Part shown: piece after piece, positions 1 to 64,000 of the stretch
Layout of the letters: the number at the start of each line of letters is the position of its first letter
How positions within the stretch are numbered: the stretch's first letter is position 1
Origin: Klebsiella phage vB_KpnM_KB57
Length of the DNA stretch: 64,000 nucleotides
Sequence record: NC_028659.1
Reading direction: 5' to 3' (one strand)
Notes under the pieces: model-generated
What the model was told of the DNA's origin: nothing
Databases searched by the model: none
Seen by the model: only the letters and a program-made list of their open reading frames with translations
Position numbers and translations under genes: made by a program

Positions 1-92
1 TTCGCTCCCACACATTCGGGTCAAGACGTGTCCTATAGTCTTTCGACGCTTCCACAGCTCGGAGTAAACCCGTCCCGGCTGTCCTGTGAATT

Positions 93-174
93 TGGCGAAG
101 GCGGCAGGATTCGAACCCGCATACTCCAATTACTCGATTAACGACGGGTTAGAAGCCCGTTGAGATACGCCCTC
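93..174 (-). tRNA. tRNA-like gene with encoded 3' CCA and T-arm GCGGG-TTCGAAT-CCTGC. Candidate anticodon arm ACGGG-CTTCTAA-CCCGT would give anticodon UCU (Arg?). D-arm not resolved.
   Basis: Reverse complement shows acceptor GAGGGCG/CGCCTTC, TTCGAAT T-loop and CCA. No ORF. Fold incomplete by eye. Confidence 0.45.
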
Positions 175-183
175 TTAAACTGA

Positions 184-258
184 TGCGCCCTCCCGGACTC
201 GAACCGGGAACCCTGGGGGCTTAACACCCATGCCTCTGCCAGATTGGACCAAGGACGC
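184..258 (-). tRNA. tRNA gene (anticodon unresolved). T-arm CCCGG-TTCGAGT-CCGGG. CCA not encoded.
   Basis: Acceptor pairing GCGTCCT/AGGGCGC with one GU pair, canonical T-loop, ORF-free region. Confidence 0.5.
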
Positions 259-423
259 AAAGCATTTATGTGCTGCGACTCTCTCAAAACACTTGTCGGG
301 AGAAGGTCAAGAAATATCCGCGAAATACCCCTATCGTCACACCCTATGCAATGTCTGTCGTTTCGGTTTGCAACCCTTGCGACTTCTATTCCAAATGGAG
401 AAAGCCCAGCCATAAATGTTTTG

Positions 424-533
424 TGGAGCAGGGTGGTGGAATCTAACCACCTATGTATTCTCCACCGCACGTATGTAGCGGGGATATTTTCAGGTCTGGA
501 TGGACCTCGCGGTTGACAAACCGCCTACCCTGC
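424..533 (-). ncRNA. tRNA-like element. Encoded CCA and T-arm GGTGG-TTAGATT-CCACC at the 3' end, but the distance to the best 5' acceptor partner is ~110 nt. A tRNA with an insertion, or another structured RNA.
   Basis: Acceptor ACCCTGC-T-CCA at 424-433. Complementary GCAGGGT at 527-533. Internal hairpin AGGTC-CATCCA-GACCT with a 6-nt loop. No ORF. Confidence 0.3.
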
Positions 534-535
534 AT

Positions 536-610
536 TGGCTTCTCGAACAGGAATCGAACCTGTACCGTCCCTATCGTGGGACCGCTCTAACCAAAGTAAG
601 CTATCGAGAA
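536..610 (-). tRNA. tRNA gene. Anticodon loop ACGATAG, candidate GAU (Ile), with an atypical C at position 33.
   Basis: Acceptor TTCTCGA/TCGAGAA, D-arm GCTT..GAGC, anticodon stem GTCCC/GGGAC, T-arm ACAGG-TTCGATT-CCTGT, encoded CCA. Confidence 0.55.
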
Positions 611-616
611 ATTGTT

Positions 617-692
617 TGGTGCTCGCAGTAGGACTTGAACCCACGACCTTCTCCTTACAAGGGAGTTGCTCTACCAACTGAGCTATACGAGC
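617..692 (-). tRNA. tRNA-Thr (anticodon UGU)
   Basis: Clean cloverleaf: acceptor GCTCGTA/TGCGAGC, D-arm GCTC-AGTTGGTA-GAGC, anticodon loop CTTGTAA, T-arm GTGGG-TTCAAGT-CCTAC, disc A, CCA encoded. Confidence 0.7.
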
Positions 693-1093
693 AAGAAATG
701 CTGTTTCCGATTAACAGCCTGGAGGAGTCAGTTAGCCATATCTTGTGAGCTAAGATCCTATATCCAGGATTTAAGTAATCAAAGAAATTTTAGCTTTATG
801 GTTTAGAAGTTTCAAGTTTAAACATTAAGCTTTGAACGATAATCTTTGAATGTTGAATGTTGAAGTCTTTCGAATTCGCGATTCGACAATTTCGATCAAA
901 CCGCATCATTGTGCGGACTGACGGAAACATACGTTTAAGTATCATCCTGTACGATTATGTTCGGAGCAGTTTAACCTCCGGCCCCGGTAGAGGCAAGATG
1001 TTTCTGACTTCGCTAACCAAAAACAGCATTTAAAAACTTTACCAGCTATCCGCAGGAATTACAAGATGTTAATCAAGAATTCCTGCAAATATT

Positions 1094-1741
1094 TTAGATT
1101 GATCCTTCAATCTCTACTTCAGTCCGTGCATTTGACTCGGAAAGAACAAAGTCAACGTTAGACTTAAAGTCTTCAATCTCTGCTTCCAGAGAACGAATGC
1201 GATCTGCCAGACCCAGTGGGTCAACAATGGAAGGAGTTCCCATGCTACGAACTGGCGCTTCTACTACAGCCAACTGTGCAGCGTCTGGCGCTTTATCACG
1301 TTGGACATATGGAGCACGAGCAGCTTCAAGCTTCGCCTCGAATTCCTGTGTATCACGGTTCAGGCGAACCTGAGCATGATTATACTGAGACTTCAGTTTG
1401 CCAAGCAGAAGCTCTTTGAAAACGATGGTGCGTTTACGTTCAATCGCCTGAGCTACGGTCATAGACTCGCCAGCGATCTCAACTTTTGTTACAGCGTTTG
1501 ACTGAACAACTTTCGCCTTCAGGTCGTCGCGAACAGCCAGAAGATCCTGAACACCCTGGAAGTCTGCCTGAGCAGATTTCTCGAAGTCCTCAACGCTCTG
1601 GATAGAGCCTGGGATCTGACGGTTTGCGTCAGTGCCTTTCGCGATGTGAATCGTGTTCAGCGCTTCGATACGCTTCTGAATCTTTTCCTCAACCTTGGTC
1701 AGGGTAGCCAGAGCGCGGGTTACAGACATCTTAGTAGACAT
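1094..1741 (-). CDS. Hypothetical coiled-coil protein (215 aa)
   Basis: Long ORF with strong RBS GAGGAG upstream of the ATG. Charged heptad-like sequence. No recognisable catalytic motif. Confidence 0.6.
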   Translation of the reverse strand: MSTKMSVTRALATLTKVEEKIQKRIEALNTIHIAKGTDANRQIPGSIQSVEDFEKSAQADFQGVQDLLAVRDDLKAKVVQSNAVTKVEIAGESMTVAQAIERKRTIVFKELLLGKLKSQYNHAQVRLNRDTQEFEAKLEAARAPYVQRDKAPDAAQLAVVEAPVRSMGTPSIVDPLGLADRIRSLEAEIEDFKSNVDFVLSESNARTEVEIEGSI

Positions 1742-1815
1742 AGAATTCTCCTCTCATGAAATTTAAAATTTGAGTTACTTCAAATATTTGCCGACATCCG
1801 TGTCGGCACTACGCA

Positions 1816-2427
1816 TTAGTTTTTGCCAGTGTTGACAACAACGCCCTGGCGGTTAGCATCAGCTTTTGCGATTTCCAGACGGGTTTCGCGTTCAGCCTTC
1901 AGATCACCACGCGCTGCTTCAAGCTGTTCTGTCAGCATTGCAATACGGTCATCCTTAGCCTTGCTATTCGCAGTAAGTTCTGCAATTGCAACCTTGTGAG
2001 CAGATTCCAGATTTGCCTTAACCGCATTCAGTTCGATTGCAGCGCTACGTTTAACGTCGGCAACTGCGCTTTCTACAGCTTCAGCATTGTTCTGCTGAGA
2101 GATCGCCAGCTCTGCACGAAGGTCTTCAACAACACCCGGTTCTACAGCTACAAGGCCGCGAGCTTTCAGGATAGAATTCAGAACGGAATCTTCGTTTTCC
2201 AGAACTTTGATCTTCAGCTTGGATTTTTCTTCTGCCAGTTTTTCGTTGAACTGAACTTCAATTTGTCCCAGTTCCTGCTGCTTAAACTGAATTTCCTGAC
2301 TGATCTTTTCAGACCCTTCTGCCAGAGATTGCAGTTCAGCGACTACTTTAGTCAGACCAGTAGCGGCAGTGGTTACTGCTTTAGTGGCACGTTCAGTTAC
2401 GGAAATTACAGTTTTAGAATCAGTCAT
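1816..2427 (-). CDS. Hypothetical coiled-coil protein (203 aa)
   Basis: ORF with RBS AAGGAG. Minus-strand promoter TTGACA-N17-TAGTAT immediately upstream. Confidence 0.6.
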   Translation of the reverse strand: MTDSKTVISVTERATKAVTTAATGLTKVVAELQSLAEGSEKISQEIQFKQQELGQIEVQFNEKLAEEKSKLKIKVLENEDSVLNSILKARGLVAVEPGVVEDLRAELAISQQNNAEAVESAVADVKRSAAIELNAVKANLESAHKVAIAELTANSKAKDDRIAMLTEQLEAARGDLKAERETRLEIAKADANRQGVVVNTGKN

Positions 2428-2458
2428 TAAGTTCTCCTTTGCGTTAAATTAGGTTTAA

Positions 2459-2487
2459 ATACTACACTTACAGATTGTGTTTGTCAA
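2459..2487 (-). promoter_or_regulatory. sigma70-like promoter (TTGACA-N17-TAGTAT) for the 1816-2427 gene
   Basis: Reverse complement reads cTTGACAaacacaatctgtaagtgTAGTAT. RBS and ATG follow ~25 nt downstream. Confidence 0.5.
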
Positions 2488-2605
2488 GCGAATCTTTGAT
2501 TATTTCTTCGGTGGTAGGGTTGTTTTCAAACCATGACCAATAATACCAAAGAACAAGCAGGAAAGAGATCACTGACATGATGATAAAGATAACACCGCCA
2601 CTCAT
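2468..2605 (-). CDS. Possible small membrane protein (45 aa, MSGGVIFIIMSVISFLLVLWYYW...)
   Basis: Short ORF with ATGA start/stop overlap to the 2602-2838 ORF and a hydrophobic helix. Overlaps the promoter above, so uncertain. Confidence 0.3.
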   Translation of the reverse strand: MSGGVIFIIMSVISFLLVLWYYWSWFENNPTTEEIIKDSLDKHNL

Positions 2606-2838
2606 CGTACAACGTCCTTAATGGAGTCACAAACTTCACCAACGACGCCTGCGGTAGGTGATACGATAATCTCATCAGCGGCGTCAAGAACTTCTGCGGC
2701 TACATCTACAAAAGGTTCTGCAACAGTTGCCGTGACAACAACAGCAGTACCAACAATATCGCCAGCCATACGTAACAGGGATCCGAACATTTCGTTCTCC
2801 TTTTGGTTTAGATTTGAAACGAGAGCACTTTCGTCCAT
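2602..2838 (-). CDS. Hypothetical small Gly/Val/Ala-rich protein (78 aa)
   Basis: ORF in the tRNA interval. Composition suggests membrane or structural character. Confidence 0.45.
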   Translation of the reverse strand: MDESALVSNLNQKENEMFGSLLRMAGDIVGTAVVVTATVAEPFVDVAAEVLDAADEIIVSPTAGVVGEVCDSIKDVVR

Positions 2839-2918
2839 TTAAGCTATCGCCCTGTGCCACTACGCGAGCCGGGCCAGCAAGAACGGGAGTCGAACCCGTA
2901 TCTCTCTCATTTCAAACT

Positions 2919-2994
2919 TGGTGGGGCATGAAGGATTCGAACCTTCGACCTTCGGCTTAAGGGGCCGCTACACTAACCGCTGTGTTAATACCCC
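2919..2994 (-). tRNA. tRNA gene. Anticodon loop CCCTTAA (candidate CUU Lys, but position 33 is C). CCA encoded.
   Basis: Acceptor GGGGTAT/ATGCCCC, D-arm ACAC-AGCGGTTA-GTGT, T-arm GAAGG-TTCGAAT-CCTTC. Confidence 0.55.
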
Positions 2995-3055
2995 GAAAAC
3001 ATGCCCGTGTTTTTAAAGACGTTTCACGGAATCGTCATTCCCCATGCCGGAGAAA

Positions 3056-3367
3056 TTACTTTTTCTTCTTACTCTTCGTGGCTACGGTTTCAACAACCTT
3101 AGTTTCCTTTACCTTACCAGCACGTTCACGCTTGGTCTTGCCTGTGCGGATGCGGTAAGAAGCAGAGATAATCTGACCACCTTCAATCCGGGTTTCGGAT
3201 TTATACTCTCCTTTACGGCGATCGAAAACTGATACGGTTTTCTCTACACCACCGAGACGCACATCGTGCGGCGCAGAATGAGTCTGAGTAGACTTCGACT
3301 CAAACTGGAAAGGCTGTTTGATAGCGTCGATGGCGGATACTTTCTTAGCAGTATTTTTCTTAGTCAT
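3056..3367 (-). CDS. Lysine-rich basic protein (103 aa). Possible nucleic-acid-binding or abundant virion/internal protein.
   Basis: ORF with RBS AAGGAG and its own TTGACG-N17-TAGTAT promoter. Very basic C-terminus (KSKKKK). Confidence 0.6.
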   Translation of the reverse strand: MTKKNTAKKVSAIDAIKQPFQFESKSTQTHSAPHDVRLGGVEKTVSVFDRRKGEYKSETRIEGGQIISASYRIRTGKTKRERAGKVKETKVVETVATKSKKKK

Positions 3368-3420
3368 AATTTTCTCCTTTGCATTTTATTTGGGAATTTG
3401 TCCCGTTTATGTTCATGAGG

Positions 3421-3449
3421 ATACTAACTCAATCAGATATCCTCGTCAA
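3421..3449 (-). promoter_or_regulatory. sigma70-like promoter (TTGACG-N17-TAGTAT) for the 3056-3367 gene
   Basis: Reverse complement reads TTGACGaggatatctgattgagtTAGTAT. Confidence 0.5.
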
Positions 3450-3459
3450 CATTTTTAAT

Positions 3460-3537
3460 TGGTGGCCCCCGGAGGATTCGAACCTGCCTACCTCTCGATT
3501 ATGAGTCGATTGCTCATACCTAATGAGCTTGAGGGCT
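3460..3537 (-). tRNA. tRNA with anticodon CAU (Met or lysidine-Ile). CCA encoded.
   Basis: D-arm GCTC-ATTAGGTAT-GAGC, anticodon stem TCGA/TCGA with loop CTCATAA, T-loop TTCGAAT, acceptor GGGGGCC-A-CCA. Confidence 0.55.
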
Positions 3538-3539
3538 TA

Positions 3540-3612
3540 TCGTTCAGAGTGGAATTGAACCACTGACCTTGTCCGTATGAAGAACCTGCTCTACCAACTG
3601 AGCTACTGAACG
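3540..3612 (-). tRNA. tRNA, candidate anticodon CAU (loop TTCATAC). CCA not encoded.
   Basis: Acceptor CGTTCAG/CTGAACG, perfect D-arm GCTC-AGTTGGTA-GAGC, T-arm AGTGG-TTCAATT-CCACT. Confidence 0.5.
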
Positions 3613-3628
3613 CTTGATGTGGTAGATA

Positions 3629-3823
3629 TTATAGATCACCTGTTTCATTGTCAACGTCTTTTTTACTATTACTGCAAATAAAACAGAAAATTTCTCTTTT
3701 AGGACCTATGTACTCCTTCCCGCAGTTAGTACAGGCTGAATGATAATACATACCCCGCAGACTTTCACCAGGCCAGTCTCTTTCAGAGAATGCGATGCAG
3801 TGATTAGAGGTCAGGTCGTTCAT
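3629..3823 (-). CDS. Small Cys-rich zinc-ribbon protein (64 aa)
   Basis: CxxC...CxxC spacing (CTNCGK ... CFICSN). Confidence 0.45.
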   Translation of the reverse strand: MNDLTSNHCIAFSERDWPGESLRGMYYHSACTNCGKEYIGPKREIFCFICSNSKKDVDNETGDL

Positions 3824-3992
3824 CAGTGTATACCTCTGGGAACAATTGTCTTGCCCTAGCCTTCATTTCAACAATGATGTCATTCAGTCTAAGACTGAGG
3901 CTATGCATTCTTTCTAAAGTTTCCATATAATGCCTCTCAGAAGTCTGGGTGCTCGTCAGAAGAAATCCCCTCTCCGAAACCAACGAAAACAT
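3804..3992 (-). CDS. Hypothetical protein (62 aa)
   Basis: ORF in a minus-strand small-gene run. Confidence 0.4.
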   Translation of the reverse strand: MFSLVSERGFLLTSTQTSERHYMETLERMHSLSLRLNDIIVEMKARARQLFPEVYTDERPDL

Positions 3993-4119
3993 CTACGTCT
4001 TCAGACTGACGAATCCCTTCGCCGTAACCAATAAAGCCGTCAAATTCATCTTTCATCGTTTTGCTCCTTTTCGTTTTGAACGAATGATCGCCGCTTCAGC
4101 ACGACGTTGTTTTCGATTC

Positions 4120-4365
4120 TTAAATTGTTCGGAAGATTCGGAGAGCGTATTTGATTGTGAGATCTTCATCATTGGGGTAGAAATAGTATAATCCACCTTC
4201 TTCACCGAAGGAGGCAACGTATTTCCAGGCTTCAATTCCAAAACCAGTTGTAGAAAAAGCGATCTCATCCGCTTCATCAGTAGCTTCATCCAGTTCCCTA
4301 TGATTCGATTCGTGTTCAATATACTCTCCGTTATCAGATTTATAAACGAGTTTTAGTTTAAACAT
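4120..4365 (-). CDS. Hypothetical acidic protein (81 aa)
   Basis: Preferred over the overlapping 4053-4319 ORF on protein-like composition. Confidence 0.45.
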   Translation of the reverse strand: MFKLKLVYKSDNGEYIEHESNHRELDEATDEADEIAFSTTGFGIEAWKYVASFGEEGGLYYFYPNDEDLTIKYALRIFRTI

Positions 4366-4439
4366 AGTGTCCTACCGTGTAAGTTGTTAAGAGTCAAGTT
4401 ATTTTGATAACTCAATCTTACCAGCGGACACCTTTTTTG

Positions 4440-4688
4440 TCAATCCATGATACCGGAGTCGTTGACACCACGACGGTATTCTGCTATGGAAAGTGCTCTG
4501 ATACGTTCTATGAACTCATCATCAGTTTCCCATTCACAGTCATCATCGTAATATTCATCAAGACCATCTTCAATCTCAGGAACCCAAGACTTCTTCTGAT
4601 CTTCATGAACAGATGCCCTATTGAAATCGTGTTTAGCGACTAAATTACGCACTGAAATCAGACCCCTTAATCTGTTTTGCGGTTTCAA
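4440..4688 (-). CDS. Hypothetical acidic protein (82 aa)
   Basis: ORF. Overlaps the next gene by 44 nt, so the true start is uncertain. Confidence 0.4.
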   Translation of the reverse strand: MKPQNRLRGLISVRNLVAKHDFNRASVHEDQKKSWVPEIEDGLDEYYDDDCEWETDDEFIERIRALSIAEYRRGVNDSGIMD

Positions 4689-4956
4689 CGAGATCTACAT
4701 TTCCCGTTTTCGTGTTTACCCAGCGGGTTTCGGTCTTTGTTGCGTGCATTGTATGTCCACAACCAAAGGAAATGATGCAAACACCTGGTCCATGAGCCTC
4801 AAGATCGGCTTCAAACTCCTGTTTACAGACTTTACATTCCATCATTACGGGTCCAAACATTTTAGGCTCCTTAATATAATACGGGTTTGTCGGTGTATTA
4901 TTACATGTCAGGCAATCATGTACCGGGACTTCATGCCACTTGCATGGATTTTCCAT
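4645..4956 (-). CDS. Cys-rich hypothetical protein (103 aa)
   Basis: Several CxxC pairs (CLTC, CKVC, CGH). Confidence 0.45.
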   Translation of the reverse strand: MENPCKWHEVPVHDCLTCNNTPTNPYYIKEPKMFGPVMMECKVCKQEFEADLEAHGPGVCIISFGCGHTMHATKTETRWVNTKTGNVDLVETAKQIKGSDFSA

Positions 4957-4964
4957 AGTGTACC

Positions 4965-4990
4965 TATCAGAAAAGCCCCCGAAGGGCTTA
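4965..4990 (-). terminator. Rho-independent terminator downstream of the NAMPT gene
   Basis: Minus-sense AAGCCCttcggGGGCTT hairpin followed by TTTTCT. Confidence 0.6.
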
Positions 4991-4994
4991 TTGA

Positions 4995-6674
4995 TTACAG
5001 TTGAGCGGCTGCGCGTTCACGAATCGTTGTCAGATCTTCATCGACAATAAGTTTACCGTTGTAGAACACACGACGCAGTTCGTTATCGTCAGACTGTACA
5101 TCTTCAAGCTGACAATTGTCAATCAGTTCTAACTGACCGAACATGTTGCGAACAACTTTGAGGAAACCTTTCGCAGATTTCTTACTGAGGTCGGTCTTAG
5201 GCTCTTTGACAACCATGATTTGCTGACCATCAATAACAGCGCCAGTTGCTTTCACAGCCATACCCAGTGAATCACGGGTTGTGTACTGGGTGGTAAAGGA
5301 ACCAACACCGTACACGATATTGCTGGATGCAAAGCCTTTATCTCTCAGACGTTCAAAGATGTCTTTTGCACGCGCGACAGTGATAGAATCACCGTAGATC
5401 AGACCAATATGACTATCAAGAACCTTATAGCCCTTGGAATTAACTTCACCACCGAAAATATCCCATAAACATTGGACTGCACCTACAGCTTCATGGTAAG
5501 GAACTTCATCTGTTTCATCAATAACATCAAAACCTGAAGACTGCTTGACACGATAGAACTTACCAAGAACCTGAACAAGTTCATATCCGGCTTCCGCATT
5601 GGCATCATAAGCTTCTTCAAAGCTTGCATAATCACCGCCATCTGTGTAGTAACCAGCAATGATATGCTCAGGGACACCGGAGTCCGGGCGGAATACAACA
5701 CGTCCATCGCGAGCCATGATTTCCTGTTTCAGGATCGCTGCTGCTTTGGTGATAATCGCCCAGAAGTCATAACTGTCTGCCACGTAGGAAACAAAACCTT
5801 TAGGGAAAATTTCCGTAATGTAGCGTTTCATGAATTCAACTTCAGCCAAGAAACGTGCTTCGTCCAGAGTCAGTTCCGGGTGTTCACCTTGTAGGCGACC
5901 GACGATAAATCCGATGTTCGTGGTTGCAACAGAGTGTTCAGATGCAGGAATAGAACCAGCAACGAACTTGCCTTTCATGTTGTAATAACGACGAGCATAC
6001 AGAATCGCTGGGATAGTGTCTGTACCCATAGAGTTGATCAGTTGACCGAATTCGCTCTGTGCTGCGTCGTGAGTACCAGCTTCACCGCGATATGCGAAGC
6101 AGTGGTTCTGGAATGCAACATGGTCGTTGTTATCACAGGTCTCAGCAGCCCATTTTTCAGACAGCTTGCGATACTGCCAGAACGTCGTTGCAGTTGTGAT
6201 AGTTTTCCAAGTTTCTGCGGAGATCACACTTTCCAGGAAGTTAGGCAACCAGTAAAAATCCGGGTGCGTATTCTGGATTGTAAACATTGGGACCTGAACC
6301 GGAGAAAGAGTTCCTTCTGGAAGAGCACGGATTTCCAGAGGAAGATAACCGAGATCATGAAGAGCCTCAAAGCCCCAGGTTTCTACCATGCCAATGCCGA
6401 TGCTGGAGTCGCAAACCTCACGATAATCAGCAACCGCTTCTTCTTTCGGGAGGTTGAAGAAGTTATTGTTGAACATGTCGATAAGGAACCACTTAATAAA
6501 TCCCTGAAGGCCAGCAAACATGACACGCTGGTCGTTATCAGCGAAGTGGATGAAGTGCTTCGCATTACGAGGGGTCATGTTATCCTGAACAATTTCAGAA
6601 CGTTTATCATACATGGAGATATGTGAAGGTTTGTAAAAGTCAGCGAACAGGATAGGACTTTCTTGATTAAGCAT
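4995..6674 (-). CDS. nadV: Nicotinamide phosphoribosyltransferase (NAMPT / NadV-like)
   Basis: ~560 aa. N-terminal ILFADFYK...SHISMY resembles NAMPT ILLATDSYK..THY. Internal DSYD motif and GVGSF...RD..G..VKATG C-terminal region. Start set at the internal Met preceded by AAGGAG. Confidence 0.75.
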   Translation of the reverse strand: MLNQESPILFADFYKPSHISMYDKRSEIVQDNMTPRNAKHFIHFADNDQRVMFAGLQGFIKWFLIDMFNNNFFNLPKEEAVADYREVCDSSIGIGMVETWGFEALHDLGYLPLEIRALPEGTLSPVQVPMFTIQNTHPDFYWLPNFLESVISAETWKTITTATTFWQYRKLSEKWAAETCDNNDHVAFQNHCFAYRGEAGTHDAAQSEFGQLINSMGTDTIPAILYARRYYNMKGKFVAGSIPASEHSVATTNIGFIVGRLQGEHPELTLDEARFLAEVEFMKRYITEIFPKGFVSYVADSYDFWAIITKAAAILKQEIMARDGRVVFRPDSGVPEHIIAGYYTDGGDYASFEEAYDANAEAGYELVQVLGKFYRVKQSSGFDVIDETDEVPYHEAVGAVQCLWDIFGGEVNSKGYKVLDSHIGLIYGDSITVARAKDIFERLRDKGFASSNIVYGVGSFTTQYTTRDSLGMAVKATGAVIDGQQIMVVKEPKTDLSKKSAKGFLKVVRNMFGQLELIDNCQLEDVQSDDNELRRVFYNGKLIVDEDLTTIRERAAAQL

Positions 6675-6735
6675 GTTTTGTTTCTCCTTTGTTTGTTTAA
6701 TAGGGCGATTGTACGCCCACTTATTCATTTGTCAA

Positions 6736-7536
6736 TTAAAAGTTTTCGGTCCAGTCGTGGTACGCGTAGATTTCATCAACGCCGCCTTCGTAGATAACTT
6801 CTTTACCGAAGGAAAAGATACCGTGAGTTACGTAAAGAATAACACGTTTTGCTCCTTTTGCCTTCAATGCTTGTGCCAGGGCGATGAATGTGCGACCACC
6901 ATCGCAGATATCATCGACAATAACACACTCGCGGCCTTCAACATCACCGAAAACAGCAGTCCCGGTAATTTCATTTGTCTTCAGATCGCGCACTTTTCCA
7001 GCTTCCACCAGAGGGAGGCGGAGACGATCGGAAACTTTCTGAGCTTTTTTACGTGCTCCGGCGTCAGGTGCCACGATAACAACATCTTTTCCAACCAGGC
7101 CTTCATGGAATTCCGCAATAAGAGCATCCTGACCACGAATTTTAACGTTGTTAAGCAACGCAGCAGAGACATCGCTGTGCGGATCATCGACAATGACCTT
7201 GTCAAACCCAAGAGAGTTGACGATATTTGCGAAAACTTTGATGGATAACGCTTCACCAGGTTGCATTACGCGGTCCTGACGTGCATATGGGATGTACGGC
7301 AAGTGCAAAGTGAACTGTGCAGTATGATGGAGGCCTTCAAGGCGAGAACATGCATCAACCAACATGGCAAGTGCCATAACATCAGTAGAATTTTTAATTT
7401 TCGCAGTGATGTCTACGAAACCAATACCACCTTTCGGGGTATGCGCCATATCGATTCTAACCTGTTCTTCACCACCTTTGAACGTAAAGTGATCGACAGG
7501 AACTACCAGTTTGTTCAGACGAAGTTCTAAACTCAT
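6736..7536 (-). CDS. prs: Ribose-phosphate pyrophosphokinase (PRPP synthetase)
   Basis: 266 aa with the PRPP-binding signature VIVDDICDGGRTF. Sits immediately upstream of NAMPT in the same orientation. Confidence 0.8.
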   Translation of the reverse strand: MSLELRLNKLVVPVDHFTFKGGEEQVRIDMAHTPKGGIGFVDITAKIKNSTDVMALAMLVDACSRLEGLHHTAQFTLHLPYIPYARQDRVMQPGEALSIKVFANIVNSLGFDKVIVDDPHSDVSAALLNNVKIRGQDALIAEFHEGLVGKDVVIVAPDAGARKKAQKVSDRLRLPLVEAGKVRDLKTNEITGTAVFGDVEGRECVIVDDICDGGRTFIALAQALKAKGAKRVILYVTHGIFSFGKEVIYEGGVDEIYAYHDWTENF

Positions 7537-7907
7537 TTCATATATCCTCTATTAACAATTATGTAATGTCTAGGTTTTGCATTCCCATTTGAATCCTGAA
7601 AACCAGAACGTATCCTTCGAATGTATCCAAGAGACTCCATCTTTGTCAAGAACTCTGATACTTTCGGTTGTGACTTTTCGCTCAACCCAAACAGATGACA
7701 CAAAGATTTTTGAGATGGGTAAAAAACTTCATCGCCACCATCTGGGTTTAGACTCTTGAAGTAATCATACCTCCACCAAAGCTTGATTAATCTTTGCAAA
7801 TCTTGGGGTGAGAGACGATCATCAAAAAGCCACTGCGTCGGAATGGTGACATATGCCCCATCTCTGATATTCACAGTGTTGTCACCAATCTTTATCTCCA
7901 CCACCAT
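7533..7907 (-). CDS. Hypothetical protein, possible winged-helix DNA-binding regulator (124 aa)
   Basis: ATGA overlap with prs. RBS AGGAG. First gene of the leftward operon, adjacent to palindromic operators. Confidence 0.45.
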   Translation of the reverse strand: MVVEIKIGDNTVNIRDGAYVTIPTQWLFDDRLSPQDLQRLIKLWWRYDYFKSLNPDGGDEVFYPSQKSLCHLFGLSEKSQPKVSEFLTKMESLGYIRRIRSGFQDSNGNAKPRHYIIVNRGYMK

Positions 7908-7974
7908 CTCCTATTTATTCCGCGATAGGTATAATTAGAGCCTACACCACTAAATCAATACTGTCAACTCTAAT

Positions 7975-8016
7975 TATTCCCGATTAGGAATATCTAATTA
8001 TTCCCGAAAAGGAATA
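7975..8016. promoter_or_regulatory. Two operator-like palindromes TATTCC-N6-GGAATA (7975-7992 and 7999-8016) in a divergent promoter region
   Basis: Perfect 6-bp inverted-repeat arms, tandem, 24 bp centre to centre. A third palindrome ACTCTATatcATAGAGT lies at ~8104-8122. Confidence 0.45.
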
Positions 8017-8176
8017 CAATACTAACTTATCATTTAAACTAACTTATGATCTTTAAAAACAATAAAACATAAGATCTAAAACAAGATCTTTTACTACAGA
8101 GTATAAATACTCTATATCATAGAGTCGGTGACTCGATGAGTTGGATTATCGTATGAAGAAAAGATGATGTCAAGTG

Positions 8177-8204
8177 TTGACATGAAATTTTTAACGTGTA
8201 GAAT
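8177..8204 (+). promoter_or_regulatory. sigma70-like promoter TTGACA-N16-TAGAAT for the rightward operon
   Basis: TTGACA at 8177-8182, TAGAAT at 8199-8204. RBS AAGGAG and ATG at 8230 follow. Confidence 0.6.
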
Positions 8205-8229
8205 CTAGGTAATGTTAAAGGAGATTGTT

Positions 8230-8553
8230 ATGTTTTCAAGTAAAGAAACAAAAGTTATCGGTGAAATGGTCTGTGGTAAGCCACGACGGAAACCGGAGCA
8301 GACCGATGAAGAGAATACCAAGTTGATGATGATACGTGAAGTGTATCATGAATGTGGTGAAGACCACAATGTGTGCGTGGTATTACCAGATGGTATACCT
8401 GTTGACAAGTTCTTCGATAACTTCTATGCTTCAATAAAGTCGAGACTAGCTCGACGTAATGTGTGTGTAACATATTCAAAGGACTTGACTGTGGAACACA
8501 TCGAGAACAACATTGTTGTGGTGGATCTAAGTGAAATCCATGTAACGCTCTAG
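8230..8553 (+). CDS. Hypothetical early protein (107 aa)
   Basis: Start chosen at the ATG preceded by AAGGAG. Confidence 0.5.
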   Translation: MFSSKETKVIGEMVCGKPRRKPEQTDEENTKLMMIREVYHECGEDHNVCVVLPDGIPVDKFFDNFYASIKSRLARRNVCVTYSKDLTVEHIENNIVVVDLSEIHVTL

Positions 8554-8670
8554 AACGTGTTCTAAGGCGTTTTAATGGTGTGGTAGTACACTTGGGTTAC
8601 CAACCCATATTAAATTAAATACAGGGCCTCCCAGAGGCTCTGAGAGGTATTGTGGAGGATTATTTTGGAT

Positions 8671-8940
8671 ATGAAGAGCATTACCCGTGATGACTCCATC
8701 TATAAAGGTGCTTATCTAGCTCTGAGAGACATCATGAAGTCTATGGAGAAAAAGTATGGTGTGAAACTGTACTTAGATAGCCGGGTAGACTGGGGAAAGA
8801 CATGGATGGATGCTTCAGTTTACATTCATGGTGATAGGCATATCGTTAACCTGGTGTGTATGAAACTTATTGTGTGGCAGCATTACCAGAAAATAAGGGA
8901 TGGAATTCTTTTCGCCTACCCCGCTGAGGATATGAAATGA
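8671..8940 (+). CDS. Hypothetical protein (89 aa)
   Basis: ORF with GGAGG upstream. Confidence 0.45.
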   Translation: MKSITRDDSIYKGAYLALRDIMKSMEKKYGVKLYLDSRVDWGKTWMDASVYIHGDRHIVNLVCMKLIVWQHYQKIRDGILFAYPAEDMK

Positions 8941-9221
8941 AGAAAGATATCAAGAAACCTGTCAAGGAAAAGTTTGATACCTCTGCATTTGTGTTCACAA
9001 CCGATGTGGGTGTGATTAAAGATGCTCTACAGCAACTGCATGAACAGGAGGAAGACCGTGAATCGGAACCACTAACAAGGGATCAGATCTATTGGATGGG
9101 TTGGTGGGAGCTTAACATGCCGGAGGTTGATCGTCGCGGGTTAACACATGTATTGACATGTGCTCAGGAAAATGCTGCACTGGGTCTGTATAAGAAAACT
9201 ACGAAGAGGAAGAAAAAATGA
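8937..9221 (+). CDS. Hypothetical protein (94 aa)
   Basis: ATGA overlap coupling. Confidence 0.45.
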   Translation: MKKDIKKPVKEKFDTSAFVFTTDVGVIKDALQQLHEQEEDRESEPLTRDQIYWMGWWELNMPEVDRRGLTHVLTCAQENAALGLYKKTTKRKKK

Positions 9222-9457
9222 GCAGACTTGCAAAACTAAACAGAAGAAAGAAAATGTTGAAAGAGAAGCAGAAAAACATCACGGCTACTTTCCAAGTATG
9301 CCGAGAGGCTATGAAGGCAAATTTGATAACACCTTCGCAGAGACAGTTGATCCGTGATATTCTTCGTCCTGTACTCCACGACCTTGAAGGTGAAGTTCGT
9401 GATGTTACACTTCATATTCAAGAGGAACTTGTAAAAAGATATCAGGAGGATACATGA
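9218..9457 (+). CDS. Hypothetical protein (79 aa)
   Basis: ATGA overlap coupling. Confidence 0.45.
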   Translation: MSRLAKLNRRKKMLKEKQKNITATFQVCREAMKANLITPSQRQLIRDILRPVLHDLEGEVRDVTLHIQEELVKRYQEDT

Positions 9458-10047
9458 TCGACCACGTCACGTCAGACACGCATTGGTGGCATACCAACAT
9501 CCTTGGTTTCCCATCGTGTGATAAATTCCGTAAGAACCTGTACGGTCCAAAAGAAGACCGTGAAAGTCTGTATGCCATGAATGCAGGCATGATTGAAATC
9601 TGGAATAAGCACGTCAAACCAGATGATGTCGTAGCACATCTTGGTGATTTCGTGATTGCTTACGGACGCTATATTGAGCCTCGTGTTCGTGACATCCTTG
9701 AAAAGATCAACGGAAAGATCATTCTCGTTGGTGGAAATCACGATAACCGTGATACGAAACGTATCTTCCGTGAGTTTGGTCATGAAGTTGTTGATTATAA
9801 AGAGATTGACTTTAGCACAGGGAAAGAGAAGGTGCGGGTATGTATGTCTCACTATCCGTTTGCATCGTGGAACAAAGCACACCACGGGTCAGTTATGTTG
9901 CACGGGCATAGCCACGGCTCCTATACGGCCCCTGGTGGACGTATTCTGGATGTTGGCTGGGATGTACATGGTCGTCCTCTTACGATGCGTGAAGCCGTCC
10001 TGATGTGCCTCAAAAAACCAATCTACACTGCTGACCACGGAGAATAA
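9454..10047 (+). CDS. Calcineurin-like metallophosphoesterase (197 aa). Candidate RNA 2',3'-cyclic phosphodiesterase / 3'-phosphatase.
   Basis: Motifs GDFV (GDxxD), GGNHD (GNHD), HGHSHG (GHxH). Confidence 0.65.
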   Translation: MIDHVTSDTHWWHTNILGFPSCDKFRKNLYGPKEDRESLYAMNAGMIEIWNKHVKPDDVVAHLGDFVIAYGRYIEPRVRDILEKINGKIILVGGNHDNRDTKRIFREFGHEVVDYKEIDFSTGKEKVRVCMSHYPFASWNKAHHGSVMLHGHSHGSYTAPGGRILDVGWDVHGRPLTMREAVLMCLKKPIYTADHGE

Positions 10048-10048
10048 G

Positions 10049-10405
10049 ATGCATAACAAAGAACGGAATTTCATAGCACGTAACACGGCGAAGTCTTTCT
10101 TCGCCACTATTCATATCGCCGGGGACTATACTCAGGCAAAGAATCTTTGTCGTCAGTGGGTTATGCAAGGTGCTTGTGTGCAGATTTCCCCATGCACTTA
10201 TATCTACACAGGCGGTGCGGAAGAGGGTATGACTGTTCGGTTAATGCAGTATCCGCGTTTCCAGAGAACTGAGATTGAAATCCTTGAGATGGCTCGGGAG
10301 TTGGGAACTTACCTCGCTCAAGAGCTTTGCCAGATCAGTTTCAGTATTGAAACACCTTACAATACCACTTATTACCAAGCTGAGGGATACGATAAGCGCT
10401 CATGA
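10049..10405 (+). CDS. Hypothetical protein (118 aa)
   Basis: ORF packed between neighbours. Confidence 0.45.
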   Translation: MHNKERNFIARNTAKSFFATIHIAGDYTQAKNLCRQWVMQGACVQISPCTYIYTGGAEEGMTVRLMQYPRFQRTEIEILEMARELGTYLAQELCQISFSIETPYNTTYYQAEGYDKRS

Positions 10406-10605
10406 AAATACACAACATAACCAAAGACAGGATTCATTTCATAATGGATTCAGGAGCTTACGGATCTATCTCCAAGGCAGATGCCATGAAATTTCTGTAT
10501 GCTTCAAATATTCCTCAGGCAAAGCTTGACTCCCGTTCAGGAGAGTGTATTATTGACTCTATCACGAATATACAAGACCTGTGGGAGATATATCATGAAG
10601 TTTAA
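10402..10605 (+). CDS. Hypothetical protein (67 aa)
   Basis: ATGA overlap. Confidence 0.4.
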   Translation: MKIHNITKDRIHFIMDSGAYGSISKADAMKFLYASNIPQAKLDSRSGECIIDSITNIQDLWEIYHEV

Positions 10606-11557
10606 TGTTGACGATCTGGTCGCTAAAAATCTGGTAACCAAAAAGACTTACACCGAAGGCCCGTTCGCGGGTCTGTCTGTGCTGAAGTATAAGAACAATG
10701 TGTTCTGGGATAACCTGTGGCATACTGACCCACGCCTGCTTGAGTGCCGTGGCATGGTTGTTGATTCAGAAGACAACGTGATTATCTGGCCTTTCACTAA
10801 GATTTTCAACCGCTTCGAGAATGGAACTGACCTTCCTCTTGACAAACCGGTTGTTTGTTCCCGCAAGGTCAATGGTTTTATGGCCACAGCGGCAATACAC
10901 AAAGACAAGCTCCTCGTTTCAACAACAGGGACATTGGATTCTGAGTTTTCAGAATTGGCTCGTAAGTACCTCGAAAAAATGAATTTTGATCTGATTTCTT
11001 TCCGTGAAGATTACACTTTCATTTTCGAAATATGCGATAGCAGCGACCCACATATTGTGGAAGAGAAAGAAGGTGCTTATCTGATTGGTGTCCGTGACCT
11101 CGCTTTAAACGGTGTTATGGTTGAAGAGCACAAACTTGATCGCATCGCTGAAGTGATCGGTGCAAAACGTCCTCAATGGGATGTCCGTGCATTTGGCGAT
11201 GTCGTTGCAGCCAGTCATGCTGTTAGCCACGAAGGTTTTGTTGTCCGAAATATCGGGACAGATGACGAAAATAGCGAACTACTTTTGAAAATCAAGTCCC
11301 CACATTACCTGGCGAAGAAATTCCTGATGCGTGGAGGTGATAACAAGTGGGATATGATCTGGGATAACCCGAAAGAGGCCAAGAAGCGTATTGACGAAGA
11401 GTATTACGAGTTGCTAGACCATATTCGTGAGTATTACTCTAAAGATGTTTGGTCCGCGATGGATTCTCAAAAACGACGTCAGGTTGTTGAAGATTACTTC
11501 GCTATCGAAGACATGTTTGATCGTGGTAGTCGTTTTTATGTTGGGGTTCCAAAATGA
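10595..11557 (+). CDS. ATP-dependent RNA ligase (Rnl-type covalent nucleotidyltransferase, ~320 aa)
   Basis: Nucleotidyltransferase motifs: I KVNG, III FIFEIC, IV EGFVVR, V LLLKIKS. Size fits Rnl2. Confidence 0.6.
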   Translation: MKFNVDDLVAKNLVTKKTYTEGPFAGLSVLKYKNNVFWDNLWHTDPRLLECRGMVVDSEDNVIIWPFTKIFNRFENGTDLPLDKPVVCSRKVNGFMATAAIHKDKLLVSTTGTLDSEFSELARKYLEKMNFDLISFREDYTFIFEICDSSDPHIVEEKEGAYLIGVRDLALNGVMVEEHKLDRIAEVIGAKRPQWDVRAFGDVVAASHAVSHEGFVVRNIGTDDENSELLLKIKSPHYLAKKFLMRGGDNKWDMIWDNPKEAKKRIDEEYYELLDHIREYYSKDVWSAMDSQKRRQVVEDYFAIEDMFDRGSRFYVGVPK

Positions 11558-11898
11558 TTATCTGGCTTGATGACCTGAGAGATCCAAAAGACTACGGGTA
11601 TCCTGATGCCTTGTGGTTCAAGACCTCTCAGAAATTTATGGACTTTCTGGACAACAGGTCAAAGTTCTATCGTTATGTCACAGAGTGGCATTTCGATAAT
11701 GACCTTGGGGAAGGGTCAGAAATGGAGGGCTATGACTGCCTGTTGGCCTTGGAAGAGAAGCTTGTGTATGGAAAACTTCCTGTGCATGATGCTAAACTCT
11801 ATGTCCACACGTCTAACCCTTCTGCGGCACAAAAGTTCATGCTTGCAAAAGAGAGCTTCTTGAAGTATCGTATCACGATCTTAAGAAACAATTACTGA
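11554..11898 (+). CDS. Hypothetical protein (114 aa)
   Basis: ATGA overlap. Confidence 0.45.
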   Translation: MIIWLDDLRDPKDYGYPDALWFKTSQKFMDFLDNRSKFYRYVTEWHFDNDLGEGSEMEGYDCLLALEEKLVYGKLPVHDAKLYVHTSNPSAAQKFMLAKESFLKYRITILRNNY

Positions 11899-11907
11899 GG
11901 AGAAGAG

Positions 11908-12312
11908 ATGGAAAAGACTCTGATTATCCTGCGTGGTGTGTCTGGTGCGGGTAAGTCTACAGTTGCTGAGACAATCGCTGGTAAAGCATGGCCTGTGTTT
12001 GAGGCCGATAAATACCATTATCGGGACGGGGTTTACGACTGGAAGCCTGAAAACATGGCTGTTGCTCATAAGTGGTGTCAAGAACAGGTACGTGAGGCTA
12101 TGGTGTGCCGTATTGCAAAAATTATCGTATCCAACACTTCGACAACAGAGAAGGAACTAAAACCCTACATTGCCCTTGCTGATGAGCACGGATACCAAGT
12201 TATTAGCTTGGTGGTCGAGAATAGGCATGGTAATGATTCTATTCACAATGTTCCGCAGGAAACTCGTGATGCTCAAGAGCTTCGTCTGCGTAACTCATTG
12301 AAATTACAGTAA
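11908..12312 (+). CDS. P-loop polynucleotide 5'-kinase-like protein (134 aa)
   Basis: Walker A GVSGAGKST. Downstream IIVSNTSTTEK resembles the T4 Pnk kinase-domain motif. Confidence 0.5.
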   Translation: MEKTLIILRGVSGAGKSTVAETIAGKAWPVFEADKYHYRDGVYDWKPENMAVAHKWCQEQVREAMVCRIAKIIVSNTSTTEKELKPYIALADEHGYQVISLVVENRHGNDSIHNVPQETRDAQELRLRNSLKLQ

Positions 12313-12320
12313 GGAAAGAT

Positions 12321-12545
12321 ATGTATAAAGGAAATAACCTACGGGAATCGTTCGAAAATTGGTGGGACTCTCTTAGCGATCCTTGGTCAACACCAGAAGC
12401 AAAATCTGCTGCATGGGAAGCCTGGAAGTTTTCAAATTTACGAGTTCTTAATAAAATTCGTTATATGAAAGGTATTACCGAGCGGTGCAATGGTTATAAT
12501 GAGGCTATGAATGAGATAAATAATGTTATAGGGGAAAATCCATGA
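12321..12545 (+). CDS. Hypothetical protein (74 aa)
   Basis: ORF. Confidence 0.4.
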   Translation: MYKGNNLRESFENWWDSLSDPWSTPEAKSAAWEAWKFSNLRVLNKIRYMKGITERCNGYNEAMNEINNVIGENP

Positions 12546-13318
12546 GACGTCTTATCGTTATAAGTGGTGCTGGCTTCTCTGCGGAGAGTGGTGTACGTAC
12601 ATTCCGCACAGATACTGAATCTGGTAAAGCCCTGTGGGATGAATACGACCTTGAGGAGGTTTGTAACATACACGCCTTCCGTGGTAACTTCTACCATAAA
12701 ACGCACATGTTTTATAACAAGCGTCGTGCAGAGTTACCAACGGTACATCCGAATGCGGCGCATCTTCGCGTGGCTGAGTGGTACAGACGTTATCCTGGGC
12801 AGGTTGTTAACATGACAACTAACGTTGATGACCTTCTGGAACGTGCGGGTGTCCCTAAAGAAGATACTCTTTACATCCACGGGTATCTGAAAGAAATTCG
12901 ATACAAGCTCCATGAAGATTCTGAAGAGCAGTTGGTTGACATCGGTTACGATGAGGTAGACCCCGACCAATTTCATTGGTGTAAACCAAACGTAGTTTTC
13001 TTTGGTGAGAATGCTCCGGCCTATGGCCCTATGAATGATACCTTGGAGTCATTGACAAATCAGGATCTTGTAATTGTTGTAGGCTGTTCAAATACAGTTA
13101 TTAACTTCAACTGGGAGTTGTTCCCTGCGGTTATGCGGGGGACCAAAGTTGTTGTTGTTAATCCTGCTATTAGGTATGATGAACAAATGATGTATGAGAA
13201 TGCGGGTGTTCTTGTATATCGTACCGGAGCTGTTGATGCCTTTAATAATCCAGGCCTTATCAAGATAGTTGAGAATCACCTTGAAGGTAAGACACCATTG
13301 CAAAGCAAGGAGAAATAA
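12542..13318 (+). CDS. SIR2-family (sirtuin-like) NAD-dependent protein
   Basis: N-terminal GAGFSAESGVRTFR matches Sir2 GAGIS.ESGIP.FR. HPNAAH (PN.AH) and TTNVDDL (TQNIDGL) motifs present. No obvious CxxC..CxxC zinc ribbon. Confidence 0.65.
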   Translation: MRRLIVISGAGFSAESGVRTFRTDTESGKALWDEYDLEEVCNIHAFRGNFYHKTHMFYNKRRAELPTVHPNAAHLRVAEWYRRYPGQVVNMTTNVDDLLERAGVPKEDTLYIHGYLKEIRYKLHEDSEEQLVDIGYDEVDPDQFHWCKPNVVFFGENAPAYGPMNDTLESLTNQDLVIVVGCSNTVINFNWELFPAVMRGTKVVVVNPAIRYDEQMMYENAGVLVYRTGAVDAFNNPGLIKIVENHLEGKTPLQSKEK

Positions 13319-14631
13319 TGCAACAAGTAAACAGTACACTGTACGCCCTTAATAAAGATGGTTCTTTCCAGTGTTGGAAGGTGTTTATTGCTGGTAATCA
13401 GGTAGTTGTAGAGTTTGGCAAGGTTGGTGGTAAGAAGCAACAAAAGGTTACCACCTGTGAACCGAAGAACGTTGGACGTTCTAACGAAACCACCGCAGAA
13501 CAGCAGGCATTGGCTGAGGCGGTTTCCAAATGGGAGAAACAGGTTCGCCTTGGATATCGTGACGATACAAGTAAGCTTGAGCAGGAAGAGAACTTCTCCC
13601 CAATGCTGGCCCATGATGCAACTAAACGTTCAAAATCAATAGTTTATCCTGCATACGTGCAACCTAAGCTCGATGGTGTACGTGCTCTGGTTACTCTTGA
13701 TGCAGATGGCTTCCCACAATTCAATAGCCGTGGTAACAAACTGTATCCTGTACCGCTTGATTCTGAGTTGTCTGAACAGGTTAAATCCCTTTCTGAGCAT
13801 TCAGGGTTTGACAAATTCGATGGGGAGCTGTACATTCATGGTCTGAGTCTGCAAAAGATTGTCGCTCTTGCTAAGAAGTGGCGTACACCAGAGCAGATCG
13901 AGGAAGAGATTGAAAAGGATTATCAGTCTGACCTGAAGCGCCATCAGAAAGCTATTGACAATGGGGAAGACAGTTGGAAAGATTTCGATGGTGATGTTTA
14001 CTCTGTCGCGATCGAACCAGTTAAAGATGTTGATCGTTATGGCGGCTATTCAAGCCTTGACCTAGAGTACCATATCTTTGACATTCCGTGTTCAAATAAA
14101 CCCTGGATGATTAACGATGGGATTTCAGACTATACAGATAAGGAGTGTCGATACAAAGACCTTATGGACACTGACCACTTCACCTCTGTTATTAAAGCAG
14201 ATAAAATAAATGTGGTCCAAGGTAATGTCTTTGACACTGAGGATGAGGTTAAGCAATCAATCGGACATTTTATGCAGCAAGGCTTTGAGGGTGCTATCAT
14301 CCGAAATTTCAAAGGTGTCTATGAATTTGGTCAGCGATCTTCTGATCTCCAGAAATGGAAACTTTTCCAAGACGGCGAGGCTAAAGTCCTTGATTCTGTG
14401 GAAGATAAGAACGGTGAGGGTGTATTACTCTGCGAAGAGAAAGATGGTACACGTTTCAACTGTAAAATGAAGGGAACCCACGCAGAGAGATCTCAGGAAC
14501 GAATGCTCCTGCTGGTGGGTAAGTTTATTAACTTCACGTTCCAAGCTAGAACTGATGATGGTGTTCCTCAGTTCCCTGTGGGCCAAAGCGTTCGTGAACT
14601 CGATACATTAACATGGGAGCCTGTATACTAA
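13318..14631 (+). CDS. ATP-dependent DNA ligase (437 aa)
   Basis: Motif I PKLDGVRAL (KxDG), size and position within a DNA-metabolism operon. Confidence 0.55.
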   Translation: MQQVNSTLYALNKDGSFQCWKVFIAGNQVVVEFGKVGGKKQQKVTTCEPKNVGRSNETTAEQQALAEAVSKWEKQVRLGYRDDTSKLEQEENFSPMLAHDATKRSKSIVYPAYVQPKLDGVRALVTLDADGFPQFNSRGNKLYPVPLDSELSEQVKSLSEHSGFDKFDGELYIHGLSLQKIVALAKKWRTPEQIEEEIEKDYQSDLKRHQKAIDNGEDSWKDFDGDVYSVAIEPVKDVDRYGGYSSLDLEYHIFDIPCSNKPWMINDGISDYTDKECRYKDLMDTDHFTSVIKADKINVVQGNVFDTEDEVKQSIGHFMQQGFEGAIIRNFKGVYEFGQRSSDLQKWKLFQDGEAKVLDSVEDKNGEGVLLCEEKDGTRFNCKMKGTHAERSQERMLLLVGKFINFTFQARTDDGVPQFPVGQSVRELDTLTWEPVY

Positions 14632-15092
14632 TGGGATTTTATCGTAAAAAACCTGTAGAGGTTGAAGCACATAAGTTTGACGGGTCGTCAACCAGCGCAG
14701 GGCAGATCCATAATTGGATGGAAACTGGTGTGTGGAAGGATTCCGAAATCCACACTCGTGATTGTGGTCGTACTGTAGAGATAAAAACCCCAGAGGGTGT
14801 GGTTGTAGCCTCTGCTGGGGATTATGTAATTAAAGGGGTGGCTGGAGAATTCTATCCTTGCAAATCAGAAATTTTCCATGCAACATATGACCCGCTGGAA
14901 GACACTGATCGGGAACCTGGGAACTACCCAGCTAAAGCAATCCGTAAGGGTGATGAGATCATGTTTTGCGGAAAGGTTTATACCGTAACGAATACTGGTG
15001 CGATGGGGGAGGATGTTATCCTGACTCTCGGTGATGGTTCCCAAATCCCTGTGCGCCCTGATACTCAAATTATCGTAACAAAGGCACAGTAA
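14613..15092 (+). CDS. Hypothetical protein (159 aa)
   Basis: ORF. Confidence 0.45.
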   Translation: MGACILMGFYRKKPVEVEAHKFDGSSTSAGQIHNWMETGVWKDSEIHTRDCGRTVEIKTPEGVVVASAGDYVIKGVAGEFYPCKSEIFHATYDPLEDTDREPGNYPAKAIRKGDEIMFCGKVYTVTNTGAMGEDVILTLGDGSQIPVRPDTQIIVTKAQ

Positions 15093-15093
15093 A

Positions 15094-15444
15094 ATGATCT
15101 GGTATTGGCTGGCGCTACTAGGCGCATCATTTGTAACAGGAGGCGGCATTTATGCCGCTTACAGATTCCGAAAAGATAAGTTGGATGATTTCTTTGACTG
15201 GGTTGCTGGAAAGGTTAAACGTCTGCTGATCATCTGGGTATTTGTTATGGGCCTTGTTACGCTGGCCCTTACTGTCCCATTATGGCATACTATGACTTGT
15301 CAGTTCGACGGCTGGGCCGCGAATACAGAGACCAGTTATTCATGGTACAAATCAACCTGCCTGTATAAAAGCAAGACAGGGGCATGGCTACCTTTAGGTA
15401 TCAGTCGTGATCAACCGCAAGGAGATGGTGATGCATCAAATTAA
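15094..15444 (+). CDS. Membrane protein (116 aa, 2 TM)
   Basis: Two hydrophobic helices. Confidence 0.45.
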   Translation: MIWYWLALLGASFVTGGGIYAAYRFRKDKLDDFFDWVAGKVKRLLIIWVFVMGLVTLALTVPLWHTMTCQFDGWAANTETSYSWYKSTCLYKSKTGAWLPLGISRDQPQGDGDASN

Positions 15445-15685
15445 AGAAAATACTGTAGATTTTGAAGCGCATATCTACGATTCTGCGATGAACGACAACT
15501 ACAGATGGTCAATTCGTCCAGATCCTGATCTGCCAGGTTCAGTTAATCTTTCTTACAATGAGTTAGCTCATTATGACAACCGTTCTCGCCAAGGCTATGA
15601 GCAGCGAGGTATGGTAGGTTTCGATAAAGAAACTTGGGAAAAAATTAAATACGCCATCGATGGTGTTTTTGAAAAAACAATTTAG
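15431..15685 (+). CDS. Hypothetical protein (~84 aa)
   Basis: Start at the Met preceded by GGAG. Confidence 0.4.
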   Translation: MHQIKENTVDFEAHIYDSAMNDNYRWSIRPDPDLPGSVNLSYNELAHYDNRSRQGYEQRGMVGFDKETWEKIKYAIDGVFEKTI

Positions 15686-15693
15686 GAGATTTA

Positions 15694-16359
15694 ATGAAAG
15701 AAGCTTACGAAACCCTCAACTCAATGCTGCGCCCAACCTCCCTTGTTAAGTATGCGAAACATGTGGTAGATTGGAATTCTATCGCAGCTTCTGCAAAGGG
15801 TGAATTTACCCCATTGGAAAAGCAGTGGGAGTTTGTCGGAGAGGAGTTAGAAGAAACCGTTAAGGCATTAGCCGAAAATGACCGTAAGGAAGTCATTGAT
15901 GGGGCATGTGACTTGTTTGTTGTAGCGTCGTATGCTTATTGGTTGAGTAATAACCATTCACTATCCTTAAATTATAACCCTGATCTTAAGTTTTCGCTTG
16001 GTAAAGCTTTGGATGCTTTTGCGAATGAAGACTACGAAGAAATGCTTAAATTGAGCACAGCTTTGTTGTTTGGTATTGATATGCAATTGGATAAGAACAT
16101 GAGTAGCGTTCTTGAGTCTAACGATTCTAAATATCCAACACTTAACGAAGTTCAGTCTTTGCATAAAGATCTTGACTTGGTAAAAGCCCTTGAGGCAGAA
16201 TGCGCCTGTATCGAACGGCGTAACGGTGGACGTTATGAAGGTGTTCATTTCTCGATTGTTGATGGGAATATGAAAGAAGAGCCTCGTGTCGTATTCTTCG
16301 ACAAAGGTGGTAAAATCATGAAGCCTGGAACTTTCAAAAAGCCAAACATTATTGTTTGA
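15694..16359 (+). CDS. MazG-like all-alpha nucleotide pyrophosphohydrolase domain protein (221 aa), tentative
   Basis: EELEE...E..D acidic cluster (VGEELEETVKALAENDRKEVIDGACD) resembling the MazG EExxE..E..D motif. Confidence 0.35.
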   Translation: MKEAYETLNSMLRPTSLVKYAKHVVDWNSIAASAKGEFTPLEKQWEFVGEELEETVKALAENDRKEVIDGACDLFVVASYAYWLSNNHSLSLNYNPDLKFSLGKALDAFANEDYEEMLKLSTALLFGIDMQLDKNMSSVLESNDSKYPTLNEVQSLHKDLDLVKALEAECACIERRNGGRYEGVHFSIVDGNMKEEPRVVFFDKGGKIMKPGTFKKPNIIV

Positions 16360-16636
16360 CAATCGCATCGGGGTCTGTATGATGACCCCATCAAGACAAA
16401 AGGAGAACGAAGTGGAAGAAAATATTGATTATTCTGAAATTGTTGCCTTAGCTAATCGCCTTAAAATTACCATCATGAATCGCGGGGCATCTTCCCGTCA
16501 TGTTATCCGCTTCACGATGAAGCGTCGTTGGGGCGGCGTAAAGAAATACGCTTATGAATGCACACTCGGCACACTGGTATCTCATGTCAACCAGATCGAG
16601 AGAATGGGCGGAAAAATTGTCGGCATTGACAATTGA
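16352..16636 (+). CDS. Hypothetical protein (94 aa)
   Basis: ORF. Confidence 0.4.
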   Translation: MFDNRIGVCMMTPSRQKENEVEENIDYSEIVALANRLKITIMNRGASSRHVIRFTMKRRWGGVKKYAYECTLGTLVSHVNQIERMGGKIVGIDN

Positions 16637-16698
16637 AGCTTGACAAATAAAACTGAACGGTTATACTGACCACACTAAACCAAACAAAGGAGCAATAT

Positions 16699-17058
16699 AT
16701 GCCACGTATGCCAAAAATCAAAATCGAACTGATCACCTCTCTGCCGTCTGACCCAGTTCAGCGTAAACGCCTGAAAGATAGCGTAACTGAAGTGGTTGAT
16801 CTCCAGCGTCAAATCGCTGATCTGAAAGACCAGATCAAAGACATTCGCTCTGTGGAGAAAGAGACGCATAATATCTCTCCAAAATTCTTCAATAGTTTGG
16901 TGAAGCGCGAGTATGATGTTCGCTTCGAAGCCGAAAAGAAAACTGCTGCATTAGAGGCTGAAAAAGAAGTCTTCACCGAGGCAGACATTCTGTTTGGTCG
17001 TGGAACCCCAAATGTTGCACAGACTGAAGCCGATGATGGTGCTGAGGACACTGAATAA
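16699..17058 (+). CDS. Hypothetical acidic coiled-coil protein (119 aa)
   Basis: RBS AAGGAG. Confidence 0.5.
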   Translation: MPRMPKIKIELITSLPSDPVQRKRLKDSVTEVVDLQRQIADLKDQIKDIRSVEKETHNISPKFFNSLVKREYDVRFEAEKKTAALEAEKEVFTEADILFGRGTPNVAQTEADDGAEDTE

Positions 17059-17258
17059 TGAAATACTACCTGAATGGTGTTGGCCTGTTTGTCTTCATCT
17101 GTGTCGTATTCGGGTTTGGTGTTCCAACTCTGGTGTCTGCCAAAGATACAATTAGTGTTATTGGCGGGTTTACCTTAGTCTTCACTGCCCCGGTTGTCGT
17201 GTGGTACTGGTTGCGTAAGGTCTTCATTCCGAAGATAAGCGCTGAAGGAGATCGATAA
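17058..17258 (+). CDS. Small membrane protein (66 aa, 2 TM)
   Basis: ATGA overlap. Hydrophobic. Confidence 0.45.
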   Translation: MKYYLNGVGLFVFICVVFGFGVPTLVSAKDTISVIGGFTLVFTAPVVVWYWLRKVFIPKISAEGDR

Positions 17259-17422
17259 TGTTGCTAAATCTGAAGGCTGCAACTTGGGAAAAGTTGCAGC
17301 ACTTGGCAAAGTCCAAAGGTAAGTCTGCGGCATCTTATGTTGCAAAAATCGTAGATGACCACGTTGATGAAAACGTAAAGACTGAGTATAAAATCAAAGA
17401 GGAGAAACAAACTAATGCTTAA
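17258..17422 (+). CDS. Ribbon-helix-helix (CopG/Arc-like) small protein (54 aa)
   Basis: MLLNLKAATWEKLQHLAKSKGKSAASYVAKIV fits the RHH beta-strand/helix pattern. Overlaps the start of the SPFH gene. Confidence 0.4.
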   Translation: MLLNLKAATWEKLQHLAKSKGKSAASYVAKIVDDHVDENVKTEYKIKEEKQTNA

Positions 17423-18305
17423 GAATATCAAACGCGTAGTATTTGCTGGTCTGATCGCCCTGGGTGCAATTGGTCTGACTGGTTGTGAACGTGCAACTGT
17501 TCCGGCGGGTTATGTGGGCGTTAAGGTTGACCTGTATGGTGATGAGAAAGGCGTTCAGCAGCAAGAAGTTGGCGTTGGTAAGTATTGGTTAACCTGGAAC
17601 GAAGAGATCTATCAGTTCCCGACGTTCAACCAGTTGAACAACTACGAACAACCGTTTAACTTCCAGACCAAAGATTCTATGACGGTTACTGCGAAGATCG
17701 GTGTTGAGTATTACGTTGACCGCTCTAAGGTTACCAAGATCTTCCAGACCTACCGTAAAGGCGTCCAGGAGATTACCGATGTCAACATTCGTCAGAATAT
17801 CTCTGATGCGTTGATCAAGGAAGCGGGTACAATGGACATTGGTACACTGGCTGGTGATGGTAAATCTCAGCTTCTGGACCGAGTGACCAAGACCCTGAAG
17901 CAGAAACTTGACCCGGTAGGTATCGTTATTGTGAAACTGTCTTACACTGATGACCTTGGTTATCCTCCTCAGGTAACTGCGTCCATCAACGCTAAGATCG
18001 AAGCGACTCAGAAAGCGCTGCTGCGTGAAAACGAAATCCAGCAGACTAAAGCTGAAGCTCAGAAACAAATTGAAGCAGCTCGCGGTGAAGCAGAATCCCA
18101 GCGACTGCAAGCTCAGGGCCAGGCAGATGCTAAAGTAGCTCTGGCAAAAGGTGAAGCAGAATCCATCCAACTGCGTGGTGATGCTCTCCGTAAGAACCCT
18201 GAAATCATGCAACTGGAAGCGATCAACAAGTGGGACGGTAAAACCCCGACCATTATGGGTGGCAACGGTGCAGTACCTTTCGTAAATCTGCCAGCAGGTA
18301 AGTAA
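17415..18305 (+). CDS. SPFH/Band-7 (prohibitin/HflK-like) domain lipoprotein
   Basis: Lipobox LTGC after a signal peptide. Central SPFH-like region and C-terminal AEAQ/coiled-coil repeat typical of the HflK/stomatin family. Confidence 0.65.
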   Translation: MLKNIKRVVFAGLIALGAIGLTGCERATVPAGYVGVKVDLYGDEKGVQQQEVGVGKYWLTWNEEIYQFPTFNQLNNYEQPFNFQTKDSMTVTAKIGVEYYVDRSKVTKIFQTYRKGVQEITDVNIRQNISDALIKEAGTMDIGTLAGDGKSQLLDRVTKTLKQKLDPVGIVIVKLSYTDDLGYPPQVTASINAKIEATQKALLRENEIQQTKAEAQKQIEAARGEAESQRLQAQGQADAKVALAKGEAESIQLRGDALRKNPEIMQLEAINKWDGKTPTIMGGNGAVPFVNLPAGK

Positions 18306-18307
18306 AG

Positions 18308-18336
18308 GTTGACAAAAGGCCCGGTGATTAGTATCA
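18308..18336 (+). promoter_or_regulatory. sigma70-like promoter TTGACA-N17-TATCAT overlapping a hairpin
   Basis: TTGACA at 18308-13, TATCAT at 18331-36. Inverted repeat CCCGGTGAT/ATCATCGGG. Confidence 0.5.
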
Positions 18337-18367
18337 TCGGGTCTCTACTTACAAAAGGAGATACACA

Positions 18368-18562
18368 ATGATCCGCACAAAAATTCTTATCGCAGCATTG
18401 CTGCTCTCTTCTCCGGTATTCGCAACTGTAAACACTCTCGATTTGGTTGATGAATATACCAACGGCAGCTCTAAGGTCTGCGTTTACAGCGACGGTCATC
18501 GAACAGAGACTGTAACAAAAGATGGCGCTGGTTCTTGTCCAAGTAAGAAAACATTTCATTGA
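18368..18562 (+). CDS. Small secreted protein (64 aa) with signal peptide
   Basis: N-terminal MIRTKILIAALLLSSPVFA signal. RBS AAGGAG. Confidence 0.5.
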   Translation: MIRTKILIAALLLSSPVFATVNTLDLVDEYTNGSSKVCVYSDGHRTETVTKDGAGSCPSKKTFH

Positions 18563-18569
18563 GGGAATA

Positions 18570-19076
18570 ATGCGAGTAACTGATAAATACGTCTTTTTCT
18601 TCACTTACCGGGATATGTTCAGTAATCACTACCGCCAAGTTATTCCTATTCGTTGTGGTGGTTACGAGTTTTTCACTGTAGAACATTACATGATGTTCCA
18701 GAAGGCAATGCTCTTCGATGACAAAGAAATTGCTTCCCGTATCGCTACGGTTGATAACCCTAATGAGGCCAAAGCTCTTGGTCGTCAGGTAAAAGGTTTC
18801 GACAACAGCGTCTGGGAAGAAAATAGAATGGATATAGTGACTTCAGGTCTTGTATTGAAAATGAAGGCCAACAGATCTGTTCTCGAAGCTGCTCTTGGGC
18901 ATCGAGATGCTGGGCGTAAGTTTGTGGAAGCCTCCCCTTATGATGCCATCTGGGGTGTTAAATTAAACGAATATGACACACGTATCGATGACCCAACCAA
19001 CTGGCGTGGTTTGAATCTTCTCGGTAAGTGCTGGGAACGAGCTATTGATATTGTTGTTGCTGCAACGTGGAGGTGA
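18570..19076 (+). CDS. NADAR (YbiA-like, DUF1768) domain protein. Predicted ADP-ribose / N-glycosidic hydrolase.
   Basis: FFFTYRDMFSNHYRQ...GGYEFFTVEHYMMFQKAMLFDD...AKALGRQV...WEENR...ASPYDAIWGV matches NADAR family hallmarks (F.SNF...F.T.EHY.QA.KF...LGR...W.....SP.D.WG). Confidence 0.65.
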   Translation: MRVTDKYVFFFTYRDMFSNHYRQVIPIRCGGYEFFTVEHYMMFQKAMLFDDKEIASRIATVDNPNEAKALGRQVKGFDNSVWEENRMDIVTSGLVLKMKANRSVLEAALGHRDAGRKFVEASPYDAIWGVKLNEYDTRIDDPTNWRGLNLLGKCWERAIDIVVAATWR

Positions 19077-19515
19077 TTTGAAATTAGAGATTGAACTAGT
19101 TCCAAAGACCGCGTGGTTTACTAATCTCCGATCTCGTCTCCCCAAAGCCCAGTGGGATGTTGTCAGAAAGAAGTGTTATGCTAAGGCCAATTATCGATGT
19201 GAAATCTGCGGGGGCAAAGGAACAAAACACCCTGTTGAATGCCATGAGAAGTGGAATTTCGGAGACGGTAAGATAACTCTGATAGGTCTAATCGCGCTAT
19301 GTCCTTCCTGTCATGAAGTCAAGCATATTGGTTTGGCAGGGATCCGTGGGCGTGGTGAAATTGCCCTTCGTCACTTTATGAGAGTGAATGAAGTTAGTCG
19401 CCCTGTGGCAGAGAAATATGTTAAGGAAGCGTTTGATTTGTATCATGAACGAAGCAAGCGCGAAAAGTGGGAATTGGATGTCCGGTATTTGGACGAGTAT
19501 TTGAGTAAAGATTGA
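19045..19515 (+). CDS. HNH endonuclease
   Basis: CEICGG...HPVECHEKWNF...LCPSCHEVKH: CxxC + His + Asn + CxxCH. Start uncertain because of overlap with the upstream gene. Confidence 0.55.
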   Translation: MILLLLQRGGDLKLEIELVPKTAWFTNLRSRLPKAQWDVVRKKCYAKANYRCEICGGKGTKHPVECHEKWNFGDGKITLIGLIALCPSCHEVKHIGLAGIRGRGEIALRHFMRVNEVSRPVAEKYVKEAFDLYHERSKREKWELDVRYLDEYLSKD

Positions 19516-20645
19516 GAGGGCTAGTGGGATATCCGTATGATAAAGATTGGAAAAATAAAGTCACAAAAGACTGCGTATTAGCTTTGGATCTCGACCAGAC
19601 ATGCTTTGTATCAGCCGCTGGTGCTGAAAAGCGTACAATTGAGGTCACTCACATTGAGTCTGGAAGAACAAAGATTTTCAAAAACAGGACTGAGTTTTGG
19701 GGATCGACAAAGAAAGTTGTCGGTGGATGGATCAAAGACCAAAACATGAACATGGAGGCGAAGGCAAAGGCCGAAGGCCGAGTGTTTGTACCGTGGGGTA
19801 GGGATGACTTCACGATTAAAGACATTCAGGAACCGGAACCTGTAGAAAACTGCCTTCATATCCTGAAGACAAAGATCAATGCTATCTTTGAACACCTTGA
19901 GATGGAAAGCAATACAGGGATGGGTGTACTTGGTGGTGAGGGTAACTTCCGCCTTATGCTCCCAGCTCCAGAGCGTTACAAGGGTAATCGTGAGGATACA
20001 TTACGCCCACTCCTTCTTCAGGAAACAAGGGATTATGTTACCCGGAAGTATAACGCTAAGGTGATCAATGGTGTTGAAGCAGATGACTATCTGTCTGTTC
20101 TTGCTTATATGGGGTGGGAGAATTACCAGAAGACCGGGAAGTTCAACTACATCGTGGCATCGTTTGATAAAGACCAGAAAGGAAACCCTGGGCTTATCTT
20201 CGATACTATGCGCGATTCAGAAGAGAAGACATGGAAGCACCCGATCCCTATGTTGATCGACGATTCGATGGGAGAGATCTGGATGGAAGGTAGTAAGGTC
20301 AAGGGATGGGGACGTAAGTTCTTCGGTTACCAGATGCTTTGCGGTGACAGCTCAGATAACATCAAGCCTTACCAGTGTTTCGATATCGCTGGACGTTTCG
20401 GTGATACGGCGGCATTCAATCTGATCGGACACCTTCAGGATGAGAAATCCATGTGGCAAGCGATCATTAACCAGTATAAAACCTGGTTCCCGAACGGTGT
20501 TGAGTTTACTTCGTGGGACGGCACACAACGGAAAATGAGTGCAGGCCAGTGGGCATCTATCATCTTCCAGATGGTCTACATGAAACGTTCTGCAAATGAT
20601 AAGACAACCCTTTCAAGCGAGTTACGCCGTGTGGGGGTTATATGA
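19512..20645 (+). CDS. FEN-family 5'-3' exonuclease / flap endonuclease (T4 RNase H / T5 D15-like)
   Basis: N-terminal VLALDLDQT and GVEADDYLSVLA (G.EADD motif of 5'-3' exonucleases). Confidence 0.6.
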   Translation: MRGLVGYPYDKDWKNKVTKDCVLALDLDQTCFVSAAGAEKRTIEVTHIESGRTKIFKNRTEFWGSTKKVVGGWIKDQNMNMEAKAKAEGRVFVPWGRDDFTIKDIQEPEPVENCLHILKTKINAIFEHLEMESNTGMGVLGGEGNFRLMLPAPERYKGNREDTLRPLLLQETRDYVTRKYNAKVINGVEADDYLSVLAYMGWENYQKTGKFNYIVASFDKDQKGNPGLIFDTMRDSEEKTWKHPIPMLIDDSMGEIWMEGSKVKGWGRKFFGYQMLCGDSSDNIKPYQCFDIAGRFGDTAAFNLIGHLQDEKSMWQAIINQYKTWFPNGVEFTSWDGTQRKMSAGQWASIIFQMVYMKRSANDKTTLSSELRRVGVI

Positions 20646-20962
20646 TTGATAACTTAATCATGCAGGCAGTTATGAGGGATGCTGAGGCGCTGGCTGTTCC
20701 CAGCGTCAAGGGTAAATTCTTAGTCGCCACAGGATTGTGGCGCATGGTTGAGTCTGGTGATGATTGCTATGTGATTTTCACTGATGACTATACTGATCCG
20801 AATGTTGCATTCACCGTATTGCTTCTGGATAATTGCGAGCTGGTAGAAGGTGAGAAGCTGTTGATGTTAACAAGCGTTTTGCTAGACACTCAAGAATTCT
20901 CGCTTGTTGTCTTCAAGGACCAAAATGACTCGGAGGTAACCGATGAAGCTGATGTCGGTTGA
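20642..20962 (+). CDS. Hypothetical protein (106 aa)
   Basis: ATGA overlap. Confidence 0.45.
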   Translation: MIDNLIMQAVMRDAEALAVPSVKGKFLVATGLWRMVESGDDCYVIFTDDYTDPNVAFTVLLLDNCELVEGEKLLMLTSVLLDTQEFSLVVFKDQNDSEVTDEADVG

Positions 20963-21557
20963 TCAGAGTCTTAGCCATTGTGCTGTTGTCATATTCGATG
21001 ATGGAGTGCCTGTTTACCGGGAAATGATCAGAACAGGCTCAAACAATAGCAAGAGCAAGAAAAACAAGGATGTTATTTATTTTGACAATGTTCATGAACA
21101 GATTAGGTTCATTGTTGGCAGAATCCTTACTTTGGCTGAAGAACATCGGATTGACAAATATGTTATGGAGGCCCTTAGCCTTAGTTCTATCGGCAGCGCC
21201 ACTCGGGATTTGGCTGGTCTGTTCTACTGTATTGTGTACGGGTTGTATCAGTCAGCAATTTTGGGGTATCAAGCGATCCATACTGTAGCCCCTACCTCTG
21301 TGAAGGCTTATGCCAGAGCACTTTTGCCTGAATCAGAACGCACAGTTGTTAAAGAAAAGGTTGACAAAAAGACCGGGAAAAAGGTATACTCAACAGGTCA
21401 GGTTAAAATGGAAAAATCGCACATGGTGAGAGCAGTAGATTGTGATTTTCCAGGTTGGCTTGATGGAATGACTCTTGCCGCCGGAAAGGCTGACTACGCA
21501 GATGCATATTTGATAGGGAAGAAGTTCTTGGAGGATATATCCGTAGGAAAAGAATAA
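20943..21557 (+). CDS. RuvC-like Holliday junction resolvase (tentative)
   Basis: N-terminal Asp (SVDQS), MEAL Glu, and C-terminal ADYADAYLIG resembling the RuvC D.ADA..IA motif. Confidence 0.45.
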   Translation: MKLMSVDQSLSHCAVVIFDDGVPVYREMIRTGSNNSKSKKNKDVIYFDNVHEQIRFIVGRILTLAEEHRIDKYVMEALSLSSIGSATRDLAGLFYCIVYGLYQSAILGYQAIHTVAPTSVKAYARALLPESERTVVKEKVDKKTGKKVYSTGQVKMEKSHMVRAVDCDFPGWLDGMTLAAGKADYADAYLIGKKFLEDISVGKE

Positions 21558-21625
21558 AGAGTCGAGCATCCAAACCAAAAGCAAGGAAGAAGCCAGTAGT
21601 TGTACCATTAACACCGGAACTTTGG

Positions 21626-22096
21626 GTGAAAGATGCAAAGCAGATTGCTGCTTTCAGAAACAAATTGATTCTGGAGCAGCAAGGGTTAGATCCTATACTC
21701 GGCGAGCCACTTCGCAAACCGTGCTTGGATCATGACCACTTCGAAGGTAAATGCAGAGGTGTCCTTAGTCAGTGCGTGAATACTTTTGAGGGATATGTCC
21801 TGAAGGCTTGGATGAAGTACGTTTCAGAGAATACTCAGACGTCGTTATCCACCGCTCTTAGAAATTTGGCAGATTACTTAGAGCAAGACTTCAGTGGCTA
21901 TCCGCTTCACGGCGGGTTTAAGAACGATATGTTGAAGTTTTTGAGAAGATGCACCAACGAGAAGATAATTGAAAGAGCTAAGGCAGACCTTGGCATAATT
22001 ATCCCCGAAGGTACTCAGAAACAAGACAGCCTCTTGCTATACCTTACAGAGTTCGTCAAGCAGACGGAGGAAAAACATGCCAAAGAAACCACTTAA
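21626..22096 (+). CDS. Endonuclease VII-family recombination endonuclease
   Basis: CLDHDHFEGKCRGVLSQCVN matches the Endonuclease_7 signature LDHDH..G..RG.LC..CN. Confidence 0.65.
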   Translation: MKDAKQIAAFRNKLILEQQGLDPILGEPLRKPCLDHDHFEGKCRGVLSQCVNTFEGYVLKAWMKYVSENTQTSLSTALRNLADYLEQDFSGYPLHGGFKNDMLKFLRRCTNEKIIERAKADLGIIIPEGTQKQDSLLLYLTEFVKQTEEKHAKETT

Positions 22097-22280
22097 GTTC
22101 TTTTACAGAAATTGGCGAGGTAAGTGCGGATATCGTACTGTAGAAGAACCCGTCATGTGGTATGGGTCTACCCAGTATCACAAGAACTCTCAATGGTTTA
22201 TTAGAGGTTATGATCTCGATAAACAAGACTTTAGAGATTTCGCTGTGAATGATATCATTGAATTCGTCCGAGAGGTGTAA
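22077..22280 (+). CDS. Hypothetical protein (67 aa)
   Basis: ORF. Confidence 0.4.
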   Translation: MPKKPLKFFYRNWRGKCGYRTVEEPVMWYGSTQYHKNSQWFIRGYDLDKQDFRDFAVNDIIEFVREV

Positions 22281-23221
22281 TGCTACCTGTAGATAAAAAG
22301 ATTATAGAACTTCATGAAAGCGGAATGAGTAACCGTGAAATTGCTCGCACATTCCTTGGAAAAGAGTCGAGAGAGTCATACATCCGTTTGGTTCTTAAGC
22401 GTCATAGCGCAGAGTCTACGCCTTTGACAAAGTCCTTAGTATCTGATTATAAGAAAGCTAAAATCCTGTTCTTAGACATCGAGACCGCGCCGCTGAAGGG
22501 ACATCTCTGGAGTCTTTGGCAGAACGGGATTGGATTGAACCAGCTGGTTTCTGACTGGTACATGCTATCTTTCGTAGCCAAATGGGCTGATCAGGACGAG
22601 GTCATTTATCGCGATATCCGTGATAACTACGATAAGGAAAGTGATGCATCTATCCTTCAAGACCTGTGGGATTTGCTTGATGAAGCGGATTTTGTTGTTG
22701 GGCATAATGTCCGTAAGTTCGACATTAAGAAGGTCAATGCTCGTTTCCTGTTGAATGGAATGGATAAGCCGTCAACTTTCCGTATTATCGATACCATGCT
22801 TATTGCCAAAGCCCTGTTTGGATTCACCTCCAACAAGCTGGAATACTTGACAGATCGCCTGTGTACGAAATACAAGAAGTCTAAGCATACCAAGTTCCCA
22901 GGACATCTCCTGTGGGATGAGTGCCTGAAAGGCAACCCTGAAGCTTGGGATGAGATGGAAGAGTATAACAAGTTCGACGTTTTATCGAACCAAGAGTTGT
23001 ACGAAATCTTCATGCCTTGGGATTCTCGTCTGCCTAACTTCGATCTGTATGTTGATGGTGTTCTGGATATGAGTGAGTGGATCGAGGATGGCTTCCATTA
23101 CACCAACCTTGGCAAGTACCAACGTTACCGTCACAAGGTCACCGGGCAACAGCGCCGTGGGAGAACAAACCTTCTCTCGAAAGAGAAACGAGCGCAACTG
23201 CTATCAAATATTTTGGTTTAA
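22280..23221 (+). CDS. DnaQ-like DEDDh 3'-5' exonuclease with N-terminal HTH
   Basis: Exo I FLDIETAP, Exo II VVGHNVRKFD, Exo III Y...D region. N-terminal LHESGMSNREIARTF is sigma70 region 4-like. Confidence 0.6.
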   Translation: MLPVDKKIIELHESGMSNREIARTFLGKESRESYIRLVLKRHSAESTPLTKSLVSDYKKAKILFLDIETAPLKGHLWSLWQNGIGLNQLVSDWYMLSFVAKWADQDEVIYRDIRDNYDKESDASILQDLWDLLDEADFVVGHNVRKFDIKKVNARFLLNGMDKPSTFRIIDTMLIAKALFGFTSNKLEYLTDRLCTKYKKSKHTKFPGHLLWDECLKGNPEAWDEMEEYNKFDVLSNQELYEIFMPWDSRLPNFDLYVDGVLDMSEWIEDGFHYTNLGKYQRYRHKVTGQQRRGRTNLLSKEKRAQLLSNILV

Positions 23222-23225
23222 CTTT

Positions 23226-23246
23226 AAGGGCTTCGGCCCTTTGCAA
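23226..23246 (+). terminator. Rho-independent terminator (GGGCttcgGCCC + TTT)
   Basis: TTCG tetraloop hairpin followed by a T run. Confidence 0.55.
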
Positions 23247-23256
23247 AGGAGATTCT

Positions 23257-23442
23257 ATGGGAAGAGAAATTGTTGTTAAAGTTCCTGATGCCGCAGATGA
23301 TGATTGGCTGCGAGAGCAGATCGAATCCTTACGTGTAAGGATCGAGGCTGTTGTAGAGGTTGAGGATAACGAAGAAAGCTTTAATAAGTTAGGGGCTTGC
23401 CTTGACATCATTGATGCACTTCAACAGTATACGGGGTACTAA
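23257..23442 (+). CDS. Hypothetical acidic protein (61 aa)
   Basis: RBS AGGAG after the terminator. Confidence 0.45.
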   Translation: MGREIVVKVPDAADDDWLREQIESLRVRIEAVVEVEDNEESFNKLGACLDIIDALQQYTGY

Positions 23443-24047
23443 TGGATATTATTGTTCTGAATGCTCCCCCACAGAGCGGTAAAGATGAGATTTCTGCGTA
23501 CCTTTGTAAAGGTAACCCAAACATCAACCACGAAGAGGTAAAGGAACTCCTTTTTGAGGTTGCTATTCGTTCAGCGGGAATTTCCCGTGAGTTGTGGGAT
23601 GCAATGTATACCCGTCGGTATAAAGAGATCCCAAGCCCATACCTGATGATTGATGGTGTGAATGTGTCGCCACGTCAGTGGATGATCCATTGCTCCGAAA
23701 AGGTAATCAAGCCATTGTTCGGCAAGTCAGCATTCGGTAAAGCTGCTGTGGAAAAGTTGAAGCAGACCTATGCAAATGACGAGGTGATTGTATTCTCAGA
23801 TGGTGGCTTTGCTGAGGAAATCAAAGAGTTGTCCGATTATGCATACTCGACTGGTGGTGAATTCTTCCTTGCGCGTATCCACCGAAAAGGTTATGATTGG
23901 GGGAATGACAGTCGTAACTGGTTATACCTTGACGGCATCCGAGGTCATGAACGTGACTTCGATAACAAAGAGGGCGGTATGAACGACTGTGCAGAAGAGA
24001 TCCTTGAGTGGGCAAGAACAATTAGCTATGGAGAAGACGATGCGTAA
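23442..24047 (+). CDS. P-loop dNMP-kinase-like protein (201 aa), tentative
   Basis: NAPPQSGKDEISAYL resembles T4 gp1 GVKRSGKDT. Confidence 0.4.
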   Translation: MDIIVLNAPPQSGKDEISAYLCKGNPNINHEEVKELLFEVAIRSAGISRELWDAMYTRRYKEIPSPYLMIDGVNVSPRQWMIHCSEKVIKPLFGKSAFGKAAVEKLKQTYANDEVIVFSDGGFAEEIKELSDYAYSTGGEFFLARIHRKGYDWGNDSRNWLYLDGIRGHERDFDNKEGGMNDCAEEILEWARTISYGEDDA

Positions 24048-24642
24048 ACCGATGAATATAGGTATTGATGTCGACCTAACTTTTGTAGATTCTGGTACTC
24101 CTTGGCTTCATTGGTTGGAACTGATGTATGGCGTTAAGGCCGACTGTAGTTTGCCACCCCCGAACCCACAGGGGAAGACTTACTATAATCTTTCTAAATA
24201 TTTTCCACCCGCGAAGGTGAATCAATTACCTCCGTATGAGTTCTGGGAAGACCCTTATTTGTACGATAGGCTGAAACCACGCCCTGGCGCTGTTGAAGCA
24301 GTGGCCGCATTTGCTGAAGCTGGCCACTTCAACCAATTTGTATCATACTGCAAAAAGGGACACTTCTCGTCTAAGGTACGCTTCTTGAAACGTGAGACAG
24401 AAGAGTTCTTCAGCCTTGAGCCGGGTTCTGGTCATGGTTTTTATGCGACGAAGAACAAAGCCGGTCTTAAGCTTGAAGTCATTATTGATGATCGCAATGA
24501 ATTCCTGAATCAGTTCGGAGATGACGTACTTAAGATTAAGTTCTGGACGCCGTATGACCAATCTGAGGAGTTGAAAGTCTCGATTGACCTTGAGACATCC
24601 GACTGGAGTCATATTCAGGACTTTATTCTGGACCTCTCCTGA
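24040..24642 (+). CDS. HAD-superfamily hydrolase-like (possible 5'(3')-deoxyribonucleotidase)
   Basis: N-terminal IGIDVDLTFVDSG approximates the HAD motif I DxDxT. Confidence 0.35.
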   Translation: MRKPMNIGIDVDLTFVDSGTPWLHWLELMYGVKADCSLPPPNPQGKTYYNLSKYFPPAKVNQLPPYEFWEDPYLYDRLKPRPGAVEAVAAFAEAGHFNQFVSYCKKGHFSSKVRFLKRETEEFFSLEPGSGHGFYATKNKAGLKLEVIIDDRNEFLNQFGDDVLKIKFWTPYDQSEELKVSIDLETSDWSHIQDFILDLS

Positions 24643-24842
24643 TGAAAAGGAATAGATGCGAGGGCGGTGATTTCATCGTCCGTCAGGGTAAGTGGTACGA
24701 AGTGTTCGATGAGAAGGATAATTTCGTGTACTCATTCAAAGCGACAAGCGACATGTGTAAGAATGTGCTTAACCGCTACTTGGTGTTCAAGGCAGACCTT
24801 GATCCAAATGTTAACTACAAAATTAAGAGGGTTGGAAAATGA
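24642..24842 (+). CDS. Hypothetical protein (66 aa)
   Basis: ORF. Confidence 0.4.
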   Translation: MKRNRCEGGDFIVRQGKWYEVFDEKDNFVYSFKATSDMCKNVLNRYLVFKADLDPNVNYKIKRVGK

Positions 24843-25156
24843 CAAAGGATGAAATGGCGGAACACATCCGTACACAAGCAACGGCTCGTGTGAATCGTGT
24901 TATTGAAGGGATGTTCCCAGGTACAGGACTGACTGCGGATATCATGGGAATTGATGCAGATTTTAATAAAGGTCTTTTTGATGACGTCTATCTGAACTTA
25001 TTCTCTCTCAGCGAACTGGAAGAGATTATTACCCCCCAGATCAAATACAAAGGCCGTCTTGCTGAACTTGACCTGCTAGTTGAAACTGCCGTCGCCGCCC
25101 GTATGGCTGAAAACCAAGACAAGATTATTGAGAAATTAGGAGCAATGAGTGAGTAA
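24839..25156 (+). CDS. Hypothetical protein (105 aa)
   Basis: ORF. Confidence 0.4.
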   Translation: MTKDEMAEHIRTQATARVNRVIEGMFPGTGLTADIMGIDADFNKGLFDDVYLNLFSLSELEEIITPQIKYKGRLAELDLLVETAVAARMAENQDKIIEKLGAMSE

Positions 25157-26168
25157 TTTGATTTCCGTAAAAATTGTAGCTGACAGCATTTCACCTTCTG
25201 GTTCTCGGATCACAACTTTCGAGCTTGAATATCCACGAATTATTCACAGTGAGTTGATGACTCACCGACTGTTAAGTAGGAATGCGATGAGCAGTCGTGC
25301 TATTCCGATCAATAAGATGATCGACCAAGTACGTAATGACCCCGCAATGCCAGTTAAGTTCGGAAAGAATCAGCCGGGTATGCAGGATGCTGGTGAACAT
25401 GGGGCCTATGTAATGTACGAATGGGATGGCCTCACTTATGTGAATACCGCAGAAATGGCGTGGCGAGCTGCTGGACAATCTGCCTGTATCTTTGCTGAGG
25501 CTTTCTCAAATGCGGGTTACCACAAACAGATTGCAAACCGCCTCCTAGAACCATACCAAAGGATGAAGACAGTTGTCACCGCTACAGACTGGAATAACTT
25601 CTTCTGGTTGCGTGTTGATAAGGATGCTGATCCTACGATCTATGAACTAGCTAAGGCAATGAAAGAGGCTAGCGATAACTCTATCCCAGACCCTCTTGAA
25701 CCGGGACAGTGGCATACACCATACGTTGACCACGTTTATGGCTTTGAAGATATCGACGACAAAGAGTGTGCAGTATTTGAAGGCTATTGCGTTCTTGACG
25801 AAGAGAACAAGCCTGTAATGCTGACCCTAGAAGAGGCTTTGGCTGTTTCCGCATCTTGTTGTGCTCAGGTGTCTTATCGTGTTCTGAATACGAGCAAAGA
25901 AAAGGCTCTGGATATCTATGAGAAGTTGGTGAGTGGTAACAAGGTTCATGCCTCTCCATTCGAACATCAGGCTACACCTATGGCAGAATACAGGGAAATT
26001 GAGAACTCTGATTATTTAACTATCGGGCATATTAACTTTCCCCGTGATCCAAGCTCTTGGGAAGAAGGTATCACACACGCAGATCGTCAAGGGCAACTCT
26101 GGTCCGGTAACCTGCGTGGGTGGCGACAACATCGCCAGTTAGTGCCTGACAATGCAATTTCAGGTTGA
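25149..26168 (+). CDS. thyX: Flavin-dependent thymidylate synthase ThyX-like
   Basis: ELMTHRLLSRNAMSSRAIP approximates the ThyX RHRxxSxxxxSxRY signature. Sits next to nrd genes. Confidence 0.6.
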   Translation: MSNLISVKIVADSISPSGSRITTFELEYPRIIHSELMTHRLLSRNAMSSRAIPINKMIDQVRNDPAMPVKFGKNQPGMQDAGEHGAYVMYEWDGLTYVNTAEMAWRAAGQSACIFAEAFSNAGYHKQIANRLLEPYQRMKTVVTATDWNNFFWLRVDKDADPTIYELAKAMKEASDNSIPDPLEPGQWHTPYVDHVYGFEDIDDKECAVFEGYCVLDEENKPVMLTLEEALAVSASCCAQVSYRVLNTSKEKALDIYEKLVSGNKVHASPFEHQATPMAEYREIENSDYLTIGHINFPRDPSSWEEGITHADRQGQLWSGNLRGWRQHRQLVPDNAISG

Positions 26169-26193
26169 CAAAGATATAGTTAATTCGTATCTT
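26165..26193 (+). promoter_or_regulatory. Candidate sigma70 promoter TTGACA-N17-TATCTT
   Basis: TTGACA at 26165-70. Confidence 0.4.
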
Positions 26194-26248
26194 AGAAGCA
26201 TATTAATTAGGGGCGATTTTGCCCCTTGTCAGGCAGAATGGAGATTAC

Positions 26249-26728
26249 ATGAGTAAAGAAAAACGCAAGCCACCCCAACACATTTCGGTCACCATTGACT
26301 TCCTGAGAACGGTCCCAGGGTTTGATGTCCAGAAAGATAATGACCTCCGCGCTGCCTTATACGCACTCGGTTTTCAGGTTACCGATAAAGATGGGAATCC
26401 TAAACACGTAACTGTGTTCCAAAACAAAAATGTAAGATGTGCCAACATGCCATCGACGTATCGTAAGACAATGATTTTTGTAGGAGAAATGCGACCTGAT
26501 TATAAATACGCGAAGATATACAACGGTGTTGAAATCCTTGATGTAGGGGTTTATTCAGGCAGTGATATGGAATTTGTTTTAGATCTTCCTTACGACATCC
26601 CTGTAATTGAAAAAGTTAACACCCGCAAGTATACCAAGCGAGGTGATCGACCAGAGACATTTGAAATCACTTTCGATATTGAAGACGAAGCTCGTCTGGG
26701 CGATGTATTTGGCCTGGAGGACGAATGA
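26249..26728 (+). CDS. Hypothetical protein (~159 aa)
   Basis: Start at the Met preceded by GGAG. Confidence 0.45.
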   Translation: MSKEKRKPPQHISVTIDFLRTVPGFDVQKDNDLRAALYALGFQVTDKDGNPKHVTVFQNKNVRCANMPSTYRKTMIFVGEMRPDYKYAKIYNGVEILDVGVYSGSDMEFVLDLPYDIPVIEKVNTRKYTKRGDRPETFEITFDIEDEARLGDVFGLEDE

Positions 26729-26955
26729 GTAAAGAAAAAACGAAATGGAAAGACCGTGGCTTCGATGATAAGCATCATTATGCCGGGTGGCTCTACTTCA
26801 ACGATTTAACCGATGACAGTAAAATGTACGACGATGTTTACTATGATGAGTTTTCTGGTAAAATAGTTAACATCGTTGCGCCAGATCAAAACGAGAAAGA
26901 CGATCAGGATGTTGACGAGGCAGATAAGTTTTTGTCTCAATTTGAAGAAGAATAA
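26725..26955 (+). CDS. Hypothetical acidic protein (76 aa)
   Basis: ATGA overlap. Confidence 0.45.
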   Translation: MSKEKTKWKDRGFDDKHHYAGWLYFNDLTDDSKMYDDVYYDEFSGKIVNIVAPDQNEKDDQDVDEADKFLSQFEEE

Positions 26956-26964
26956 GGGGAAAGT

Positions 26965-29274
26965 TTGATCAATACAGTTGTGAAGAGTGATGGCAGTGTG
27001 GTTCCATTTGAACCAGAACGTCTAAACAAGGCCGCTATCTTTGGTGATGACGGTAATGGTAACTGGTCGTATATCTCAATGGATGCATATAAGCGACTGT
27101 ATGACGGCTGCACCACTCGTGAAGTTAACCAGGCATTGATCGACGCCTGTGTGAGTCGTAAAGACGAAGCCCATTCACGGATGGCTGGGCGCGTCCTGAT
27201 TGGACAAATCTACAAGGAAGCTTTTGGCGGATTTAAGAAAATCCCAAGCCTTACCGAGTTTTACCAGGACATGGTGATGCGTGGGTACTGGGAAGAAATG
27301 GGCTATACTGGACCTGAGCTGTTAAACTTTGACCAAGTCATTGACCACAGTAAGGACCTGAGTTATGGGTATGCGGTTCTGAAACAGTTCCGGGATAAGT
27401 ATGGCATCAAAGATAACATCAATGATATCCTGTTCGAATCCCCACAGATGATGTTCATGGGTATTGCTATGGCTGTTATGAAGAATATGCCATTATCCCG
27501 TAGGAAGAATGACGTCATCAGACTGTATACGTATCTCTCTGATCTTAAGATCAATGCACCAACGCCGTACCTGAATGGGTTGCGTACTGGTAAAACTGGA
27601 TATGCATCCTGTTGCATTATCAAAGCAGACGATACAGCTAAAAGTATTGGTGTTGCTCGTGAGGTGGCATACACTATGACGGTAGCACAAGCGGGGATTG
27701 GATATTATCTGTCTTCTCGTTCTATCGGCGATGGTGTTCGTGACAATACGATCAAGCATATGGGTAAACTCCCTTATTACCGTGGAATTGATGTCGGTGT
27801 TAAGGAAAATCGCCAACAATCCCGTGGTGGTTCTGCAACGGTATCTTTCCTTGCGCTAGACCCGCAAGTTGAAGAACTGATGCGCCTTCGTAACCCGATG
27901 ACGGTTACCTCAAAGCGTATAAATACGATGGACTATTCGATCGGTGTCAACCACTCGTTCATGAATCGAGTGGCTAAGAATCTGGACTGGATGTTGGTGT
28001 CGTATAAGGATGCCCCTCAGCTGCATGAGGGTATGTTCCGAATGACAATGCAGGAGTTTGATGCTGAGGTTGCCCGTGTAGCAGCAGATACGAAGATTCC
28101 AAAAACTTGGGTGAAGGCGCGTGATCTGGCAATGGAGCTGATCACTCAACGTGCAGAAACTGGTCGTCTTTATGTTTACTGGCCTGACGAAATGAACCGT
28201 CATACGCCATTTCTTGAGACAATCTATTCATCTAACCTGTGTCAAGAAATCTGTCTACCAACAAAAGGGTATACAGATATGCGGAACATTTTCAACCCGA
28301 CTGTCGATGATGGTGAAGTTGCATTGTGCTTTATCGCCTCTCTTGTTGCTGGTCGTATTTCCGAAGAAGAGTACGAGGATGTTGCTTACTACACCGTCCT
28401 GATGATCGACAACGTTATGGATATCATGGATTATCCATATGAGAACATGAAGTACACAGCCGAATCTCGTCGTTCGATTGGTGTTGGCCTGACCAACCTT
28501 GCACACTACATCGCGAAACACAAAGTCGCGTATGGTTCTCCTGAGAGCAAACAGTTGGTTCACGATCTGGCAGAACTGCATAGCTTCAGCCTGCATAAGG
28601 CAAGTCTGCGACTGGCTAAAGAGCGTGGTGTTGCTCCGTGGATGAATAAGACTAAGTACCGCAGTTGGTTGCCTATCGATACCTATAATAAGGCAGTTGA
28701 TAGTGTTGTGAAGAATCCGAGCCTGAAGCAGGACTGGGAAACTTTGCGCCAGGAAATCATCGAAAATGGTGGTATCCGTAACAGTGTTCTGGAAGCTTAT
28801 ATGCCGAACGAAAGTTCATCATTGGCTACCAACACAACAAATGGCCTGTATCCGGTACGTGACCATGTGATCTTCAAGAAATCTCCTCAAGGCTCTGTGC
28901 TGTTTATCGTGCCCGAGTATGAAGAGCTGAAGGAATATTACACGTCGGCTTGGGATATCGATACGAATGACTTGATTGATATCTATGCAATCATTCAGAA
29001 GTTCGCAGGGCAAGCAATTAGTGCGGATCTTTACATCGACTATACCCAGTTACCTGATGGTAAGATTTCCATGAAACAACAACTGGGATATCTGATCCGC
29101 GCCACGAAGATGGGGATGAAGACATGGTATTACCTGAACTCCAAGGTTGGGGCGGGAGACTCCCTCACTGAGGAACTTCATGCTAAAGCAAAAGCTGAGG
29201 AAGAGACAAGGGCTGTTGCACCACTTATCGCCGGGGATACTGAAGATCCTTATTGCGAAAGTTGTTCTTTATAA
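26965..29274 (+). CDS. nrdA: Ribonucleoside-diphosphate reductase alpha subunit (class Ia NrdA)
   Basis: 769 aa. N-terminal ATP-cone (VVKSDGSVVPFEPERLNKA), active-site SNLCQEI, C-terminal CESCSL CxxC tail. Probable TTG start. Confidence 0.9.
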   Translation: MINTVVKSDGSVVPFEPERLNKAAIFGDDGNGNWSYISMDAYKRLYDGCTTREVNQALIDACVSRKDEAHSRMAGRVLIGQIYKEAFGGFKKIPSLTEFYQDMVMRGYWEEMGYTGPELLNFDQVIDHSKDLSYGYAVLKQFRDKYGIKDNINDILFESPQMMFMGIAMAVMKNMPLSRRKNDVIRLYTYLSDLKINAPTPYLNGLRTGKTGYASCCIIKADDTAKSIGVAREVAYTMTVAQAGIGYYLSSRSIGDGVRDNTIKHMGKLPYYRGIDVGVKENRQQSRGGSATVSFLALDPQVEELMRLRNPMTVTSKRINTMDYSIGVNHSFMNRVAKNLDWMLVSYKDAPQLHEGMFRMTMQEFDAEVARVAADTKIPKTWVKARDLAMELITQRAETGRLYVYWPDEMNRHTPFLETIYSSNLCQEICLPTKGYTDMRNIFNPTVDDGEVALCFIASLVAGRISEEEYEDVAYYTVLMIDNVMDIMDYPYENMKYTAESRRSIGVGLTNLAHYIAKHKVAYGSPESKQLVHDLAELHSFSLHKASLRLAKERGVAPWMNKTKYRSWLPIDTYNKAVDSVVKNPSLKQDWETLRQEIIENGGIRNSVLEAYMPNESSSLATNTTNGLYPVRDHVIFKKSPQGSVLFIVPEYEELKEYYTSAWDIDTNDLIDIYAIIQKFAGQAISADLYIDYTQLPDGKISMKQQLGYLIRATKMGMKTWYYLNSKVGAGDSLTEELHAKAKAEEETRAVAPLIAGDTEDPYCESCSL

Positions 29275-29280
29275 GTTGTA

Positions 29281-29300
29281 GGGGCTTCGGCCCCGTTTTT
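29281..29300 (+). terminator. Terminator/attenuator hairpin GGGGCttcgGCCCC + GTTTTT between nrdA and nrdB
   Basis: Perfect TTCG tetraloop hairpin with a T run. Confidence 0.6.
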
Positions 29301-29311
29301 GAGGAGAGAAA

Positions 29312-30400
29312 ATGGCAGTTTTTAACGTAGAAAACACCGCACATAAGACCGGGGACTACCCACTGTTCCTTGGTCAACAGATGGGGATGTATGACTCCAT
29401 CAATAAAAAGTATCCGCAACTGTTTGACCTGTATAAAAAGCAGAAAGAACAGGACTGGTCAGAAGATGAAGTTGAACTGAGCCAGTCTATCACTGACTTT
29501 GCTACTTGCAGCAAATCGACTTACGACGTCATGGTGCAGACCCTGATGTGGCAATGGGAAGCTGATAGTGTTGCAGCACAGTCTATCATCTGTCTGTTTG
29601 CACCGTTCATCACGAATAGTGAACTGTTCGCCATGATGATGAAGCAATCAGAGATTGAAGTCCTACATGCTCTGACGTATTCTGATATTGTTCGTCAATG
29701 TCTGCCTAATTCTCGCCAGATCATTGAAGATATTCAGAACAACCAGGCAGTCCTTGAACGCTCTGGCGTCATTGTCAAATTCATGCGTGAATTAGAGATC
29801 CTCGGTGCTCGATACCGTATTGACCCGGACTCTGTTGACAAAGAGGAAATCCGTCGAGGAATCCTGAGAGCGATGTTCTCCCTGTTGGGGCTGGAAGGTA
29901 TTGAATTCATCTCTAGCTTTGCCTGTACGTTCGCTCTTGCAGAACAGGGTGTTTTTGTCCAGGTGGGGCAGCTGGTGCAGAAAATTATGTTGGATGAGAT
30001 GCTGCATACCAAGATGGATTTCGGAGTTATCGATATCCTTCTGAAAGACCCGGTATGGAAGGCCAGTTTTATCGCAATCAAGCACGAGCTGAAAGCAATT
30101 CTGGATGAAGTTCGTACCAATGAATATGGTTGGGGCGATTATCTCTTCAGTGAAGGCCGTGCGATCATCGGGTTGAACGCTCCATTGCTGAAAGATTGGA
30201 CTGACTGGAACTGTGCTCCGATCTACGATTACTACGGCATTGAAAAAGATTTCGTAGCACCAAAACGTGATCCTCTCCCGTTCATGGATGTTTGGATGAA
30301 CCCTTCCAAGCAACAGAATGCGAATCAGGAACAAACAAACACTGATTATCGTCTTAATGCGACAGTCAATGACGCTGAAGATGAAGTCTGGGATTTTTAA
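29312..30400 (+). CDS. nrdB: Ribonucleoside-diphosphate reductase beta subunit (NrdB)
   Basis: 362 aa immediately after nrdA. Conserved Glu/His-containing helices (EMLHTKMDF). RBS GAGGAG. Confidence 0.8.
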   Translation: MAVFNVENTAHKTGDYPLFLGQQMGMYDSINKKYPQLFDLYKKQKEQDWSEDEVELSQSITDFATCSKSTYDVMVQTLMWQWEADSVAAQSIICLFAPFITNSELFAMMMKQSEIEVLHALTYSDIVRQCLPNSRQIIEDIQNNQAVLERSGVIVKFMRELEILGARYRIDPDSVDKEEIRRGILRAMFSLLGLEGIEFISSFACTFALAEQGVFVQVGQLVQKIMLDEMLHTKMDFGVIDILLKDPVWKASFIAIKHELKAILDEVRTNEYGWGDYLFSEGRAIIGLNAPLLKDWTDWNCAPIYDYYGIEKDFVAPKRDPLPFMDVWMNPSKQQNANQEQTNTDYRLNATVNDAEDEVWDF

Positions 30401-30409
30401 GGAGTAATA

Positions 30410-30757
30410 ATGGATAGCGCCAATTTTGAATCTGTAGTATACGACCCGTCCAAGCTGGTAGTTACTTTTGGAGGCGAGCGTGTGGTAGGCTTCTCAAGTG
30501 ATATGAAAATTTCCATTTCCCGTCGATTGCACGGAGTAGCTAAGGCTAAAATCTATTTACAGGCTACCAGCCCTTGGGTATTAAAGCTTAAACAGGCGCT
30601 AGGCCATCCTGCAAGGGTTGAGGCAGCGTATCCCGTTTTTGGCAGTCTATCAGAGTCCATGCGTTTCGTTGGGGACTTGGTAGTTAAAGGGTATGATGTT
30701 GACTACACATCAGAAATCCCAGTATTCACATTCCTTCTTGAATCGGAGAAACAATGA
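30410..30757 (+). CDS. Hypothetical protein (115 aa)
   Basis: RBS AAGGAG. Confidence 0.45.
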   Translation: MDSANFESVVYDPSKLVVTFGGERVVGFSSDMKISISRRLHGVAKAKIYLQATSPWVLKLKQALGHPARVEAAYPVFGSLSESMRFVGDLVVKGYDVDYTSEIPVFTFLLESEKQ

Positions 30758-31026
30758 ATCTGAAGAATTCAACCTTCACCATTTATGGTAAGGATAACTG
30801 CTTACACTGCGTCCGTGCGAAGGAGTTTGCCATTGCAAATGGGATCGAGTATATCTATCTGACACTCGGGAAGAATTACACCAAGGAAGAGCTGGTGGAG
30901 CAGTGCGCCCCGGTTATCCCTCGCACCGTCCCGCAGATTTTCCGTGAGACGGACTCCTCAACGGAGTACATTGGTGGCGCGGATGACTTCATTGCTTTTG
31001 TGCAAAAACATATGAAATCCTGTTGA
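30754..31026 (+). CDS. Glutaredoxin/NrdH-like redoxin (90 aa)
   Basis: IYGKDNCLHCVRAKEF: CxxC in a Grx-like context. Downstream of nrdAB. Confidence 0.55.
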   Translation: MNLKNSTFTIYGKDNCLHCVRAKEFAIANGIEYIYLTLGKNYTKEELVEQCAPVIPRTVPQIFRETDSSTEYIGGADDFIAFVQKHMKSC

Positions 31027-31051
31027 CATAGCAACCTTCTGTCTGTATGAT
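31023..31051 (+). promoter_or_regulatory. sigma70-like promoter TTGACA-N17-TATGAT
   Basis: TTGACA at 31023-28, TATGAT at 31046-51. Confidence 0.55.
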
Positions 31052-31105
31052 TTATGTAATCCTGCCGAGAAATCTGTCCGGCGGGAAATTTAGAGGAGAA
31101 TTCGA

Positions 31106-31249
31106 ATGAGTAAAAAAGCACTGCGTAAGGCATATACCAAGGAACTGGCTCTGGAACTGCGTGGCAAAAAGCCGAAGAATAAACGCTCTTCTGATGAAGA
31201 ACTTCAGCAACTTGCAGCAGACGCTGCCGCTCGCGGGGGTTACTAATGT
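31106..31249 (+). CDS. Small basic protein (47 aa)
   Basis: RBS AGAGGAG. ATGA-type overlap with the next gene. Not in the supplied track (<60 aa). Confidence 0.4.
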
Positions 31250-31626
31250 CAAAAAAGGCCGAAGTTGTAACCACTGACTTACGACCTTCTCTGGCAAAGG
31301 AGTTTGTTTCTCTGGTGTGGGACCGACTGATCGGGGATTTTGCTACTGGATTGCAGGTGCAGGTTGAAAGTCTCCAGAACATGGTGAAGGGAGAGAAAGA
31401 CGTATATTTTGCCAAGGAAATAAAGGAGAAAAAAGAACGCCTTCGTAAAACTCTCTCTACAGGGGTTCAACAGAAAGTGTTTGATAAATTGGTCTGCCAG
31501 TTGGCAGAGGCTTTGACAGAAGAAGAGCTGAGATACGCGATCTTCCAAGAGAAGATTACGATCAAGATTCATGGGGTAGCCTCCCAGCTCGAAGCGGCTT
31601 TTGAAGAGGCAGTGGGAGAGGCCTAA
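31246..31626 (+). CDS. Hypothetical protein (126 aa)
   Basis: ORF. Confidence 0.5.
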   Translation: MSKKAEVVTTDLRPSLAKEFVSLVWDRLIGDFATGLQVQVESLQNMVKGEKDVYFAKEIKEKKERLRKTLSTGVQQKVFDKLVCQLAEALTEEELRYAIFQEKITIKIHGVASQLEAAFEEAVGEA

Positions 31627-31644
31627 CCTGAAAAAGGAGGTCTT

Positions 31645-32199
31645 TTGAAACTTACGCTGGAACAACTCAACAAAATATTTCCGAATGGCGCGAAGGCTGG
31701 CAGAAATGCCAAGTTTATTGGTCCTTTGAATGATTTGTTTGAGAAGGGTGGTATTAATACTGTCAACCGCATTGCCGGATTCCTTTCCCAAATCGGTGTG
31801 GAGTCCGCAGAGTTCCTGTATACCAGAGAGCTTGGAAACAATGCCTACTTTAATAAGTATGATACCGGACCAATTGCAAAGCGACTTGGCAATACACCAG
31901 AAAAGGATGGTGACGGAGCTAAGTACAAGGGACGTGGTCTGATCCAAGTCACCGGGCTTGCAAACTACAAAGCTTGTGGTAAAGCCTTAGGGTTGGATCT
32001 CGTCAATCACCCTGAATTACTTGAACAGCCGAAATATGCAGTTGACAGCGCTGGTTGGTACTGGAACATGAGAAACATCAACGCCGCTTGCGATGCTGAT
32101 GATATCACCAAAATCACCAAGCTGGTAAATGGCGGGACTAACCACCTCGCAGAAAGAACCGCATACTACAAAAAGGCAAAATCTGTTCTAACCTCTTAA
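31645..32199 (+). CDS. Endolysin, glycoside hydrolase family 19 (chitinase-like lysozyme)
   Basis: RIAGFLSQIGVESAEF...KYKGRGLIQVTGLANYKACGKALGLDLVNHPELL matches the GH19 catalytic core. RBS AAGGAGG with TTG start. Confidence 0.65.
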   Translation: MKLTLEQLNKIFPNGAKAGRNAKFIGPLNDLFEKGGINTVNRIAGFLSQIGVESAEFLYTRELGNNAYFNKYDTGPIAKRLGNTPEKDGDGAKYKGRGLIQVTGLANYKACGKALGLDLVNHPELLEQPKYAVDSAGWYWNMRNINAACDADDITKITKLVNGGTNHLAERTAYYKKAKSVLTS

Positions 32200-32209
32200 G
32201 GAGAACCAC

Positions 32210-32998
32210 ATGGGAAGAAGCAAAGAGGCTCGTGCAACCAAACTCAGCGTTCGCCAGCAACAACGTGCTGAGAGACAAGCCAAGCACCACCCTAAATTCG
32301 ATGAGGAAAGGAATAGCGCTCCACCGCTGACTCCTCTGAATGACAAGCAGCAAGATTACCTTCACAAGTTGCAAACTTGCAATATTGTTATCGCAAAAGG
32401 TATCTTCGGTACAGGTAAAACTTACCTGGCATCGGCCTACGCTGCTGATCTGCTCCGTAAGAATGAACTCGACAAGATCATTGTCGCTCGCCCTTATGTG
32501 CAGACGGGTAAAACCTCCGGCTTCAAACCGGGAACATCGTTGGAAAAACTCTTCCCGTATGTTCGTAACATGTTAGACACCATCCGTAAACGTATGGGCG
32601 ACGGTGCCTATTACAATGCGCTTAAAGATGGTCTGAATGGGCGTATTGAAGTTCAGGAATTGGAAAGCATCCGTGGTCGTTCATTCGATGAAAGAAGCTA
32701 TCTCCTGATCGACGAAGCCCAGCAGAGTACCCCAGAGGAAATGTTGAGTATCATCACACGTATCTCTGACAACTGTACACTCGTGGTCATGGGGGATGCC
32801 TCTCAGAAAGATATCCACGGAATCTCCGGTCTGGAGTGGGTGGAAGATTTCCTGAGCCGGAACGGGATCGCGGGTGTGGGTATTGTAAACTTCGACAACC
32901 CAGATGATGACATCGTCCGTGGTGGTATGGTTCGTGACATTGCCAAGGCGTTAATCGCCGACCGTGCAGAAGGACGCTATACCCCACTGGCTTCGTAA
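32210..32998 (+). CDS. phoH: PhoH-like ATPase
   Basis: Walker A GIFGTGKTYLA and PhoH-family layout (262 aa). Confidence 0.8.
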   Translation: MGRSKEARATKLSVRQQQRAERQAKHHPKFDEERNSAPPLTPLNDKQQDYLHKLQTCNIVIAKGIFGTGKTYLASAYAADLLRKNELDKIIVARPYVQTGKTSGFKPGTSLEKLFPYVRNMLDTIRKRMGDGAYYNALKDGLNGRIEVQELESIRGRSFDERSYLLIDEAQQSTPEEMLSIITRISDNCTLVVMGDASQKDIHGISGLEWVEDFLSRNGIAGVGIVNFDNPDDDIVRGGMVRDIAKALIADRAEGRYTPLAS

Positions 32999-33007
32999 CG
33001 GAGGATT

Positions 33008-33646
33008 ATGGCTTATTATACAGGCGTGGGGTCGAGGGAGACCCCTCCTGAGGTTATCAGCATCATGGAAGATGCTGGTTTCCGCCTTGCAAGGTGCGGA
33101 TTCACCTTGAGAAGTGGAAAAGCAGGTGGCGCAGATGAAGCATTCCAGGTCGGAATGCAAAAATATTACGAATCTCTTGACAATGGGAAGCAAGAAGAGT
33201 ATCGTACACATTTGGCGGAGATCTATATCCCCTGGGATGGATTTGCATCTGACAATGACAATCTCTGGGATTTCTGGGATTATCCTTTAGATTATCTTGA
33301 TTATCTGATTCCCGACCAAAAGGTTGTACGTGAGGAACTGGTTGAGGAGATTCATCCTAATTTTGAAGCTCTTAAAAGAAAAAGAGGAGCTTTTGCGCTC
33401 CATTCTCGTAATGTGCATCAAGTCTTGGGGGCCAATATCCTCGATCCACGTCCCTCTGCATTTTGTTTGTACTATGCCAAAGAAGATAGGAACGGAAATC
33501 CTAAGGGAGGTACTGCAACCGCAGTTAATTTAGCCAGAAAGTACGGAGTTCGGGTTCTTAACCTGAACACACCTGATAAACTAGCCTTGTTGGAGAGGTT
33601 CTTAAGATCCTTGGAGGAAAAACGTGGCATCCAGATTTCGCGATAA
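33008..33646 (+). CDS. DprA/Smf-like Rossmann (SLOG-superfamily) protein, tentative
   Basis: YYTGVGSRETPPEV...GFTLRSGKAGGADEAFQVG resembles the DprA/SLOG GSR...SG.A.G.D.A..G nucleotide-binding core. Confidence 0.35.
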   Translation: MAYYTGVGSRETPPEVISIMEDAGFRLARCGFTLRSGKAGGADEAFQVGMQKYYESLDNGKQEEYRTHLAEIYIPWDGFASDNDNLWDFWDYPLDYLDYLIPDQKVVREELVEEIHPNFEALKRKRGAFALHSRNVHQVLGANILDPRPSAFCLYYAKEDRNGNPKGGTATAVNLARKYGVRVLNLNTPDKLALLERFLRSLEEKRGIQISR

Positions 33647-33935
33647 GCTTAATAATTCTTATTGTCTCGTTAAAGTTGATGGGCTGGGGTGGTCAGTTGG
33701 TAAAATCGGTAACAAAGTGATTTTCATTACTTACAAGGATGGCGGGATGAAAAACATCTGTAACACAGACGATACTGATTTATTCAGATACTTCCTGGAA
33801 TCCATTGAGTATCAAAGTAAGAGAGAGTTATTCGTTGGTGACAAGGTCAACGTTGATAAGTTCGGACCGTACTATGTGGTAGATATCGGTCACCGTGAGA
33901 AAGACGGGAGTATTAAGTACCTTATAGCTCGATAG
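33624..33935 (+). CDS. Hypothetical protein (103 aa)
   Basis: ORF. Confidence 0.4.
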   Translation: MASRFRDKLNNSYCLVKVDGLGWSVGKIGNKVIFITYKDGGMKNICNTDDTDLFRYFLESIEYQSKRELFVGDKVNVDKFGPYYVVDIGHREKDGSIKYLIAR

Positions 33936-33942
33936 GAGGAGT

Positions 33943-34437
33943 ATGACAGTTAGTATTCATGGGATTCTTTCCCATCGGAGACTGATGGAACTGAAGAATT
34001 GTGGAGTCGTCGAGCCTGAATTTTTCGAGTCCGAGGTGACAAAGTATTACAATCTCTATCTAAAGGTTGTGGCTGAATCACTTTATAGAATGAATGACGG
34101 GTTCTTTACCCGGATGATTTATAGTCGTTCCGCTGCCGAGCGGGATGCCTCTTGGATGTTCCCGGATCGTCGTGACCTGTTGGAACATTTGATTTACCTA
34201 GATGGAAAATCTCAGTACGTGAGTTTGACCAAAGAAGAGCTTAACCACTTTACGCTGTTGCATCAAGCGGCAGTAGCCTCAGAACGCGCCAAGAGGGTAC
34301 TCCTGTGCTTTAAGTACAGCGACCAAGTCCTTGTGGATGATGATTCAGGGTTCAATATAGACTGGTTGTTACGGAATGCATATACATTACGACAACTGAT
34401 TGTAGACGCGAATGGGGAGACACAAGATGCAGAATAA
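33943..34437 (+). CDS. Hypothetical protein (164 aa)
   Basis: RBS GGAGGAG. Confidence 0.45.
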   Translation: MTVSIHGILSHRRLMELKNCGVVEPEFFESEVTKYYNLYLKVVAESLYRMNDGFFTRMIYSRSAAERDASWMFPDRRDLLEHLIYLDGKSQYVSLTKEELNHFTLLHQAAVASERAKRVLLCFKYSDQVLVDDDSGFNIDWLLRNAYTLRQLIVDANGETQDAE

Positions 34438-35338
34438 CGACAAAAAGAATTACTTTGGCTTTGGCGGTGGTTTTGGTGGGGAAGGTTCTTTCTGCTATCC
34501 AATGCCCTCTCATGAGCATGTGATCTATATTCATGATTTGGATTATATGGAAGATCATTTCAATAAATTGCAACAAATACGCCAAGCCAACCCAGACGAT
34601 ATGGTGCGTGTTATCATCAACACTTACGGTGGACGTGTAGATATCGCAATGGCTTATGTTAGTGCGATGCGCGAGAGTCAAGCAACTGTAGTTACCCATG
34701 CAGAGGGGCAGGTGTGTTCTGCTGGAACAATCTTATGGCTGGCTTCTAAAGAGCGAACTGTCGCCCCAATGACGGAATTTATGTTCCATAACTATCAGGG
34801 CGGGGCATTTGGTGATGGGGCTAATATTTATACCCAGGTGCTGTTCTATAAACAACACTTCGATCGCTTAATCGATTATTTCTACAAAGGTGTATTGACC
34901 GACGGGGAGATCAACACAATCAAAGGTGGTGGGCAGGTGTGGCTGGATGAAGTTGAGATCACGAAACGAACCCGCGCAGTGATTTTGGATGATAAAAATA
35001 TCGAAAGGATGAAATCCGGTAAAAATCCGATCGTAACCCCTGTTGGTGTGAAAGATACCCAGAAAGAGGACACTGTTACTGGAGATCCTGACCGCAGTGT
35101 TGTCCTGAAGGTACATGTCGATGGTGAGACTTTCTCGTTGGATGTGAGAAACCTGAAGGCCTCTGATTTCGATATCTTCAACATCGATGAGCTGCAAAGC
35201 ATTCTGTCACAGGTTGGGGCTATTGCACAAGGAGAAGAAAAGGCACTGGAGATTACCTCTCGTGATCGCCAAGCACTAATCGAAGCTCTCCTGACCGCAG
35301 GTGAAGTTATCATCGATACCTTTGGGAATGCCGAGTAA
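34412..35338 (+). CDS. ClpP-family (S14) serine peptidase-like protein
   Basis: INTYGGRVDIAMAYV...VCSAGTILWLASKERTV...MFHNYQGG matches ClpP/prohead-protease core elements including the catalytic Ser context. Confidence 0.55.
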   Translation: MGRHKMQNNDKKNYFGFGGGFGGEGSFCYPMPSHEHVIYIHDLDYMEDHFNKLQQIRQANPDDMVRVIINTYGGRVDIAMAYVSAMRESQATVVTHAEGQVCSAGTILWLASKERTVAPMTEFMFHNYQGGAFGDGANIYTQVLFYKQHFDRLIDYFYKGVLTDGEINTIKGGGQVWLDEVEITKRTRAVILDDKNIERMKSGKNPIVTPVGVKDTQKEDTVTGDPDRSVVLKVHVDGETFSLDVRNLKASDFDIFNIDELQSILSQVGAIAQGEEKALEITSRDRQALIEALLTAGEVIIDTFGNAE

Positions 35339-36021
35339 TGAGTGCCCCCCTGAAGAAAAAGGGGGAACGTAGGGATTATGACGTCTATGAGACTCCTGAA
35401 TGGGCCGTACAGGCCCTTTTGGATGTTATCCCTATCAATCCCTCATGGACATACCTAGAGCCTTGTAGAGCGTCTGGGAGGTTCTATAATCATATGCCTC
35501 TCGGTTCGGCTTGGGGTGAAATTCGTGAAGGTGTAGATTATCTCAATACCTATTATCCAAATCATGTTGATTGCATCATCACCAACCCGCCATATTCGTT
35601 GGCCCAAGAGTTTGTGACAAAAGCACTTGACGATGCAGATGTCGTGATTATGCTTTTGCGGTTAGGGTTCCTTGAGAGCATGAAGCGATGGGAATGGTGG
35701 CAAGAGAATCCTATTACCAGTCTGATGGTGTTGTCTCAAAGACCATCGTTTACTGAAGATGGTAAAACAGACGGAAGTGGTTACGCTTACTTTATTTGGG
35801 ACCGTAAGAACAGGCTGAATCTTAAGCCATTTTATTTTTTGGAGGGACAAGACGATGAGTGCCGCAAGCAAGATGCGAGGGATCGCAGAAATCGCAAACG
35901 CAGCAATCCCGCCCGAGATGAACCAGTTGTACGACAACATGGTGGAGGGGATTCACCAATGTGCCAAGAAGGGACTTTTGGGGATGGGGATGGTGATAGA
36001 CCTGCCGGATCACCTGCTTGA
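35338..36021 (+). CDS. N6-adenine (or N4-cytosine) DNA methyltransferase
   Basis: Motif IV IITNPPYS. Upstream EPCRASGRF approximates motif I. The low-complexity Arg/Gly-rich tail after ~residue 165 overlaps another ORF. Confidence 0.65.
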   Translation: MSAPLKKKGERRDYDVYETPEWAVQALLDVIPINPSWTYLEPCRASGRFYNHMPLGSAWGEIREGVDYLNTYYPNHVDCIITNPPYSLAQEFVTKALDDADVVIMLLRLGFLESMKRWEWWQENPITSLMVLSQRPSFTEDGKTDGSGYAYFIWDRKNRLNLKPFYFLEGQDDECRKQDARDRRNRKRSNPARDEPVVRQHGGGDSPMCQEGTFGDGDGDRPAGSPA

Positions 36022-36133
36022 TTATTTGCCTCATATTATTGCTGATCTTCGTGGTGGAGGTTTCGAGGTTGATGTCGTAGAAGTTGAACCCTCTATGCAA
36101 GGTATTAGAGCACGATTGTATATTACATGGTAA
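35855..36133 (+). CDS. Hypothetical protein (92 aa), overlapping the MTase 3' end in another frame
   Basis: Globular-looking sequence ending exactly at a strong terminator. Confidence 0.45.
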   Translation: MSAASKMRGIAEIANAAIPPEMNQLYDNMVEGIHQCAKKGLLGMGMVIDLPDHLLDYLPHIIADLRGGGFEVDVVEVEPSMQGIRARLYITW

Positions 36134-36153
36134 ACCCGCTTCGGCGGGTTTTT
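36131..36153 (+). terminator. Rho-independent terminator AACCCGCttcgGCGGGTTTTTT
   Basis: Perfect stem, TTCG loop, T6. Confidence 0.7.
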
Positions 36154-36164
36154 TCGTTTTTGTA

Positions 36165-36193
36165 CTTGACTCCCTGCACAGCTTCAATTATGC
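36165..36193 (+). promoter_or_regulatory. sigma70-like promoter TTGACT-N17-TATGCT
   Basis: Immediately after the terminator. RBS GAGGAG and ATG at 36217. Confidence 0.5.
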
Positions 36194-36216
36194 TTCTTGT
36201 ATTAGAGGAGATTGCT

Positions 36217-36498
36217 ATGAAATTCTACATTTATCACCGCCCTATGCATACCATCAAATTCAAAGAGTACATGGGTGACCTGATCCATGTTTCTTGTGAA
36301 GAGAAGGATTTTAGCCCGGATGGGGAACAATGGAAAATTAAACGTTGCAATCGTCCTGAGGCTGTGTATAATCGATTGAACAAAATGCTAGCTTCTGGCG
36401 GCGTCCCTTCAGATGGTATTTACCCATTGTCTGACAAACGCTCGCTTAAGGATCTACTTTCTTATATGAACTCTTGGGAGAAATACAATGACCAATAA
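36217..36498 (+). CDS. Hypothetical protein (93 aa)
   Basis: Start at the Met preceded by GAGGAG. Confidence 0.5.
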   Translation: MKFYIYHRPMHTIKFKEYMGDLIHVSCEEKDFSPDGEQWKIKRCNRPEAVYNRLNKMLASGGVPSDGIYPLSDKRSLKDLLSYMNSWEKYNDQ

Positions 36499-36796
36499 AA
36501 CTTATACCGTTATTAAAGACCTGTGTAATGAAACTGTGGGAACACCATCTACTGTTGGACAAAGGGTAACAACAGTCGTAGCAATCCCTGCCGGGACAGA
36601 AGTGGCTGTGTATTCCGATGATACGTTGTGCGGGACCTCACGCACTCTTCGGGATGTTTACTTAACCACGGGAGGAGGATCAAGAACTTCAAGATTCGGT
36701 CAGATTGTTGATCGTACCTTTGTTGTCCGTATTGGCAATGACATGTACGAAGGTAATGATGTATATTCAGCAGAAGAGCTGGGGATTACTGAATGA
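36488..36796 (+). CDS. Hypothetical protein (102 aa)
   Basis: ORF. Confidence 0.45.
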   Translation: MTNKTYTVIKDLCNETVGTPSTVGQRVTTVVAIPAGTEVAVYSDDTLCGTSRTLRDVYLTTGGGSRTSRFGQIVDRTFVVRIGNDMYEGNDVYSAEELGITE

Positions 36797-37077
36797 ATCT
36801 TTACGCAAAGCTTACTAACCCGAATGCGGGTTGGCCTTATGATGAGAAACGAGCAAAAGAGTTTTTGAAAACTCATGATGAGGAAGAAATTCTCTCGGTG
36901 CTTGAAGTCGCTATTGGTCGTAGCAGCACAGCCATAACTCTTAATGAGCATGGAAACGGCTGGAACAGTGTTCAGTTTACATTTTTCGTTGAGGGTGAAA
37001 ATGGTCTTGAAGAGTACGATATCTTCATGAATAGAAACAATCTTCCCCAAATTTATAAAACTTACGTGATGTGGTGA
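36793..37077 (+). CDS. Hypothetical protein (94 aa)
   Basis: ATGA overlap. Confidence 0.45.
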   Translation: MNLYAKLTNPNAGWPYDEKRAKEFLKTHDEEEILSVLEVAIGRSSTAITLNEHGNGWNSVQFTFFVEGENGLEEYDIFMNRNNLPQIYKTYVMW

Positions 37078-37081
37078 GACT

Positions 37082-37348
37082 ATGAAAGTAACTGCATTTG
37101 TGAAATATGATCTGTATCCGTATTACACTGTTGTTTTGGGTGATCTGCAAGAGAATTTTGATGTGAAAACGGCATCTGGCACATACAGTCACGAAAAGGT
37201 CCTCCATGTGAGGCCGTCACATGAGATAGATGGTCATAGGAATACCCTTATTTCCATTAAAAAAGACCACGATCTTCTTTTACGGAAATTAAAGGTTGAC
37301 TTGTTGAAGAAGAACGGTATACACTTCATCAACACAGACAATTTCTAA
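37082..37348 (+). CDS. Hypothetical protein (88 aa)
   Basis: ORF. Confidence 0.45.
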   Translation: MKVTAFVKYDLYPYYTVVLGDLQENFDVKTASGTYSHEKVLHVRPSHEIDGHRNTLISIKKDHDLLLRKLKVDLLKKNGIHFINTDNF

Positions 37349-37357
37349 GGAGAAAAG

Positions 37358-38605
37358 ATGAAAGTATATCTGGTAGGTGGCGCTGTTCGTGATGGTCTGC
37401 TGGGTCGTCCAGTTCATGACCGTGATTACGTGGTTGTGGGTGCAACACACGAAGAGATGATTGAAAAAGGTTTCACCCAGGTTGGCGCTGCTTTCCCGGT
37501 GTACTTGCATCCTGAAACCAAAGAAGAATACGCACTGGCCCGTACTGAGCGTAAAACTGGTGAAGGCCATACTGGCTTTGAGACCTTCTTCAGCCCGGAT
37601 GTAACTCTGGAAGAGGATTTATCGCGTCGTGACCTGACGATCAATGCGATGGCTAAAGACATGGAGACAGGATTTATCATTGACCCGTTCAATGGTATGC
37701 ATGACCTGTCGAATATGATTCTTCGTCATACTACGTCGGCGTTCATGGATGACCCTCTGCGTATTCTGCGTCTTTTCCGTCTTAAGTCGCAGTTGGGTGA
37801 GAGTTGGTCTGTTGACCATAAAACATACACACTTATGTTTAATAATCGTCACCGTCTTGCGGAGATTAGCCCTGAGCGGAAATGGAAAGAAATGGAAAAG
37901 GCCTTAAATTCCAAAAACTTCCATAATTACGCCTACCACATGTCGATTATGGGCGAACTTCCAGAACTGGATGCCCTACGTGGAGTAGAGCAGCCACCAG
38001 AACATCACCCTGAGGGAGACGCTTTCATTCATACGTTGATGTGTCTGCAACAGGCCGATAAAACCTTTTGCTCTCCTCAGGTGAAATTTGCGGTGCTGTG
38101 TCATGACTTTGGAAAGGCGATCACTTTCCGTAAGTACGGTAATCTTCTCGGTCATGAAGAGGCGGGTCTTGACCCTGTGCGGACGCTGTGCAGTCGAATT
38201 CGAGTTCCTAACGAATTCAGGGATATTGCACTGTACGTGACAGAGCACCATACTCGTGTGCATTGCATTTTGGGCCGTGGGAATAATAAAGGAATCAAGC
38301 CCCGTTCCATGATGAAGCTTTTCGAGGCCGCAGGTAACGTGGCTAGTCAGAAGACACAGGATAAGGTGTTTTCCTTAGCAGACGCCTGTTTCTGCGATGC
38401 CCGTGGTCGTGGTGCCGCCCACGCAGACAAGGAATACCCTCAAGGAAAAATTCTCCTTGATGCTTTCGAGGCAGTTGTAAATATGGACAGCAAGGCGGTA
38501 TCTTCCGCAATGCTGGAGAAAGGCAAAAGCGGTAAGGAGATCGGTGAGGCGATCCGTGTTGCACGTATCGATGCAATCCGTAATGTTCTTAAGGAGAGAT
38601 CATGA
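37358..38605 (+). CDS. cca: tRNA nucleotidyltransferase (CCA-adding enzyme, class II with HD domain)
   Basis: N-terminal MKVYLVGGAVRDGLLGRPVHDRDYVVVGAT is the canonical class II CCA head motif. HD-domain HHPEGD further on. 415 aa. Confidence 0.85.
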   Translation: MKVYLVGGAVRDGLLGRPVHDRDYVVVGATHEEMIEKGFTQVGAAFPVYLHPETKEEYALARTERKTGEGHTGFETFFSPDVTLEEDLSRRDLTINAMAKDMETGFIIDPFNGMHDLSNMILRHTTSAFMDDPLRILRLFRLKSQLGESWSVDHKTYTLMFNNRHRLAEISPERKWKEMEKALNSKNFHNYAYHMSIMGELPELDALRGVEQPPEHHPEGDAFIHTLMCLQQADKTFCSPQVKFAVLCHDFGKAITFRKYGNLLGHEEAGLDPVRTLCSRIRVPNEFRDIALYVTEHHTRVHCILGRGNNKGIKPRSMMKLFEAAGNVASQKTQDKVFSLADACFCDARGRGAAHADKEYPQGKILLDAFEAVVNMDSKAVSSAMLEKGKSGKEIGEAIRVARIDAIRNVLKERS

Positions 38606-39060
38606 AACTTGTAAGTCACGAAGACTTTAACCTGTGGTGGATAAGACGCTCTCCAAAGAATACTATAGACGCGAAGGCAGAGTATGCTCGACTTGTGGCG
38701 AGATGTGATTACCCGGCTTGGGAATTCCTTAAGTTCTTGGAAAAAGAGGCGAGCAACTTTAGGACCAGAAATGAAGGGAAAAGGAAATTTCTTGTGTGGA
38801 AAAATGGAGAGCTTCCTTTCCGCATAGAGAAGGTGGAAATCTTCGATATAACTGAGTATGGGACTGATCACGCAATCAGCTTCAAAGGAATTTCTTGGGC
38901 TACTCTGTTTGAGAGAACGCTGCTCAACCATGCGTTAGCAAGACTTTTCAACCTGGCAGACAGGCTCACGGAAAAAGATGAAAAACTGCTTGAACTTGAG
39001 TCTTTCAAACAGACCAGGAATGAACTTGGGAATTGGCTGGAGGAGCAGAATAATGCCTAA
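38602..39060 (+). CDS. Hypothetical protein (152 aa)
   Basis: ATGA overlap with cca. Confidence 0.45.
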   Translation: MKLVSHEDFNLWWIRRSPKNTIDAKAEYARLVARCDYPAWEFLKFLEKEASNFRTRNEGKRKFLVWKNGELPFRIEKVEIFDITEYGTDHAISFKGISWATLFERTLLNHALARLFNLADRLTEKDEKLLELESFKQTRNELGNWLEEQNNA

Positions 39061-39262
39061 GGACAAAGAAGAGTACACCTACGAGAAACATCATTTCTTT
39101 CTGGACAAACATGCAGGGAAGCAAGTTTGTGCATGGTGCGGTTTAGTAGTCCTGCGTAACAAGGCCACAGACTGGTGTATCGAAAAAGGTTGTAATTATC
39201 GCTTGCATCCAAGCTACAAGGGTGCTATGTTTAAATACACAGAGTTCTTCAAAAAAGGATAG
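39053..39262 (+). CDS. Small Cys-containing protein (69 aa)
   Basis: Start at the Met preceded by GGAGG. CAWCG...C..KGC. Confidence 0.4.
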   Translation: MPKDKEEYTYEKHHFFLDKHAGKQVCAWCGLVVLRNKATDWCIEKGCNYRLHPSYKGAMFKYTEFFKKG

Positions 39263-39266
39263 AAAA

Positions 39267-39578
39267 ATGAATTATATCGACGATGTTGTACTTCCTGTAT
39301 GGAGATTTATCTTTAATAACGCATTCTTGCTTATGTTCGTGTTCAGCCTCCTGGCTGGGCTGGGGATTGGTATCAGTTACCGGGCAGAAGATGATACTAT
39401 CTGGTACAAGTATGGCCTGCCAGCTTGCCTTGCGGTTATGTGTGGATTATTCCTTCCAGTAATTATTGCAATAGGTGTGCTACTGCTCCCTATTCTTGTG
39501 CTTGCTGCGGGGGTTGCTATCTTGGCATTAGGGGCATTCCTTCTTGGTAAGTTTTTGAAAGAAAGGAAAGAAAAATGA
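39267..39578 (+). CDS. Membrane protein (103 aa, 3 TM)
   Basis: Hydrophobic helices. Confidence 0.45.
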   Translation: MNYIDDVVLPVWRFIFNNAFLLMFVFSLLAGLGIGISYRAEDDTIWYKYGLPACLAVMCGLFLPVIIAIGVLLLPILVLAAGVAILALGAFLLGKFLKERKEK

Positions 39579-39790
39579 TTTTTGCCATTATTTATATTGT
39601 TCTCGGTATCATCACAGCAGTGGCGATAATTTATCACATCCTTCGTGAACAAGATTTACTGAGGGTCGAAGATATTTTAATTTCCCTGATCTGTGGTGTT
39701 TTTTGGTGGTTAGCTATTTTATGCGCTATTTGTGGTTGGGTAGGGAAGCATCTGAATAGCAGGACAGTTGTGTATAGGAGAAAGAAATAA
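39575..39790 (+). CDS. Membrane protein (71 aa, 2 TM)
   Basis: ATGA overlap. Hydrophobic. Confidence 0.45.
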   Translation: MIFAIIYIVLGIITAVAIIYHILREQDLLRVEDILISLICGVFWWLAILCAICGWVGKHLNSRTVVYRRKK

Positions 39791-40281
39791 TGAAGACACG
39801 CATGTATTGCGTAGTAAATCAGTATATTGCAGGTATCCATGCCGGAATTCAGTCTGCTCATGCCATGACAGAAGTGTTCTTAGACTACCCACAGCGTAGG
39901 AACAAGGCCAGCAACCTTCTGTGGGACTGGGCGGATAGCGATAAGACGATGATCGTCCTTAATGGTGGTTACCAGTCAAACTTACAGGACCTTTGCTCAA
40001 AATTGAGTATTCTCAGCGGCACTTACCCGTGGGCCTTTTTCTGTGAAGAACACGATGCTCTCAACGGAGCAATGACAGCAGTTGCTGTTGTGCTGCCGGA
40101 GTATATGTACAACCCACAATACATGGAAGTTACGGATCTCGTATACCGACCAGGCCAACTCGTGGGGCCGCAGATTGCTAACCAGTACCGTGACGAGCTG
40201 GGTAATGTGATCCACAACTACACCCAGACAGAGAAAGACCTGATCACCATGATCAAATCTTTCCGCCTGAAAGGAGAATAG
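39790..40281 (+). CDS. Hypothetical protein (163 aa)
   Basis: ORF. Confidence 0.45.
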   Translation: MKTRMYCVVNQYIAGIHAGIQSAHAMTEVFLDYPQRRNKASNLLWDWADSDKTMIVLNGGYQSNLQDLCSKLSILSGTYPWAFFCEEHDALNGAMTAVAVVLPEYMYNPQYMEVTDLVYRPGQLVGPQIANQYRDELGNVIHNYTQTEKDLITMIKSFRLKGE

Positions 40282-40282
40282 C

Positions 40283-40657
40283 ATGAACGATGTCCGTGGC
40301 GACACACTTAAGGTAGGTGACTCTGTTTACATCTATTTCGGGTACAATGAGCTGAAGCCTGGCATTGTAAAAGAGATCCGTGGTAAGATGGCTAAGGTAT
40401 TGGTTGATGCATACCCAAACCGGGAAGATGATGAAGACCGATATTCTTTGTCTAAGTGGAAACCTGGTATCTGCATGATCAAGGCGGAAGAGCCTACTGG
40501 TTATTATCCAGATGAGGTGATCCTTCTGCTTGAAGAGATCCGCCGTCTGCGTGACGAAGCTCCGATGAATAAAGATGGTCTGCCCACAAAGCAACTGTGT
40601 CAGGGCCTCCTGAACTTTTGGGATATGAAACGCCCGATGAAACTGGTAACCTCCTAA
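40283..40657 (+). CDS. Hypothetical protein (124 aa)
   Basis: ORF. Confidence 0.45.
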   Translation: MNDVRGDTLKVGDSVYIYFGYNELKPGIVKEIRGKMAKVLVDAYPNREDDEDRYSLSKWKPGICMIKAEEPTGYYPDEVILLLEEIRRLRDEAPMNKDGLPTKQLCQGLLNFWDMKRPMKLVTS

Positions 40658-40663
40658 GGAGAG

Positions 40664-41737
40664 ATGATGGAAAATTTCGAAGTGATGCGATGCCACTCAG
40701 GAAGTTTGGCTTATGGCACAAATCTGCCAACTAGTGATGTGGATATCCGGGGTCTGTTCTGCGCCCCTCCTAAATTCATTCGCACACCGTTCTTTAACAT
40801 TAAAGAGCAAACACTGGAAGACGAAGAGGATGGAAAGATTTATGAGCTGACAAACTTCATGAAGTTGTTTGCTGAGATGAATCCTAACATTATCGAGCTG
40901 ATGTTTGTCGATGATGTGGATATCCTGCAAACCTCCGAAGTTTATGAATACCTACGCACAATGGCTCCGGCGCTGCTGACAAGTAAGGTCGCATTTTCCT
41001 TCTCTGGCTATGCGATGGCACAGCTTAAGCGTATTCGCGGTCATGATAAGTGGATCAGCAATCCTCAGCCAGAGGCAAAGCCTACGCAAAAGGAGTTCTT
41101 CCGCTTAGTTCACAACTATAGTGAGAACGAGTTCCTTGCTGGGGCAATTAAACATGATCGTTTCATGGAAGCAATGAACAATCTCAACGATATGTGTATC
41201 CTTGTGCCTTATGGGAATGATATCTACGGGGTGATGGAAAACTTCAGCAGCTCAGGGATGTTCAATGCTGACGGTTCAATTCGCCATGTTGACTATCAGC
41301 AACTTTCTGACTCCGACAAGCGGAGAAAACCTGTCTTTATTGTCAAATATTTGGCAGAGGAACACAAACAGGCCAAAGAGAAGCATCGTAACTATTGGAC
41401 ATGGAAACAGAACCGAAATGAAGTTCGTCACCAACTCGAAGTTGATTTTGGTTATGACACGAAACATGCGATGCACCTTGTACGCCTGATGCGTATGGCA
41501 GAAGAGATTCTTTCTGATGGGAAGGTCCTCGTGAAGCGTCCTGATGCTCAGGAACTTCTCGATATCCGGGCGGGTAAGTGGACGCTTGATGAGCTACTCT
41601 CATGGGCTGATGAGAAGGATCGCTATATCCGTGAGGATTTGTACAAAAAGACACAGCTTCCTAAAATGGCGGATCTCGACCTGTTTGCTAGGGTTCTCAT
41701 GACGGCTCAGGATATGTGTTGGAGTAAACTGGTATGA
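40664..41737 (+). CDS. Pol-beta-superfamily nucleotidyltransferase-fold protein (357 aa) of unknown specificity
   Basis: N-terminal GSLAYGTNLPTSDVDI = minimal NTase signature [GS]-x9-13-DxD. Long helical C-terminal domain. Confidence 0.5.
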   Translation: MMENFEVMRCHSGSLAYGTNLPTSDVDIRGLFCAPPKFIRTPFFNIKEQTLEDEEDGKIYELTNFMKLFAEMNPNIIELMFVDDVDILQTSEVYEYLRTMAPALLTSKVAFSFSGYAMAQLKRIRGHDKWISNPQPEAKPTQKEFFRLVHNYSENEFLAGAIKHDRFMEAMNNLNDMCILVPYGNDIYGVMENFSSSGMFNADGSIRHVDYQQLSDSDKRRKPVFIVKYLAEEHKQAKEKHRNYWTWKQNRNEVRHQLEVDFGYDTKHAMHLVRLMRMAEEILSDGKVLVKRPDAQELLDIRAGKWTLDELLSWADEKDRYIREDLYKKTQLPKMADLDLFARVLMTAQDMCWSKLV

Positions 41738-41946
41738 TTGAAGCGCTGGTAGGAATATTTGGTGTTGCATATTCAATCATAGCCGTGGTATACTCAATCA
41801 GTATGGAAAAGGACACAGTCCTGAAGCAAATCTATAAGGCCAAGACGGATCGGGATTGGTCTGAAATTTGTTTTGCCATCGGTTTTGCATGGCCCTTCGG
41901 GGCCTTAATCCACTATGTTATGAGGAGAAGAAATGCGACAGCTTGA
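41734..41946 (+). CDS. Small membrane protein (70 aa)
   Basis: ATGA overlap. Confidence 0.4.
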   Translation: MIEALVGIFGVAYSIIAVVYSISMEKDTVLKQIYKAKTDRDWSEICFAIGFAWPFGALIHYVMRRRNATA

Positions 41947-42108
41947 GTTTATGGGTAGAATGGTAGAACTGATTTCCGAATGGCAATCAGAATATAAAAT
42001 GCACAGGAATCTCTCCGAAGAGCCTGAGAACTGGCCCGACACCAGAGATCAGGAAGATTGGTTGGAGGATTTCTTTGTTTGGCTACAATGTAAGGGGTAT
42101 ACAGTATG
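41932..42108 (+). CDS. Small hypothetical protein (~58 aa)
   Basis: Overlapping coupling. Not in the supplied track. Confidence 0.3.
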
Positions 42109-42336
42109 AGTTATGGTCTTCTCACTCCAGAACAGGCAAAGATTATGAGAGAAAGATACTATGCCCAGCAAGGCATCGAGAAAGTTGTATGGCCTTCTTC
42201 CGGTGATACCGGAACTGTGAAGTGCTTGCATGACTCTTGTCCGAGTTGTGGTGGCACTGGTGTTAGAAAAGATGGCACGGGTTTATGCTTCCACGGCATC
42301 TCTTGTCCTTGTCCAAAGTGCAGTTTTAAGTGCTGA
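42106..42336 (+). CDS. Cys-rich zinc-finger protein (76 aa, DnaJ-type CxxCxGxG repeats)
   Basis: CPSCGGTG ... CPCPKC. Confidence 0.45.
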   Translation: MSYGLLTPEQAKIMRERYYAQQGIEKVVWPSSGDTGTVKCLHDSCPSCGGTGVRKDGTGLCFHGISCPCPKCSFKC

Positions 42337-42408
42337 ATCGTCCCTATCTTATATGATAACCCTGTTTTTCATGATAAAATGGATCTATCATTAAGATAGG
42401 AGGTTAGT

Positions 42409-42888
42409 ATGTTTCAAAAGATTGTACGTGAACACCCTATCCTTCGAGAGCACTGGCATACTCTGCTGGAAAAGGGTTTTATAGAAAACTCAAAAGGTTG
42501 CATCGCTCTCGTAAGGGAGCCTGTGACAGAAGAACGAGTTCTCGTCATAAGGGATGCCAAAAACGGCATCCTTTTTTCTATCAAAGTTGGTAGTCTGGAC
42601 GTCACTAGGGGTTCAAATACCATAAGACCAACAACTTACACTTTTCGTGTTGGAGACATGGGGAAGCTAGATCCAGAACATCTGGAAGAGGCCTTTGATA
42701 GTTATGAAGGGTTCGAAGCCTCTATTCGTGATCTCTATAGATCGTTGGATAGGATTATCAGTGAACACAAGAAAACGCTAGGTGTAAAATACCGAGTAAA
42801 AGACTGGTTCAGAAATTCCAATAACCGCTGGTTTCTTCTGGCGGCAGTTCTCTACGGCCTGTTAACGGTATTTCTGACCTTGCATTAA
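42409..42888 (+). CDS. Hypothetical protein with C-terminal TM helix (159 aa)
   Basis: RBS AGGAGG. Confidence 0.45.
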   Translation: MFQKIVREHPILREHWHTLLEKGFIENSKGCIALVREPVTEERVLVIRDAKNGILFSIKVGSLDVTRGSNTIRPTTYTFRVGDMGKLDPEHLEEAFDSYEGFEASIRDLYRSLDRIISEHKKTLGVKYRVKDWFRNSNNRWFLLAAVLYGLLTVFLTLH

Positions 42889-42900
42889 GAGGAGATTCTT

Positions 42901-43275
42901 ATGAGAGATCGTCAGGAGTATTATCGTCAGTATGCCGCCCGTCGTCGTGAGATTGACCGTCAACGTCGTTCCACACCGGAAGGTAAAGCAGAACAACTTC
43001 GTATCCGTCTTGCTCGTATTGAAGCAGAGAAACGTGCCACCCTTCATAGTGAGTGGGATGAGTTTGTTAGGGATGAGGCTGATCACTTGTGCTCTGTTCG
43101 TTGTGAAGATACCGGTATTAAGTGGGAACCAGACCATATGTTTCCGCTAAGGGCAACCAAAGTATCCGGCCTTAACTGTGGTGATAATATCCAGGTGATA
43201 CCTGCGACTCTCAACAGGAAGAAGAAAAACCGTATGATTTATACCGAAAGGAATGAATGGTTGAAAGATGTATAG
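42901..43275 (+). CDS. HNH endonuclease-like protein (124 aa)
   Basis: EPDHMFPLRATKVSGLNCGDNIQVIPATLNRKK approximates the HNH DH..P...GG.N...N.Q..C..CN.K pattern. Confidence 0.45.
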   Translation: MRDRQEYYRQYAARRREIDRQRRSTPEGKAEQLRIRLARIEAEKRATLHSEWDEFVRDEADHLCSVRCEDTGIKWEPDHMFPLRATKVSGLNCGDNIQVIPATLNRKKKNRMIYTERNEWLKDV

Positions 43276-43278
43276 AAG

Positions 43279-43305
43279 AAACCCGGCGATTGCCGGGTTT
43301 TTTAT
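43279..43305. terminator. Bidirectional rho-independent terminator AACCCGGCgattGCCGGGTT + T run, at a convergent gene junction
   Basis: 8-bp perfect stem. The plus-strand operon ends and minus-strand genes converge here. Confidence 0.7.
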
Positions 43306-43598
43306 TGACCTTTTGATAGCCTTTCTATCACGAGATGATCTGAATCATCGAGGTGCATCAGGTGATCAACCCGGATATCATGCAGATATGGAAGTCCATC
43401 AACGTGGCAAAGAAACCAAGATTCGTTACGAGGGTAATACCCATTTACGCCAAGGACGGTCTTCTCCAGCACAAGACAACGTTTTCCGTTAAGGATATTA
43501 TCCTCAGAGAATCCATACAACAGGCAGATTGAATCAACACAAACCTTATGGTCTGGCTCATTACGATCAGGCATACCACTATCTTCTAATTTCAGCAT
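43302..43598 (-). CDS. Hypothetical protein (98 aa)
   Basis: ORF. Confidence 0.45.
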   Translation of the reverse strand: MLKLEDSGMPDRNEPDHKVCVDSICLLYGFSEDNILNGKRCLVLEKTVLGVNGYYPRNESWFLCHVDGLPYLHDIRVDHLMHLDDSDHLVIERLSKGQ

Positions 43599-43831
43599 TT
43601 TTTATCTCCAAAGTTAAGTTCACCATTTAGCTTTTGTACACGGTGCGGGAGAATCTCCTCGTACCACCAATCCTTCTCGTGAAGACGATAAGACACATAG
43701 ACCTCTACGGTATCCTCGTCCTTGCGGACAGTCCGGGTAAAGATATCCCGAATGGTTGCTTCGAATTGACCGTCAACAAGGACGACTTCGTAAATTTTGT
43801 ACTTATCTTGTTCAAGAACTTGTTCTGACAT
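43592..43831 (-). CDS. Hypothetical protein (79 aa)
   Basis: Overlap coupling with the upstream gene. Confidence 0.45.
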   Translation of the reverse strand: MSEQVLEQDKYKIYEVVLVDGQFEATIRDIFTRTVRKDEDTVEVYVSYRLHEKDWWYEEILPHRVQKLNGELNFGDKKC

Positions 43832-43839
43832 TTTATCCC

Positions 43840-45486
43840 CTATTTGATTCTTTTTCCACCATGTTTTTCATAAATGGCGATGACTTTTTCTAAGTCTAGC
43901 ACAGAAACGGTCTCTGTCCAACCATCTTTCATCTCACGAGCAGAAAGAACACCTGTTTTCAGAGTTTGTTTACACTCTTCTTCTGCCAGCCTACATATAT
44001 GTACAGAGGAAAACTCCCAAACACCTAAATTCTCACAATGGAATATACTTTTTAAATTCTGCTGCTTTATTCGCACCCTGTAGTCTTTGGCTATACCGAT
44101 CTTTAATGCTACAGCCGAATCTGAATCAAAAACAATATTCACATAGGCTTGAGTTTGAATTTGTCCAGCGCACATTTTACAGCCTCGGCCTCTAATATGG
44201 CTCTCAGCCAACTGTTCAAAAACACCATGAGTCTTGCAAATTATTTTAACCTTCTTTCTTGCGGTTTTGTAATCCACAAGGCTGTAGTCGTATGTCTCTC
44301 CGTGAACAGTCTTAGCCTCTTGGATAAATTTAATGACCCCCTTATTTGTGTTCCGTACCCCACATCTAGGGCAACCAGCCCCCTGGCGGACTGAAGAATA
44401 CTTGGTTGTGAAAACACCATGAATACTGCAACGCTGCATCACGACTGCATCCACCCAAGATTTGGTGTCTTTAGACACTGATATAAAATCCAGATGGTGT
44501 TTCAGTGCATTGGCACGACACCTGTCTTCTACTTGGCTTTGCTTAAACCTTAAAAATCCAGATGTGTGAGAATCAGCACATTTAGGACAACCGTGTTTTG
44601 CCTTTTTAATTTGTTGGATCTGTGTCTCAAAGAACCCATGCAACTTACATTCCAAAGTGACTGGCGTTTTTGCACCATTAAAATCCCCCGTCGCAACCAG
44701 TCTGAACGCCAAACCCTTCTTTTTTAGAATGTTTTTTACAACGAACGCCACATCTTCGGTTTTTTTGTATTTTTTGGTAACACATCTGCAAGGCATCTTA
44801 CCAGCCTTTAAATTATCCCTTGAGGATGTGAAAATCCCAGAGCATAAACCACTTGAGACAAACTCATCTTCACTGCATACCGGGCATCTATAAGACCACA
44901 TATCCTTTTTCCCTAGAGATCTCCCAAATATGGTTCCCTCTTTAAACATCCCTGTATTGTAAAAATCCGAAATGTGGTCTTCATCTTTCTGGAATTTACT
45001 CCTAGATATATTTAATCCTTTACATGACGGGCACTTATAGCCTTTTTTTAGAAATTTAAACTCCTGTGTGAAAGATCCATGCAATGCACAACCCCTTTTG
45101 ACAAGCGTGTTCTGACCTAAAAATTCACCTTGAAGACCCTCGAAAGGATGCTCCGAATCTTTGCATAACCTTAAGGAGAGTGTTTTAACTCCTTGCTCTG
45201 TATAACGTGGGTTTTTTGAGCAATAGCAGGGGAGATAACCAAGTTGAAGAGATCTTTTTTCAGAGTAAAAAACACCATCCCCATGTAACTCAGGGTCCAT
45301 AGAACATGTGCTACAAGAAAGTATATAGCGCTGCCTATTCCTACCTTTAGAGCTAACCCAGATCAACCCTACAACCTTCAACACCCCACCCTTCGGTGTC
45401 TCGAATGTTGGTCTTGTCAAACTCCATTCATCCTGTTCAAGGTCTTCTGCACAAGTAACACCAAAATCACTGTAGTTCAAAATCAA
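43840..45486 (-). CDS. Multi-zinc-ribbon repeat protein with C-terminal T5orf172 (GIY-YIG-like) domain. Putative homing-endonuclease-like or defence-related nuclease.
   Basis: At least five repeats of C-x2-HG-x-F-x12-15-G-C-(P)-x-C (e.g. CKLHGFFETQIQQIKKAKHGCPKC, CSIHGVFTTKYSSVRQGAGCPRCG). C-terminal AYVNIVFDSDSAVALKIGIAKDYRVRIKQ matches the T5orf172 KIGxT...R motif. Confidence 0.55.
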   Translation of the reverse strand: MILNYSDFGVTCAEDLEQDEWSLTRPTFETPKGGVLKVVGLIWVSSKGRNRQRYILSCSTCSMDPELHGDGVFYSEKRSLQLGYLPCYCSKNPRYTEQGVKTLSLRLCKDSEHPFEGLQGEFLGQNTLVKRGCALHGSFTQEFKFLKKGYKCPSCKGLNISRSKFQKDEDHISDFYNTGMFKEGTIFGRSLGKKDMWSYRCPVCSEDEFVSSGLCSGIFTSSRDNLKAGKMPCRCVTKKYKKTEDVAFVVKNILKKKGLAFRLVATGDFNGAKTPVTLECKLHGFFETQIQQIKKAKHGCPKCADSHTSGFLRFKQSQVEDRCRANALKHHLDFISVSKDTKSWVDAVVMQRCSIHGVFTTKYSSVRQGAGCPRCGVRNTNKGVIKFIQEAKTVHGETYDYSLVDYKTARKKVKIICKTHGVFEQLAESHIRGRGCKMCAGQIQTQAYVNIVFDSDSAVALKIGIAKDYRVRIKQQNLKSIFHCENLGVWEFSSVHICRLAEEECKQTLKTGVLSAREMKDGWTETVSVLDLEKVIAIYEKHGGKRIK

Positions 45487-45541
45487 TCTCCTCTAAAATC
45501 TATACGGAGAGTATAACAGTAAATTTAGTTGCGATCAACAG

Positions 45542-45571
45542 TTGACAGCGGCTATCTTCATGTCATAATGC
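45542..45571 (+). promoter_or_regulatory. sigma70-like promoter TTGACA-N16/17-CATAAT
   Basis: Precedes the RBS GGAGAA and the ATG at 45600. Confidence 0.45.
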
Positions 45572-45599
45572 CAGGATAAACAATTTCAGAGGAGAAATC

Positions 45600-45803
45600 A
45601 TGGGTAGATATGAGAAAGATCTGATTGAGATGGGTAGGCTACAAGAAAGAGGAGAAATCCTTGAGCATATTGTCAAAGCTGTCACCAACAACCAGAGAAA
45701 GAGAGATCAGTTTGAAAGAGGATCATTAAATCGGGCAGCGCTGACAGTGGCTATCGATGAGCTTTTGTATGTTGGCGATTTTATAATGAAGAGGGGCGCA
45801 TGA
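45600..45803 (+). CDS. Hypothetical protein (67 aa)
   Basis: ORF. Confidence 0.45.
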   Translation: MGRYEKDLIEMGRLQERGEILEHIVKAVTNNQRKRDQFERGSLNRAALTVAIDELLYVGDFIMKRGA

Positions 45804-45949
45804 AAAAATTCTGCATCTATGGTCGGGTGAGCGTTGACAACGGCTGGTATTTGTGCAAATCTGGTATCAGTGAAGAAGAACTTGCCAAGTGGCTGGCCTA
45901 TTACCGGGAAACTTGGCGTTATGTTAAGGGGATTTCTTACGATGAATAA
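45800..45949 (+). CDS. Small hypothetical protein (49 aa)
   Basis: ATGA overlaps at both ends. Not in the supplied track. Confidence 0.35.
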   Translation: MKKFCIYGRVSVDNGWYLCKSGISEEELAKWLAYYRETWRYVKGISYDE

Positions 45950-46217
45950 ATTTAGGCTAAAATGTCAAGGTGGGCGTTGGTGGGTGCAGGAAAAATTCTT
46001 TGGGTTCCTGTGGCTAACCATTTGGAATTCCTCTTTGACGAAAGAAAGTGCAATGGCAAAGATTGCAGAGCACGTCCAGGAAAAAGAGGATGAGTGCATT
46101 TACTATCCACACGGGAAGAGATTATCGCCGCAGTCTCTGCTAAAATGTTGCGACCAGGTCCACCACCAGCCCCTCCTTCCAAGCCTTGATGAGGATAAAA
46201 AATATGATTTACGATGA
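45942..46217 (+). CDS. Hypothetical protein (91 aa)
   Basis: Start at the Met with ATGA overlap. Confidence 0.4.
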   Translation: MNKFRLKCQGGRWWVQEKFFGFLWLTIWNSSLTKESAMAKIAEHVQEKEDECIYYPHGKRLSPQSLLKCCDQVHHQPLLPSLDEDKKYDLR

Positions 46218-46449
46218 TTTGGTTTTGATAAAGTCTGCTCTGAAGAAATCTCGAAGCAATGGAATTTACTTCAGGGACCCGAAGTGGTTGCAGGGCATTT
46301 ACATCTACCTTTCTCAAAAAGGTAGTCTGTACATAGTCTACAGCTTGGGAACCATGTTTGGAGGAGAGGGCTATCGATGCACTCAGATTAATGAGCACGT
46401 CCTCCCCAGTCTCGGCCACAAATTTGAGATTTGGGATGGTGCTTTATGA
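46204..46449 (+). CDS. Hypothetical protein (81 aa)
   Basis: RBS GAGGA. Confidence 0.4.
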   Translation: MIYDDLVLIKSALKKSRSNGIYFRDPKWLQGIYIYLSQKGSLYIVYSLGTMFGGEGYRCTQINEHVLPSLGHKFEIWDGAL

Positions 46450-46619
46450 TTGAAATCTGGAAAACCCTAGGATGTGTTTTCATGTCCTTTGTGATGGGAA
46501 CCGGGCTGGCGCAAACTGCCGAGTCCCATGATTTTGTCGGGATGTTGCTGTTTGGAATGGCCTTTGCTTCTGGACTAACCTCTCCCTTCTACGTATTTTT
46601 GGCGATCATTAGGAGTTAA
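46446..46619 (+). CDS. Small membrane protein (57 aa)
   Basis: ATGA overlap. Hydrophobic. Confidence 0.35.
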   Translation: MIEIWKTLGCVFMSFVMGTGLAQTAESHDFVGMLLFGMAFASGLTSPFYVFLAIIRS

Positions 46620-46620
46620 T

Positions 46621-46779
46621 ATGGGAAGCACTTTTACTGTACAATACTGGACAAACGCCTACGAAGGTGAGTATAAATATTATGTATTCTGGCAGGGCGA
46701 AAGCTTTGACGAGGCCATTCGGCAGATGGTAAAATGTAAGGACAAAGGCTACGGTTGCGTAAAGATGGAGTGGCGGTGA
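46621..46779 (+). CDS. Small hypothetical protein (52 aa)
   Basis: Stop overlaps the next start (GTGAATG). Confidence 0.35.
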   Translation: MGSTFTVQYWTNAYEGEYKYYVFWQGESFDEAIRQMVKCKDKGYGCVKMEWR

Positions 46780-47328
46780 ATGAAGATAGAAAGCAAAAAT
46801 ATGGCTATGGGAACGCAGTCTTTACAGCAGATGGCAAGAGATTACCAATGGTGGGACCCGAGTGGGACCCCCAATGGGAGATCGCTCTCAAACGAGGAGG
46901 TTATCTTTCTGAAAGCCATCAAGAAGTACACCAAATGGCCTTTGACGAAAGTAGCCGAAATGATGGGAATCTCATACCACAAGGTTATAAAGGCCGTCAG
47001 ATTAAGAGATCCTGTGCTGGTTCCTTCAAGAATCCCGGAATACTTTTATGAGGCCACGGGGATGGTGAAGGGTAAAAATGGTCCCGAAGGTACTGCTAAG
47101 AACATCAAGGCTGGAAATCAAGCACTCAGTGACGAGGATGTCGCGGTCATAAGGGAACTGCACAAGAGAGGATATGCTGTGGAAGACATCGCCACAGCCT
47201 TTAATAAAAGTATCGGCTACACCGGAACACTTATCAGAGGTGATAGTCGGCACTTCTTGGCCGCAGACCCTGAACGGGTGAAAGAAAGAATGGTCACCTT
47301 TGAAAAACTGCTGGGTGATCGCGTATAG
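46780..47328 (+). CDS. Putative DNA-binding protein with two HTH-like repeats (182 aa)
   Basis: Two similar segments LTKVAEMMGISYHKVIKAV and VEDIATAFNKSIGYTGTLIRG. Confidence 0.35.
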   Translation: MKIESKNMAMGTQSLQQMARDYQWWDPSGTPNGRSLSNEEVIFLKAIKKYTKWPLTKVAEMMGISYHKVIKAVRLRDPVLVPSRIPEYFYEATGMVKGKNGPEGTAKNIKAGNQALSDEDVAVIRELHKRGYAVEDIATAFNKSIGYTGTLIRGDSRHFLAADPERVKERMVTFEKLLGDRV

Positions 47329-47416
47329 GCGCGAAGCGCCGCGCCGTCCAAATCCAGTACCCCCCGCTACGCCGGGGCCTGGATTTTGCCGTCGATCTTT
47401 TTGTGAAGGAGTTCTT

Positions 47417-47731
47417 GTGAAAAATTATTATGTCCTCGATGAGACATGCACGGGCCACCGCCAGCGTATCTTCCAGTTAGTGATGAGAAGTTTCAGCATC
47501 GATGCAAATACCAGAGACACCTGGTGTAGCCTGTTCAAAACTAAAGGTTATAAACGTGCAGTGGAGACCCGTAGAAAAATAAACGAACATCTTCAGGGTG
47601 TGGTAAAAAAGGAATTTCCTGAAGTAAAATCATGGAAGATTGCAAATCTTCTCGGCAGTACAGGTATGCATGATGTAAGGGTGCGGCGGAGACAAAAATA
47701 TCTCCTGGAGGTTGATGATGGAAAATGTTAA
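47417..47731 (+). CDS. Hypothetical protein (104 aa, GTG start)
   Basis: AAGGAG 6 nt before the in-frame GTG. Upstream part of the long ORF overlaps a structured terminator-like region. Confidence 0.4.
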   Translation: MKNYYVLDETCTGHRQRIFQLVMRSFSIDANTRDTWCSLFKTKGYKRAVETRRKINEHLQGVVKKEFPEVKSWKIANLLGSTGMHDVRVRRRQKYLLEVDDGKC

Positions 47732-47957
47732 GAAGGCATTAGAACATCTGGAGGCAAAAAGGGGTGGTATCCGGTGGGCGGAAGGTGTTTCTCGTGGGTA
47801 TCAGGGCGCACTTGAGTATGTAAAAAATATTCGTGCAGCGGCGTCGGCTTGTTGGTACATTCAGGACATGGCTGACTGGACAAAGCGGTTCGCTCTGAAG
47901 GAAAAGACGAAGGCTATTGTTGGTCATGATCGTATTCTTTTTGGAAAAGAGCCTTGA
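47718..47957 (+). CDS. Hypothetical protein (79 aa)
   Basis: RBS GGAGG. Confidence 0.4.
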   Translation: MENVKKALEHLEAKRGGIRWAEGVSRGYQGALEYVKNIRAAASACWYIQDMADWTKRFALKEKTKAIVGHDRILFGKEP

Positions 47958-48009
47958 CACCTCATGGATAGTAATATATCCTCAGGGTATCTAATCAAGA
48001 GGAGGAGCT

Positions 48010-48165
48010 ATGAATTTCTGGATAATGAGAGCGATCGTCCGCGATCACTTCAATGCGGAAAGAAGCGGTGTTTATGAGAACCTCGGATGTCTGCCTTTTA
48101 TCCTGAAAGTCGTAGCCATTGTTCTCATCATCGCGGTACTTAATCACTTTGGTCTTTGGGAGTAA
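48010..48165 (+). CDS. Small membrane protein (51 aa)
   Basis: RBS AAGAGGAGG. Hydrophobic helix. Confidence 0.4.
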   Translation: MNFWIMRAIVRDHFNAERSGVYENLGCLPFILKVVAIVLIIAVLNHFGLWE

Positions 48166-48169
48166 TGAT

Positions 48170-48352
48170 ATGTTTGTCTTAGTATTTACGTTTTTCTTGT
48201 TCATTTTGAACACGGTTTGCTGTGGGTTGCAGGGATTAACACTCCTGCTTCGTAAAAAAGAAGATCCGTTTGTTTTCCCTGGTCTCATGATGATTGCCCA
48301 TGCATTTCTTTCAGCATGGATGTTCAATGTTTGGTGGGAGATGACAGCATGA
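48170..48352 (+). CDS. Small membrane protein (60 aa)
   Basis: RBS GGGAG. Hydrophobic. Confidence 0.4.
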   Translation: MFVLVFTFFLFILNTVCCGLQGLTLLLRKKEDPFVFPGLMMIAHAFLSAWMFNVWWEMTA

Positions 48353-48594
48353 ATATCTTTACGGATGCACGGATGGGAACCCCAATAACACCTGAAGAGC
48401 GTGAATGGATAAAGCAAGAAATTGCTACCACAGAGACGCTGTTAACAGATGAAGTTTGGATCGAAAACTATGTAAAGAGTTGCCATGAAGACGGCATGAC
48501 ATCTTTCGATCGTGAGTTGGTCATCATGTGTATTCAGGCCGACCTTTATGGTATGAAGAGATGCTTGAAGTACAATTACGTTCTTCTTTGGTGA
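48349..48594 (+). CDS. Hypothetical protein (81 aa)
   Basis: ATGA overlap. Confidence 0.4.
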   Translation: MNIFTDARMGTPITPEEREWIKQEIATTETLLTDEVWIENYVKSCHEDGMTSFDRELVIMCIQADLYGMKRCLKYNYVLLW

Positions 48595-48603
48595 GGAAAA
48601 CCA

Positions 48604-48837
48604 ATGAAAGATATTGATAAGGTGGGGACACCGCACAGTGCGGGCATGGTTGGGGATATAACCATCTGTGCTACAGGCGCAAAATACCCTCGTCTTCGCG
48701 GAATAACTCTGACTCAACCATTACACGCAAACGGTGATGATGACGATACCATCATGATCGAACTTGATGATCTTGATGAGTTCATCGCGAAGCTACAGGA
48801 AGTCAGAAAATTTTACACCGAGAACCCGAGGCTATGA
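48604..48837 (+). CDS. Hypothetical protein (77 aa)
   Basis: RBS GAGGAAAA. Confidence 0.45.
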   Translation: MKDIDKVGTPHSAGMVGDITICATGAKYPRLRGITLTQPLHANGDDDDTIMIELDDLDEFIAKLQEVRKFYTENPRL

Positions 48838-48838
48838 A

Positions 48839-49081
48839 ATGAATACCCTCAACACCTACACAAAAGTATTCCACTTCTGGTGGCAAAATCTTAACCGTTC
48901 TGTTTACGGCACAAAAGATGAGGCACTTAAAGGTTGGACAGACTGTATGCTTAAGAAGCACGAAATCAATGACAAGGGGAGTATCCTCCGGGGAACAGAT
49001 GCTTATTGCCTGGGATGGAATGCCGCTGTCGAGTTTATTCTTGGGGAGAATTACGATGACAAATTATCATGTTTTGAATAA
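48839..49081 (+). CDS. Hypothetical protein (80 aa)
   Basis: Start right after the upstream stop. Confidence 0.4.
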   Translation: MNTLNTYTKVFHFWWQNLNRSVYGTKDEALKGWTDCMLKKHEINDKGSILRGTDAYCLGWNAAVEFILGENYDDKLSCFE

Positions 49082-49478
49082 GTGGGTTCTTGCAAATAGA
49101 GATGGGCCTTTGTTGGTTATTTACAAAAAGGGTTCAAAAAGCATTAAAGAATGCCTTGAGCTTACCCCGCTGGAAAGTCTACACTTCCATCACGACGGAG
49201 AGGACCTCAGGAACAGGATCTGCGGCTACCAGGTTGGTGGCATCGTTGTTGAACCGGGTGCAAATTTTGGCAAACACAACCTTCGTTATGCCATCTCCCG
49301 TCTTCGGTCTGAAGATAATGTCTACCTTTTCCTGATGGATGAGGAACATGAGGACATATTGGAAGATATTTTTGAAGAATACTACGAGAGTGCTACAAAC
49401 AAAGAGATGGTTGAGAGCCTCCGTAGCCAGATCGTAATCTATGACCCGGAGTGCTTCTATGGCCTACAGAACATTTGA
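49056..49478 (+). CDS. Hypothetical protein (140 aa)
   Basis: RBS GGGGAG. Confidence 0.4.
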   Translation: MTNYHVLNKWVLANRDGPLLVIYKKGSKSIKECLELTPLESLHFHHDGEDLRNRICGYQVGGIVVEPGANFGKHNLRYAISRLRSEDNVYLFLMDEEHEDILEDIFEEYYESATNKEMVESLRSQIVIYDPECFYGLQNI

Positions 49479-49662
49479 AGAATGGAACGCCCGTGGAAGG
49501 ATCGTCAAAAAGGGCGAGAAAGCTATGGGCCACCTTCTTGACGGGACTGCTCTTTTTGGAAAGGAACAGACCAAAGGGAAAAAGAGTAGAGACTGGGGAG
49601 AGGCTGATCTAGGGGATGCACCAGACTCCTGGTACATGGGTGGGCCTGAGGATTATTATTAA
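49459..49662 (+). CDS. Hypothetical protein (67 aa)
   Basis: ORF. Confidence 0.35.
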   Translation: MAYRTFEEWNARGRIVKKGEKAMGHLLDGTALFGKEQTKGKKSRDWGEADLGDAPDSWYMGGPEDYY

Positions 49663-49946
49663 TGAAACATATCCCTCTGAAGAAGTGCAAACCTATAACC
49701 TACTGCAAATTCTGCAAAGCCATTGGCATCCGCAGGCGATGCACAGTCATGACGAAATACCAACCGCCGTGGGGACTGCGTGACTGGTACAAGCACTACG
49801 CCTGTGATGAACACAAAGGCCTGATTGAAGACCCAGACCCACGGGGCATCATGGAAGCTGCTGCAAAGAACCCTGCTCCACCCCAAGAGGTTGCAAGGGA
49901 AGACCACTACACAGAAGCTGACTATCAAACCTGGATGAGGCTATAA
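49662..49946 (+). CDS. Cys-rich hypothetical protein (94 aa)
   Basis: ATGA overlap. CKFC, RRC and C..HKG motifs. Confidence 0.45.
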   Translation: MKHIPLKKCKPITYCKFCKAIGIRRRCTVMTKYQPPWGLRDWYKHYACDEHKGLIEDPDPRGIMEAAAKNPAPPQEVAREDHYTEADYQTWMRL

Positions 49947-50375
49947 ATGATAAAACATTGCCATAATTGCAGTGCCTGTTGTGAAGTTATCGCTATAGAT
50001 AACATCACGCACGAAGAATTTCACGAAAAGGTCAGGACCGGAAGAGTATCGGCTATCCACGGGGAGATGATGAAACCAATCTCCAGGGACGAGGCCTACA
50101 AACGGAATCCTCTTGTTGTTACAGGTCGTGAAGAGGTTGGTAAAGGAACAAAACACTTCACCAGCTACTTTACCTGCACAAAGCTGAAAGACAACAAGTG
50201 CTCAATATACGAGGATCGCCCGTACATGTGCAGCGGATATCCGTTCTATGACCGAGGGCCTGTGGACACACAATCACATGCTTCTCTGTGCAAGACACAG
50301 CTTCGCAGGAAGGACACCCCGTACTCCTCAACATGTACGTATGTCCCAAACCTGATCGCAGTCAAGAATATCTGA
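49947..50375 (+). CDS. YkgJ-like CxxCxxCC (putative Fe-S / zinc-chelating domain) protein
   Basis: CHNCSACCEV ... CSIYEDRPYMCSGYPF fits the UPF0153 CxxCxxCC...C..RP..C..YP pattern. Confidence 0.4.
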   Translation: MIKHCHNCSACCEVIAIDNITHEEFHEKVRTGRVSAIHGEMMKPISRDEAYKRNPLVVTGREEVGKGTKHFTSYFTCTKLKDNKCSIYEDRPYMCSGYPFYDRGPVDTQSHASLCKTQLRRKDTPYSSTCTYVPNLIAVKNI

Positions 50376-50439
50376 CCCACACAACAAGGGGCCTGAAGAG
50401 GCTCCTTTTCTTTTATCTAAAGTGGCACATCAATTTCTC

Positions 50440-50468
50440 TTGACCTGAAGTGTACAGTCGATTATACT
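50440..50468 (+). promoter_or_regulatory. Strong sigma70-like promoter TTGACC-N17-TATACT
   Basis: Followed by RBS GAGGAG and a 39-aa ORF. Confidence 0.55.
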
Positions 50469-50497
50469 CCTCTCATACAAAACACGAGGAGAATTCT

Positions 50498-50617
50498 ATG
50501 GACGACACGGGTTTCTTATTACTGGGGATGCTGATTACAGCGTTCCTGATCCTTATCCCTTACGGGATGATGTTGTACGTATCTATTGGGCCAGTGGCTA
50601 AGAAGGACGATTGTTGA
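50498..50617 (+). CDS. Small hydrophobic peptide (39 aa, MDDTGFLLLGMLITAFLILIPYGMMLYVSIG...)
   Basis: Good promoter and RBS. Single TM helix. Confidence 0.35.
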   Translation: MDDTGFLLLGMLITAFLILIPYGMMLYVSIGPVAKKDDC

Positions 50618-50645
50618 GACTGCTATGCGGCTGACCACACAAAAG

Positions 50646-50674
50646 GGTTGACGTAAACTGTCAGCCCTGTTATG
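50646..50674 (+). promoter_or_regulatory. Orphan sigma70-like promoter TTGACG-N17-TATGCT with no ORF downstream
   Basis: Consensus-like hexamers. Next >1.7 kb is non-coding. Confidence 0.45.
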
Positions 50675-50902
50675 CTTTATGTAAGCCACATCTCCTGAAG
50701 CTGGAGGATACAATCACCACTCCTGCGTGAAAGGTTGTACATCCTGTTAACACACAATCTGAAGTGACTTACCGATATGTCGATAAAGCACCCTTTCATA
50801 AACACATTGCCGTAACGTGTCGATGCCATAAGCATGTCTGAAGTGGCCTCCGTTTTCTCCACATAACCACCCCCGCCCCCGTGGGGAAATCAAAACATGC
50901 CC

Positions 50903-50932
50903 CTGCCGAAAATATCACTTGCCGAAAATATC
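50903..50932. repeat. Tandem direct repeat CTGCCGAAAATATC x2 (third partial copy CTTGCCGAAAC at 51081-51091)
   Basis: Seen directly in the sequence. Confidence 0.6.
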
Positions 50933-51796
50933 TGTCTGGGTGTTTTGGAGCATTCGTACTGTCTGAGGTGCTAGACGGACAGCTCCGGGCGTCAACTATC
51001 TTTACGGATCTTTACAAAATATCATGGGCAAGGTCGATCCGGTCCCCGGTTCCTCGGGGCCTCTTCAGGAATGAAAGTTACTTGCCGAAACTAATAATAA
51101 TCAAATGTGACAGATAGCAAGCATATGGTTTGCCAGCTTAGAGCACGATTTGCTATTGACTTGTTTATATTTGTGTGAATTACGCCATTTAACATAAAAC
51201 ACGTTATACGCACTAGCTAACAACACATAGCAAGCTAATAATGCCCCAGTGTTACCAGTGTGACGCATAGGCCAGTCGCTTCAGGTCATTACATGGTGTG
51301 ACTGTTACTGTGGTGATAGTTTCATGTGTGATTATTCATGTTTTAGGGTTGTTTTGTGAATGAGACGACGAATGAGAATCATTACTATTTCGATTTCGAA
51401 TTCAATTTCGAAATGAGAATCATTCCGCAAATATAAATATTTTGTAAATTTATAAATAAAAGCTTGACAAGAGAAGAGAATCGTGTTTAGCAATACATAC
51501 TCTTTGAGCATCATTATCATTTGCGACTAATTCCCATCAACCCCGTTACGGACCGGATACCCGGCAATGCTAAAGCATTGAAATAGTTACAATAAGTAAC
51601 TATTTTCTTTATTGCTACGCAAGGGATTGATAGATATTTTCGATAATAAAAACACTTGACAGTTTACACTTCTTCCATGCTCAAAATCAGGCCTTTCCAT
51701 AGGCCATAGGCCCACATTAGCAAGTGATTTATTGCTATTTGTCAATCATTAAATTTCATTTAATCACATAATAATAACGGGTTGTTACCATCACCA

Positions 51797-52000
51797 GCGA
51801 CACAATAACACGGGAGCGATCACGCAGGGCGTGATCGGTGTTATCGTGGCGATGTGATAAAATAAGTTTGCTAATCATTACGGATGTAATGATCTTAATG
51901 ATAACAATTTTCATTCGCTCTTAGGCGTCTACGAGCCACGATAACGCGAACGAAAATGATAAGTATTATCATTTGAGTTACTCCCGTGTTATTGTGTCGC
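51797..52000. repeat. Perfect 20-bp inverted repeat (GCGACACAATAACACGGGAG / CTCCCGTGTTATTGTGTCGC) flanking 164 bp that contains two perfect hairpins (CGATCACGCaggGCGTGATCG, ATCATTACggaGTAATGAT)
   Basis: Seen directly. Flanked by direct repeats CACGAT(A/T)ACGCGAACGA (51937, 52023) and TGATAA(A/G)(A)GT(A)TTATCATTTGAG (51957, 52101). Confidence 0.65.
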
Positions 52001-52373
52001 TCGCTACGCTCGCGCCACTCCCCACGATTACGCGAACGATTTTTATTTGACAAGATTTTATTTTTATGCTCAATAAAACCAGTTCACACAATAGGTTAGA
52101 TGATAAAAGTTATCATTTGAGAGTGATTCTCACAGTATGCATACATAATGCTTAAAAATGCATGTTTTATTCAGTTAATAACATGCGTTATTAATTGTTG
52201 GGGTTGTTAGGTAGGGCCATACCCTTTTAAGCGCAATATGCGCCATTCTGAGAGGCTTTATCTCTTACCCTGGCTAGTGGGTTACCGCCTGGAGATCTCG
52301 ATTATGCAGGTTTTAGTCACCTATCACTTTTTGATTATTGATTGATAAAACCTAAAGTATAAAAACACAAAAG

Positions 52374-52400
52374 CCGGGAGTTACCCGGCATTATTTTTGG
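52374..52400. terminator. Bidirectional terminator hairpin GCCGGGAGTTACCCGGC with flanking T/A runs
   Basis: Sits at the boundary between the non-coding region and the minus-strand small-gene block. Confidence 0.5.
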
Positions 52401-52414
52401 GGAGTGGTGGAACC

Positions 52415-52678
52415 TTACAGCGCGATTGCCAGCAGGCCAGCGACCACGAAAGGGAGATCATAACGATCTAAACGCTTAAAGCGATTAAGTTTAATCAGGG
52501 TGTAAAACGTTAATTGTAAAACATCGATCATGGTGTTAAACCCTTGCGCCGTTGTTTCCGTCGTTACCAGGCCGACAAGGCAGTTAAAACACGTATTAGA
52601 CACTAAAGCAATAAGGCAAGCCAGCAGGGTAGCGCGTAAAATGCTTGTTTTGCTTACAGTGTAAATCATGTTTGTCAT
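52415..52678 (-). CDS. Small membrane protein (87 aa, 2-3 TM)
   Basis: Hydrophobic segments. Last gene of the leftward block. Confidence 0.5.
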   Translation of the reverse strand: MTNMIYTVSKTSILRATLLACLIALVSNTCFNCLVGLVTTETTAQGFNTMIDVLQLTFYTLIKLNRFKRLDRYDLPFVVAGLLAIAL

Positions 52679-52831
52679 TTGGTGTTACTCGTTTAATGAA
52701 GGAGATAGAAGAATAACAGACGAAAAAGGGCGCTGCAATAGCGCCCCGATGTTATTTTGCTAATTAAGCTAATTCAATCTCAAATAAAACGCCCATATAG
52801 CGATCATCACCTGAAAGCGTAGTAACAATTT

Positions 52832-53044
52832 TCATACATTCTTCAAAGGTCCAAGCCATTGTAGACCCCTGGCGAACATAAGACACATAACCGGTTTTTG
52901 AAGTGCTTTTGATATTGTAGCGGATATTTGACATTTATTTACCTTCGGTTTTGCGGGTTGGTTATCTTCCCGCTCTGAAATAAATAATAGTCGAAAACAT
53001 CTGGCGAGGCAAGCGTTTTGCCTTTTCTTTACAACCTCATTCAC
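52832..53044 (-). CDS. Hypothetical protein (70 aa)
   Basis: ORF in the cassette array. Confidence 0.45.
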   Translation of the reverse strand: MNEVVKKRQNACLARCFRLLFISEREDNQPAKPKVNKCQISATISKALQKPVMCLMFARGLQWLGPLKNV

Positions 53045-53249
53045 TGATTAGTTTAAATTCCGCCTCAGGGTGATAAAGATCAGCCATATAGCGAGTTTTG
53101 TAATAGAAAGATACTTCCACAATGTGAGGCGCTTCGATTTCTATTTGTGTGATGAGGACGCTACCCGGCTTAAAGCCTGGTGCAATGTCCGGTAACTCAA
53201 TGACCATTCCGCCTTTTAATTCCTTCGCTTTTACAGTTCTCATGATCAT
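53037..53249 (-). CDS. Hypothetical protein (70 aa)
   Basis: Overlap coupling. Confidence 0.45.
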   Translation of the reverse strand: MIMRTVKAKELKGGMVIELPDIAPGFKPGSVLITQIEIEAPHIVEVSFYYKTRYMADLYHPEAEFKLISE

Positions 53250-53479
53250 TAACCTTTTTTGCGTTTAATTACTTTTATTACTTTAAGGCCCTTTTGTTCT
53301 AAAAACTCCGGGCGGCGCAATTGTGCGGCGCTGCTACGGCTTTTCACCTTGTTAGACAACACGCCATAATAGCTACCGTCCTCATACTGCCCGATGAAAT
53401 AAAAATCATTTACGCCATATTTCTCATCTCCTGCCTTCTGGATGATTTCGGCTAACTTGTCAACACTAATATTAATCAT
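53249..53479 (-). CDS. Hypothetical protein (76 aa)
   Basis: Preceded by hairpin GGGGCGCTAGCGCCCC and GAGGTAAAG RBS. Confidence 0.5.
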   Translation of the reverse strand: MINISVDKLAEIIQKAGDEKYGVNDFYFIGQYEDGSYYGVLSNKVKSRSSAAQLRRPEFLEQKGLKVIKVIKRKKG

Positions 53480-53526
53480 AATTGCTTTACCTCAAAGGAT
53501 AACGGGGCGCTAGCGCCCCGGTTTGA

Positions 53527-53856
53527 TTATTTGTTAAGCTCTTTATATTCAGCGATCCAGCGGGTAAAAATCTTATGTTGCTTTTCTGCCGCCGCTTTTG
53601 TTCTATGTGAGATAGCGGTGATATACCAACAATCCGCAAGGCACCAACCGGAAGAATGAAAAATCCAAGGATAATTTGAATCCGCCGCTTTAAGTTTCAC
53701 GATCTTCTCTTCTGGCTCGCTATGTGTGAAGGCCTCGATCTCGTTTGCTGTATACTGGCGATCCTGTCGCTTGATTCGATTTCCAATATGATCGAAAGTG
53801 TAGTTGTGTGATTCTAGATGATTATCCAGCATTTTAAAGAATTCTGATTTAGTCAT
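53527..53856 (-). CDS. Hypothetical protein (109 aa)
   Basis: RBS AGAGGTAAAAAAC before the ATG. Confidence 0.5.
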   Translation of the reverse strand: MTKSEFFKMLDNHLESHNYTFDHIGNRIKRQDRQYTANEIEAFTHSEPEEKIVKLKAADSNYPWIFHSSGWCLADCWYITAISHRTKAAAEKQHKIFTRWIAEYKELNK

Positions 53857-53931
53857 TGTTTTTTACCTCTTTTGATTGTTGGTGATAACTTATCAAAAGG
53901 CGCTCATCTAAACGCCTTTTAATCTGTTAAC

Positions 53932-54291
53932 TTAGTTGCTTTCTGTAACGTCTACCCAAAGAGCTAAATCAATAACGCCTTTTTCTTTAATCTTTTGCAG
54001 GAGGCGATCAGCGCGATCAGAGCTATTGATATAATAATCAAAATCTTGTCCGGTCTCTTCGTCTGTCAGTGATTCAATTCTACCGATAATCACACGATCA
54101 AGAGCATAAGTTTTGTTAGTGTACCAGTTAGTGAGACGAATTTCACATTTGTAATCGTCGCTCGGGCCGTCCAGGGTAACGACGTCGATTAAATCGCCTT
54201 TGAAAACTGACAGTGACCACATCGGATCATGATCTACTACGCCGCCAAAATCTTTACCTTTAACAGTAGAATTCAGATTGATGATAGTCAT
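53932..54291 (-). CDS. Hypothetical protein (119 aa)
   Basis: RBS GAGGTAAAC. Own promoter upstream. Confidence 0.5.
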   Translation of the reverse strand: MTIINLNSTVKGKDFGGVVDHDPMWSLSVFKGDLIDVVTLDGPSDDYKCEIRLTNWYTNKTYALDRVIIGRIESLTDEETGQDFDYYINSSDRADRLLQKIKEKGVIDLALWVDVTESN

Positions 54292-54340
54292 TTTCGTTTA
54301 CCTCGTTAAGTTGTTTTCGTTTGTTTGCCCTACGAGATAA

Positions 54341-54369
54341 ATAATAATATAAGCGGGGATCGCTGTCAA
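54341..54369 (-). promoter_or_regulatory. sigma70-like promoter TTGACA-N17-TATTAT for the 53932-54291 gene
   Basis: Reverse complement reads TTGACAgcgatccccgcttatatTATTAT. Confidence 0.55.
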
Positions 54370-54737
54370 TAGCTCTTTACGTATCTTTACATTATTCACT
54401 TTTTGCATCTTTATGCATCGCTATGCAATTGATTTCATGGTGAAATTACTTTTTAGCTGTTTTCCCGTGTCAAGTTGTTTTTATATGGCCTTTAAACGTC
54501 CTGTAACGAGTTTTAAGCGGTTTTTCGTCCAGGCTGTACCCTAGTCCATTTTATCGGAGATCTCGCCATATTCACTATTTTGCATAAGATTTTAGGCGTT
54601 GTTGAGAGTAATTCTCATTACCGGAATAGCGGGCACCTCCGGTGACTTTCCTCCGGTGTCCATCGTTGCCGCTTCAAACAAAGAATAGCAAAAACCAGGA
54701 CCGAAAGCAAGCCCTGGAATTGTAAAGATTTTACCTA

Positions 54738-55205
54738 TCATGCCAGGCCGGATCTCTTCGCCTTTGCAATGTCGGAATATAATTTTCTAAAGTATGCCGG
54801 GCCTCGCTCGTTTACTCTTACATATTCATCACGCGCCGCCACCTGGAGATCGTCGGGTAATAATCCATGATAACCACTGTTAACAATAGCGATCCGTTTT
54901 TTGTTGCAATCATAGTAGACATATGATCCATCGGCTAGATAAATTGTGCAATTCTGCCGGATGTAGGGGATCAAATAAGCCTCGCCCTGGTGCCGGATTT
55001 TGTAAAGCGCCATTTGTCCATTGTAGATCCGGCGGACGTGATAGGGGTCATTAATTGCCCGGTGAATGTTTTCCTTCCAGGCGTTGCGAGCGTTGCCAAC
55101 ATTACGGATCAGCGCTTCCACCTCGGGGATCACCACGTTAGCGCGGGCGGCGGCTTTTGCCTGGTCTGATAATTCATCGTAATAAAACATTCGTACACTA
55201 ATCAT
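54738..55205 (-). CDS. Hypothetical protein (155 aa)
   Basis: ORF. A 31-nt repeated element lies in its upstream region. Confidence 0.5.
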   Translation of the reverse strand: MISVRMFYYDELSDQAKAAARANVVIPEVEALIRNVGNARNAWKENIHRAINDPYHVRRIYNGQMALYKIRHQGEAYLIPYIRQNCTIYLADGSYVYYDCNKKRIAIVNSGYHGLLPDDLQVAARDEYVRVNERGPAYFRKLYSDIAKAKRSGLA

Positions 55206-55346
55206 TTTTGATTCCTATAAACGGAAAATGTGGGAGGTCGGCGGGGCGAAGGTGCTGACTTCGAACCCACTCGCCAGACATGAGGACCAGGACACGGGAA
55301 CCCCGCCAGCGGTATCGATTCCCGTTTAAAACGTTGACGTAAATGA

Positions 55347-55574
55347 TCATGCGCCGTAAAGGCCATCACCATCAAAATCATCCTGAAAAAATGACAGATA
55401 TTCGAAAAACTCGAATTCCATCGCTACCGTATGTTTTACCAGATCGGTGTTTGCATATTCAGCGGGTGATAACCGGATCGGCGCGTCACTATATAGGTCA
55501 GTAAGTTCGATGTATTCACCGACTTTTTGAGCGGTCACCGTGTTTTTCTTGTTGTTAAAAATTACTGTTTTCAT
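55347..55574 (-). CDS. Hypothetical protein (75 aa)
   Basis: Preceded by the conserved hairpin + AAGGTAAACC. Confidence 0.5.
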   Translation of the reverse strand: MKTVIFNNKKNTVTAQKVGEYIELTDLYSDAPIRLSPAEYANTDLVKHTVAMEFEFFEYLSFFQDDFDGDGLYGA

Positions 55575-55627
55575 GGTTTACCTTCCAGGTTATGCCGGGG
55601 ACGTTCCCCGGCTTGTCGGCGAGTGTA

Positions 55628-55888
55628 TTAGAGCGCTTTTTCGATATCACTTAAAATCTTTTTGGCCAGGTCATAGCCTACATTCAGATCCCGCGTGATA
55701 TCCTCGGCTAACAGTTTACGGCCTACGTTGCCGAAACTTAGCATTCTTTTAACTTCCGGTAAACACTTACCCCAATAATTATAACAGGAGTTACCGATAT
55801 ATTTTGAATAAAACGCGTTATCGTTGCGAACTCCACCCAAAACAGCGACATTAACAGAGATAACGTGTTTAAAATTGTGCTTTTCCAT
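55628..55888 (-). CDS. Hypothetical protein (86 aa)
   Basis: Preceded by GGCCGGGGAATACCTCCCCGGC hairpin + AAAAGGTAAACC. Confidence 0.5.
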   Translation of the reverse strand: MEKHNFKHVISVNVAVLGGVRNDNAFYSKYIGNSCYNYWGKCLPEVKRMLSFGNVGRKLLAEDITRDLNVGYDLAKKILSDIEKAL

Positions 55889-55985
55889 TTTGGTTTACCT
55901 TTTCGGCTTGCCGGGGAGGTATTCCCCGGCCTCAAAAAGATATTAACCGATCCGCGACTGGCTTGCAAGCGTTTTTATTTAATAA

Positions 55986-56218
55986 TTACGCCCACGTTTT
56001 AGCATAAGAAAACAGGTCAGAGACATAGCCGCGATAGCCGCCGGGGCGTTTTGCCTTTGCGTTGCGATACCATGCGACAATTACAGATCCGCCGCTTGTC
56101 ACGCCACCAAAAAACCTTTCATCTCCGCTTCGCCAGCTTCCACCCATTGCCCACGCTGTAAAGTTTTAGGATCTACGTTGTCGGCCAAAATGTTAACAGT
56201 TTTTTGATATTTAGCCAT
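55986..56218 (-). pseudogene. Possible frameshifted small gene. A 39-aa ORF (MAKYQKTVNILADNVDPKTLQRGQWVEAGEAEMKGFLVA) continues in another frame after a T6/A6 run.
   Basis: Two consecutive protein-like frames joined at GAAAGGTTTTTTGGTGG. Neither is in the supplied >=60-aa track. Confidence 0.3.
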
Positions 56219-56234
56219 CTTTTATTTACCCCAA

Positions 56235-56558
56235 TTAGTTAGCACGGAAAACATCGTTAACAATAGCCGTTGTAAACATCCAGACTAGATCCGGGGTAGT
56301 TATAGGCAGGCTGTCAGCCTGTTTTATTGTTACTCCGCTTCTTTCAAGCGTGTAGGCGATAAAATGACGGTTTTCAAGTTTCCCGCTATGGGATTGAATG
56401 GATTTTTCAGTGCGGATCAGGACAGTTAAACGGTCAGTTTGTTCGCTGTCATTCTCATGACAAAATACTAACATGGTTTTTTCACCCTGGCGATTAAAGT
56501 CGCAATTAACATTATCGTTAACATTTTCCAGAAAGAAAAATTTGTTTGCCTTTTCCAT
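56235..56558 (-). CDS. Hypothetical protein (107 aa)
   Basis: RBS AAAAAGGTAAAATAG before the ATG. Confidence 0.5.
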   Translation of the reverse strand: MEKANKFFFLENVNDNVNCDFNRQGEKTMLVFCHENDSEQTDRLTVLIRTEKSIQSHSGKLENRHFIAYTLERSGVTIKQADSLPITTPDLVWMFTTAIVNDVFRAN

Positions 56559-56629
56559 ACTATTTTACCTTTTTGTTAGTGGGCCAATCTTGCCCGGTCC
56601 AAGTAATATAACCTAACCGGGCCGGGGGA

Positions 56630-56833
56630 TCAATGATTATTTTCGCTTTCCGGCATCGGTTCGACTTCCGGCGATGGTATGCAGGCCGGATTAATCCAGC
56701 GCCCCTGGCGCTGATAGTCGACGGCGACGATCTCGCAAGTCAATTGATCATCATAGCTTTCTACTACATAATCATCACACTGTTTTAAAGCCAGCGCACC
56801 ATAAAAGCACATACCCGCGAATACTTCAAACAT
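56630..56833 (-). CDS. Hypothetical protein (67 aa)
   Basis: ORF. Confidence 0.45.
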   Translation of the reverse strand: MFEVFAGMCFYGALALKQCDDYVVESYDDQLTCEIVAVDYQRQGRWINPACIPSPEVEPMPESENNH

Positions 56834-56843
56834 GATCGTTACC

Positions 56844-57086
56844 TTACTTTTTGAGGGTGAGAATAGGGCGCTTATCGCCTTCTTTAACGCCGGGGTCTAA
56901 CTCATCGCAGATCCCGATCTGCTCGCCTTTGCCTAACGTGTATTCGTTTTCGTACACGTTGCAAGCCTGTTCCGTGGGGAATGTTTTTTTAACATTCCAA
57001 TCACATTGTAATGCCATCGAACTAACAGAAATATGACAAGCCAATATAATAAATCCAAACATGGTAGCCGCCTTAATGGGGCGCAA
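56844..57086 (-). CDS. Small secreted Cys-containing protein (80 aa) with signal peptide
   Basis: MRPIKAATMFGFIILACHISVSSMA signal-like N-terminus. Preceded by hairpin GGGGCCTTGCGCCCC. Confidence 0.5.
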   Translation of the reverse strand: MRPIKAATMFGFIILACHISVSSMALQCDWNVKKTFPTEQACNVYENEYTLGKGEQIGICDELDPGVKEGDKRPILTLKK

Positions 57087-57100
57087 GGCCCCGCTATTGA

Positions 57101-57460
57101 TTATTTGTTGATCTGGTTTGTCTGATTATAGATCCCATATTGAACACGGGACACGGTAACAGATTGAGGGAGTAAGCAACGAACACGATCCGCGCGGTTG
57201 TCATATTTTTTGATATGCGCCGGAGTATTGTTGCGGGTAAACTTCACGCGTAAACGTAATTTATTGGGATCGCGATCATCGATTCCGGTTACCACGCCAA
57301 AAGCGATTTGACCATAGTTATGATACACCATTTTACCCAGGAATTTTGATTCAAGATCGGCGATGTTAGATTTTACGTTTTGCATGTTATTTACCTTTTG
57401 GTTATTTGTTTCACTTGTCAATGTCTGGGAATTGTAAGCCCAGACATTAACCAGTGTCAA
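57101..57460 (-). CDS. Hypothetical protein (119 aa)
   Basis: Preceded by a 10-bp perfect hairpin AATGTCTGGG/CCCAGACATT and AAAAGGTAAATAAC. Confidence 0.5.
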   Translation of the reverse strand: MTLVNVWAYNSQTLTSETNNQKVNNMQNVKSNIADLESKFLGKMVYHNYGQIAFGVVTGIDDRDPNKLRLRVKFTRNNTPAHIKKYDNRADRVRCLLPQSVTVSRVQYGIYNQTNQINK

Positions 57461-57463
57461 CTG

Positions 57464-57715
57464 TTATTTTACGCGTTTAACCAATTCCCAGACACTGGCC
57501 GCCTCTTTACTGTTAAAGTATTGATCCCACCAAGAAAAATCATTAACAGCAAGAGCATATTTTTCGGCGCTTTCTGCCGTGTTAAAAACTTCGGGTGAGT
57601 ACCTGCAATTACCTTTTTCATCCGTGATCAACACGTCATAAGTTCCGTCCCCAAAATCCGAGGAGATATCACGAATAACGATACCAGGTTTTTTGATTTC
57701 ATTTACAATTGTCAT
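57464..57715 (-). CDS. Hypothetical protein (83 aa)
   Basis: Preceded by GGCGGGAATAGGTCCCGCC hairpin and GGAAGGTAAAG. Confidence 0.5.
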   Translation of the reverse strand: MTIVNEIKKPGIVIRDISSDFGDGTYDVLITDEKGNCRYSPEVFNTAESAEKYALAVNDFSWWDQYFNSKEAASVWELVKRVK

Positions 57716-57803
57716 ATCTTTACCTTCCAGCTAGTGGCGGGACCTATTCCCGCCTTATTGAGAATAATAGGCCTTTTTGTCAACAATTAAAGACAAAATT
57801 TTT

Positions 57804-57962
57804 CTAGTTCTGACTCACGAAAAAGGAAATTATCCAGCCCTTTGCCACATTTGAGCACTCAAAAATCCATTTACCATTTGAATCTTTCCAAGCGCGATTA
57901 ATCCCAACATAACAACAAAATTCAGAACTATAGGCCGTTTTATACATGTTTTGCTTTTCCAT
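57804..57962 (-). CDS. Hypothetical protein (~52 aa from the internal Met; 65 aa if from 58001)
   Basis: Hairpin GTGGCGGAATTCACCGCCAC + AAAAAGGTAAAC precedes the internal ATG. Confidence 0.4.
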   Translation of the reverse strand: MEKQNMYKTAYSSEFCCYVGINRAWKDSNGKWIFECSNVAKGWIISFFVSQN

Positions 57963-58264
57963 AGTGTTTACCTTTTTCAGTGTGGCGGTGAATTCCGCCA
58001 CTGATTAAAGGATAGCATAACGCCGCCAGGATGCAACAAATATTTTTAAGAATTGTTGAGAACTGTTCTCATATGCAGTGATGTGCATAGAAAATCGCTG
58101 TTATGCAATTAGTTTCAACCGGTAACTAAATTTGTGGCGTTTTTAGCGGGGCGCGGTTATCGGATACCATCTAAAACGCCCTCAAATCGATTCTAAGCGC
58201 TTCAATGTGTAACCCTGGTAAGTGCATTGCTGCGCTGAGATCTCGCCATATTCACTATTTTGCA

Positions 58265-58294
58265 TAAAAAAGCCGGGGAATTATCCCCGGCCTG
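58265..58294 (-). terminator. Rho-independent terminator GCCGGGGATAATTCCCCGGC + TTTTTT (minus sense)
   Basis: Perfect stem and T6 immediately after the stop of the 58296-58511 gene. Confidence 0.65.
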
Positions 58295-58295
58295 G

Positions 58296-58511
58296 TTATT
58301 CACCTGCTACGGCGTATCGCTGCAAATTACGTTTACGATCCGCAAGGCGTTTATTCAACTTCGGATCATACTGGTCCGGCGACCATTGAACCGCGATCCG
58401 TTCCGGCTTATGCCGTTTGTTGTTACGCTCGCGCCGTTCATTAGTCTCACCAAAAGCAAGGCGATCGCGCTGGCTTGTCATCTTCTCAAAGTTGCGGCTT
58501 TTTGCTGTCAT
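58296..58511 (-). CDS. Small highly basic protein (71 aa)
   Basis: Arg/Lys-rich (ERRERNNKRHKPER). Confidence 0.45.
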   Translation of the reverse strand: MTAKSRNFEKMTSQRDRLAFGETNERRERNNKRHKPERIAVQWSPDQYDPKLNKRLADRKRNLQRYAVAGE

Positions 58512-58848
58512 ATCTTGATCCCCTGTGGTTGTATGTTTCCGCTCGCCATTCCGCGATCTGTTTTTTGCGATATTCGATCAGCTCTTCGATGTAGTCGAAG
58601 GATCCCTCTTTATGTACCAGGACCACGCCGCCCCGGTGTTTAATCTCACAAATCAGGCCGCTACCCTCCAAATCATTTAACGGCCCGGATCGCCTGGTGT
58701 GGTACTCCTCCCCCTGGAAGCGATATTCTATATAGTGGAACATTGTTTTAACCCTGTACCAGTAGTAAAACCATTTTACAACACGCCAGATCCTGGCGTG
58801 AATTTTTGCATAATAACAAAATATGAGTAGAATCAAAAATTCTTTCAT
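58486..58848 (-). CDS. Hypothetical protein with N-terminal hydrophobic segment (120 aa)
   Basis: ORF. Confidence 0.45.
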   Translation of the reverse strand: MKEFLILLIFCYYAKIHARIWRVVKWFYYWYRVKTMFHYIEYRFQGEEYHTRRSGPLNDLEGSGLICEIKHRGGVVLVHKEGSFDYIEELIEYRKKQIAEWRAETYNHRGSRYDSKKPQL

Positions 58849-58849
58849 A

Positions 58850-59245
58850 TTACGCGGCGCTGTTTTTAAATGGCTTATCCCACGATCCGAACTGTAGATC
58901 GATATAGTGACCTACATTAAAATAGTCTGTCATGATGTCGCTTCTATCATAATTATCAGTGTTTAGCGCGTTGATGATTTTTTCAAGCGTTGCGGTGAAC
59001 TCTTTATCACTCGAATAAGTATGAGCATGATAATGGTTAATATTGATATATGTAAAGCCGTCCGGGTATCCTTCTTTAACTGATTTATGATCCATTTTAG
59101 ACACAAGATCAAACGGCCCGGATCGGATAGTGCAAACAATAGTTGAATAGTGACGGATCGCAAATGTTGCTTTCCAACCTTTTGGCAATACAGCTTTTAC
59201 CGCTTCGACAATTTTCGCTTTCTTCTCTTTATTCATGTAGGCCAT
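58850..59245 (-). CDS. Hypothetical protein (131 aa)
   Basis: Preceded by AAGCCGGGGAATTGTCCCCGGC hairpin + AAAAGGTAAACAAA. Confidence 0.5.
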   Translation of the reverse strand: MAYMNKEKKAKIVEAVKAVLPKGWKATFAIRHYSTIVCTIRSGPFDLVSKMDHKSVKEGYPDGFTYININHYHAHTYSSDKEFTATLEKIINALNTDNYDRSDIMTDYFNVGHYIDLQFGSWDKPFKNSAA

Positions 59246-59304
59246 TTTGTTTACCTTTTAGGTTATGCCGGGGACAATTCCCCGGCTTTAATCAGTATAG
59301 CGGT

Positions 59305-59817
59305 TTAAAGAATCTTTGCAACGTCTTTATAAGACCATGCAAAAAGAGAATTTTGTTTACCTGGTGCAACTTCCGCCAGACGTCCAGCAAATCGGGCGCG
59401 GTTATGCGGGAACTCAAAGACTACCACGCGCCCGGATATCATTTCCACGCGATCACCATTTTTCAGGATCTTGATCCGATCAATCAATGCTTTTTGCTCT
59501 TTTTTGTATTTAGCATGTTGACGGCAAGCGGCGCGCCAATTAACGGAAAATTCATCTTTTTGCATGGATCGCTTAAGGAATTTTTCAGGACAGTTGTAAT
59601 AACACGGGCCGCAAGATTCATCCATGTCTTTATAAAAAACCATACCATCTTTACGGGAAAGAATTGTAACACGAATGTAAAGACTTTCATCTTTCGCCCT
59701 TGCAAGCTGATAAACTTCATTGCCTACAATAGAAGTTTCGATCACGCGGTTATCAGTCAGATAATTTTCAACAAATTTTTTGTTATTAAGATTAGAATAA
59801 ATGCCAGTCCAGCCCAT
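59305..59817 (-). CDS. Hypothetical protein (170 aa) with CGPCYYNC motif
   Basis: ORF. Confidence 0.5.
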   Translation of the reverse strand: MGWTGIYSNLNNKKFVENYLTDNRVIETSIVGNEVYQLARAKDESLYIRVTILSRKDGMVFYKDMDESCGPCYYNCPEKFLKRSMQKDEFSVNWRAACRQHAKYKKEQKALIDRIKILKNGDRVEMISGRVVVFEFPHNRARFAGRLAEVAPGKQNSLFAWSYKDVAKIL

Positions 59818-59886
59818 GATATTTTACCTCGTTTAGTGTTTAGTTTGTTGGTGCCTGGTAATTATAGGCCCTTTCCGGGCCTGGTG

Positions 59887-60672
59887 TCAAATGATACGTT
59901 CGAATTTATCGAATCTTTTTGCGGATCTGCCGTGAACGTCGATCACGACGTTGGCGCGTTTACCATCGCATAAGCCGCAATCTAAGCAGCTAATATTGTG
60001 AGTGGTATTAACGCAAGTGATCTCCCCTTCCAGGCGTCGCATGTTGGGAGTTTTCACGCGAAAAGTTTTATAACCCTTGCGCCATGCTGTGATCGCTTGC
60101 TTTTCCGTATCAGCGGAGATCTGGCAAATGGTAGCGATCCGATGGTCAAAATTTTTATGGTGGATCTGGTGAGTGTACCCCGTGTTACCTTGCGTATGGT
60201 TGATCATGTTTTGCCATACCTCAAAAGGGACCGCCGCCGGATCACCGTAGGAACCTAAACGGATATAACGCCCCGCAAAATGTACCAGATCGCGAGAATC
60301 AAGATCTTTATAGTTGCCTTTTTTGTAAGACTTCCAGACTGACAGTGGGGCCTGGTGTAACGTCACATAACAAGCGCCGTTTAAGCTGGTACGATGGGGA
60401 CACATACCGCAAACGGATGAATCAAGTTTTTTCGCGCTTGCTTCCAGTGGGCTAACATCTTCTCGCATGATCCAGGTTTGAACCATGTCGCCTGTTTTAT
60501 CGTTAGCGGTTGACATTGTAGCAATGACCACGATCGGGGCCTTATCCAGAACTGACGGGCCTTTATATAATACATAACCCTTTTTTGCTGTGGATTTTTT
60601 ACCCGGTACACTATGCACGATCTCGGATTCTGAGTTGACAACCAGACCATTATTAAGTTTAAACGTAGACAT
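59887..60672 (-). CDS. Hypothetical Cys-rich protein (261 aa). CGMCPHR ... CLDCGLCDG motifs.
   Basis: Largest ORF of the block. Two Cys clusters suggest metal binding. Confidence 0.5.
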   Translation of the reverse strand: MSTFKLNNGLVVNSESEIVHSVPGKKSTAKKGYVLYKGPSVLDKAPIVVIATMSTANDKTGDMVQTWIMREDVSPLEASAKKLDSSVCGMCPHRTSLNGACYVTLHQAPLSVWKSYKKGNYKDLDSRDLVHFAGRYIRLGSYGDPAAVPFEVWQNMINHTQGNTGYTHQIHHKNFDHRIATICQISADTEKQAITAWRKGYKTFRVKTPNMRRLEGEITCVNTTHNISCLDCGLCDGKRANVVIDVHGRSAKRFDKFERII

Positions 60673-60765
60673 TGCTTTTTACCTCGATTTATCGCGGCCC
60701 TTGCCGCCTGAGAAAACACTTTATCAAAGGCGCTAACTGAAAGCAAGCGCCCAGGATAAAATATT

Positions 60766-60933
60766 TTATTTAGCCAGGGATAAGGTTTTGCCGTGGTTGA
60801 TCCCAGGGATAACCCATTGCCCGGCGCCATCTTTAACAGGTTGACGTAAACGCGCCGCCGTGGTTACCTTGCTGTTAACATTACGGGCAAAAGCGCGGGC
60901 CTGGTCACGGGTAGTAAAAGAAATGTTTTTCAT
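60766..60933 (-). CDS. Small hypothetical protein (55 aa)
   Basis: RBS GAAGAGG. Not in the supplied track. Replaces the spurious overlapping 60381-60830 ORF. Confidence 0.35.
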   Translation of the reverse strand: MKNISFTTRDQARAFARNVNSKVTTAARLRQPVKDGAGQWVIPGINHGKTLSLAK

Positions 60934-61219
60934 GTTGTAGCCTCTTCAGTAGTGTAATTTTGTTTTGCCCTGGATTTTGGAGATCCTCACCTTTCCGGGC
61001 CAGATTGAATCCTCATCACTTGCGCTTTACTCCACGCCCCACTATTTCAACCGGGGGCCTTGGATTCACCCCGCCCCGGTGAGATGAATATTAAGTGATA
61101 GCGATCCCCGCGTCAATCCCCTGGATGAAAATAAATTAAAAATATTTTGTTCGTGTGGGCTTGCGCCCCGGCCTGGTTAGTATACTATATAAGAACGCCC
61201 ACAAATAAAGGTAAACGAA

Positions 61220-61405
61220 ATGGAAAACGGAAAAGTGATAACGAGTGAAACAATGGTTACCCTTTCCACCTGGGAAACGGAAAGCGCAGCGCCCCAGGTT
61301 AGGATCGTGCCTTTACCCTTCGCGTTGAAAATGTATAATGCAGGATTTACCAGGGGGAGAATTGTTGCGGAAAATGGAGAAGTGATCGCGGACTCCTGGG
61401 AGTAA
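61220..61405 (+). CDS. Hypothetical protein (61 aa), plus strand, with the same AAAGGTAAAC RBS as the minus-strand block
   Basis: ATAAAGGTAAACGAAATGG precedes the start. Upstream TATACTAT -10-like element. Confidence 0.45.
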   Translation: MENGKVITSETMVTLSTWETESAAPQVRIVPLPFALKMYNAGFTRGRIVAENGEVIADSWE

Positions 61406-61802
61406 AAAATATTTTATCGCGGGGCTTGCAAACGGCCCCGGCCTGGATTATATTTATCAGACAGAAGAGGAAACGCCACCCCACGGCGAAAAGGCGGGGC
61501 TAACATACCAGGCGCGGAGACCTGGTTGGAAGGTGGATCGCTGGTAGCTCGCCTTGAATAGTTTTGTAAAGAATTGTAAAGACGCTTGCAACCTGGGGCC
61601 GTGTATCCTATATTATACACATAGCGGGAACATTGAAACCGGAGTACAAAACACCGGGGGTACCTGTCATTCAGCAAATGAGAATGATTATCATTCAAAT
61701 AACTAAATAAGAATGCTTATCATTCAACAAAAAATTTAAATATTGACTTCTGATTTTTCATGTGAGATACTGAACGATACCCATAAAAAATTTTTTCGCG
61801 TA

Positions 61803-62010
61803 AGAAAACAAATACGATCTGGAAATTGAGATCTCGATCGAGAACCGGGCCGAAAAATTTTTCTAGAGAAAAAACAATTACGATCTCGATTTTGAAAAAC
61901 CGATCGAGAACCCGGTTGATATAGAGAAAAATTTTTTGATAGTGAGAGCAAATACGTTTTTGAAAACGAAAAGTCGATCGAGAACCCAGAGTTTTCTACC
62001 TGAAAATTTG
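61803..62010. repeat. Three ~70-bp degenerate tandem repeats (iteron-like), each ending in (C/T)CGATCGAGAACC(C/G)
   Basis: Core motifs TACGATCT-GA..TT and CGATCGAGAACC recur at 61834, 61900 and 61973. AT-rich flanks. Confidence 0.6.
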
Positions 62011-62261
62011 AGATATCTTTTTCGCCTATTTGAGATAAATGTCCAATCTTGATGCCAAGATACCTATAGCAATCATACACTTGTGCATCATTTTTCGACA
62101 TAGCTTCCACAAAGGTTTGAGATAATCTACTCCCAAAACTCTTGATTTAAAATTTGCAGGGAAGATGAAATCCGTTTCAAAAACGATTTTGAAAACCATT
62201 TCGAATTTTAAAATATCTTTGGGATATTAAATATCGTACAAATATCCCACAGTTTTGAATC

Positions 62262-63098
62262 TTATCTTGGATTGAAAATATCCTTCCATTTAATAATATC
62301 ATAGGTTGTGCCTGTAGAAATTTCATACATTTGAACCTCATCTGGAGTCGGATTACAAATGTCAATGAAAAATGTGCTCAATACAGAAATCAGGAACCGT
62401 TCTGTCTTTCCTGGGACTGTGTAAACAATACGCATATCCCCGGGAATAGGAGAAAGGACCAAGGAAGTAGGGCCATTCATAAGTGTAACGGTATTATCAG
62501 AAATCTTGATACGACCATCGACACCATACACCAAATCATGAGCAGAAGAATAATGTGCAAGCACCTCTACTACCGGGTTACCGACAAGGTTCACGAGGTA
62601 ATCAAGATACAGGTCTCGCCATCCTCGATTCTGCATCATGTACCGTATATGGGAGCCTCCATCAAACATCTCACCCAGTTGCTCTGCGATCCAGGCAACA
62701 CCATTTGCAATGTCTTCTCTGTTCCAGGTATTGTCGATATCTAAGATATCCTTGCTGAACTTGTTCATGCGCCGCATGGCATTGAGTACATACTCACCTC
62801 TTTCAACAAAGGCACGTTCAGTGTCCTTGGCATAATCGAGAAGCCCTTCAACCTCTGAACCTGTAGCGTATTGCTTAAGGTCATCAAGCACACTTTCCAC
62901 GCTGGCCTTGGCCTGATTGAAAGTCCTCTCATCAGTCTCGTCAGTAGAGAATTCTACACCACCAAGGGCATATACTGCATCAAGGTAAAGCCTTTCAAGG
63001 TCGCCGCGCACGTTAGGAAAATCATAACTAACCTTGTTATGGGGGATAAGTTCGAGAGTGTTTAAAATAGTAGTCATCGTGTAACGTCCTGTAATCAA
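62262..63098 (-). CDS. Hypothetical protein (278 aa)
   Basis: Long ORF. No recognised motif. Confidence 0.55.
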   Translation of the reverse strand: MITGRYTMTTILNTLELIPHNKVSYDFPNVRGDLERLYLDAVYALGGVEFSTDETDERTFNQAKASVESVLDDLKQYATGSEVEGLLDYAKDTERAFVERGEYVLNAMRRMNKFSKDILDIDNTWNREDIANGVAWIAEQLGEMFDGGSHIRYMMQNRGWRDLYLDYLVNLVGNPVVEVLAHYSSAHDLVYGVDGRIKISDNTVTLMNGPTSLVLSPIPGDMRIVYTVPGKTERFLISVLSTFFIDICNPTPDEVQMYEISTGTTYDIIKWKDIFNPR

Positions 63099-63203
63099 TC
63101 CTGAGGAGTTTTATGAAAAGGCAGTACGTTTGCCTACCTTATGTGCTAAAAACCCCGCCTCAGCGTTTCTACGCATCATACGGGGCATCATAGCATATGT
63201 TTT

Positions 63204-63362
63204 TCAGTCACGTTTCATTTGGTAGCGCATATACGCCATATTCATCTTATGTTTGACATCGTAAGTTACCGGGAGGTTTCCAAACACCAGGTAGCAGACA
63301 TCATACATGATCTCCCAGAACTTAAAAACCAAATATTTAGATCGTTTTTCCAAGCTCATCAT
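63204..63362 (-). CDS. Small hypothetical protein (52 aa)
   Basis: RBS GGAGGTAAG. ATGATGA start/stop overlap with the upstream gene. Confidence 0.35.
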   Translation of the reverse strand: MMSLEKRSKYLVFKFWEIMYDVCYLVFGNLPVTYDVKHKMNMAYMRYQMKRD

Positions 63363-63769
63363 CTTACCTCCACAGGTTCAATAAAATAGTTCTGGCCTTG
63401 TTTTGTTTGACAAAATGAACCAATGTACCAGACACCGCCGCCGCCATGCTGGGTGCTGCGGAGAATATCATACCCACCAAGATTTTCCGCTTTTTGGACA
63501 TTTTCTGGTGCATCGACTATCTTCATCAGCAAATCAAAACCAGACATCGACATCAGGAACTTGTTCCCACCTTGATCGACCATTTCGATATTAGCAGCAG
63601 AACGACCACGACTGAATCCAGTGTACTGGAGTTTCAGCTCGCGAATTTCATGACGATCGGAAACATCCACCTTATCTTCCATCTTCCAGTCATGGGCATA
63701 CCCGGTATACCAAGCATTACTGCCTTTGAGGTATAGTGCGGGATATCCACGCTTTCCTAACTTAGCCAT
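63359..63769 (-). CDS. Hypothetical protein (136 aa from the internal Met)
   Basis: RBS GGAGG before the internal ATG. Confidence 0.5.
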   Translation of the reverse strand: MAKLGKRGYPALYLKGSNAWYTGYAHDWKMEDKVDVSDRHEIRELKLQYTGFSRGRSAANIEMVDQGGNKFLMSMSGFDLLMKIVDAPENVQKAENLGGYDILRSTQHGGGGVWYIGSFCQTKQGQNYFIEPVEVR

Positions 63770-63965
63770 ATCTAACCTCCTGCGGGACGGCTGCGAGCAT
63801 GGCGGCGCGGCAGGATTCATACTTCGCCATCACGACCAAAACGCCATGATTCCATGCATGCTCATCAATTGAGTCGCACGTTTTACATTCTTCAATTGCC
63901 GCTTCGAATATCGACACATCATCCGGCACTACCGGAGAGTTGCCAGCCTCATAAGCTACGCGCAT
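63762..63965 (-). CDS. Hypothetical protein (67 aa)
   Basis: Overlap coupling. Another ORF continues beyond the window end. Confidence 0.4.
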   Translation of the reverse strand: MRVAYEAGNSPVVPDDVSIFEAAIEECKTCDSIDEHAWNHGVLVVMAKYESCRAAMLAAVPQEVRYG

Positions 63966-64000
63966 CCAGTGATAAAAAGCTTCTGCGGTAACACAGCCGC

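Follow-up and report, generated by a model that had tools for sequence, protein, structure and literature searches.

A conserved, non-coding repeat array in Klebsiella phage vB_KpnM_KB57 and other Vequintavirinae: part of a candidate origin or early regulatory hub

Described origins and repeat elements compared with the locus

The primary replication origin of phage T7 consists of the tandem promoters phi1.1A and phi1.1B followed by an AT-rich stretch, and oriF and oriG of phage T4 each combine a promoter with a downstream unwinding element. Iteron origins are represented by ori of phage lambda (four 18-19-bp repeats bound by O), oriR of P1, and oriV of the plasmids RK2, F, R6K, and pSC101. 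The centromere sopC of plasmid F is built from about 12 tandem 43-bp units, each of which contains a short inverted repeat. The phages of the subfamily Vequintavirinae encode a family A DNA polymerase and a primase-helicase of the T7 gp4 type; their origin was sought by skew analysis in the rV5 genome paper, and only transcription-linked shifts, at 6.4, 13.7, 66.7, and 104-105 kb, were found (PMC3606486). A repeat non-coding RNA that mimics a type III antitoxin, pseudo-ToxI, has been described in phiTE, a Certrevirus (PMC3475682). A limited search of the literature returned no account of the array described below, of origin mapping, or of a transcriptome for these phages.

The DNA analyzed here, referred to as the window, is a stretch of 64,000 nucleotides from Klebsiella phage vB_KpnM_KB57 (NC_028659.1) that was assigned to the genus Mydovirus of the Vequintavirinae. 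It contains an array of three direct repeats, which forms the third part of a plus strand island opposed to leftward genes. Like the T7 and T4 origins, the island has tandem putative promoters that lead into an ORF-free, AT-rich stretch, in a subfamily with a T7-type replisome (PMC3606486). It differs from those origins in that its promoters resemble those of host sigma-70 and have operator palindromes ahead of them, and in that a 70-bp repeat array and other short repeats are interposed between promoter and AT-rich DNA. By analogy, the island is a candidate for an element that would work most like the promoter-plus-AT-rich phage origins, with a repeat array added.

An earlier note on this DNA, made from the sequence alone, had read the locus as iterons beside an AT-rich unwinding element. 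As in iteron origins, direct repeats of a short conserved core do adjoin an AT-rich region, and in the Certrevirus POP15 the cores are tandem. However, each unit of 66-75 bp carries only one core of 12-13 bp, the units number only three, the repeats are neither inside nor beside an initiator gene, and sites of 17-22 bp at one or two helical turns were not found in the array; the label of classic iterons does not fit the array. The array shares with sopC its tandem units of tens of base pairs with a short palindromic core (the CTCGATCGAG of unit 1), and differs from it in having three units and, in Henunavirus, cores that are not palindromic. The partition role that had also been proposed was not upheld, as no ParA or ParB family was found in the seven flanking ORFs scanned and the phages are described as lytic. 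Pseudo-ToxI is, like the array, a non-coding repeat element of the same phage subfamily, but it consists of near-identical repeats of 36 nt, lies beside tRNA-Tyr in the tRNA region of phiTE (106,714-106,772), and has no sequence similarity to the array. Equivalence of the two was rejected, since the locus is a different one and the units of the array are 66-75 bp long, 70-76% alike, and individually conserved; near-identical pseudoknot repeats of about 34-45 nt, as in type III antitoxins, were not found in the array.

The array and the island around it

Region 61400-62400 of the window is 95-98% identical to the corresponding DNA of Raoultella phage Ro1, of Klebsiella phages KpS8, KPP-1, BIS47, and KNP2, and of about 30 further records, all of them Mydovirus; at the array locus, KPP-1 and the window are about 98% identical. 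The neighbourhood in these relatives is made up of small leftward (minus strand) genes with no function assigned. The array sits in the gap between two such genes, one of 55 aa (60766-60933) and one of 278 aa (62262-63098), and the only credible ORF in this gap, that of the 61-aa DUF7170 protein, stays beside the non-coding region in relatives. The 278-aa product had no match in Pfam or PDB, a profile search with it returned phage homologues only, and its AlphaFold model (pLDDT 47) was unusable. tRNAs were placed by ARAGORN at 182-3612 of the window only. The annotation of OY978796.1, which is the source of tRNA labels under one BLAST match, is out of register with its own sequence.

A direct-repeat search of the window yielded one family of three 63-nt direct repeats with 70-76% identity, whose starts are 66 and 74 bp apart (Table 1). 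The three repeats of about 70 bp reported in the earlier note were thereby reproduced, above the 60% identity below which it had proposed to discard them. Tandem Repeats Finder (TRF), which it had suggested as a check, did not call the array even at a score of 30, because only three copies near 70% identity are present; this is a matter of sensitivity. The 12-mer CGATCGAGAACC occurs exactly at 61835, 61901, and 61975, and no other exact copy was found in the 64 kb. The core of unit 1 carries a short palindrome, CTCGATCGAG.

Table 1. Features of the island, the array, and adjoining DNA (positions in the window)
Feature	Position	Strand	Remarks
Promoter-like site	61116-61088	-	Sequence scan; beyond the island
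Promoter-like site	~61160-61188	+	Ahead of the DUF7170 ORF; seen by eye
61-aa ORF	61220-61405	+	Pfam DUF7170, PHROG 4653; sole protein gene of the plus strand island
P1 (putative), TTGCAA-N17-TATATT	61426-61454	+	Consensus match; paralogue of P2 and of the ~61160-61188 site
Structured RNA candidate after P1	61461-61560	+	CGCC/GGCG hairpin, loop-to-downstream pseudoknot, long stem
P2 (putative), TTGCAA-N17-TATATT	61586-61614	+	Consensus match; site named in the earlier note
GC-rich conserved element after P2	61620-61672	+	15 copies in 14 loci
Palindromic operator-like boxes	61676-61698 (AAATGAGAATGATTATCATTCAA), 61705-61727 (AAATAAGAATGCTTATCATTCAA)		Repeat search
124-aa ORF	61736-62110	-	PHROG 25933; hypothetical protein in KpS8 (gp121), Mydo (Mydo_054), and PVP-SE1 (gp202)
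P3 (putative), sigma-70-like TTGACT-N17-GATACT with upstream TG	61743-61771	+	Consensus match
Unit 1	61787-61849	+	Reference copy; A6T6 tract, AAATACG box, T/A-run segment, core CGATCGAGAACC at 61835-61846
Unit 2	61853-61915	+	76% to unit 1; A5T5 tract, AATTACG box, near-palindrome CTCGATTTTGAAAAACCGATCGAG, core at 61901-61912
Unit 3	61927-61989	+	70% to unit 1; A5T6 tract, AAATACG box, core at 61975-61986
TTTGAGATA boxes	62006-62015, 62028-62037, 62116-62125		Repeat search
GAAAACCATTTC-type tandem	62167-62205		TRF; period 12, 3.2 copies
AAATATC boxes	62207-62255		Repeat search; end at the stop of the 278-aa gene

The AT-rich DNA that had been noted next to the repeats was borne out: the lowest GC content of any 500 bp in the window is that of 61856-62355 (32.2%, against a mean of 44.2%), and a 200-bp stretch at 62136 has 27.5% GC. 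The density of A4/T4 tracts is maximal at 61.7-62.0 kb, where 300 bp contain 35 of them, about seven times the window mean of 5.3. Phased A-tract curvature was rejected, as the A/T tracts have no 10-11-bp periodicity and no 10.5-bp phasing, and so was a CRISPR-like layout, as the conserved blocks do not make one repeat plus a variable spacer. GATC is clustered at the array, with 6 sites in 200 bp where the mean is 1.1. The plus strand of the array is purine-rich, with both GC and AT skew positive, as in a sense strand.

The island comprises, in order, a promoter-like site, the DUF7170 ORF, P1, a structured RNA, a tandem TTGTAAAGA, and P2; these are followed by the GC-rich element, the two palindromic boxes, P3, the array, the TTTGAGATA boxes, the GAAAACCATTTC repeats, and the AAATATC boxes. 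P1, P2, and P3 are putative promoters, identified as consensus matches. P2 is the promoter that the earlier note had taken to read into the repeats; it was found, but it is not the nearest, P3 being closer and ending about 15 bp before unit 1. In Seunavirus, P3 is kept as TTGACA...TGTGAGAAAAT, with a perfect -35 and a constant distance to unit 1, and its -10 columns are invariant in the alignment; inspection by eye did not reveal it in rV5 or POP15.

In the structured RNA candidate after P1, 98.8% of cells are paired, against at most 51% when the partners are slid, and two compensatory pairs are present, one of which lies in the loop-to-downstream pseudoknot. This element is 84-96% identical to its counterparts in four genera and about 60-66% identical to that of Henunavirus, and matched no Rfam family. 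The GC-rich element after P2 has a near-invariant GAG(U)ACAA..CACCG motif and is a candidate structured leader. Of the 19 positions of the E. coli Fur-box consensus, the two operator-like boxes share 15 and 13, respectively, and they are kept as far as rV5, phi92-like phages, and an Aeromonas phage. Fur-box-like sites of at least 14/19 number 19 in the window, against 3.2 expected, and a second cluster of them, with a best match of 16/19, was located at 51368-51958.

Conservation and the reading frame across the array

The three units, their order, and their spacing of 67 and about 75 bp are kept in Mydovirus, in Seunavirus (PVP-SE1, 4MG, GAP31, FENT2, EspYZU14, and NINP13076), and in Avunavirus (Av-05). 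Recognizable versions of the array were found in Vequintavirus, Henunavirus, and Certrevirus. All five genera in which the array was mapped completely have three units at these spacings, and unit 1 has an orthologue in five genera. The core reads AGATCGAGTACTG in Vequintavirus (rV5 and an IMG/VR contig). The three units of Henunavirus are spaced as elsewhere and have the A/T tracts, with a core (CTCAAGTMCC or TTCGAGTCC) that is not palindromic and lacks GATC. GATC is therefore not required, and a Dam/SeqA target or a GATC cluster of the P1 pac kind was rejected on these cores. In the Certrevirus POP15 the A/T tracts are lost, the AGAATACGAT and TCGATCGAGAACC boxes persist, and tandem duplication has placed cores 12-13 bp apart, in an iteron-like manner. 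In the phi92-like phage anhysbys (Stephanstirmvirinae), different repeats occupy the place of the array; the RNAs and operator boxes ahead of that place are retained, as are the TTTGAGATA and AAATATC boxes that follow it. The TTTGAGATA box also follows the array in 4MG and pEa_SNUABM_55, and both the GAAAACCATTTC-type and the AAATATC families were found again in other genera.

Comparisons between genera gave 66-84% identity for the array and 84-96% for the DNA immediately before it, whereas the flanking genes share 36-60%; for non-coding 61450-62000 as a whole the figure is 66-96%. Pattern scans of IMG/VR returned true arrays on Vequintavirinae-like contigs only. Among 185,579 bacterial and archaeal species, each represented by one genome, only chance matches in unrelated high-GC taxa were obtained and no full unit, and no copy of the array was found in complete genomes of E. 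coli. The single match in a plasmid collection was to the operator part of the query only, in a phage-sized record of 137.6 kb that is probably a phage genome. A host or plasmid copy or mimic of the array was rejected on these scans. The array is real, non-coding, under selection, and kept across the subfamily.

Part of this DNA is annotated as a gene, and the rival in which the region encodes the 124-aa minus strand protein of PHROG 25933 was weighed accordingly. The frame is open over 124 codons and is annotated in several GenBank records, from which the PHROG was built; the match to PHROG 25933 only reflects this earlier annotation. However, annotators disagree (no ORF in 4MG or Av-05, a plus strand ORF in EspYZU14), and the longest frame that is open over the array shifts in phase and strand among the ten phages compared, with none spanning it in NINP13076. 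Variable sites in nine distinct Mydovirus sequences are distributed over codon positions 1, 2, and 3 as 12, 8, and 8, with no third-position excess, and a 1-bp indel in a T run at 61857 separates close relatives. The unit spacings (67, 74, and 76 bp) are not multiples of three, so that the same conserved DNA falls in different frames, and the product had no Pfam match. A coding gene is nearly excluded at the array, in agreement with the earlier note, which had called the ORF almost certainly spurious.

Transcript, boundary, packaging site, or origin

Constraint on the array is found in blocks of primary sequence (A5T6CG, AAAATACG, and TCGATCGAG(A/T)ACC). The RNAalifold energy was about 0 kcal/mol for 24 units; for a 320-nt span from the P3 start it was -11.6 kcal/mol, with no contribution from covariation (a term of 0), and the only long-range helix in this span joined core 1 with core 3. 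This core-to-core pairing was rejected as a by-product of the palindromic core; it breaks in Henunavirus. By eye, two A-U-rich hairpins are possible in each unit, and two Av-05 units have GNRA loops. Such unit hairpins were rejected as well, with 76.5% of cells paired against 74.5% in shuffled controls and 75-76% with the partners slid by 1-2 columns, besides the RNAalifold value near zero. As the same pair test finds structure in 61461-61560 and not in the array, the method works and the array is without RNA structure. No match at the gathering score of Rfam 15 was obtained in the window and nothing credible at E values up to 5 in 60600-62400; a known RNA or a tRNA-like identity of the array was rejected on the negative Rfam and ARAGORN results. 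Conservation of sequence in blocks without covariation is the pattern expected of recognition by a protein, whether the target is DNA or an unstructured RNA.

A possible, if somewhat unlikely, role is that of a transcript: P3, with read-through from P1 and P2, would make an untranslated plus strand RNA whose first 210 nt or so are the three units. These would display single-stranded GAUCGAGAACC and AAAUACG and would titrate an RNA-binding protein or a nuclease, as a sponge or decoy, or serve as three copies of a base-pairing seed. Such an RNA is suggested by the conserved promoter about 15 bp before unit 1 (at constant distance, with the perfect -35 of Seunavirus) and by the purine-rich, sense-like skew of the plus strand. 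The minimum free energy z-scores of that strand are mildly negative in most phages (-0.65 to -3.6). Non-coding transcription of the plus strand is plausible in an island that holds at least one structured plus strand RNA, and pseudo-ToxI is a precedent for a repeat non-coding RNA in the same subfamily (PMC3475682). Against a transcript stand the negative searches for conserved secondary structure and covariation, the failure of a terminator scan to find a clear intrinsic terminator after the array, and the Rfam result. P3 is not evident in rV5 or POP15, and no complementary target was found in the window and no array copy in E. coli genomes, plasmids (the phage-sized record apart), or the 185,579 species genomes. 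The array also differs from processed repeat RNAs in that its units share only 70-76% identity and are individually conserved as orthologues.

Hairpins on the other strand would serve a different role, which we regard as unlikely, namely a transcription boundary or regulatory region where the leftward operon of the 278-aa gene meets the rightward transcripts of P1-P3. The units would be weak minus strand terminators (an A/U hairpin and a U run) combined with sites for a phage regulator by which these transcripts would be blocked or timed. On the minus strand each unit does read as a T-run/A-run hairpin followed by T5-6, and unit 3 of Av-05 is a canonical terminator (AUUUGCUCC-UUAC-GGAGCAAAU-UUUUUU). 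The promoter-like site at 61116-61088 would restart leftward transcription past the island, and operator palindromes lie directly upstream of the array. However, most of the stems are almost purely A-U and pair no better than the slid controls, Certrevirus lacks the stems altogether, and the terminator scan found nothing in the array. A boundary would also leave the strongly conserved 13-bp core and the AAATACG box unexplained.

The three repeated boxes with their A/T tracts could also be taken for a terminase recognition site of the pac or cos type, in which R-like repeats and bends resemble lambda cosB, and the GATC cluster is reminiscent of P1 pac. In KPP-1, a 514-bp direct terminal repeat was located at 116,316-116,829 by doubled read coverage and PhageTerm (PMC9862379). 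It maps to about 50974-51488 of the window, which places the array about 10.8 kb inside the left end and argues against a packaging site, as do the Henunavirus cores without GATC. This role is highly improbable and was set aside as largely refuted. The second cluster of Fur-box-like sites begins inside the terminal repeat and runs about 0.5 kb past it.

The role that we favour, tentatively and from sequence and conservation, is that the array may be the sequence-specific protein-binding part of a transcription-fed replication origin. Each unit would be a composite site on double-stranded DNA, consisting of an A/T tract, an AAATACG box, and the 12-13-bp TCGATCGAGAACC box. Together with the downstream families of short repeats and the AT-richest DNA, the units would form a nucleoprotein assembly site, and the array would be the factor-binding part of an origin that is opened or primed by transcription by host RNA polymerase. 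P1-P3 would supply this transcription, against the direction of the leftward genes and without an ORF downstream. We infer that the cores may be bound by a protein, that transcription may enter the array, and that replication may start here.

An origin is favoured because tandem, ORF-free promoters point into the AT-richest DNA of the window, because about 500 bp accommodate several short direct-repeat families, and because sequence rather than structure is conserved. The three plus strand promoter-like sites (at 61426, 61586, and 61743) have no conserved ORF downstream, and the AT-rich flank comes next. A further reason is that the subfamily has a T7-type replisome and an origin that was sought without success (PMC3606486); a replisome of this type and an origin that skew did not locate fit a T7-style origin of promoter plus AT-rich DNA.

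Several observations argue against an origin. The array homologue in rV5 (117 kb) coincides with none of the reported skew shifts, and the unit size and core spacing are unlike those of known iteron origins. No cognate initiator gene was found beside the array, the flanks being the 61-aa DUF7170 ORF and the 278-aa protein. DnaA boxes are not enriched (82 matches across the window against 66 expected), with one TTATACACA at 61613 that overlaps P2 and one site with 1 mismatch at 62082 at the locus; no IHF consensus was found in 61-63 kb, and the A/T tracts are not phased. That P3 is not evident in rV5 or POP15 weighs against an origin as well as against a transcript, and an unstructured RNA motif would give the same pattern of conservation. 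Finally, a second candidate of more classical layout is present at 7910-8016, where three 24-bp repeats (TCTAATTATTCCCGATTAGGAATA), situated in the stretch of the window that is richest in AT at a scale of 100-300 bp, adjoin a winged-helix gene (7533-7907; weak HTH_36), the homologue of which is annotated in relatives as a replication initiation protein (in the record with the register problem). In KpS8, another HTH_36 winged-helix gene lies about 4.3 kb to the right of the array.

A more specific form of the origin, which we hold to be doubtful, is that the island of about 900 bp (61.4-62.3 kb) is the origin of rV5-like phages and is of an undescribed type. Host RNA polymerase would proceed from three operator-controlled promoters, through two small conserved RNAs, into the array, which, with a phage factor bound to it, would unwind the adjoining AT-rich DNA for a primase-helicase of the T7 type. 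Through the Fur-box-like operators, initiation would be coupled to a repressor of the host or of the phage. The probability left over from the readings given here belongs to roles that we have not thought of.

The array is conserved, specific to the subfamily, non-coding, and mis-annotated as a gene; the idea of an origin, as put forward in the earlier note, is reasonable for it and unproven. The Vequintavirinae are widely isolated and are used in therapy and biocontrol against E. coli, Salmonella, Klebsiella, Cronobacter, and plant pathogens. The most conserved DNA of its neighbourhood in these phages is the island, part of which is labelled a hypothetical protein in GenBank, and the immediate practical gain is a correction of annotation: the ORF across the array should not be propagated as a gene. 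For the biology of the subfamily, the island is a concrete candidate, as an origin or as an early regulatory hub, and it also adds at least one new structured RNA.

Conserved elements downstream of promoters P1 and P2

A structured RNA candidate was located 3' of P1, the first of three sigma-70-like promoter-like sites (P1 to P3) in the ORF-poor island that surrounds the array of three ~70-bp non-coding direct repeats. The candidate was 84-96% identical to its counterparts in four other genera and about 60-66% identical to those of Henunavirus, and phi92-like phages also carry it. Its fold comprises a CGCC/GGCG hairpin, the loop of which is paired with a downstream GGG. This loop-GGG pairing covaries to AU in Henunavirus, and 6 of 12 sequences show covariation from AU to GC in the long stem. 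Rfam contained no family for the candidate, and no ORF lies downstream of it.

A second conserved element, which is GC-rich, lies 3' of P2 and carries the near-invariant motif GAGACAA(N)CACCG. In every case a palindromic box comes after it. In the rV5 locus (L007), which is without the P1 RNA, the P2 element occurs twice (2319-2387 and 2453-2521).

P1 and P2 belong to a set of three paralogous promoter-like sites with the common pattern GCTTGC(A/G)...CCCCGGCCTGG...TATA(C/T)T, and the UP element-like AAAAATATTTT was found upstream of the first two members of the set in coordinate order (~61160-61188 and 61426-61454). This pattern suggests that the three sites would have arisen by duplication of one strong early promoter.

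About 90 bp past unit 3 of the array, within 62040-62100, the short motif AATCATAC(A/G)(C/G)TT was observed. It is kept across genera while the DNA around it is not (alignment columns ~318-330), and its - strand reads TATGAT, a -10-like hexamer.

Features of the island and of related regions (window coordinates unless a locus is named)
Feature	Coordinates	Strand	Position or sequence
Paralogous promoter-like sites (3)	~61160-61188, 61426-61454, 61586-61614		
Structured RNA candidate, ~100 nt	61461-61560	+	3' of P1
GC-rich element	61620-61672	+	3' of P2
Palindromic box clusters (2)	61676-61727, 51368-51958		consensus AAATGAGAATNATTCTCATTT
24-bp repeats (3)	7910-8016		TCTAATTATTCCCGATTAGGAATA; within gap 7908-8211
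HNH homing-endonuclease gene, Ro1	L003 3175-3768		between P1 RNA and P2
HNH homing-endonuclease gene, PVP-SE1	L004 3044-3631		between AT-rich part and 278-aa gene
HNH homing-endonuclease gene, Hena1	L237 2035-2601		between AT-rich part and 278-aa gene

Palindromes and a second repeat cluster

Both clusters of palindromic boxes adjoin + strand promoter-like sites in ORF-poor DNA, and their boxes agree with the consensus Fur box of E. coli at 13-16 of its 19 positions. Fur-box-like sites with at least 14 of 19 matches numbered 19 in the 64-kb window, against 3.2 expected. The boxes may bind host Fur, which they would possibly titrate, or a phage repressor may use them as its operators.

Each of the three 24-bp repeats forms an inverted repeat, and one pair abuts exactly. 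At the scale of 100-300 bp, they occupy the most AT-rich stretch of the window, with AAGATCT motifs nearby, and adjoin a 124-aa gene (7533-7907, - strand) that has a weak HTH_36 match. The cluster is a candidate for an alternative origin or an auto-regulatory operator.

Insertions, database records and genome ends

In different phages the island is interrupted at different points by HNH homing-endonuclease genes. The annotation of OY978796.1 (locus L001, 6724-15725) appears to be out of register with its sequence: tRNA and NAD-salvage features are drawn over DNA matching window 61.4-62.4 kb, and these genes are actually at window 0.1-7.5 kb. The operator-box part of the island was matched by CP057073.1 (17373-17455), a non-mobilizable 'plasmid' from a cattle E. 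coli isolate, whose size of 137,565 bp suggests that the genome of an rV5-like phage, from a carrier state or contamination, was submitted under a plasmid label.

KPP-1 is reported to have a 514-bp direct terminal repeat (PMC9862379), the counterpart of which in the window (~50974-51488) has a TTGACA promoter-like site at its end (about 51465). By this match, the physical genome ends probably lie there, where the rightward and leftward gene blocks join.
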